From a virus (taxonomy: Duplodnaviria > Caudoviricetes): a stretch of DNA of 34,046 bases. The stretch covers positions 1 through 34,046 of IMG/VR virus record IMGVR_UViG_3300010398_000330. One strand, 5' to 3'. The notes under the pieces were generated by a model, which was not told the origin of the DNA, did not search any database, and worked only from the letters and a program-made list of their open reading frames with translations. The translations under genes and the position numbers were made by a program. Positions 1 through 34,046 of the stretch are shown piece after piece. Position 1 is the first letter of the stretch; each line of letters begins with the position of its first letter.

Positions 1-3
1 CGC

Positions 4-286
4 CCGGGCCCGAAGGCCCGGAAGTAAGTCAGAAAACCGGGCCTACCCCTAGACGTTGTCTAGCCGACATGTAGTTGGCATGACAAATAATTCCCGACCT
101 GACCGATGTTGCACCTACATCTGGAAAAGATGTTGCACCAAGGGTGGTTGGTATGTCCCTTGATCTCATTCAAGTGCGCGTAACTACATAGAAAAATGAC
201 TGGCATGCCGATTGCCGCTCGGCTTTTGCCTACATCCGGCCTTGAATCTCGGCCGCGATGTAGTTGGCACGATACCGATAAATCGG
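4..286. repeat. Non-coding region with direct and inverted repeats and hairpins (candidate packaging or late-control region)
   Basis: ATGTAGTTGGCA at 69-80 and 258-269; GATGTTGCACC at 105-115 and 129-139; inverse core CTACAT in 114-121, 182-189 and 229-236; hairpin CCGGGCC-CGAA-GGCCCGG at 4-21. Confidence 0.6.
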
Positions 287-601
287 CTAAGCCGTCTTTT
301 TCGTGAAAGTCATGCTTTGCTCGATGGCGCGGATGTCGTCGGCCACTTCGGCCGGCGCTTCGGCGGCTACGGCGTTGGCGAGCTCGTCGTCGAGGGCGCG
401 CATGGCGGCGGTCATCTCGGCGTCGGCGGTCGCTTGGCGCGCTTTGGCGTCGGCCAAGGTCTGATTGGCCGCATCTGCGCTCTTATTGGCCGCATCGGCC
501 GCTGTCTGAGCTGTGGTTACATCAGCGTTGGCGGTATTACATGCGTCGATAGCCGCCGACATGCGCGGCCATCCATTCATCGTGGTGACATCGAGGGCCA
601 T
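287..601 (-). CDS. Ala-rich coiled-coil hypothetical protein (104 aa)
   Basis: ATG start, heptad-like Ala/Asp/Gln helix, same strand as the neighbouring operon. Confidence 0.75.
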   Translation of the reverse strand: MALDVTTMNGWPRMSAAIDACNTANADVTTAQTAADAANKSADAANQTLADAKARQATADAEMTAAMRALDDELANAVAAEAPAEVADDIRAIEQSMTFTKKTA

Positions 602-669
602 TTACTCTGTTAGGCGACCCCATGGGGGGCAAGCGGCCGAGGACCGGCCAAGGTGGGCGAAGTGGGCGG

Positions 670-975
670 CTAGCTGACTTTGGACCACGCTTCGTTGAGC
701 GCCTGCATTTGACTGGTGTCGCCGCCGCGATCCGGATGCAGCGCGCGCGCCAGGGCGCGATAGAGACCCTTCTCGCCGCCGAGGAGCTCGATGACCGCGG
801 CCGCGAAACCCTCGGCCTTACCGGCGAGCTCAGCGCGCTCGACCAGCATTCGATTGAGCGTCTCAACCGTCTCTTTCAGGTTGGCAATCCGGCCATCCTG
901 CTCGTGAATGAAATCCGCCTGCGCGTTCAGCGCCACAATCAGTTCAGCCCGGCTCATCTTCGTCGTCGTCTTCAT
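670..975 (-). CDS. Coiled-coil protein with C-terminal DnaJ-like J-domain fragment (HPD motif)
   Basis: YRALARALHPDRGGDTSQMQALNEAW matches J-domain helix II-HPD-helix III; start placed 6 nt downstream of TATAGT (981 is an alternative ATG). Confidence 0.8.
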   Translation of the reverse strand: MKTTTKMSRAELIVALNAQADFIHEQDGRIANLKETVETLNRMLVERAELAGKAEGFAAAVIELLGGEKGLYRALARALHPDRGGDTSQMQALNEAWSKVS

Positions 976-981
976 GTCCAT

Positions 982-1066
982 ACTATACGGCAGTCCCAAT
1001 CAAAGCTAAAGCACAAAGTGATTAACGCCAATCATTGGCCAATCATTTTAATGATTGACGCCAATC
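982..1066 (-). promoter_or_regulatory. Promoter (-10 TATAGT) with upstream CCAATC repeat array
   Basis: Minus-strand TATAGT at 982-987; CCAATC at 996, 1028, 1039 and 1061; TGATTAACGCCAATC (1019-1033) vs TGATTGACGCCAATC (1052-1066). Confidence 0.55.
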
Positions 1067-1075
1067 GCGGCTCTG

Positions 1076-1561
1076 CTAATATGGGATCGTGGGGATCCGA
1101 TCTTGGCTCTTGCGGCGCAGGAGCTTGACGGCTTCTCTGACCCGATCTCTAGCGCAGCCGATGCGACGGGCGATCGTGCCGTAGCTCATGCGTCCCTCCC
1201 AAAACAGTTTGTAGATCTCGTATTGATGCGCGGTGAGCCTCGCCCCGTTGCCGACGAAATGGATCATGCGTTCGTCGTCGTAGCGGCCGAGGGCTTTATG
1301 CGGCCAGGCGCTCGAGATCTTGCGACCGTCGGCTTGCATGCGCGTCAACTCCTTTTGTCGCGTCGTCGTATCCTCGTCGTGATCCCACAGGCCACCGCCG
1401 GCGTGCTCGTCGGTGGCGACGGCATGGATCGACTGCGCGTAGTCGAGCTCGGCGGTCGACTGGGCGACCATGCGTCCCGAGCGAACCGAGACCGGCAAAT
1501 ACTCGGCGCCATGCTCGGTCCACGGCGCGGCATAGATCCCGTGCTTCTCGTAGTCGCTCAT
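1076..1561 (-). CDS. Protein with C-terminal sigma70 region-4-type HTH (putative late transcription regulator)
   Basis: LTAHQYEIYKLFWEGRMSYGTIARRIGCARDRVREAVKLLRRK; ATGA overlap with the upstream gene stop at 1558-1561. Confidence 0.7.
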   Translation of the reverse strand: MSDYEKHGIYAAPWTEHGAEYLPVSVRSGRMVAQSTAELDYAQSIHAVATDEHAGGGLWDHDEDTTTRQKELTRMQADGRKISSAWPHKALGRYDDERMIHFVGNGARLTAHQYEIYKLFWEGRMSYGTIARRIGCARDRVREAVKLLRRKSQDRIPTIPY

Positions 1562-1905
1562 CGTGGTTTTCTCCCCGTCTTGATCAGCCAATCGATCTGC
1601 ACCTTGAAGTTATCGAGGGCGGCCACGCATTCACGAATCGCGTCGCGCGTCGACGATGATAGGCGCACGAGCGCGATCATCATTTGCTGCTGCAGCAAAT
1701 CCGTCGACGCGATCCAGCCGATGAGCGCCCAAGCATCGACCCATTGCGAATGCCATTCGTCATTCAACCCGTGATTGACCTCAGTAAACATGAGCACACC
1801 CGTTTCAGAAAGGGAAAACGCGGTAGCGCCGACGATCTGCCAACCCGCAGCGACGAGCGGCGCGACTTTATCGACGGTGACGCGACGGTAGTAGCGGCTA
1901 TTCAA
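1558..1905 (-). CDS. Hypothetical protein (115 aa)
   Basis: 4-nt overlaps with both neighbours in the operon. Confidence 0.65.
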   Translation of the reverse strand: MNSRYYRRVTVDKVAPLVAAGWQIVGATAFSLSETGVLMFTEVNHGLNDEWHSQWVDAWALIGWIASTDLLQQQMMIALVRLSSSTRDAIRECVAALDNFKVQIDWLIKTGRKPR

Positions 1906-2408
1906 GTTGCAACCTCGACGTCGGGATCCGAGTGATCGAAGTAAAGCTCGACGAGCACACCTTCGGTTTTCGCCCAGCGTTTGCGCACCACGACGGTGGT
2001 GAGTTGCGCATCGTCGCGATAGACGACGCCGGTCAACGCGTCGCCGACGGCGCGCAAGAGTTTATCGGCATCGGGGCGCGTCTCTGGCAAGTCGCGAGCT
2101 CGACGGGGTTTCAGATCGCCAGCGGCGTTCAGATGGCCGCGGGGCCGGAGCCGGCAGAACGTCAAGACCGCAAAGATTGCGCCTTGACTAATCAGCGCTA
2201 TGGATTGCCGTCGCATTTCGCAAAGCGCAGCGGTGGCGACCGACGACGACCAGGCGCGCTGGTCGCTGCCCGTCGTCGAGTGCCGCAAAAACATCTGGCC
2301 ATCTTTCCGTCGACCGATGGCGAGCGAGCCTTTAGGTGCCGGCCGGCCGGCAACAAAAAATCCCACGATCGGCCGCTGGGGGATCACCGCGGCTACCATC
2401 GCGGTCAC
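1902..2408 (-). CDS. rusA: RusA-family Holliday junction resolvase
   Basis: PAPKGS N-terminal motif and PDADKLLRAVGDALTGVVYRDDAQL catalytic motif. Confidence 0.9.
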   Translation of the reverse strand: MTAMVAAVIPQRPIVGFFVAGRPAPKGSLAIGRRKDGQMFLRHSTTGSDQRAWSSSVATAALCEMRRQSIALISQGAIFAVLTFCRLRPRGHLNAAGDLKPRRARDLPETRPDADKLLRAVGDALTGVVYRDDAQLTTVVVRKRWAKTEGVLVELYFDHSDPDVEVAT

Positions 2409-2836
2409 GACTTGCCCCCAGAGCGCGCCAGGCGGCCCGCCTTGACGGCTTCAACCATCCACACGCCCTCTAGGCGCTCAATCGCGTTAAAGGCGTCCTG
2501 GCGCGTTCTAGAGCCGTTCTCGTAATCGCGGCAGATTTGGTCAACGGTATCGGATGCACTACGAACGGGATCAGTGTAGGGAACTTTAACGCCATTGGCG
2601 GCGCGCTCGAGCTTTTCGTACATCGCGAGGATGCGTTCGCCGATCTCGCGTTTGAGCTCGGCGGCAATCTTGACCGTCGAGGCCTCGACGGCGGCTTTGA
2701 AGTCGGGGAACATCGGTTCGGGATTCGCGTAGCGCGGCTCGATGCGGATGCCGTGATCGGGATCGGGCCGAACCTCGTAGCCCGAGTTTCTGATTCCGCG
2801 GATGAGCTCGCGGGGCGTCCAATCGCACGATCCCAT
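2405..2836 (-). CDS. Hypothetical protein (143 aa)
   Basis: GGAGG RBS upstream, GTGA overlap with rusA. Confidence 0.75.
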   Translation of the reverse strand: MGSCDWTPRELIRGIRNSGYEVRPDPDHGIRIEPRYANPEPMFPDFKAAVEASTVKIAAELKREIGERILAMYEKLERAANGVKVPYTDPVRSASDTVDQICRDYENGSRTRQDAFNAIERLEGVWMVEAVKAGRLARSGGKS

Positions 2837-2887
2837 CTGATCTACCTCCGGCTACCGCGGCAGTCCGCGATCCGCTCCGATTCGGTT

Positions 2888-3115
2888 GACTGGTTCCCGT
2901 GGTTCCCCCCTTAAGGGGGGGGGAACCACTGGGAGTAAAACCACCACCCGGTACCGAAGTACGGGAACCACTTTTCCAGAATGATTGCCAATGATTGGAT
3001 CTGGTGGTTCCCGGTGGTTCCCGTTTTGGGAACCAGGTTCCCGGTACCCCGGCCTGCATTTTTGTCTCCGACGGAGATTTTTTGTCGGGAACCACTTGCC
3101 GGTAGCTCGGGAACC
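2888..3115. repeat. Iteron-like GGTTCCC/GGGAACC array with central palindrome; candidate replication origin
   Basis: 10 copies (2892, 2901, 2921, 2963, 3006, 3016, 3028, 3036, 3087, 3109) in both orientations; GTGGTTCCCCCC-TTAA-GGGGGGGGGAACCAC; directly downstream of the primase-helicase gene. Confidence 0.7.
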
Positions 3116-3125
3116 ACCCTCCCGG

Positions 3126-4934
3126 TCATTCATCGTTCAATCCCCCGAGCGCGAAACTGTTATTGACCACACGAAGTGGGCAACGCTCAATGATGCCCGC
3201 ATACACCATTCTGCTGATGGCCGCTAGGCATTGAGCGCGCCGCATCTTGACGCGTTGCATAACCTCATTGGCGGTTTGTGCCCCGTTGTGGATCGCCCGG
3301 AGGATGTCCCGGTCCAAATCCGACAGGGTGGCGCTCAGGTCTTCGGTGAACGTGCCGACGCGGCCATCGAAGTGGAGTCCGATGGTGCCGGGCAAGCCGA
3401 AGCGATTCTTGGTAACCTCAAGCCGGGCGCGCTCCCCGTCGCTAAGAAGGAGCATATCCACCGCGGCGTCATAATCGATCTCGCCGGAGTCTTTGCCGCT
3501 ACCCTGGAGATCGACACCGTGCCGGTCGGCGTCTTGGTGGTAATTCACCCGGGCGACGCCGGAGACGATGAGCGCCGGGGCTTTGGTCTCTTTGGTCCAC
3601 AGCGAAATGCTATCGCTTAGCAGGGCCGTTGCGAAGCGCGGCTCCGTCGGGTTTAACCGACGCGCCGCGTGTTGCAGGTAGTCGAGGACGAGGAGCGGCG
3701 CGTGTCCTAGCGCCTCGCAGATGCGCGCGAGGAGCTCGAGGAAGACATCGCCGCGGCGCAGTTCGCGCACGTGGATCCGCAAGCCCTCGAGCGCGGCGGC
3801 GAGCGTCTCGGTTTCCGATGGGCCGGTTTCGTAAACGTCGATCCAGGATTCGCGTCGTTCTTGGGCGACGAGGCGAGCCATGGCTTGGCGGCCGGATAGC
3901 TCGGACGAGATATACAGAACATCGTCGGAGCGGGCGATATACCGGCCGATCTGCAGAGCGAGCCCGCTCTTGCCCTTGCCGGGCGGGCCGTTCAGGACTG
4001 TCACGCTTTCCGCGCGCAAGCCGCCGGTCAGCCGATCGAGGGTGGCGAGCCCGGTACGGACTGGTACGGGAAGCGGTACGGGCCAGATGCGCCGGATCTG
4101 GTCGGCGACGAAAAGGATCTCGGTTTCCGGTGCAAGGTTCGGGGCGTCGAGGGCGATGCGGACGAGCTCCTCGGGCTCCCCGCCGCGGCGCAACCAATCG
4201 ATGACATCGTCGCCGTCTTCGAGCCCGGGGAGCTCGACGACGCGCAGGCTTTTGCTAATAGGCTCGAGAGTGGCGCGCGCTGCGCTTGCGTACTTGGCGC
4301 CGGGCGGGTCGTGGTCGGGCAAGATCACCACGTGCCGTCCTTTAAGGAGCTCGGCGGCGCGCTTGGCGGTACCGCCGAAGTTGCTGGCGCCGCCCGGCGT
4401 GGTCACCGCGGTGAGACCCTGGAGCCGCAAGGCATCGACGCATTTCTCACCTTCGACGAGAAAGACAAAGGCCTCCGGCGGGGCGCCGGCGAGCTCGGGG
4501 GCGCGATACAGGGTGAGCGGGGCGTCGCCGCGGCCACTCAAGAAACCGGCGCCGTTCCGGTGCCACTGGGTAAACGTCTTCGTGCCGTCGGAGAAGTCCT
4601 TCCGCACGACGCGCAAGCCGCCGTCGTAGTCGTAGAACGTCTCTGCGATGACCCGGCGGGAACCGGTCTCAGCGACGGGATCTGTCGACTGGTTCCCGTG
4701 GTTCCCGTGCTCGGAACCGCATCGGCACTCGCCCTCAAGCCGGTGCGCGTAGGTATCGCCGGGCTCGGCCCGAAGGTCGCCGGCGAATTCCTCGCGCGTG
4801 CAGTGAGCGTACTTGCCGTCGGTGCCCAGGAAGCCGTAACAGCGGATGCCTTTACCGCGCGGGGCCCGGTCGTAGCCGCCGCAGATCGGGCACGGGCGCT
4901 CGGCGGAGAAGCGATGCGACCGAGCGACGGCCAT
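3126..4934 (-). CDS. Bifunctional primase-helicase (Zn finger + TOPRIM + DnaB/SF4 helicase + C-terminal wHTH-like tail)
   Basis: CPICGG Zn finger; VEGEKC and LPDHD TOPRIM motifs; TGLATLDRLTGG, Walker A GPPGKGKS, LDYLQ, KNRFG. Confidence 0.92.
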   Translation of the reverse strand: MAVARSHRFSAERPCPICGGYDRAPRGKGIRCYGFLGTDGKYAHCTREEFAGDLRAEPGDTYAHRLEGECRCGSEHGNHGNQSTDPVAETGSRRVIAETFYDYDGGLRVVRKDFSDGTKTFTQWHRNGAGFLSGRGDAPLTLYRAPELAGAPPEAFVFLVEGEKCVDALRLQGLTAVTTPGGASNFGGTAKRAAELLKGRHVVILPDHDPPGAKYASAARATLEPISKSLRVVELPGLEDGDDVIDWLRRGGEPEELVRIALDAPNLAPETEILFVADQIRRIWPVPLPVPVRTGLATLDRLTGGLRAESVTVLNGPPGKGKSGLALQIGRYIARSDDVLYISSELSGRQAMARLVAQERRESWIDVYETGPSETETLAAALEGLRIHVRELRRGDVFLELLARICEALGHAPLLVLDYLQHAARRLNPTEPRFATALLSDSISLWTKETKAPALIVSGVARVNYHQDADRHGVDLQGSGKDSGEIDYDAAVDMLLLSDGERARLEVTKNRFGLPGTIGLHFDGRVGTFTEDLSATLSDLDRDILRAIHNGAQTANEVMQRVKMRRAQCLAAISRMVYAGIIERCPLRVVNNSFALGGLNDE

Positions 4935-4937
4935 CGC

Positions 4938-5705
4938 TCACCCTTTCTCACCGCCGAGGGCAAGGCGCAGTTGCTGGGCGCGCGCCGGTTTGACCTCGAG
5001 CTCGAGTTGCTCGCGGGTATCTTCGAGCCGCTGGCGAGCGATCTTGCAATAGTGGGAATCCAGTTCCCAACCTATCGCCCGACGGCCGGCCTGAACCGCG
5101 GCGACGAGGGTGGTACCGGAGCCGGCGAACGGGTCGCAAATGAGCTCGCCGCGGTCGGTGAAGTCGGCGACCAGGGCACGCATGAGACCGAGCGGCTTCG
5201 GGCAGGGATGATCGGGCCGGTCGGGCCCTTGGCAATTGCCGTCGATCCACACGGCAGCGCGTCCGCCGCCGTTCCAACGTTTGCGGCCGGGCCGGTGGGC
5301 AATGGTGCAGGCCTCGAAACCTTGCGCGGGCCGGTCGCCCGACACTTGGGGCATCGGGTTCGTCTTGATCCATGCGCCGGTGCGGACGTACCAGTCGCCG
5401 AATGCGGCGCGCCAGCGCGGCGCGATCTCGACGTCGCTAAACACGATCGCCCAGCGCCTGGTGAGACGCATGATCTCGGCGGCGACCGGGTCTAGCAGAT
5501 CATCGATAGCGCCAATACGCAGTGACGCCAGATCGAAAGCCGACTTGCTGCGATCTCCAAAGCGCCCTTTATTCGTCCGTGTCCTCGTATAGAGATGGGC
5601 CGAGTAAGGCGGGTCGGTGATCACGTGGTCGACACTGGCATCGGGCAGCGATTCGAGGCCGAAGACGCGTTCGACGCAAGAGCCGAGACGGAGATCCCAG
5701 ATCAT
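4938..5705 (-). CDS. Orphan beta-class N6-A/N4-C DNA methyltransferase
   Basis: VITDPPY (motif IV) precedes HPCPKP and DPFAGSGTT (motif I); start re-set to the ATG at 5705 with GGAG RBS and ATGA overlap. Confidence 0.92.
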   Translation of the reverse strand: MIWDLRLGSCVERVFGLESLPDASVDHVITDPPYSAHLYTRTRTNKGRFGDRSKSAFDLASLRIGAIDDLLDPVAAEIMRLTRRWAIVFSDVEIAPRWRAAFGDWYVRTGAWIKTNPMPQVSGDRPAQGFEACTIAHRPGRKRWNGGGRAAVWIDGNCQGPDRPDHPCPKPLGLMRALVADFTDRGELICDPFAGSGTTLVAAVQAGRRAIGWELDSHYCKIARQRLEDTREQLELEVKPARAQQLRLALGGEKG

Positions 5706-5872
5706 CGGATCTCCGTCGGCAACGGCAGTTGCCCGGCGAGAAGGTGATTGCGCCGGATGACGGCGAGCACCCTTGCCACCGCGGCGCGCGAAGCGCGGTA
5801 GCAGGAAATGCAGCGCGGCGGCGCGCCCGAATAGCGTCGGATGCGCCCGCAATAGATGCATGGGCGGTTCAT
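5702..5872 (-). CDS. Small CxxC..CxxC zinc-finger protein (56 aa; not in ORF track)
   Basis: MNRPCIYCGRIRRYSGAPPRCISCYRASRAAVARVLAVIRRNHLLAGQLPLPTEIR; ATGA overlaps at both ends. Confidence 0.75.
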   Translation of the reverse strand: MNRPCIYCGRIRRYSGAPPRCISCYRASRAAVARVLAVIRRNHLLAGQLPLPTEIR

Positions 5873-6131
5873 CCGGTGGCCGTTTTCTCAGGCTCGACGG
5901 GGCGCCGACGAATGCGATAGGTCCTAGGGACCGGACCGAAGAACGTCGCTAGGTCGGTACCGCAGACCGTGCAAAAGCGGGCCAAGGTCGGCACCGACGG
6001 GATCGCTTTGGCGTGGATCCATGACCAGACGCACTGTTCGGTGATACCTAGAGCGAGGCGAGCTCGCGGCGGCTGACGCCGGACCGACGCAGGTAGAACC
6101 GGATGCGAAGGGCGAGCGCCGGGCGATCCAC
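5869..6131 (-). pseudogene. Cro-like XRE HTH gene interrupted by a 1-nt frameshift near 6056-6058
   Basis: Frame from GTG 6131 reads MDRPALALRIRFYLRRSGVSRRELA then stops at TAG 6048-6050; the -1 frame continues LALGITEQCVWSWIHAKAIPSVPTLARFC; divergent from the repressor. Confidence 0.7.
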
Positions 6132-6140
6132 GTAAAACTT

Positions 6141-6177
6141 TCAACGCGCTTTGCTCTTAGCCGTCAAGTTTGATTGA
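6141..6177. promoter_or_regulatory. Two candidate repressor operators overlapping the cro promoter
   Basis: TCAA-GTTTGA-TTGA (6164-6177) and TCAA-CGCGCT-TTGC (6141-6154); minus-strand TTGACG -35 at 6162-6167. Confidence 0.6.
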
Positions 6178-6243
6178 TAAAAATCCAAGTCTGTGGGACG
6201 GTTAGCGCTCGCAAAGGGCGGTCATTCCGCGGATAGTAGGATC

Positions 6244-6702
6244 ATGGGAATTGCGACAGACGGTGAGCCGGTCCTTTCCGAGGCTTGGAAGGCATCGGTG
6301 AGAGAGTGGATAGCGGCACACCGCCGGTCCATGACGTGGCTTGCGGATCAGTGTGGGATCACCGCCGCCGCGGTCAGCGCGATCCTGATGCCGGAAGTCC
6401 GGCGCCGCCGCAGAGGATTAAGTCCTGTCAAATTTTCGAAACACGCCATCACCATCGCCAAGGTGACGGGGATCCCGCTACCGCATCCGGGAACCAGTCC
6501 ACTCACGACGCAAGCGATCCAATACCTTGAAATTCTGGAGAAACGAAATCCAGCCGTTTTACGAAAATTCGTTGCCAAGCTTGAACGATATACAGAAGGT
6601 CTGATGCATGTTCTGGATCTAGAGCGGGCACTCTTAGGGGATCTCGGTGAGGAGCAAGCGCACGATCGTCACACGGACGCCGAAGCGAGCCGCCGGCCGT
6701 AA
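6244..6702 (+). CDS. CI-like immunity repressor (N-terminal HTH, no S24 peptidase domain seen)
   Basis: VREWIAAHRRSMTWLADQCGITAAAVSAIL HTH; divergent from the cro-like gene. Confidence 0.65.
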   Translation: MGIATDGEPVLSEAWKASVREWIAAHRRSMTWLADQCGITAAAVSAILMPEVRRRRRGLSPVKFSKHAITIAKVTGIPLPHPGTSPLTTQAIQYLEILEKRNPAVLRKFVAKLERYTEGLMHVLDLERALLGDLGEEQAHDRHTDAEASRRP

Positions 6703-6851
6703 GGGGGTTACCGGCCGCGCGGGTCAAAGGCCCGTCGAGCTCAGCGGCGTGAAAAGCGCCCGTCGGGGCTTTTGGTCGACGGGCTGCGTATCCGTTGGCG
6801 GAAACGGATTTAAGTCTTAGTGTCCGCGATCTACGAAAGACGTCTTTAGTA

Positions 6852-6914
6852 TTAACGTCTTTTGCGGCACACGATCTTCGCTATTGACAATCAATTTTTG
6901 TTGAACCAGAGAAT
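6852..6914 (+). promoter_or_regulatory. Early rightward promoter with operator in the spacer
   Basis: TTGACA 6884-6889, GAGAAT 6909-6914 (19-bp spacer); TCAA-TTTTTG-TTGA 6891-6904; weaker TTAA-CGTCTT-TTGC 6852-6865. Confidence 0.6.
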
Positions 6915-6920
6915 GGCGGC

Positions 6921-7076
6921 ATGAGCGGTTGGGTCCGACCCCCGCGCATCCGCCTGGTTCGGGCGGCCCCGGCAAAGCGCCGATGGCCGCCGGCCGTATG
7001 GTGGATGCTGCTAGGAGCGATCGCGTGGATGATCGCGCTTGGGTTGATCTACCTGACCGCGTGGCTCTTGCGATAG
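6921..7076 (+). CDS. Small single-pass membrane protein (51 aa; not in ORF track)
   Basis: MSGWVRPPRIRLVRAAPAKRRWPPAVWWMLLGAIAWMIALGLIYLTAWLLR; basic N-terminus plus hydrophobic helix; stop is 9 nt before the next gene. Confidence 0.7.
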   Translation: MSGWVRPPRIRLVRAAPAKRRWPPAVWWMLLGAIAWMIALGLIYLTAWLLR

Positions 7077-7085
7077 GGGATCACC

Positions 7086-8117
7086 ATGGATCGCGACGAG
7101 ACGGCCCTGACCTTGTCGTCGGGGAATGGGCTAGCTACGCGCCGGGACCTAGTCCGGGACATGGACACAGTCCGGCTGGAGATCTTGAAGGAGTGCAGCC
7201 GCCGCGGCTTCGCCGAAAAAGCCCGGTATCGGAAGCCCGTCGGTGAAGGGATCGAGGGCCCGTCGATCCGCTTCGTCGAGGCGGCGCTAAGGTGCATGGG
7301 ATACGTCGAGTGCTCGACCCGGCTTCTCGACGACGATGATCGGAAGCGCACGCTCCGCTGTGTCGTGGCCGACCAAATTAAACAGGTGTATTGGCTGAGG
7401 GACATCGTCGTGGACAAGACCGTTGAGCGCATGAACCCGTCGGGCCGGGTGATCTACAGCGAGCGGCAGAACAGTCAGGGCCGCACGGTCTATCTGGTCT
7501 CAGGGACGGAGGATGAGATCACGAACAAGGAAGGCATGCAGATCTCAAAAGCCGTGCGTCAGCTCGGGCTCCGGCTGATTCCCGCGGACATCGTCGACGA
7601 GGCCATGGAGAGAGTGATCGCGGTTATCGCCGCCGACGATAAGGCCAATCCTGATGATGCGCGCCGTCGGCTGACCGATGCGTTTTCTCAGATCGGGGTT
7701 TCCCCCGGCGACCTTCGCCAGTATCTCGGCCATGACTTGGACAAAATCACGCCCAAAGAGCTCGCCCAACTTCGGGCCATCTGGACAGCGATCAAAGACG
7801 GTGAATCGTCTTGGTCCGATGAGCTCGAGCTCGGGCGCGCCGCCACACCGCAGCCGCCGCCGAAGCCCACCCAGGCGCCCCCGTCGTCACCCGGGCCGCA
7901 TCCCACCGACGACGGGGGCGCCGTTATTACCGAGGAGCGGGAAGTCGATCGCATCGTCGCCCGGCTGCTGCTTAGCCCGGACAAGTACGAAGACGAATTG
8001 CCGGCGATCATGAAGCTCGCCAAGACGCCGCGGCCGGGGGAGACGGTCTCAGATTACGCGGTGGCCAAAGAGGAATGGGATAAAGCGAAAGCCATTGCGT
8101 TGAGGACCAAGAAATGA
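7086..8117 (+). CDS. Putative single-strand annealing (RecT/Sak-like role) recombination protein
   Basis: ARYRKPVG-EGIEGPSIRFVEAA motif recalled from phage proteins next to exonucleases; Pro-rich linker; the function is inferred from context. Confidence 0.55.
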   Translation: MDRDETALTLSSGNGLATRRDLVRDMDTVRLEILKECSRRGFAEKARYRKPVGEGIEGPSIRFVEAALRCMGYVECSTRLLDDDDRKRTLRCVVADQIKQVYWLRDIVVDKTVERMNPSGRVIYSERQNSQGRTVYLVSGTEDEITNKEGMQISKAVRQLGLRLIPADIVDEAMERVIAVIAADDKANPDDARRRLTDAFSQIGVSPGDLRQYLGHDLDKITPKELAQLRAIWTAIKDGESSWSDELELGRAATPQPPPKPTQAPPSSPGPHPTDDGGAVITEEREVDRIVARLLLSPDKYEDELPAIMKLAKTPRPGETVSDYAVAKEEWDKAKAIALRTKK

Positions 8118-8680
8118 AGCGCTGGCAGCCGGGGGAAAGGGAGAAGGTCATTAAGCTCTGGCAAGAGGGGCAAGATTGGACGCTGACGCGCTTCGTCGAT
8201 GAATTGCAAAAGCAGGGCATCGACCGGTCGATCGGGTCGGTGTGGTTCATCCTCCGGGAATACGTGAGGGATGGCTTTCTCGACGGCAATTGGCTGACAC
8301 TCAATCGCGAAAGTATGGAACTGCAAGAGAGGCGGAGATTCCACGCCGATCCCAATGACAATCGTAGCAAGAACATGAGCCGGCTCGACCTCTGGCTAAG
8401 GGACCTTCTCCGCGAACATCCGCAAGGGATCCAAAAATCACTATTGACCCAGCTGGCGCGCGACCAGAATTTTAGTCCGGATATGCTGTACCGCGCATAT
8501 AAACGATTGGGCGTACGCATTTCGAATATTGACGCGGGGCATTACCTAGTGACGCTCGAGGAAAACGGGCAGCCGAAGAAGCGCAAGTCTAGACCCGAGG
8601 ATACGGCGGTCATTCTGGAGCGCTATCGCGCCGGCAAGATCGATCTCGAGCTCGCCCTCGAGCTTTTGGGCAAGCGCTAA
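8114..8680 (+). CDS. Hypothetical protein, possibly with HTH-like modules (188 aa)
   Basis: ATGA/TAATG coupled; WQPGEREKVIKLW...RSIGSV resembles a Myb/HTH-like start. Confidence 0.7.
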   Translation: MKRWQPGEREKVIKLWQEGQDWTLTRFVDELQKQGIDRSIGSVWFILREYVRDGFLDGNWLTLNRESMELQERRRFHADPNDNRSKNMSRLDLWLRDLLREHPQGIQKSLLTQLARDQNFSPDMLYRAYKRLGVRISNIDAGHYLVTLEENGQPKKRKSRPEDTAVILERYRAGKIDLELALELLGKR

Positions 8681-9921
8681 TGCGGGCCTTTACTTTCTCG
8701 ACCGCCGAGCGGGCCGAGCAATGCCCCGGCTCGCAGGCGCTAGAGCAAATCCCGTCGACGTCGATCTACGCGCGCCTCGGGACGATCCTTCACGCGTACG
8801 TCATGCGGGCACTATCGATGGGCCGAGAAGAAGCGCTGGAGCTCGAGCCCGAGCATATGCGCCGGCTCCTTGAAAGCTACGATCTTTGGGGTTTGCCGCA
8901 AGCCGGGGAATTCGCCGCCGAGGTGGCCTATGCGCTAGACCCGATAACCGGAAAAGCCCGCGAGCTCGGCCGGGATCTAGAGCGCAAGTACGACGAAGCC
9001 GGTGCAAGGGAAAATGAGATCGTTGGGGCCGCCGATTTTGTGGCCATTTCCTCGGATGGCGTTTACGTCGATGACCTCAAGACCGGTCACAGTCACCTGA
9101 CGAGAGCCGCCGATAATTTGCAGGTGACGGGACTGGCGGTAGCCGCGGCGCGCGCGTACGGCACGAAGCGCGCCCGGGTGCGGCTGCTCATTCGGCGCGA
9201 GGACAATAGCGGCTATTTCGACGAGGCTTCGCTCGACGATTTTGAGCTAGATTTTGCCCTGTATCGGCTACGGCAAGCGGTTAAGTCCGTCGAGGAAGCG
9301 CGAGCCGAGGTAGCCGCCGGCAAGACGCCGCGGCTGCATGAGGGCCCATGGTGCGAGCATTGCCCGGCGCGCGCCGGATGCCCGGCGAAGGTCGCCCTAG
9401 TTCGGGAATTTGCGATCGCGCCGGAAGATGGCGCGAGCCGGATTCGTGGGCTGGTATCTCGGGTCGAATGGCGCCAGGCGCTTTTGCGGCTCCGGGCGGC
9501 AAAGAAAGAGCTCGGCCGGATTGAAGCCGAGATCCATGCGTATGTCCGGGAAGTCGGGCCCGTCGATCTTGGTGATGGGTTGGAGTACGGCGAACGCACG
9601 ATCATGCGGCCGGTGATCGACGGCAAGATCGCGCACAAAGAGATCGTGGCTTTCCTCGACGGGCGGGGCAAAGAGATCGAGCAGGCGCGGGACGTGGCCG
9701 ATAACGCCTGTACGTTTCAGACCTCGAAGGCGGCGATCAAGCGGGCGCTGGCCAAGGTGGCGCCGCCGCGGGGCGCGACCCGGCTTTTCAATGATGTCAT
9801 GGAAGTGATTCACGACGCCGGCGGCGTGGAATTTAGGAAACAGACCCGGGTTGACGAGCATTTGAAGAAGGAGATTCCGGCGCTGGCCGAGGGCGACGAG
9901 GGAGAGGAGAGCATCCAATGA
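8680..9921 (+). CDS. PD-(D/E)XK Cas4/RecB-like exonuclease
   Basis: N-terminal CPGS, GTILH, GAADFV, DDLKTG, LQV, and C-terminal CEHCPARAGCP (1+3 Cys Fe-S staple). Confidence 0.85.
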   Translation: MRAFTFSTAERAEQCPGSQALEQIPSTSIYARLGTILHAYVMRALSMGREEALELEPEHMRRLLESYDLWGLPQAGEFAAEVAYALDPITGKARELGRDLERKYDEAGARENEIVGAADFVAISSDGVYVDDLKTGHSHLTRAADNLQVTGLAVAAARAYGTKRARVRLLIRREDNSGYFDEASLDDFELDFALYRLRQAVKSVEEARAEVAAGKTPRLHEGPWCEHCPARAGCPAKVALVREFAIAPEDGASRIRGLVSRVEWRQALLRLRAAKKELGRIEAEIHAYVREVGPVDLGDGLEYGERTIMRPVIDGKIAHKEIVAFLDGRGKEIEQARDVADNACTFQTSKAAIKRALAKVAPPRGATRLFNDVMEVIHDAGGVEFRKQTRVDEHLKKEIPALAEGDEGEESIQ

Positions 9922-10196
9922 TTAGAATGGTGCAGGTATGTCAGGGGGTCGGCTGTAGGCATCCGTTTAACGTGTACGCGCGCCCCGACGAGATCGAGCG
10001 CATGGCGGAAAGGCTCGCCGAGCTCGGCTACGGCTTCGAAGTTTTCCCGTCGCTCACGCGCGCGCGCATCTCTTGCAAGCACATCGACGACGATACGACG
10101 GTCGCCGAGGAAGATTGTCCGAATGCCCCGAATGACTTTCTGCGCGCCGTCGACGGGGTCGTATCTCTGGCCTATCTTCGGGTGGTTTCCTCGTGA
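9918..10196 (+). CDS. Hypothetical protein (92 aa, 4 Cys)
   Basis: ATGA overlap, GAGGAG RBS. Confidence 0.7.
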   Translation: MIRMVQVCQGVGCRHPFNVYARPDEIERMAERLAELGYGFEVFPSLTRARISCKHIDDDTTVAEEDCPNAPNDFLRAVDGVVSLAYLRVVSS

Positions 10197-10417
10197 CCGA
10201 GCGGCCGCATCTGCAACCGATTCTCTATTTTACGGGCCAGGCCTTGTGCGGCTTGATCGTGCGGGGGTATCCGCTGGATCAGGTACCGGATGAAGCCGCG
10301 CGCCTGGCGTTGCAAACCTGCATTGCCCTAAGTAACCACTTAGAGGATGAGCAACGGGCCGAGGTGGCCGCGGCGAAAGCCGGGCTTGAGGATGAAGACG
10401 AGGGCGAGGGCTTCTGA
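10193..10417 (+). CDS. Hypothetical protein with acidic tail (74 aa)
   Basis: GTGA and TGATG coupling. Confidence 0.65.
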   Translation: MTERPHLQPILYFTGQALCGLIVRGYPLDQVPDEAARLALQTCIALSNHLEDEQRAEVAAAKAGLEDEDEGEGF

Positions 10418-10581
10418 TGACCGACGACGAGCGCGCCCAGGAAATCAAGCGCAAGATCAGCGCCGCCGTACACAAAGCCGCCGTCGAGCGCCAGTGTCCA
10501 AGATGTCGGCGGCGCATGGCGCTGCAGCCGATCCGCGGCGGCAAGTTATGCCGCTACTGCGGAGCGATGGTCGTCAAATGA
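10417..10581 (+). CDS. Small zinc-ribbon protein (54 aa; not in ORF track)
   Basis: MTDDERAQEIKRKISAAVHKAAVERQCPRCRRRMALQPIRGGKLCRYCGAMVVK; overlaps both neighbours. Confidence 0.75.
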   Translation: MTDDERAQEIKRKISAAVHKAAVERQCPRCRRRMALQPIRGGKLCRYCGAMVVK

Positions 10582-10760
10582 GGAAGGACGAGGAGCCGCC
10601 GGACCCCGCCGAAGTCGCCGAAGCGCACCGCCGCATCCGCGCCGAGCTCAGCCGGCTTGTGGACACCAACCCCGAAGCGCACGCCGCTCTCGTGCGCCTG
10701 ATTTCCCAGGTCTTGAAGCGCATCCATGCAGAATTAAACGGGAAAAATAAGCAGGGTTGA
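10578..10760 (+). CDS. Small helical protein directly upstream of the integrase (60 aa)
   Basis: ATGA overlap at 10578-10581; MRKDEEPPDPAEVAEAHRRIRAELSRLV... Confidence 0.65.
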   Translation: MRKDEEPPDPAEVAEAHRRIRAELSRLVDTNPEAHAALVRLISQVLKRIHAELNGKNKQG

Positions 10761-10777
10761 CCGAACCAATTTCAATT

Positions 10778-10826
10778 TCAATTTAAGTTGAAGCCGGATA
10801 AACTCGTGTTTATGGAGGTTTATCCG
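10778..10826 (+). promoter_or_regulatory. Operator plus RBS-occluding inverted repeat upstream of the integrase
   Basis: TCAA-TTTAAG-TTGA 10778-10791; CGGATAAAC (10795-10803) pairs with GTTTATCCG (10818-10826), enclosing GGAGG 10814-10818. Confidence 0.6.
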
Positions 10827-10827
10827 C

Positions 10828-12609
10828 ATGAAACTACCTGAAAAATTGAGGGTTGTCTGTTATCCCCGAGTGAGCTCGGGGGCGCAAGCAAAGGCCGACA
10901 CGATCGCGGCGCAGCGGATCTCGCTGCCCGAGTACGCGGCAACCAAGGCACACGAGGGCTGGGAGCTCGTGCGGCCCGTCGAGCACTACGAGGATAATGG
11001 CAAGTCGGCGTCGCACGATCTCGACGCCCGCGATGGATTTAAGCGCCTGCTTGCCGACGCCGCTGCCGGAGAATTCGATATCGTCTTGATCCGGTCCTTC
11101 ACCCGACTGACGCGTACACCAGACTGGAGCGAGCGGGCCGCGATCATCGGGCCGTTGCAGCGAGCGAAAGTCAAGCTGGCCGTGTCGGCGCAGGGACAGC
11201 TATTCGACCTCGATAGCCGTCACGGCGATTTGCAGGTGTCGATCTTTTTGTCGATCGCCGCCGCCGACCAAGCCGAGCGAGCGCGCAATTTCGCAGAGGG
11301 TCGGCGCCGGGTGATCGATGCCGGTCGGCGCGCCGCTGGTCAGCCGGTGTACGGTCTTAAGACCGTCAAGGGTGCATGGGATGTCGATCTGCAGCGGGCG
11401 GCGATCATCCTCGACGCCGCCCAGCGGATTGATGCAGGGGAATCCTGCTACTCAATCGAGCGCAGCCTTGACGCCGAGGGGATCCCGACGGGTCTTGCCG
11501 GCCATATTCGGTTGACCGGCCCGCGTGCCGGTCGGACGATCGTCGGATCTTGGCGCGGCCGACTGACGACGCTTTTGCGGAATCCCGCCTACCGCGGCGA
11601 AGCGATCCTGGACAAGGCGCGCGGCAAGACGGGCCCATGCCCCGTGATCGTGCCGCCCGATCTATGGCATCGGGTCCAGGCGCGGCTAGATGCGATCAAA
11701 GAGCGCCGGATCCAGATCGCGCCGCGCGCCCGGCAGTCGACGCTACTCGAAGGAATCATCCGATGCGAGTGCGGCGGCGACGGTAGAGTCAAAACCAATA
11801 CGATCACGCGCAAGCGTCCGGGCAAGTTCGGCGGCCGGGCGCCGACCGACGGGAACCGGGTCACGTACAGGTATTACGAATGCGAGACACGCAAGGGCGA
11901 CACAAGCAAGGCGCGCGCGCGCCGCGTAGCGCTCCGCCGGATCGGATCGACGTCGTGCGGGACCAAGGGGCACCGGATCGAAGAGCTTGACGCCCTGGTC
12001 TGGTCGGCCGTCGGCGCGTGGCTCGAGGAGGACAGGATCGGAGACACGGAACAAGGTGCGACCCTCGCGATCGCTGGGGAGGGCGAGGCAAGGATCGCGG
12101 CGGTCAAGGAGCAACTGGCATCCGCCGATGCCGCGATCGGCGCGATCGACCGGCGCATGGTGCGCGCGCAAACGGCCGACCTACCCGACCAAGTGTATGC
12201 CGAGACGATGGCCGATTTGCACGCAACCCGCAAGCGGCTTGTGGAGGACCGGGCGGTGCTGGGCGCCGAGCTCGCGTCCGCCGAGCTCGCCCTGGCCAAC
12301 GCCAGCGCCTACCGGGAAGGTCTAGCAGGGCTTCGGGCCAAGTACCGCGCCGTGACCTGCGCAGCCGATCGGCAGGCGTTCTTGCGGCTCTTGGCGACGC
12401 TCCGCGGGGGCAAACTCGTCACCCTCTTGCACGATGGAAACGTCGAATTGGTCGGCTTGCCTTTGCCCCGGAGCACTAACTCTCTGTCACCAGTCGATCC
12501 ATCGGGGCAACTAGCCAACGGCCCGATCATTAAGGTTTCGATCCCAATCGAGCCGCCCATCTGCATTGGATGCGGCGAGCGGCATCGTCCTACCGTCGAC
12601 TGCGTCTAA
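10828..12609 (+). CDS. Large serine recombinase (integrase)
   Basis: YPRVSS catalytic serine motif, RDGFKRLLADA..GEFDIVL..FTRLTR, recombinase domain (LLRNPAYRG), Zn ribbon (LLEGIIRCECG...YYEC...C), coiled coil. Confidence 0.95.
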   Translation: MKLPEKLRVVCYPRVSSGAQAKADTIAAQRISLPEYAATKAHEGWELVRPVEHYEDNGKSASHDLDARDGFKRLLADAAAGEFDIVLIRSFTRLTRTPDWSERAAIIGPLQRAKVKLAVSAQGQLFDLDSRHGDLQVSIFLSIAAADQAERARNFAEGRRRVIDAGRRAAGQPVYGLKTVKGAWDVDLQRAAIILDAAQRIDAGESCYSIERSLDAEGIPTGLAGHIRLTGPRAGRTIVGSWRGRLTTLLRNPAYRGEAILDKARGKTGPCPVIVPPDLWHRVQARLDAIKERRIQIAPRARQSTLLEGIIRCECGGDGRVKTNTITRKRPGKFGGRAPTDGNRVTYRYYECETRKGDTSKARARRVALRRIGSTSCGTKGHRIEELDALVWSAVGAWLEEDRIGDTEQGATLAIAGEGEARIAAVKEQLASADAAIGAIDRRMVRAQTADLPDQVYAETMADLHATRKRLVEDRAVLGAELASAELALANASAYREGLAGLRAKYRAVTCAADRQAFLRLLATLRGGKLVTLLHDGNVELVGLPLPRSTNSLSPVDPSGQLANGPIIKVSIPIEPPICIGCGERHRPTVDCV

Positions 12610-12673
12610 AGATCGGACGGGATCATGCGCCCGGTCGTAGCACAACCGGTATCGCTTGTGTTACATTAACGAT

Positions 12674-12907
12674 GTGCCGAAGTGGACCCGTCGCCTCAAT
12701 CGTCTGAGCGAGCATATGACGATTCGGCTTGACGAGCATACCCTAGATCTGATAGCGCGCGCGCAAGCCGAGCTCGGGGGTATCCCCCGCTCGGCGGCGA
12801 TCCGCGTGATCATCCGTACTCTGGCCTCGGGCGACCGTTCGAAAATCTCGCATCTCACGCGCGTCTTGCATGCGCAACCAACCCCCAAAAAAGGAAAAAC
12901 CTCATGA
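12674..12907 (+). CDS. Ribbon-helix-helix (CopG/Arc-like) regulator 1
   Basis: MTIRLDEHTLDLIARAQAELGGIPRSAAIRVII; GTG 6 nt after TGtTACATT extended -10. Confidence 0.7.
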   Translation: MPKWTRRLNRLSEHMTIRLDEHTLDLIARAQAELGGIPRSAAIRVIIRTLASGDRSKISHLTRVLHAQPTPKKGKTS

Positions 12908-13284
12908 CCGACCATAACAGCGACGACAAAAAGACCCGCACCATCACCCTCACCAACCGCCCACCCGTCGAGATCGATGAAGACGCATGGCCCGTGATCG
13001 CGAGCGGGTCGTGGTGGGACTCCAAGATCGAGCGCGATTGGAACCGCCGCTATTCCCTCAAGGTAAGGCAGCACAGCGACGGGCGCACGATCGTCTATGG
13101 GACCTATCAAACCCGCTGGGAGGGCGAGCGGGACGCGCGCGCCGGCCGGCTCCTGCAGCGTGCCGATCTGCTAGCAGGCGTCGAGGATATCGTTGACGCG
13201 ATCCGTGGCGTGGCCGCTGATCTCGGCGCGCCGGACGTTCTCGTCCGTGAAACGATCGCCGACCTACCGGCCGAGCGCATTTAA
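12904..13284 (+). CDS. Hypothetical protein (126 aa)
   Basis: AAGGA RBS, ATGA overlap. Confidence 0.8.
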   Translation: MTDHNSDDKKTRTITLTNRPPVEIDEDAWPVIASGSWWDSKIERDWNRRYSLKVRQHSDGRTIVYGTYQTRWEGERDARAGRLLQRADLLAGVEDIVDAIRGVAADLGAPDVLVRETIADLPAERI

Positions 13285-13303
13285 CTTTTCTTAAGGAGTC
13301 ATC

Positions 13304-13639
13304 ATGAAAAAACTTGCATTAATCGCGTTCATCCTCGCCGCCTGTGGCGGCGGTTCTCCCCCGCCGCGGGTCACGATCGGTGAAACGTGCGCGATCATCG
13401 GCTCGGCGATTTGCGGCCGCGCCACCGTCTGCGGAATTATCACGACGACGGCGGACAGTCAGCAGTGTCGATCGACCTTCTACGCGAGCTGTTGCGGCGA
13501 CGCGGGCAACTGCAACGTGCTGCCGGCCGGCGACGTCACGACCGCCGATGTCGACGTGTGCTCAAACGCGATCGCCGTCGAGAGTTGCTCGACCGTTATT
13601 GTGACCCTGCCCGCGATCTGCGCCACCGTTCTGCAGTAG
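13304..13639 (+). CDS. Cys-rich lipoprotein
   Basis: MKKLALIAFILAAC signal with lipobox; 10 further Cys; AAGGAG RBS. Confidence 0.85.
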   Translation: MKKLALIAFILAACGGGSPPPRVTIGETCAIIGSAICGRATVCGIITTTADSQQCRSTFYASCCGDAGNCNVLPAGDVTTADVDVCSNAIAVESCSTVIVTLPAICATVLQ

Positions 13640-13714
13640 CCTCCCCCTAAAAATCGCCCTCGCTGGTAGCCGCCTAGGTTGCGCTCCGATGCCGTTTGTG
13701 TTACGGGGGCGAAC

Positions 13715-13906
13715 ATGCCCGCGTTGAAGGCGTCCAATTTTCGTTTAGATCATGCGACCAATGCGATCATCGATTCGGTTGCAGCCTCGTTGGAAATATC
13801 GCGCGCCAAGGTTGTGCAGCGCCTAATCAAGACCTACGGCGGCTCCCCGGAGGATCCCGAGCACGCCGCACTAATTGCGCTCGTCCGTCGAGCGCGCGGC
13901 CGATGA
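13715..13906 (+). CDS. Ribbon-helix-helix regulator 2
   Basis: SNFRLDHATNAIIDSVAASLEISRAKVVQRLI. Confidence 0.7.
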   Translation: MPALKASNFRLDHATNAIIDSVAASLEISRAKVVQRLIKTYGGSPEDPEHAALIALVRRARGR

Positions 13907-14235
13907 GCAAGCGCGAGGGTCGTCTCGGGTATCGGGTAACCATTCGCGACCCGTACCAGACCGTGCAAACGGGAACCTGTGACGCGATTGTGCTTTTTGC
14001 AATGCGCTTCCTCGAGGATGAGAAAGCAGACTTCGCGAGGGAGTTTCTCGCCACGATCGCCGACGACAAGGGTCTCGGGCCCATTTCCCCAGCCAACTTG
14101 ATCAAGATCTGGATCCTCATTGGCGAGGAGATGCGCAAGCACGTCGACAAGCGCTCGGGAAGTGGCACCGCCATTAGCCGGCAGCTGAGCGAGCTCATCC
14201 GTAGTTTCACCGAGGAGCTTAAGGGGAGGAAGTGA
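13903..14235 (+). CDS. Hypothetical protein (110 aa)
   Basis: ATGA overlap with the RHH gene. Confidence 0.7.
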   Translation: MSKREGRLGYRVTIRDPYQTVQTGTCDAIVLFAMRFLEDEKADFAREFLATIADDKGLGPISPANLIKIWILIGEEMRKHVDKRSGSGTAISRQLSELIRSFTEELKGRK

Positions 14236-14387
14236 CAGGGTCCTGACAAAGGTAGGGATGTAGTGTCCATGCCGGCCGGCCGGCAGTTCAACGGTTCAAC
14301 CGGATTTGCTTGTGCCGGCTCGACGGTGGGTGTAAAGCAGAATTTACGAAACCGCAACTTCACAAAACTTTTCACGGGGAGGTTATC

Positions 14388-14765
14388 ATGGGGGATTCGG
14401 TTAGTGTCCTAACTCCAATTGCTCTGAATGCCGCCGAAGTCACCGACGAAGTTTGGGACAAGGTCGTTCGCCAGATGACGGAGTCCAGCGTCGAGGAAGT
14501 CAAGCCCGTCGTCATGCAGGTGATCCGGGACCGAATGATTCCGCGAGCGGAGCAAATCGCTCGAACGCTCGCCGCCGATCGAGGATTTCAGAAATGCTTA
14601 CACGAGCTGGCGATCTCGACGGTACTCGACGAGCTCACGACTAACCCCGACCTACAAAAGCAAATCCTCAGCATAAGCCGCGGCATCATCTCCGACGCCT
14701 TTAGCAAGGTGCAAGAGGAGCTTACCGGTTCCATCGCGCAAAAGATCCTCGGGGCGTTCCGATGA
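14388..14765 (+). CDS. Helical hypothetical protein (125 aa)
   Basis: GGAGG RBS, ATGA overlap downstream. Confidence 0.75.
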   Translation: MGDSVSVLTPIALNAAEVTDEVWDKVVRQMTESSVEEVKPVVMQVIRDRMIPRAEQIARTLAADRGFQKCLHELAISTVLDELTTNPDLQKQILSISRGIISDAFSKVQEELTGSIAQKILGAFR

Positions 14766-15892
14766 CAACGGCCAGTTTTGGCGACGTCCTTCGCGCCTTG
14801 CGCATGGAGCGAAAGCTTTCGCTCCGGGATCTGGCCGATCGCGTTGGCCGCAACGTCGCGGCGGTGCGCAGTTGGGAGGATGGTAACTCTTTCCCCATCG
14901 GTCAGGATCGCATTCGTCTGCAAAAATGCGGGCTCCGCAAGATCGAGAGTTACTGGCATCTGATCCCGAAGCTCCCATCGGCAAACGAGAAGGTCATCGC
15001 CACGGTCTTGACCCCCGTCGAGCCTTCGGCCCCGAAGCCAATGCCGGAGCCATCCGTCGAGCCGGAATCGCTACCGCTGCCGAACCTCGATGCCGCGCCA
15101 CCCGACAAGCCACCCGAACCGGCGGCGCCTTACGTTCCGGTCGCCCGTCCCGAATCCTGGCATCCGCTCCCCGATGAAGTGAGTGAGGCCGACGCCGACG
15201 CCGCCGAAGCCGACGCTGACGCCGCCGAGCGCAAAGCCAAGAAAGGATCGCCCATGTCGTCGAACACTTTCGGCAAAGCCCTAGCCGCGGCGCGGGCCGA
15301 GGAGGGGAAAACGCAAGTCCAGATCGCCAAGGAGATCGGGATCCACCCGATCACTTATGGTTATTGGGAGCAAGGGCGCGGTATGCCCATGCGCGACGAG
15401 CATCGCAAGCGCCTGATCAAACGCTATCCGTCGATCGCCAAGTTTTTGATAGACGTCAAGAGCGACGTCAAGAGCGATGAAGCGACGAAGAAGTGCGCCC
15501 GTTGCCAAGAGACGAAGCCACTAAGCGCATTCAACAAAGATGTTGCACACGGCGACGGCCGCGCCGTCTATTGCCGCGAGTGCCGCGCCGAGCTCAAGCG
15601 CGCCTGGCGAAAACGCGAGCAAAAGCCAGAGCCGGCCAAAGTTCCGACCAAAGTTGCAGCCAAAGTCGCGCGCAAGCCCGAGGACAAGCCGGCGAAGCCT
15701 TCGACGCTATCCGAGCTCGGCGCCCGGCTCGAGAAAGCCCTTGCCGCCGCCGAGACGGCACGGGCCCGCCTGGCCGAAGCCAAAGCCGCCGTAGCTTCCG
15801 CCGAGACGGCGGCGAAGGATGCCGACGCCGACGCCGACGAATGCATCGCCGGCATGCAGCAGGCGATGCAAGCGATGCGGGGAGCGTCCTAG
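14762..15892 (+). CDS. Multidomain DNA-binding protein: XRE HTH - Pro-rich linker - XRE HTH - C4 Zn finger - Ala-rich coiled coil
   Basis: FGDVLRALRMERKLSLRDLADRVG..WEDGNSFP; FGKALAAARAEEGKTQVQIAKEIG..WEQGRGMP; KKCARCQETKPLSAF..YCREC. Confidence 0.85.
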   Translation: MTTASFGDVLRALRMERKLSLRDLADRVGRNVAAVRSWEDGNSFPIGQDRIRLQKCGLRKIESYWHLIPKLPSANEKVIATVLTPVEPSAPKPMPEPSVEPESLPLPNLDAAPPDKPPEPAAPYVPVARPESWHPLPDEVSEADADAAEADADAAERKAKKGSPMSSNTFGKALAAARAEEGKTQVQIAKEIGIHPITYGYWEQGRGMPMRDEHRKRLIKRYPSIAKFLIDVKSDVKSDEATKKCARCQETKPLSAFNKDVAHGDGRAVYCRECRAELKRAWRKREQKPEPAKVPTKVAAKVARKPEDKPAKPSTLSELGARLEKALAAAETARARLAEAKAAVASAETAAKDADADADECIAGMQQAMQAMRGAS

Positions 15893-15898
15893 GCATCC

Positions 15899-16417
15899 AT
15901 GAGGGGAACGTTCAAGGAGCGCTTCTTCGCTCACTGCCGCGAGCTTCGCGACCATTTGATCTGGACTGGCGGCCGGCAATTTCGCCTCGGGGGCAAGAGC
16001 TCGCGCCGGGTGGCGCCGGCTCATGCGGCTTATCTCTTGCGCGAAGCGATCGAGACCATTCCCGACGGCATGATCATCCTACGCGTTTGCGCGCAAGTGG
16101 GATGTGTCCGGCATGTCGACATGTTCGATCCGTCCACTGCCGGTCGGATGAATTCGCCGGGCAAGCTCAGCGACGAGGAAGTGGCTTGGATTCGCGAGCT
16201 CCCCGATTTACGAAAACTATCGCCGCGCGCGCGCAGCCAAGCGCGGCGGGTCATTCTTCAAACATTGGACAATCGGGTATCGTGGCATACGGTTCAAATG
16301 ATACGGATCCCGACAAGTCCGAGGCGGCCGGCGATACGGCCGGCGTCGAGGATGCCGGTCAATATGCTTCGCGATCTGATTGAGGGGAAGGAGCTAACAT
16401 GGGTCGCAGCGAGTTAG
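15899..16417 (+). CDS. Degenerate HNH-endonuclease-like protein
   Basis: ERFF..LIWTG..AHAAYLL..IPDGMIILRVCAQVGCVRH..KLSDEEVAWIR follows the phage HNH scaffold but lacks the catalytic His and Asn. Confidence 0.6.
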   Translation: MRGTFKERFFAHCRELRDHLIWTGGRQFRLGGKSSRRVAPAHAAYLLREAIETIPDGMIILRVCAQVGCVRHVDMFDPSTAGRMNSPGKLSDEEVAWIRELPDLRKLSPRARSQARRVILQTLDNRVSWHTVQMIRIPTSPRRPAIRPASRMPVNMLRDLIEGKELTWVAAS

Positions 16418-16788
16418 TCATGCGGGTCCAATACTTCGGCGATCGATGGGACGCGCCGATGCTGGACGATGCCGTGCAGGTGGCGACGCCAGTCGGCGAG
16501 CCATGCCTTTATTGCCGCGAGCCGATCGTCGCCGGCGAGCAGGGCGCGATGGTCGTGCACATCTACGCCGCCCACGCCGCCGCTATTCGCCCGGCACATC
16601 GGGAATGTCACTTGCGGGCGGTCCTCGGCGGCATCGCGCACGTCCAAGGTCGGTGCACTTGCTGCGGCGGCCAGGTCGACCCGGATGATGGGTTGCCCTA
16701 CCGCGAATCGGCCCGGCGTGTTCTCGCGCACACGCAAAACGTTTCGCTGGAATACATCCTTAAATTGGCGAGGCAGCCGAAGCAATGA
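16399..16788 (+). CDS. Cys/His-rich putative metal-binding protein
   Basis: CLYC, HREC, H..GRCTCC; AAGGAG RBS before 16399 (16420 is an alternative start). Confidence 0.75.
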   Translation: MGRSELVMRVQYFGDRWDAPMLDDAVQVATPVGEPCLYCREPIVAGEQGAMVVHIYAAHAAAIRPAHRECHLRAVLGGIAHVQGRCTCCGGQVDPDDGLPYRESARRVLAHTQNVSLEYILKLARQPKQ

Positions 16789-17057
16789 TTTCGGAAACCC
16801 TTTATACGCGGGTCATTCCCGACGGTCGCATCATCGCCGTGATCCGGCTGACCTTTGGGCGAGCGCGTCTGACGATCGGCCGCGATATCTGGACCTATAA
16901 CGACGGCTGGTGATACGAGATTCCGAGCCTTGCCGTGCGCGAGGCCGAGAGGTGGGATCCGGTTGCCGAGGATGAACCGCGAGGATGGACCCGCCATCCG
17001 ACGAGCGGCCGGCGCCGGCCGGACGGTGATGTGGACAAAGAGTACATCGAAATGTAA
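16785..17057 (+). CDS. Candidate selenoprotein, 90 aa with in-frame TGA (codon 43) read as Sec
   Basis: MISETLYTRVIPDGRIIAVIRLTFGRARLTIGRDIWTYNDGW-U-YEIPSLAVREAERWDPVAEDEPRGWTRHPTSGRRRPDGDVDKEYIEM; ATGA overlap at the start; TAA 17055-17057 runs into the AAGGAG RBS of the next gene; SECIS-like hairpin follows the TGA. Confidence 0.7.
16919..16959 (+). other. Bacterial SECIS-like stem-loop
   Basis: Upper stem GCCUUGC (16927-33) / GCGAGGC (16939-45), loop CGUGC with GU at positions 2-3, 20 nt after the UGA; lower stem GAUUCC (16919-24) / GGGAUC (16954-59). Confidence 0.65.
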
Positions 17058-17067
17058 AGGAGAAACC

Positions 17068-17334
17068 ATGACGATCGATGATCTGAACTACGTGCTAAAG
17101 CACCGGTTGTTTTTCTCGCTGCGCTCGCCCGGCTCGACGGCCACATATGAATGGCAAGTGGTTATCGATGCGAGGCGGGAACATATTCGCTTGCGGCGTC
17201 AGGAGAATGAATTCTTGGCGAACAATGCTCGCATCATCACGGCACCGACGGCTATCGAAGCCTTGGCGCACGCCGCCAAGTTTCTGCGCGTCTACGACGC
17301 CGAGATCGATTTTAAGCGGACCGATGACAAATGA
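17068..17334 (+). CDS. Hypothetical protein (88 aa)
   Basis: AAGGAG RBS, ATG 17068, ATGA overlap downstream. Confidence 0.75.
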   Translation: MTIDDLNYVLKHRLFFSLRSPGSTATYEWQVVIDARREHIRLRRQENEFLANNARIITAPTAIEALAHAAKFLRVYDAEIDFKRTDDK

Positions 17335-17519
17335 GCATCTACTACAGCGGCTCAGCAAATATCCGTATGACAACAGCATCAATGGTCAGCTCGTCGTCGG
17401 TGATCTATATGACCACGCTGCCGCCGCCGAGACAAACCCCAGAAGAATTGCGCTGGCGCGATGCCGCCTATCGTGCCGCGTATTTTGGCCTGACCGCAAT
17501 ATCTCGAGCGTTGCGCTAG
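17331..17519 (+). CDS. Hypothetical protein (62 aa)
   Basis: ATGA overlap; fills the operon gap. Confidence 0.6.
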   Translation: MSIYYSGSANIRMTTASMVSSSSVIYMTTLPPPRQTPEELRWRDAAYRAAYFGLTAISRALR

Positions 17520-17528
17520 AGGGAAACC

Positions 17529-17777
17529 ATGACCGAGAATAGGCCACTATGGGGGGATTGCAACGAAGCCTATGAGGACGGGTATCGAGCGGGTCGCGCC
17601 GATGCGTTTGATGAGACGGCAAAGCTTCTCGACGATGAAGCGGAGCGACTACGGCAACGCGCGGAGCGCTCATACCGTACGGCCACTGTCGAGGGTGCGC
17701 TCGACGATGGCAGCCAGCTACTCGAAATGGCCGAGCGCATCCGCGCGCGGAAAGCCGATGTCATCGAACGATCGTAA
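17529..17777 (+). CDS. Hypothetical protein (82 aa)
   Basis: GAGG RBS; AYEDGYRAG motif and coiled coil. Confidence 0.7.
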   Translation: MTENRPLWGDCNEAYEDGYRAGRADAFDETAKLLDDEAERLRQRAERSYRTATVEGALDDGSQLLEMAERIRARKADVIERS

Positions 17778-17958
17778 ACGCTTCATCGACACGATGGCGC
17801 GCTGGATATGGGCCGAGATAAAGGCGAGGCGACTACTTGAAAGGCAAGGCGCGCAGGAGCTCGATCAAGCAAAGGAGAATGACCGCACACCAGAGCGGGA
17901 CCTTGCCGGCCGCCGACGCCGCCGCAAAGATGATCGCCAGAAGCGCGAGGACAAATAG
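17758..17958 (+). CDS. Basic hypothetical protein (66 aa), last gene of the rightward arm
   Basis: Overlaps the previous gene; ends 24 nt from the convergent virion operon. Confidence 0.5.
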   Translation: MSSNDRKRFIDTMARWIWAEIKARRLLERQGAQELDQAKENDRTPERDLAGRRRRRKDDRQKREDK

Positions 17959-17982
17959 CACCGTAAGAGGAATTGTCATAGG

Positions 17983-18528
17983 TCACACTATCGCCTCGTC
18001 CCAGGAAACCCAGCCTTGGATCCCGTCGCCGACCACCGCGACGACGCCGAGCGCAAGGCACAAGCCATCCCCAGGATCAATGGTGAGCGCCCGGCCGCTC
18101 GCGCCGGTCTCCAGCGTCTCGAAGGCGATATCGTAAAACGCCGTCGAGCTCACTTGCCGGGCGCCGCCTAGGCTCATGATCGGCCCATCGACGGCAATGC
18201 CAGCGACGGTCAGACCCGTGTCCAGAAACGACGCCGTCACCACGCTCGCATTGCTGACGCCCGTCGCGCCTTTATCGAGAAGGTTGTGCGGTATGGGCGT
18301 TAGCGCCGTGCCGCCGGACGGCGTCGTGGAACGGAAGCGTTTCAGCTGATAGGCGCTCTGACTGGCGGCGGCGGTGCCGTCAAACATGACATTGGCAATC
18401 AGGCGACGCATGACGATGGCTCGCCTCGCCGTCGACGGCAAGAGCATCGCCCAGGGGACAGCATTGGCGGCAGTCGCCGCCGTTTGCCGAATCGCGATCG
18501 GCAACGAATAGGCGCGGAATGGGGGCAT
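17983..18528 (-). CDS. Hypothetical protein, probably virion-associated (181 aa)
   Basis: GGAGG RBS; beta-rich; last gene of the structural operon. Confidence 0.75.
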   Translation of the reverse strand: MPPFRAYSLPIAIRQTAATAANAVPWAMLLPSTARRAIVMRRLIANVMFDGTAAASQSAYQLKRFRSTTPSGGTALTPIPHNLLDKGATGVSNASVVTASFLDTGLTVAGIAVDGPIMSLGGARQVSSTAFYDIAFETLETGASGRALTIDPGDGLCLALGVVAVVGDGIQGWVSWDEAIV

Positions 18529-18537
18529 GCTGCCCTC

Positions 18538-20730
18538 CTATTTCATGGTTAGGCGCTGGCTTCCGGTGGGCGGATCGATCTTGCCCACCGTCTGAGGAGC
18601 GGGCGATTTGATCTTCGGCGCCGGCGGCTTCGGCGGCGGCGCGGCATAGGGCGCTTGCATGGCGGCGACGAACGCCGGTTTGGTCGTCGCGTCGACGTCC
18701 GGGCCGACGAACGTCGAAAGGGTCAGTCGCATCGGATACGAAAGCTTTTGCGCGACGCCCGGGTCGGAAAGCTTATCCATCAAAGCCTGTTCGATCCGAT
18801 TGGTGGTTTCCGGGTGGAGAGCCTTCGCCGTCTCGACGGTCTCGGGCATGAGAGTCCCGGAGCGGATCTCCTTAAGCAGGCGGAGCGGATCATTGGCCGC
18901 GGCGACGTAGCGGCCGAAGCTCTGTTTCTGCGAATCCGACGGCGGGATCTCTTTGCCGTTGATGCCCATGGTCATCGTCGGCGGGATCTTCGAGTTGAGA
19001 AAACTAATCGACAGTTGCCACTGATTGGTGACCTGCTTGGCGAGTTCGGGGTTGTACGCGGCGAGGGCTTGGAGTTCCTGGGCGAGCCGGGCTTGCGTGC
19101 CTTGCGGATCGGCGGCGGCTCTCTGGATCGAGCTCGTGACCGTTTCGTAATCGCTCGGGGCTTTGCCACCCTTGGCGGTTTTGAGCAAACCATGAACACC
19201 CTCGACGCCGGCGGCGGTCGCCACGTCGGAAAGCGCCGACATGGCCGACGCCGGCGGCTTGAGTTGCGTTAGAAGATTGGCCGCATTGTCGGCGATGCTG
19301 GTCGTGCTATCGGCAAACGCCCCGAGGATCTTTTGTAAGACCGGCTTGATCGTGCTATCGGCGGCTTCGCGGCCGAGCCAAGCGCCGATACCGCCGGGCA
19401 AAACCATATGACCGGCGGCGAGCCCGATGGTTTTGGACATCCGATCGAGCATGGGGGTTTTCGCCGGCGGCTCTTTCAGGGCATCGATCCGCGTATCGAT
19501 GGCATCGAGCCGCTCGGACTTCATGCTCTGCAGCTGGCCGATCTCATCTTCGAGCGCGCCGATCTTCTCGGACATCGACGCCGCGCGGCCGGAGAGCTCG
19601 GCGGTGCGCGCCGCCTGAAAGCTTCCGTTGGGATCGGAGAGCAGATTCTTCGGGAGCTTCTCGTCGATATTTTCGACTTGGGTTTTAAGCCGCCGGAGGG
19701 TCTCGAGCGTTTTCTTCGTGTTGCCGTTGGCTAGATCTTCCGCCAACCCTTCCGGGTCGCCCGCGAGATGCTCGAGGGTGCTGGCCGGCTTGCCGGCGGC
19801 TTTCCAGGCATCGGTCCCCTCGACGAGGGTTTTGCGCAAACGGAAATAATCTTGGCGCGTGTCTTCGTGGAGATCGGCGAGCTTGTCGGCGATCTCCGTC
19901 GATCTAGTCGCTTTCGCCGATTGGAATTCATCGGCGGCGACCTTGCGCGCGGCTTCGGCTTGCGGGAGATCCATTTTCGCGAGGTCTTCGTGGCCCGGCG
20001 TGATCCCCTGCGATCCCGTCTGTAGCTCATCCGATATCGCATCGCCGGCTTTCGTCAGCGCGCGGCCGGCTTTGTTTATGGCGCCGCCGATTGCCGACCC
20101 GGCCAGAGATAGCCCTCCGCCCAAAAGCGCGCCCGTACCGGCCCCGGCGAGCACGTTTTTGCCCAAATGCGCGGCGATGGTCTCCGCGGTCATCGGGTCT
20201 TTCGAAAGGGCTACATCCGAGATCGTCTGACCGACGCCGATCGCGCCACCCTCAAGACCAGTCCGTACGGCAGCGGCGCCGGCGCGCGCCAGGATCCCGG
20301 GCCCGCTGAATGCGGCAACGCCGGCCCGTTCGGCCAGTGAGCCGACGCCGGTTAAACCGAGCCCACCGGCTGCACCGACGATCTCGCCGACCTTGGAGAC
20401 GGGATTCCGCGCGGCGCGCTCGGCGACGCCCGGATCGCGGCCGAGGTAGACATCGGAAAGCCCGAATGTGCCGCTGCGCGCGACACCTTCGAGGAAGGCG
20501 CGACCTGGCTTATCGCCGTAGGCCTGCTGCTTGGCGCGCTCGTCGACTTCCTCGCGGGTCTCCGGGCGGAATCCCTTTGCGATAAGGTTGGCGACGGCGC
20601 CAGCCGGCACGGTGCCGCGCCAGCCGCCGGGGCCGACCATATTGACTTGACCGCCACCTTGGACGAGCTCGTCTTGATCGACGGGAACAGGATCGGAAGC
20701 GGGGGCGGGAGCGGGAACGGGATCGCTCAT
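18538..20730 (-). CDS. Large internal virion / DNA ejection protein (putative)
   Basis: Gly/Ala-rich helical segments (GVARSGTFGLSD, glycine zippers); position after the tail genes; ATGA overlap. Confidence 0.7.
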   Translation of the reverse strand: MSDPVPAPAPASDPVPVDQDELVQGGGQVNMVGPGGWRGTVPAGAVANLIAKGFRPETREEVDERAKQQAYGDKPGRAFLEGVARSGTFGLSDVYLGRDPGVAERAARNPVSKVGEIVGAAGGLGLTGVGSLAERAGVAAFSGPGILARAGAAAVRTGLEGGAIGVGQTISDVALSKDPMTAETIAAHLGKNVLAGAGTGALLGGGLSLAGSAIGGAINKAGRALTKAGDAISDELQTGSQGITPGHEDLAKMDLPQAEAARKVAADEFQSAKATRSTEIADKLADLHEDTRQDYFRLRKTLVEGTDAWKAAGKPASTLEHLAGDPEGLAEDLANGNTKKTLETLRRLKTQVENIDEKLPKNLLSDPNGSFQAARTAELSGRAASMSEKIGALEDEIGQLQSMKSERLDAIDTRIDALKEPPAKTPMLDRMSKTIGLAAGHMVLPGGIGAWLGREAADSTIKPVLQKILGAFADSTTSIADNAANLLTQLKPPASAMSALSDVATAAGVEGVHGLLKTAKGGKAPSDYETVTSSIQRAAADPQGTQARLAQELQALAAYNPELAKQVTNQWQLSISFLNSKIPPTMTMGINGKEIPPSDSQKQSFGRYVAAANDPLRLLKEIRSGTLMPETVETAKALHPETTNRIEQALMDKLSDPGVAQKLSYPMRLTLSTFVGPDVDATTKPAFVAAMQAPYAAPPPKPPAPKIKSPAPQTVGKIDPPTGSQRLTMK

Positions 20731-22526
20731 CGGCCCATCCACATTGACGGGGTCATAAACGGGCTCGTGAGCGGCCCAACGCCAAGCCCACTCTCCGCCG
20801 GCGGCGGCGGAGGCAAGGCCCGTCCGGTCGACCGCGTCGGCGCGATGGCACCGGTCATGGCTTTACCCTGCGCTTTCGCCGATTCCTTGGCGGCTTCCTC
20901 CTGCGACTGGAGAAAGTCTTGCGCATCTTTTTCTTCCTTCGTTGGCTCCGGCACCCAGGTCGCATTGCGATTGATGTTGTGATGCAAGTAATTATTGGCT
21001 TCTCTCTCTTGCTCTTCGCGCAATGATTGCCATGCAATCTCATCGGAATGAATGAGACTGGTAGGATCGGCCATGATTGGATCAATGATGTCTTTGTAGA
21101 CCTCGCTTGAAAGACCCTTGACGGCCATCTGGATGCGCAGGGCTTTCACCAGATTTCCGCCGGCATTCTTGAGACGTTCCCAATTTTCGCGCGAGGCCGG
21201 CATGCTGTCATAAATTCGGCGAGCCATTTCGACTCTCTTTGTGGCATCAATGACATCTTGGTGGTGCGCGAGTTCAATATTTGCCTTTTCGACGACCGTC
21301 TTTTCTCCGTGCCGCGCCGGCATGCCATTGGGTAGCGTGGCACCGAGAACGGTAAGAGGATCCGTCGGCTCGGCGCCCGCGCCCGCACCCTTACCAGCTG
21401 CTTTGGCTTGCGCCGCGGCGAGCCGCTCCTTGGCTTGCGCCTGGATATCTTCGAGCTCGGCGGCGCGCTTCGGCTCGGCTTCCTCGTATATCCGCTTCGT
21501 GAGCTCGAATTTCCTCTGTTCCAGACCGACCCCCGCCGCCGCCGCCTGCGCATGGATATCGGCGACCCGATTCGCGTGATCCTGGTTGTAAAGCGTTTGC
21601 GCTTCCTTGGCGAGGTTGCCTTTTGCTTGCGCCTCTAGTTGCTGGGCTTTGGCCATGGCCTCCGGCGAGCCCGTCGCTGCCGCGTAGTTCTTAGCTTCAT
21701 TGATCTGCAGATTCCAAAGCGCGACGCGCGTCAGATGCCGCGCTTCGGCGTCGTCGCGACCTAGGGCGATTTGCTGCTGCAGGAGCGTATTTTTGGCGCT
21801 GAGGCCGGCGCGCCGGTTTGAAAGATCTTCGACTTGCGCGCGGATATCGTCGTCGATGGCTTTGTTCATGATCTCATATGCGGTATTGGTCGTATGCGTG
21901 CGCGCGCCCGCATAGCCGCCGACGCCAATCGCGATGGCGCCGAGGAGCTTTTGCAAAGTCGACTGATTGGCGACCAGCCGATTCGGATCGACTTTCGTGT
22001 TGGCGATCTGATCCGCTTCGGCGTAAAGGTCTTTCATATGCGCGCGGGCTTGGTCCCGGGCCTCTTGATCAATCGCTTGGTCTTTCTGGATTTGCTCGCG
22101 ATAGGCCAGATTTGCCGCGGTCGTTCCTTCGGTCTCGCGCCGGATGCCCTCCGCTTTCGCTGCGGCTTCGGCGCGGATGCCGGCCCGCTCCTCTTCGCTC
22201 GCCTGCCCCATCATCTGCAGTGTCTGGCCGAGCGACGGTATCGCCATGCCACGCGCCGCGGCGCGCGCCACCGGCCGTTGCAGCGGCATAGGCGTCGGCG
22301 TCGGCGCTGGCCGTTGCGGCAAGAGGTCGGAAATGGCCGGCGGGGGCGGCGGCGGTATATTGATCCCCGTCGGGGATTGGAGCGCACCGACGTCGATCGC
22401 CGGCGGCTGAAAACCCGGTTGCGATCCGAGATCAAACGGTGGCGTTTGCAGTTGTGGCGCGGGGCCCGCCGGCGGCACGACGCCCGGATAAAGGATGCGA
22501 AGAAGATCTTGGTTAGTCGGCGCCAT
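20727..22526 (-). CDS. Internal virion / ejection protein (putative, 599 aa)
   Basis: Pro-rich N-terminus, long coiled coils, hydrophobic LLGAIAIGVGGYAG segment; TAATG coupling. Confidence 0.7.
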   Translation of the reverse strand: MAPTNQDLLRILYPGVVPPAGPAPQLQTPPFDLGSQPGFQPPAIDVGALQSPTGINIPPPPPPAISDLLPQRPAPTPTPMPLQRPVARAAARGMAIPSLGQTLQMMGQASEEERAGIRAEAAAKAEGIRRETEGTTAANLAYREQIQKDQAIDQEARDQARAHMKDLYAEADQIANTKVDPNRLVANQSTLQKLLGAIAIGVGGYAGARTHTTNTAYEIMNKAIDDDIRAQVEDLSNRRAGLSAKNTLLQQQIALGRDDAEARHLTRVALWNLQINEAKNYAAATGSPEAMAKAQQLEAQAKGNLAKEAQTLYNQDHANRVADIHAQAAAAGVGLEQRKFELTKRIYEEAEPKRAAELEDIQAQAKERLAAAQAKAAGKGAGAGAEPTDPLTVLGATLPNGMPARHGEKTVVEKANIELAHHQDVIDATKRVEMARRIYDSMPASRENWERLKNAGGNLVKALRIQMAVKGLSSEVYKDIIDPIMADPTSLIHSDEIAWQSLREEQEREANNYLHHNINRNATWVPEPTKEEKDAQDFLQSQEEAAKESAKAQGKAMTGAIAPTRSTGRALPPPPPAESGLGVGPLTSPFMTPSMWMGR

Positions 22527-22912
22527 TAGAACAAACTCCCGAGCCAGCTGCCGAGCGTCGAGCCGATGCCGGCGCCGATGGGCCCACCGACGGCAAAGCC
22601 GATACCGGCGCCGGCGGCGCCACCGATTGCCTTACCGGCGGCACTACCGCTATTCTGCTGCTTAACCGCGCCGGTCGGAGCCGTCGGCGATGTCCCGACC
22701 GAAAGCCCTTTATCCGCGTCCTCGGGCTTCTTCTCGCCGGTATCGGCGATTGGAGCCGGTGGCGCCGGTTCAGGCGTGGGTGGCGGCGGTGCCGGTGCCG
22801 GCGTGAACGGCTGAAACGGTTGAAAGCCGAGAGCCGCGCCAAGCTGCATAGGCGGCGGCGTAAGCTGGTACGTCGACCCAAAGAGGGCCCGGCGCCATTC
22901 ATCTTCGTTCAT
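22526..22912 (-). CDS. Small ejection/pilot-type protein with C-terminal glycine zipper
   Basis: GKAIGGAAGAGIGFAVGGPIGAGIGSTLGSWLGSLF. Confidence 0.7.
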   Translation of the reverse strand: MNEDEWRRALFGSTYQLTPPPMQLGAALGFQPFQPFTPAPAPPPPTPEPAPPAPIADTGEKKPEDADKGLSVGTSPTAPTGAVKQQNSGSAAGKAIGGAAGAGIGFAVGGPIGAGIGSTLGSWLGSLF

Positions 22913-22921
22913 GGTTTTTCT

Positions 22922-23995
22922 CTAGTAGGGCGCGCCTGTATTTCCGACGCCGCCCGGCAACACATTCGAAGTCGGAGCCGATCCGCCGCCGCCGTGCGTG
23001 AGGTACCAGGTCACCGCATCGCCGGCCGCTTTCAGACCGGCATCGAGCGGGCTTCCCTTTTGTGCGGCGATTTGCATTTGCTGGATAAGGAGTTGCTGCG
23101 CCAATTGCTTATACGCGAGCTCCTGCGCCGAGCTCGCCCCTGCAAAGCCCATGTTGCCCTGCTGCATGAGTTGCGACGTGGCCAGGCCTTGCGCCATCGC
23201 CTGCTGAAAGGCCTGATCCTGTTGCGACCCAAACTGCAGATTCTGCCCTCGCGTCGTGCCGAGGAGCCCCGATAGGGCGTTTTGGGCCGCGGCGCGCTCC
23301 TGGATCCCGGCAAGCGCCGATTGCCCGGCGAGTTGGGTATTGATGGTGCCGGCGTTTTGCGCCGCGGTCAGGGCCGCCAATTGCGCCTGTCCCGGGCGCG
23401 CGCTGGCGGCCATTGCCATCTGTTGCGCGATGTTGGCGTCGGCAGCTTGGCGCAGCTGCAGTTGCGAGACGGATTCCTGACCCGTCGCGTAGCGCTGCAT
23501 CATATCGGCTAGTGCCGATTGCCGTTGGTAGAATGGGTCAGTGGTCGGATCGCGCCCGAGGACATTGCCGACGCGGCTCTGCAGCCCGCGCATGATATCC
23601 TCGCCGTACGGCAGGCCATAGAGCGACGGGTCAATCGGCGTGTATCCGGGGCCGCTCGGCGGAGCGGCGGCAGCAGCCGGAGCAGCCGGAGCCGTCGGCG
23701 CTTGTGCGGCCGGATCCGTTCCGGGTCGGTAATGTCCCTGAGCGTCGTACGCTCGCGAATCCGAGATCGGTTGCGGTTGACCGATGCCCGGTGCGGTGCG
23801 CGGATCACCGGTCGCCGACTGCCGTTGGGAAGTTTGCCATGTGGCATACTCGTCGTCGGTCATGCTTCGACCGGCGTCCGGGCGATAGGTCTTTGGGTTG
23901 TCGGAAGGATTGCTACCGACGATAGTTGTTTGCGGAGCCGTTTGCGGGGTCATCTGCGGCGAAGCGACCCGCGGGTCTGACAAGCCGTACGCCAT
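22922..23995 (-). CDS. Gln/Ala-rich internal virion (pilot-type) protein (357 aa)
   Basis: True start at ATG 23995 (TAATG overlap with the nozzle gene); Q/A/G-rich helices. Confidence 0.75.
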   Translation of the reverse strand: MAYGLSDPRVASPQMTPQTAPQTTIVGSNPSDNPKTYRPDAGRSMTDDEYATWQTSQRQSATGDPRTAPGIGQPQPISDSRAYDAQGHYRPGTDPAAQAPTAPAAPAAAAAPPSGPGYTPIDPSLYGLPYGEDIMRGLQSRVGNVLGRDPTTDPFYQRQSALADMMQRYATGQESVSQLQLRQAADANIAQQMAMAASARPGQAQLAALTAAQNAGTINTQLAGQSALAGIQERAAAQNALSGLLGTTRGQNLQFGSQQDQAFQQAMAQGLATSQLMQQGNMGFAGASSAQELAYKQLAQQLLIQQMQIAAQKGSPLDAGLKAAGDAVTWYLTHGGGGSAPTSNVLPGGVGNTGAPY

Positions 23996-26900
23996 TAGGT
24001 AGTCCCTCCGCCGAACGTCCGATCGACGCCCGGCGACCAAAGCCCGCCGCGAAGCCCGATCTCGAAAGCGAGCTCGTTCAGCCGCGCTCCCTCGAGCCAT
24101 GGATAGGAGATCGCTCCGGCCGGGTCCCGGCGCGCTTGCTCCTCCCATCGAACTTTGATCGACATGCAGCGCATGCGCCGCGGCATCAGTTTGATCTGGT
24201 AAACGCTCGTCGACACCAAGCCGAGCGAGCCAGCTCCGACGTTGCCGCCGTAGATGCCGCCGACGCCCGAGACATACCCCCCATAAACGACGTCGTCGCC
24301 GTAGTGCTCGCCATTTATCACCGCCGAGACATCGACGAAAATCGAATCGCTCCATGCCAGCTCGTAATTGTAGGCGATGCGGACAAGCGCCGAGTGATTT
24401 CCCATCCATTCGCCCAGGAGCTGGATCTTGCGCACTCTCTGGTGATTCTGGTTTTCGCCGACGTGGAGCCATGCCGTCTCGAGGGCCCATCCGTAAGACG
24501 CGCCGTCGTCGAGGTAGGCGCCGATGGTCTCGGCGCGCGCCCCGCCGGTCGCATCCGGCAGATATGTATGCCGGTTTTGCCACAAGACGGCATGCAAGCC
24601 GCCGACGGTGAACACCGACCACTGCCGAGCAAGATAGTCAAAAAGCAGCGTATGCCCGTCGGCAAGAGTGAACCGGGCTTCGTGCCGATCGGGGATCGCG
24701 ACCGCGGCGGTCACCGCGACCGAGTTATAGCCCTCGACATCCGCACCGATGTAGATTATCGACAGGTCGCCGCCGAGAAGATACAGACCCTTTAGGCTCT
24801 TGAAGATCAGGCCGTTCGGCGTCCGCACGATCGCATTGGGAGCAACGCAGCCGATATCTTGGGAAATGATGCGCGGCTGCATGAACGACCCGTTCTGACC
24901 CACGTTGTCGGGGCCGTCGCCGCCGATGATATAGATCGCCTTCAAGCGAAAGGCGAGGACCGAATCGCCGAGGGTCGCCAGCGCGGTGACCGGGCCATCG
25001 CCTTCCGGTAGCCGGATCTGCAGCGCGGGATTCCAGTTTAGCGCTTCGCCGAATCCGCGCAGCTTCGACGCGACGATGAGGTTCACGTCTTCGCACCCTG
25101 AGAGAAACGCTCGCGTGTTGCCCATGCATAGCACGTTGCCCGGCGGCGGTGCGATGTTCGAGAGCTCGGGGGGCGAGCTCGAGCGATAATCGATCGCGGC
25201 AGTCGACGCGGTGGTATCAGAAACGCCATCGCTTACGGTTATTGTGTCGACCGTGGGATCGTTAAATGCCGTCGCCACCCGATGAAAGATCGTCCCATCG
25301 GCGAGCGTCCGATAGACGGCCAAGGTCACGTTGGTTTTGTTGGTGCGCCGCAAAGATGGCCAAATGATCTGGATCGTGTCGTTACCGCCGGGCAAGGCGA
25401 CCACCACATCGGCGCCGCACGTCGACTGATACCGCTCGCCCGCGTTCGAGTACCATTCGTAATACGCGCGGTATGAATAGGAGTGCCCGCCGACGAGGCC
25501 TCCGCCGCTCGCCGAAGTCGACACCAAGCCGGCCGGGTTATCGATCTCCGGGAATTCGAGAAAGCCGGCTTCGGTGACCGACGTCCCATCAATCATCCAA
25601 AGGCTAGAGCCGACGAAATACGTCGAATCTCCCGCCTCACCAAAGCAAGGCGTAACCCCCGAAGAATCGATCCCGATCATGCCGCTATAGGCGAAAAAGG
25701 CGGCATTCGCCAGCATGGGGGTTATCCATGCGACCGTGTCGACCACATCGACGCGGCAAGGCTTGACCCGATCCAATGCAGCGACGCCGATGGCTTCGGC
25801 CGGATAATAGGCGCCTAGCGTGCACGGCAACGGGAAGGTAATCGTATTCGACACCAGATGAAAGATCGTCTTTTGCAGAGCGACCTTCTCGGCGTCTTTG
25901 TAGACCAGGATATGCACGTACCCATTTGCCGACCATGGCTTGGACGCGATCATGTCGCCCCGCGCCCATGCCGCGTATTGCGTCTTGCTGCCGCCAGTCG
26001 TGAGCGAAGCCCAGTCGATCCACGACCCGCCCAAGACATAGTGATCGGAGAAAATCTCGGCGATGGTCGGATCGCGGAAAACGCAAGCGACATTTTCGAA
26101 AGCCGGATTTCCCGTCGGCGTCGCCAAGGAAGTTTGGACAAAAAGGCCCGTGAACACCGAATTGAACATCTGCCCGTCGGTCCGGTTGGTGCCGGTCATC
26201 GACCAGACCACCATCACGTTACCCGTCGACGGCTCGGCCGCGCACGCGACGCAAGCCGGCGCGAAAGCCGTGGTGATTGTGATGCCGCCCGGGTCGACGG
26301 TTCCATCAGACTTGAAGTAGAAAAGCTTTACGCTGGTCGCCGCGGATGAGTTATACGCGACGAGGATGCGATCCTTAAACGGCGAACCATCGACGTCGTA
26401 GGTAATCGCATCCATCGTGTTGACGTCGGTCACAATATTGACGACGTTGACAGCAGTCAGCGGACGCCCCGCGTGAAACGTGTTGGTGTCATAGATTATC
26501 GCCGACAACTTGCCGAAGGTACTATCGAGATAAAACAAAACGATATATTGATCGATCACCGCGGCGCGCGGGATTCTCCCCGCTACCGTCGATCGGCCGA
26601 GCTCGGTCCCATTGACATCGGTAAAAATTTGCGTAATCTGTGCATTGACACCCGCGAGACGGTTGTCGAACGCGAGAAGGGTGATCCCGTTGGTCGTCGC
26701 CCGCTCAGGGTTTTCCGCGTATGCCGTCGTTCCGGCGCTCTGCGACGGAAAGACCCGATTACCATAGGTCACCCGAGCATCCGGGATTTGCGCCTCACGT
26801 TGCCATCTTTGCCGATCGGGCGAGTACGAATGCACATCCACCGCGCCCCGCATCCACAGCGAATCCTGCCGGGTCATGAGAAAATGCGCATTGGTGATCG

Positions 26901-27126
26901 GCTGGTCGTAATAATACCAATTGGAGACATCGAGCGCGAGATTGGCAAGCATCTTATAGCCGTACCGCTTGCGCAAGGATCCCGGCGTGACAAAGACGGC
27001 GTTTTCAAGGAGCCCGAGCTTCGGCGCAGCGACGATCTTGCGGTCGGTGCGCGTATCAACCCCGCCGACGAACGGGATCGGCACCTTTGCCCACTGAAAG
27101 GGCTCTTGCAGCCTTTGGCCTGGCAT
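23995..27126 (-). CDS. Tail nozzle / stabilization protein (P22 gp10 / T7 gp12 role), 1043 aa
   Basis: GGVDT..LENA..GSLRKRYG N-terminus; DIGCVAPNAIV, FDYLARQWS beta-propeller-type motifs; follows the adaptor. Confidence 0.75.
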   Translation of the reverse strand: MPGQRLQEPFQWAKVPIPFVGGVDTRTDRKIVAAPKLGLLENAVFVTPGSLRKRYGYKMLANLALDVSNWYYYDQPITNAHFLMTRQDSLWMRGAVDVHSYSPDRQRWQREAQIPDARVTYGNRVFPSQSAGTTAYAENPERATTNGITLLAFDNRLAGVNAQITQIFTDVNGTELGRSTVAGRIPRAAVIDQYIVLFYLDSTFGKLSAIIYDTNTFHAGRPLTAVNVVNIVTDVNTMDAITYDVDGSPFKDRILVAYNSSAATSVKLFYFKSDGTVDPGGITITTAFAPACVACAAEPSTGNVMVVWSMTGTNRTDGQMFNSVFTGLFVQTSLATPTGNPAFENVACVFRDPTIAEIFSDHYVLGGSWIDWASLTTGGSKTQYAAWARGDMIASKPWSANGYVHILVYKDAEKVALQKTIFHLVSNTITFPLPCTLGAYYPAEAIGVAALDRVKPCRVDVVDTVAWITPMLANAAFFAYSGMIGIDSSGVTPCFGEAGDSTYFVGSSLWMIDGTSVTEAGFLEFPEIDNPAGLVSTSASGGGLVGGHSYSYRAYYEWYSNAGERYQSTCGADVVVALPGGNDTIQIIWPSLRRTNKTNVTLAVYRTLADGTIFHRVATAFNDPTVDTITVSDGVSDTTASTAAIDYRSSSPPELSNIAPPPGNVLCMGNTRAFLSGCEDVNLIVASKLRGFGEALNWNPALQIRLPEGDGPVTALATLGDSVLAFRLKAIYIIGGDGPDNVGQNGSFMQPRIISQDIGCVAPNAIVRTPNGLIFKSLKGLYLLGGDLSIIYIGADVEGYNSVAVTAAVAIPDRHEARFTLADGHTLLFDYLARQWSVFTVGGLHAVLWQNRHTYLPDATGGARAETIGAYLDDGASYGWALETAWLHVGENQNHQRVRKIQLLGEWMGNHSALVRIAYNYELAWSDSIFVDVSAVINGEHYGDDVVYGGYVSGVGGIYGGNVGAGSLGLVSTSVYQIKLMPRRMRCMSIKVRWEEQARRDPAGAISYPWLEGARLNELAFEIGLRGGLWSPGVDRTFGGGTT

Positions 27127-27533
27127 TAGAGCTGACCGAGGGTGTACCAGCCGCTACCCGAGATAAAATACAAGATGCAGCCCTTGTCTTGCGTCAGGGT
27201 CAGATCGGCGGCGACGTTGTTTATCGTCTGTCCGTTCCTGGCGATGGTCAGGTTGAAGGCGGCATTGTGATTGCCGAATTCGATCCGCTGACCCTGCACC
27301 GGGGAAAGTGGCAAGGTAAAGGTCAAGGCGCCGCTGCCCCCCGAAGCAATCAGCCGCGTGTCCGTCGTCGTCACCTGATAGTTAACCGACTTCTTGACCG
27401 TCGTCGGATCCGGCGCCGTCTCCAGTCCTGTGACCAAGGTTTGGAGCTCGAGGATCGCCGTATTGACCATGCTGGCCCAGGTCGGGCCAATGGTCACGCC
27501 GACGGTGGGCAGCGGTGCGGTTGGGACGGGCAT
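27126..27533 (-). CDS. Short tail-fibre/spike-type protein
   Basis: TFTLPLSPVQGQ..LTIARNGQTIN..DLTL..GW beta-repeat of the type seen in phage fibres. Confidence 0.65.
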   Translation of the reverse strand: MPVPTAPLPTVGVTIGPTWASMVNTAILELQTLVTGLETAPDPTTVKKSVNYQVTTTDTRLIASGGSGALTFTLPLSPVQGQRIEFGNHNAAFNLTIARNGQTINNVAADLTLTQDKGCILYFISGSGWYTLGQL

Positions 27534-27535
27534 CG

Positions 27536-28261
27536 TTACACGTAGACCTCAGCACTATACATGCGCAGGGTTTGACCGGCGTTCGGAGGCATATCGACGT
27601 CGAGGTAATGGCTCCCTGCCGCTCCGCCGATCGTCTGACTGGTGAAAGTCAGGGTCAGCGTCTGATCCGTGCCGGCGAGTGCGCTGGTCGTCGACGCGAT
27701 GCTTGTGATCACACCGGCGGTTGTGCGGACGATGACTTGCACCGTGATCACGATGGCCGCATCGCCGTGAACATAGAAGACGACTTTCGAGAATGTCTGG
27801 CCGACCGGCAGCGGGATCCCTCCCATAAGCCGCCGGCTAATTGAGCTCCCGGCGGCCGCACCGTTCACCCACCCGACGACGAAACTGAAAACCAGACCGT
27901 TGGCGTTGCGCCAGTCCATGCAGTTGAATGCGGCGCCGTCCATGTCCAGAAGCTTGGCGCCAGCCGTCGTGACCACGATCGGCGCTACGGCCGTCGTCGC
28001 GCCGGTCAGTGACGCGCCGGAGATCGTCGGACTGGTTAGCGTGCCGCCGGTTATCGTCGGCGAGGTAATCGTCGGCGTGGCGATTGTCGGGCTCGATAGC
28101 GTCGCATGCGTCAGGGTAACGCCGTCGATGGTCGTCGCTTCCAGCGCTTCCTTGACCTCGCGATCCCAGGCGCGCCGCTGATCCCAATACGTAGCGGTCG
28201 GACTACCCTTGAGAACCTCCGCCTGCGCCGTGCGCATGGTTTGCCCAATGCGGCCGGTCAT
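27536..28261 (-). CDS. Tail fibre/needle-like protein with TxTSPTI repeats
   Basis: TLSSPTIATPTITSPTITGGTLTSPTISG; ATGA overlap sets the start at 28261. Confidence 0.65.
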   Translation of the reverse strand: MTGRIGQTMRTAQAEVLKGSPTATYWDQRRAWDREVKEALEATTIDGVTLTHATLSSPTIATPTITSPTITGGTLTSPTISGASLTGATTAVAPIVVTTAGAKLLDMDGAAFNCMDWRNANGLVFSFVVGWVNGAAAGSSISRRLMGGIPLPVGQTFSKVVFYVHGDAAIVITVQVIVRTTAGVITSIASTTSALAGTDQTLTLTFTSQTIGGAAGSHYLDVDMPPNAGQTLRMYSAEVYV

Positions 28262-28983
28262 CGCCAAGGCCACCAATCGGCCGGGTCCCATGCCCCGAAC
28301 TGGCCGTAGTAATCGCCATCGCCGTACCAGCCGGCGCGGCGGTGCCGCATGGTCAAGACGATCCGCTTCGCCCGATTGAGCGACCGCATTTGAACTTCGG
28401 CGTCGATCCGCTCGTCGAGCTCCTTGCGTTCGAGCCGCAAATCCGTCGTCTCGCCTTCCCATTTCATGACGGCACGGATCGCGGCGTCGAGGACGACGGC
28501 TTCCTCCCAACCACAAACCCCGTCGAGCACATCGGTGTCATTGATGAGATCGGCCGGCGGCGCGATGTAGATGTGCCGATAGGTGCCGCCGACCATCGGC
28601 GCGGGATAGAGGATCAGATTGCCGCCGGCCAGGCGGTAACAAAGCGAATACCCACCATAGGTACCAAGCTGTATCGTGTGGATCTCGCGGATATCGATCT
28701 CCCAAAGCGGATGCCAAAGCGATCCCTGGAAGTAATCGACCCGCTGCGTCGAAAAATGATCGCTCGGCAGCGTATAGGTATCGACCCCGGCAAGCGCGGT
28801 TATCGTCTGCGTCGTCTCCGGCGGGAAGCCGAGACCCGGCGCCACGAGCTTCGCGTAATAGCGCGCGTACGACGACGAGATGCGCTTATTGAGCTCGAGA
28901 TCGGATAAAGCGCGCATTTGCTCGGCGTCGACGAGCTCGCGAACCCGATCGCGAATCTGCGCTAGGGTATAGGTCCGGGCCAT
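28258..28983 (-). CDS. Head-to-tail adaptor protein
   Basis: TLAQIRDRVRELVD, YTLPSD, LILYPAP, WEEAVVLDAA; position between the capsid and nozzle genes. Confidence 0.75.
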   Translation of the reverse strand: MARTYTLAQIRDRVRELVDAEQMRALSDLELNKRISSSYARYYAKLVAPGLGFPPETTQTITALAGVDTYTLPSDHFSTQRVDYFQGSLWHPLWEIDIREIHTIQLGTYGGYSLCYRLAGGNLILYPAPMVGGTYRHIYIAPPADLINDTDVLDGVCGWEEAVVLDAAIRAVMKWEGETTDLRLERKELDERIDAEVQMRSLNRAKRIVLTMRHRRAGWYGDGDYYGQFGAWDPADWWPWR

Positions 28984-29277
28984 CTAGCTCTCACCCGTTC
29001 CCTCGGCTTCCTCGGCGCGGTTGCATAAGTCGTGCATGGTCTTGAAGGCTTCGATCGCCTTGTCGGGGTCATGAACGGTCACGCCGAGAGCCGCGGCGAA
29101 GTCGGTAAGGGCGACTTTCAAATCGTCGTCGTATTGACCATTGCCCTCGTCGCCCTCGTCGCCGTCGTCGCCCTTGTCCGCCGGCTCTTCGTCGGGCGAG
29201 CCGACCGGCGGCGCGCCAACATCAGGAGCTTTGGGCTTGCCTAGCACCATGAGTAACGCTTTCTTCGGGTCGGCCAT
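28984..29277 (-). CDS. Small acidic hypothetical protein (97 aa)
   Basis: Abuts the adaptor gene; D/E-rich linker. Confidence 0.75.
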   Translation of the reverse strand: MADPKKALLMVLGKPKAPDVGAPPVGSPDEEPADKGDDGDEGDEGNGQYDDDLKVALTDFAAALGVTVHDPDKAIEAFKTMHDLCNRAEEAEGTGES

Positions 29278-29286
29278 CGTTGCCCC

Positions 29287-29673
29287 CTAGTAGCTAGTTT
29301 TGCGGAAGAGGAAGCCAAACGAGACGACGTTGGCGGCATTCGCGGCAATGTCGGTCGGAACCGCGAGAGCCAAGATGTTGAGCACGATGCTAGCCCGGGT
29401 AGCCGTCGACGGGTCGGGGGCGGTATACGCGCCCCATTGCGGCTTGAGGTCGGTGGGCGTCGACATAGCGATATCGGCCCATTTCCCGATTAGGCTCGGG
29501 TAACCTTCCATGAAGGTGATCGTGTAGATGCCGACGTTGGTGCGAACCAGGGTGAACCACTCTTGCGTTTGGATGATCACCGTCGGATTGCTGCTGCCGT
29601 TCGGGCGAAAGGACCCGCACACCAAAACCAGATCGTGCCCGACGGCCAGAATCGGGTTGGCGATCTTGCTCAC
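29287..29673 (-). CDS. Putative capsid decoration protein, paralog C (128 aa)
   Basis: GTG start by GTGA overlap; clearly paralogous to 29670-30068. Confidence 0.75.
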   Translation of the reverse strand: MSKIANPILAVGHDLVLVCGSFRPNGSSNPTVIIQTQEWFTLVRTNVGIYTITFMEGYPSLIGKWADIAMSTPTDLKPQWGAYTAPDPSTATRASIVLNILALAVPTDIAANAANVVSFGFLFRKTSY

Positions 29674-30068
29674 GTCTGCACCGACGTCCGGCGGAAGATG
29701 AAACCGAAGCTCACCCGGTTCGCGGCATTGGCCGCGATGTCCGTCGGCGTGGCGACGGCTAGGATATTGAGCACAATTTGGGCGTTGACGAACGGTGCCC
29801 AGGTCGCGGCGGTATACGCGCCCCATTGCGGCTTGAGATCCAGGACACCCGTCAGCGCGATATCGGCCCACTTGGACACGAGTTGCGCGTAACTCTCGAC
29901 GAATTTGATGAGGAAGGCGCCGGCGCCGGTCCGGGTGATCGAGAAGAATTCCTGACTGTTGGTAAAGCCGGTGGTTACCGGTTGGCTGCCGCCGTTCGGC
30001 AGAAACGAGCCGGCAAGGATGATGAGATCGTTGCCAGCGACGGCGAGCGGTTGAAGGATCTTGGACAT
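29670..30068 (-). CDS. Putative capsid decoration protein, paralog B (132 aa)
   Basis: GGAGG RBS right after the capsid stop; beta-rich. Confidence 0.75.
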   Translation of the reverse strand: MSKILQPLAVAGNDLIILAGSFLPNGGSQPVTTGFTNSQEFFSITRTGAGAFLIKFVESYAQLVSKWADIALTGVLDLKPQWGAYTAATWAPFVNAQIVLNILAVATPTDIAANAANRVSFGFIFRRTSVQT

Positions 30069-30077
30069 AGGATCCTC

Positions 30078-31313
30078 CTAGGCGTTGAGCGCGAAGATGC
30101 CGTTACGGTGCGGATTGGTGCATAGCAAATCGCCCCAATACCGGGCGCGGACTTCGATCGTGTCGCTGGTCGCACCGCGCAGCGAATCGCGACCATCCTC
30201 GGCGACGAGGTGCGGGACTTCGCGCAAGGAGTGAAACTGCCAAGTGTCCTCGTCGAGGAGCCAACCCACGCCGCCGGGGCAGTCGGGATCGACGACGATC
30301 TCGGCAATGCCCGACGACAGGGCGACGACCACGCCGGTACCGCCGATCATGAATCGGCCCTGAGAATCCTGCGTCCCGGTGCGCTGGTAGATGATCTTCG
30401 ACGAAAGGTACTTAAGAAGCGTTCCGTAGTTGGCCGGGTTAATCAGCACGATCTGGTTCGGCCCCGGCGAGCCGATGGCGACGTACTCGCCTAGGGTAAT
30501 GAGATTCTCGCCCGGATCGCCGTTGGGATTGTTCACGCGCCAGCCCGCAAGCCGCTCGGGGTCGGCGGTGCGATCGACGCCCTGCCAAGTCGTGGCCGAC
30601 GGTGCCGCAAGCGGGACCCACCCGGAGAGCCCGCTGATTTTCGCCGCTTCATCGCCCTGCTGAATAAAGTAATCGCCGGGAATGGCGCCGGCGACGGTAG
30701 CCACAATGCCCGCGGTAAACGTCACGGTGCCGGCGGCGTACGAGACAGAAAGCACCGTCAGGGGCGAGCCGGCGCGCGCCGCCGCCGTCGAATCATTGGC
30801 GGCGCTGACGTCGATCTTTTGGCCCTTGTAAAAGTTGCGCGTGTCGTGCGGATAGGTGAGCGTCGCGGTCGCCGACGAGATGCCGCCGACCGCGATCTGC
30901 CCGATGCCGCCGCCGCTCGACCCGTAAAGACCGACGGAGAAGGAGCGGCCAATCTCGGCGAGATGCATATCGGCGAGGTTCTTTTGCGCCGCGGCAAACG
31001 CCCCGCGATCTTTCTCTGACGCGTGCAGCGTCTCGAGATCGATCTGCCAAACGACGTAATCGCGCTTGCGCCGAAGCTGCCAACCGGCATAGAGCGGCGC
31101 CGATGCGTTTGACTGCGCGGTGGCAAAGACGGCCGACCGGCCCGCGCCGTTGGCGTATGGCAAGGGCCACTTGATCGAATCGCCGTAGAAGTCGTTAACC
31201 TTGTTAACCCGTTTGGCAAAGACGGTGTCATGGAGGGCTGCATTTTGTACCTCACCGTCGGGGTACAAAATCTTAAGCATATTTGCATATTCGGTCAGGC
31301 CTACGGACGCCAT
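30078..31313 (-). CDS. Major capsid protein (HK97-fold inferred)
   Basis: 411 aa, after the scaffold; LKILYP N-terminus, IVVDPDCP and YWGDLLCTNPHRNG C-terminal pattern; GGAGG RBS. Confidence 0.85.
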   Translation of the reverse strand: MASVGLTEYANMLKILYPDGEVQNAALHDTVFAKRVNKVNDFYGDSIKWPLPYANGAGRSAVFATAQSNASAPLYAGWQLRRKRDYVVWQIDLETLHASEKDRGAFAAAQKNLADMHLAEIGRSFSVGLYGSSGGGIGQIAVGGISSATATLTYPHDTRNFYKGQKIDVSAANDSTAAARAGSPLTVLSVSYAAGTVTFTAGIVATVAGAIPGDYFIQQGDEAAKISGLSGWVPLAAPSATTWQGVDRTADPERLAGWRVNNPNGDPGENLITLGEYVAIGSPGPNQIVLINPANYGTLLKYLSSKIIYQRTGTQDSQGRFMIGGTGVVVALSSGIAEIVVDPDCPGGVGWLLDEDTWQFHSLREVPHLVAEDGRDSLRGATSDTIEVRARYWGDLLCTNPHRNGIFALNA

Positions 31314-31314
31314 T

Positions 31315-31335
31315 GCGGAACCTCCCTAATTCCGC
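31315..31335 (-). promoter_or_regulatory. Hairpin enclosing the capsid RBS
   Basis: mRNA GCGGAAUU-AGGGA-GGUUCCGC-A-AUG. Confidence 0.55.
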
Positions 31336-31359
31336 GACCCATTGAGATTGTCTAAACGC

Positions 31360-31695
31360 TTAATCGCTGCGCAGCAGCAAATGAAACAGAATGCGATTCT
31401 GTGGGTCCGGCGCGATGTCTTGCGGGATCGTCGCCGACATGTTGTAAATCAATAAGCTTGCGGTCACTCCGTCGCTGGCCGGGGTAAAGTCGCCGATCAC
31501 GGCCTTGACGTTTACCGGTGTGTGCAGCTGGATTTGCGCCGAGCCGCCGCAGAGCTCGACGAACGGCTCAAAGAATTTGAGCAAGTAGGTTCCGGCACTC
31601 GTACGCATGACGCTAAAGGCCTGGCCGTTATAGGTCGCGAGCGGGGGATTGGCGCTTTGCGGCGCAAACGAGCCGATGAGATCGACGAGGCTCAT
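31360..31695 (-). CDS. Putative capsid decoration protein, paralog A (111 aa)
   Basis: Shares GSFxP, FxxxRTxxGxY/FxxxFxE, PxDIA and NxxxF motifs with paralogs B and C; ATGA overlap with the scaffold. Confidence 0.7.
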   Translation of the reverse strand: MSLVDLIGSFAPQSANPPLATYNGQAFSVMRTSAGTYLLKFFEPFVELCGGSAQIQLHTPVNVKAVIGDFTPASDGVTASLLIYNMSATIPQDIAPDPQNRILFHLLLRSD

Positions 31696-32696
31696 GCTTG
31701 ACCATCGAGGGCACGCGCCGCGAGCGCAATGCGCTCCTCGAGCGACAGCTTGCCGGAGCGCGCCGGCGTCGCCGGCGTCAGGTCTTTGGAAAGCGACGGC
31801 GCCGCCGCTTGCGTCTTGCTAACCGCGGCCGCGGCGGGATTCGCGGGCGGCACGGCCGGCACCGGCTTGAACTTTTTCTCAAAGAAAAACTTAAATTGCT
31901 CGCTGGTGTCCTCGAGCTGTTTGTGAAGCTGTGGCTCGAGGATCTGCGCCAGTTGCCCGGCGGTTTGCGGGCCGAGCTCGGGGCGCTTTAGCGCGAGCTC
32001 GCCGGCGATATGTTCCATCTGCGCGACGACCATGCCCGGGTTTGTCGCGGCGAGAGCCTTGACGAGCGGCGTACTGTCGCCAAGCGACGAAAGCCCGGCC
32101 GATAGCTGGCCGCGGTACATCGAAAGGCGTTGCTCCATTTGCGTGCGCTGGAGCTCGGCCATCATCTTCTCTTGCTCGCGCCGGAGCCGCATGAGCTCGC
32201 GCTCGGCCTTGATCGGCGCCGCTTGCTCCGGCGGGAGCTTGTCGATCTGCGCATCTTCGATGTACAGATCCCGCGCTAGGTCGAAGAGCGAGCGCTTCGT
32301 GCCGTGCGCTTTGGCGAACGCGGCCGGGTCAGCCTCGAAGTCCTGGAAGGCTTTCTCCATGGCTTGGATGCGAGCCGTGTGTTCGGCTTGCTCCTGACGC
32401 CATTTGGAACGCTCGACGTCCAAAGCTTTGCGCGCGTCGGCCAGTTGGTTTTTCTGCCGAATCAAAGCCGACGCGGTGTCCTCGGCGGCGAGCGCTGCTT
32501 CTGTGGCCGGGGCGTTGGGGGTCGATGGGAGCGGCGGCGCTTGCTCGGGGGTCGCAGCCGATGCCGGCGCCGCCGCTCCCTCGACGGGCTGAAAGGACTT
32601 CGCGGCGGCGTCAATAAGGCTACTGACGACATGCGAACGGGTCGGCGTTGGCGTAGGGGTCGGCGTTGCGGCCGGAGCCGCTGCTTCATCTGCCAT
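31692..32696 (-). CDS. Capsid scaffolding protein (putative)
   Basis: Disordered Ala/Pro N-terminus, coiled coil, C-terminal LSLEERIALAA helix; between portal and capsid. Confidence 0.75.
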   Translation of the reverse strand: MADEAAAPAATPTPTPTPTRSHVVSSLIDAAAKSFQPVEGAAAPASAATPEQAPPLPSTPNAPATEAALAAEDTASALIRQKNQLADARKALDVERSKWRQEQAEHTARIQAMEKAFQDFEADPAAFAKAHGTKRSLFDLARDLYIEDAQIDKLPPEQAAPIKAERELMRLRREQEKMMAELQRTQMEQRLSMYRGQLSAGLSSLGDSTPLVKALAATNPGMVVAQMEHIAGELALKRPELGPQTAGQLAQILEPQLHKQLEDTSEQFKFFFEKKFKPVPAVPPANPAAAAVSKTQAAAPSLSKDLTPATPARSGKLSLEERIALAARALDGQA

Positions 32697-32711
32697 GATA
32701 GAAACTCCTCG

Positions 32712-34046
32712 TTAGGCGGCTTGCGCCGGGGCCGGCGGCGGCGCATTCTGCGGGGCCGGAGCGGCGCCAGGCGGTGGCCCGGCAACCGGGCCGGCCGGCG
32801 CGCCGATGCCGGCTTGATACGGCACGGCCGCCATCCCGACCTGCTGCGGGGCCTGCGCAGACGGGAGAAGTTGCTGCGCGCGTACCATCCACATCTGCAA
32901 GAGGTCGAGGATGTCGGGCGGCGCGCCGGAGCGACGGGCCATCAAATACGCCGACTGCACTCGAGCGATACCCATGTGCAAATCCATGAACGGTTCCGGC
33001 GGCCGCCAGATCCCGTCATAGAGATCCTCGATCTCGGCCTCGATATCCTCGAGCGCAGCGGTGGCCACGTCGAGGGCCCGCTCGACGTCCGGGATCCCCC
33101 ACAGTCGAAGAATCTCCTCCGGCTGCAAGGCGCCGGTATTGGCGAGCTCGATGGCGAGCTGGCGCATACCGGCCGGGGTTCGCGACAGAGCCGACGCCGG
33201 CTCGATGCGAAGTACGTACATATCTTCGTCGAGATCGACTTCGCTCCACTTGATTTTTTTGGCGAGGTTCCGGGAATTCCAAAAAGCCGTTACGTCTTGA
33301 TTGCGCCCGTAAAGCTCCTTAGCCAGGGCGATGATCATGCGCGCGGCGCAGATCTTTAGCCGCTCGATCTCGGCTTTCTGGGTCGTCAGGCGGCTCGCCT
33401 GGATATCGGTCCACTCACGAAGCGCCGCGCCGCTATCGAGCCCGACGGGTTTCATGCTGCGCGCGGCCATATCCGGGATGCCGGAATAGCGTTGCGCATC
33501 TGCTTTGAGTTGCTCCTTGTATTGATAGATCTCGGGCTTGACGGCTTGCCACGTCGGCAGGATCGGCGGCTTCGACGAATAGGGGATCGCCTTACTCGGA
33601 TCGTCGTCGAGCTTATTGGTCAGGAGCAAATCGGACTTGTGCACGAAGAGCCGTTGATTGGCGAACAAAGCGTGTGATAGATGAATGTTGTCGTTCGTGC
33701 GATTGACGGCCAACTGATAGCTGACGAGCTCTTCGGCGAGCCCGCAACCGTAGAAGCCGGTCAAGCGCTGCACCCAGCGGAAGGTGACGAACGGGAAAAA
33801 GTCGCGCGTATATTTCTCGTCGGTCAGCGTCGCGGTATCGATGGCGACCACGCGCCGCTGCGACTTCAGATGCCACGCTTCGATCACAATGATCTGGTTC
33901 GGCTCGAGCTTTTGCAGCACTGTCCACGACGGGTCTTTCAGATGCGCGCGGTCGATATCGTCGGCGAAGTCGGGATATTTCGCTTTCAGCACGTCTTTGT
34001 CGACGAAACGCCGCTGCGCGATCTGGATCGGCTCGCACGATCGGCA
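32712..34046 (-). CDS. Portal protein (5-prime end outside the window)
   Basis: Frame is open to the window edge; FPFVTFRW..GFYGCGLAEEL..YQ, SGAALRE motifs; Pro/Ala tail. Confidence 0.85.
   Translation of the reverse strand, partial: CRSCEPIQIAQRRFVDKDVLKAKYPDFADDIDRAHLKDPSWTVLQKLEPNQIIVIEAWHLKSQRRVVAIDTATLTDEKYTRDFFPFVTFRWVQRLTGFYGCGLAEELVSYQLAVNRTNDNIHLSHALFANQRLFVHKSDLLLTNKLDDDPSKAIPYSSKPPILPTWQAVKPEIYQYKEQLKADAQRYSGIPDMAARSMKPVGLDSGAALREWTDIQASRLTTQKAEIERLKICAARMIIALAKELYGRNQDVTAFWNSRNLAKKIKWSEVDLDEDMYVLRIEPASALSRTPAGMRQLAIELANTGALQPEEILRLWGIPDVERALDVATAALEDIEAEIEDLYDGIWRPPEPFMDLHMGIARVQSAYLMARRSGAPPDILDLLQMWMVRAQQLLPSAQAPQQVGMAAVPYQAGIGAPAGPVAGPPPGAAPAPQNAPPPAPAQAA

Follow-up and report, generated by a model that had tools for sequence, protein, structure and literature searches.

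An in-frame UGA codon and a predicted SECIS hairpin point to a selenocysteine-containing protein in a family of phage genes

Gene, reading frame and genomic context

Is the TGA triplet at positions 16911-16913 of this phage DNA the end of a gene or a codon within it? The window, that is the whole stretch of DNA analysed, comprises the 34,046 nucleotides of the IMG/VR record IMGVR_UViG_3300010398_000330, a linear record of a phage genome that is 87% complete. An ORF of its + strand starts at ATG 16785, reaches the TGA at codon 43 in the context Y-N-D-G-W-*-Y and then stays open for 47 codons up to TAA 17055-17057. Read through the TGA, it covers 16785-17057 (273 nt) and codes for 90 amino acids with the motifs W-[U/C]-Y and EPxGWxRHPxSGRRRPxGD of an unnamed phage family. 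An earlier note on this DNA proposed that the TGA is a selenocysteine (Sec) codon served by a hairpin immediately downstream and by machinery borrowed from the host. The comparison of homologous sequences argues strongly for this reading. UGA43 is very probably decoded as Sec by the host machinery, guided by a predicted bacterial SECIS hairpin, to give a 90-residue selenoprotein. Such decoding is supported by the alternation of UGA and Cys codons at this position, by conservation on both sides of it and by a hairpin that is found only in the UGA forms. The locus most likely represents a known decoding mechanism in a previously undescribed phage family.

The gene arrangement described in the earlier note is present in the sequence in all its parts. 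The ATG at 16785 shares an ATGA with the TGA of the upstream gene, a small Cys/His-rich ORF (16399-16788, + strand), and this stop/start overlap likely couples translation of the two ORFs. The small genes around 16785-17057 are coupled through overlaps. The terminal TAA runs into an AAGGAG ribosome-binding site followed by the ATG of the next gene at 17068 (site and start 17057-17070, gene 17068-17334, + strand), and 154 nt would be left over if the ORF ended at TGA43. Homologues of the upstream Cys/His-rich ORF are found directly upstream in locus L042 and a few kb off in the phage with a TAG codon (L242). No conserved neighbour of the family gene was found among 76 flanking ORFs inspected; the neighbours vary and give no functional clue.

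The genome is podovirus-like, with a capsid that has no match among cultured phages. It codes for a serine recombinase (10828-12609), and the phage is likely temperate. The 376-residue product of 14762-15892 combines two helix-turn-helix domains with a stretch that resembles endonuclease VII, the region 18538-20742 has a weak match to virion RNA polymerase, and an adaptor and a portal resembling those of SU10 are encoded at 28258-28983 and 32712-33992, respectively.

One objection to decoding of the TGA is that it arose by nonsense mutation of an accessory gene which the phage can do without, or by an assembly error. In the assembly of the probable source run the locus lies on a single contig of depth 43 without any difference, and a contig ~85% identical, which comes from another sequencing run, retains it; as far as contigs can show, TGA43 is not an assembly slip. 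In this near relative TGA, frame and terminal TAA are all preserved, and of its codons downstream of the TGA 32 are identical, 7 synonymous and 8 changed. A pseudogene would suit a variable neighbourhood, the small-ORF cluster being one in which two small stretches (window 17330-17561 and 17609-17831) are skipped or replaced in the contig of the related run X2, and a single change leads from TGC to TGA. Against this stand the recurrence of TGA at the very same codon in other phages and the fact that the easier TGG-to-stop changes are never seen (next section). Codon scans, hairpin shuffles and the codon comparison with the near relative refute both the pseudogene and the assembly error, which are left with a negligible probability.

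TGA and cysteine codons alternate at position 43

Viral loci of the family were collected with patterns that leave codon 43 free. These patterns require several fixed residues and thus sample the core of the family, not the whole of it; duplicates were merged ahead of counts (L331 and the X2 contig, which start at the same base, were counted once). In the 115 viral loci codon 43 is TGA (45), TGC (41), TGT (20) or TAG (1), and otherwise codes for Asp (3), Glu (3), Met (1) or Thr (1), while TGG and TAA do not occur. Cys is therefore encoded in 61 of the 70 loci without TGA. All 115 loci are free of any further stop within -30 to +35 codons of codon 43. The alternation of TGA and Cys codons at one position across many phages is thereby established. 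A second pattern, specific for TGA, led to 51 viral stretches which all translate as family members with 42-60 open codons past the TGA. It is also matched by ~290 metagenome stretches; 118 of the 120 that were fetched passed, and the two loci left out are cut by contig ends.

The earlier note had named a W-C-Y motif in homologous phage proteins. Cys is indeed the commonest residue of this column among 153 retrieved protein homologues (100), a set obtained with a query that carried Cys at position 43, but it is not invariant: 53 homologues have another residue, mostly Asp (21), followed by Glu (5), Trp (4) and others. Trp, which that note regarded as an argument against Sec, is thus present in 4 of the 153 homologues and in none of the 115 viral loci.

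These few Trp residues are what could favour a genome-wide code in which UGA specifies Trp or Gly (tables 4 or 25). The behaviour of TGA elsewhere speaks against such a code. W57 and W68 are both encoded by TGG in 119 of 119 loci (the number returned from 123 stored stretches by a scan that permitted stops at these positions), and the window is devoid of tRNA genes. TGA ends 20 of the 49 long ORFs of the window and 238 of 410 ORFs around the 51 TGA loci, and it is the terminal stop of the family gene itself in 32 of these 51. With TGA unused at ordinary Trp codons and common as a stop, a phage recoded for opal (code 4 or 25) is ruled out, the chance left to it being practically nil. The earlier note was correct in dismissing global recoding: TGA is the commonest stop.

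The hairpin downstream of the stop codon

The upper stem of the predicted bacterial SECIS and its loop occupy 16927-16945 (+ strand). Seven base pairs (16927-16933/16939-16945) close the apical loop CGUGC (16934-16938), which begins 20 nt past the UGA and places GU at +22/+23 after it; this 5-nt loop subtype comprises 14 distinct cases. Alone, the stem folds at -10.3 kcal/mol. A loop of 5 nt, a stem of 7 bp, G at loop position 2, a spacing of 20 nt and this energy lie within the bSECIS constraints, namely a loop of 3-9 nt, a stem of 4-16 bp, a G as first or second loop nucleotide, a spacing of 16-37 nt and at most -7.5 kcal/mol (PMC13188914), a geometry that discriminates weakly when considered alone. 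The near relative has a synonymous change, T to C at 16931, by which one U.G of the stem becomes C-G. The earlier note had added a lower stem of 6 bp (16919-16924/16954-16959, within 16919-16959, + strand). It can form but is not conserved: it is missing from the family consensus, and the near relative has lost its outer pair.

Taken alone, the hairpin of this phage is near chance. The fold of its 60-nt segment has z = -0.46 and a minimum-energy form with a different upper register, the pairing probability of the 7-bp stem varies with the context from 0.41 to 0.71, and a SECIS-like stem of at least 7 bp follows 38 of the 785 TGA triplets of the genome. No Rfam match was found in the window.

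The pattern across the family is far above chance. Hairpins were counted over distinct 45-nt segments, 162 with TGA and 81 with Cys codons. A stem of at least 4 bp in a fixed register together with GU at +22/+23 is present in 129 of the TGA segments vs none of the Cys segments; many of the 30 TGA segments that lack a stem of at least 4 bp in this register have a shifted one. The mean stem of the TGA forms is 5.5 bp, compared to 2.93 +/- 0.14 (maximum 3.43) in 1000 synonymous shuffles, while the Cys forms have a mean of 1.67 vs 1.65 when shuffled. For the free third-position pair +18:+27, pairing is seen in 126 of 140 TGA forms (a subset selected for its loop size; expectation 42%) vs 37 of 81 Cys forms. 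Covariation analysed on 50 aligned sequences reveals two-sided changes in 5 of 7 pairs and a score of 0.409 vs 0.170 for shuffled and 0.06-0.18 for slid alignments, counts that are inflated by the relatedness of the sequences. These data demonstrate that the hairpin is selected at the RNA level and in the stop codon forms only. TGA plus hairpin in other genomes, which the earlier note had named as a check, is thus found.

GGUC (92) and AGUU (17) are the loops seen most often and match those of Escherichia coli fdhF and of two Sec-type formate dehydrogenase genes in the Bryobacteraceae genome described in the next section. Regarding the six Asp or Glu forms (L400, L429, L438, L451, L470 and L482), five are below the strength of the GU hairpin signature of TGA forms, and none has a GU-loop stem of at least 4 bp.

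Selection on the hairpin has a price in protein sequence, as it fixes Val51 in the TGA forms: of the 162 TGA segments 147 have GT at +22/+23, compared to 5 of the 81 with Cys codons. This cost, the tolerance of column 43 to Asp, Glu and other residues, and the overlaps that couple adjacent genes would all fit a UGA and SECIS that work chiefly as a selenium- or host-sensing gate of expression, the identity of residue 43 mattering little. A gate of this type is compatible with Sec insertion. It could, however, sit anywhere if it were only a gate, and UGA occurs solely at a column dominated by Cys, with no other in-frame stop in the 115 loci; we consider it unlikely, albeit worth keeping in view, that gating is the main role of the codon.

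Hosts and their selenocysteine machinery

In bacterial genomes, 27 of 46 loci are true members of the family, 8 with TGA and 19 with Cys, and the 19 others were dropped as chance matches. SelB scores over the cut-off in 5 of the 8 TGA genomes vs 6 of the 19 Cys genomes (p = 0.21), most TGA contigs being merely binned with their genomes. The five SelB-positive TGA genomes also have a canonical tRNA-Sec(UCA), selA and selD (selA and selD were searched in these five only). One of them, the Bryobacteraceae genome G005, has its TGA member within a prophage that is contiguous with host genes: the family gene lies at ~42.6 kb of the contig, preceded by phage genes, housekeeping genes start at ~46 kb, and GC drops from 0.63 to 0.58. 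This genome codes for selA, selB, selC(UCA) and selD. It is the one clear prophage case, the other contigs being phage-like or short and possibly misbinned. Note that L173 and L187 show the same gene segment on 83-kb contigs in genomes labelled as a proteobacterium and as Gemmatimonadetes; one or both are probably misbinned phages.

The earlier note had seen no gene for SelA, SelB or tRNA-Sec in the window. No tRNA gene was found there, nor a selD in this genome (87% complete); no tRNA-Sec over the cut-off was found in 50 phage records, and ARAGORN, applied to the 10 best-scoring loci, gave no tRNA with the anticodon UCA. In one phage with a TGA form (L226:1497-1573) it does call a tRNA, of anticodon CUA and labelled Pyl. 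A tRNA-SeC has been predicted elsewhere, in Basilisk and three Bacillus phages related to it (PMC6145125). The proposed borrowing of host SelA, SelB and tRNA-Sec is supported for the host of a relative, G005, while for the phage under study host prediction via integrase and capsid found no host.

The same hairpin might in some hosts direct insertion of another amino acid at UGA43, either Cys by a selC*-type tRNA-Cys(UCA) or a different residue by a suppressor tRNA. Cys is after all the common alternative at the column, and a tRNA-Cys with UCA anticodon plus a second selB in some delta-proteobacteria, as well as possible suppressor tRNAs in Acidobacteria, are described in PMC5389517. In that study these genomes have the complete Sec apparatus as well. 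Moreover, the five strong-match genomes of the present analysis have the canonical tRNA-Sec(UCA), the family loops match the SECIS of Sec-type formate dehydrogenases, and TGG is absent from codon 43 in the 115 viral loci. Insertion of Cys or of a suppressor residue is consequently given very little credence.

The only TAG at codon 43 in the viral loci belongs to L067 (record G077, - strand, codon at 304-306 counted from the + end of its match). It retains a 7-bp hairpin with the loop GGUC in a phage of 72% GC whose terminase is nearest to those of Gordonia and Mycobacterium phages, as in actinophages. UAG-Sec has been reported in Geodermatophilaceae (PMC5330540), and the codon of L067 is possibly a UAG read as Sec. 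The likeness to the Geodermatophilaceae lies in a TAG at the Sec column, the hairpin of the family and the actinophage-like genome; L067 differs in being a single case whose host is not assignable, the best tRNA-Trp match being 85%.

Protein family and putative function

The read-through product matches 828 representatives (E up to 0.001). Its most conserved residues, W57, P65, G67, W68, R70, R76, R78, G81 and E86, all lie downstream of the TGA, and Asp40, Glu64 and His71 are conserved too; conservation on both sides of codon 43, a check named in the earlier note, is thus found. The family has no model in Pfam, NCBIfam or PHROG, is absent, by motif or profile, from 119 listed prokaryotic selenoprotein families, and a search for related loci with the single protein gave no match. 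No fused longer forms were found, which is weak evidence. The Cys form is present in the cultured phages Phosso of Sinorhizobium (L541) and CcrBL9 (L542, gp257c) and C2 (L543, gp253c) of Caulobacter, 3 of 12 matching records having been translated. A quick tree with weak support, which includes the residues overlapping the hairpin, groups 53 of 57 TGA rows within one weak half and implies 8 label changes; no direction of change is claimed.

The structure model, a confident one (pLDDT 94), consists of four main strands and a helix, with residue 43 on the fourth strand. Fold comparison gave no clear match to known folds, no solved structure of a relative was found, and matches in the atlas searched are unnamed clusters only. 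The WGR domain (PF05406) resembles the model in its layout of strands plus helix (rmsd 4.3-4.5 over 61-62 residues, Z 4.5-4.7) but these Z values are at background level and hhalign against a 10-sequence profile gives a probability of 4%, leaving homology unsupported.

The 90-residue product has no Cys at all, and UxxC and CxxU motifs are absent. The lack of a second Cys and of such motifs, the replacement of Cys by Asp or Glu and the availability of Asp40, Glu64 and His71 as partners lead us to favour, weakly, a small accessory protein, encoded in the early region, whose exposed Sec43 works singly as a nucleophile or metal ligand, a role which is a possibility more than an expectation. Binding of nucleic acids through the tail, which is rich in Trp and Arg, and redox activity of the thiol type would each be somewhat less probable, and a mainly regulatory gate is the least favoured role. 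This ranking is a judgement from residue patterns.

Decoding and relation to known systems

According to established Sec biology, SelB of the host would bind the hairpin loop and bring Sec-tRNA to UGA43, where selenium would be inserted. The full-length 90-residue protein would then be made only in a Sec-competent host supplied with selenium, and a 42-residue fragment otherwise. We are nearly evenly divided on, and lean slightly away from, the broader proposition of a virus-specific selenoprotein family that extends over hundreds of phage contigs and many genome sizes, has its codon tuned to the host (mostly UGA, UAG in an actinobacterial host, Cys where Sec is not used) and yields a selenium-gated product. 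If true, phages exploit the Sec decoding of their hosts, gene callers truncate such genes at the UGA, and the family provides a sequence marker for Sec-using hosts.

No phage-encoded selenoprotein was found in the literature searched, which consists mainly of openly available main texts. Neither phage nor virus nor viral occurs as a word in the 2026 inventory that lists 119 selenoprotein families of prokaryotes (PMC13188914), and another study states that the families examined, a few metalloproteins aside, have no or very few viral sequences (PMC9402790).

The phage gene is closest in design to bacterial genes with a SECIS inside the ORF, for which a consensus model is available (PMC13188914). 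It shares with E. coli fdhF an in-frame UGA, Cys homologues, G at loop position 2, a spacing in the 20-nt range and, in its commonest family form, the loop GGUC. It differs in being encoded by phages or prophages, in a spacing of 20 nt vs 18 nt, and in having neither a bulge nor a redox motif. The viral selenoproteins described in the literature consulted are peroxidases of poxviruses, namely the glutathione peroxidases of molluscum contagiosum virus and fowlpox virus (PMC8310308). They too are virus genes dependent on the Sec machinery of the host, but are captured host enzymes with a eukaryotic SECIS, whereas the phage family has a bacterial SECIS and no known cellular counterpart. Reading of stop codons as sense is familiar in phages, some recoded phages reading TGA as Trp. 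In others TAG is read as Gln (PMC9523058). The phage studied here resembles them in that a stop is probably read as sense, and is unlike them in that this concerns one codon of one gene, in a genome where TGA is still the commonest stop.
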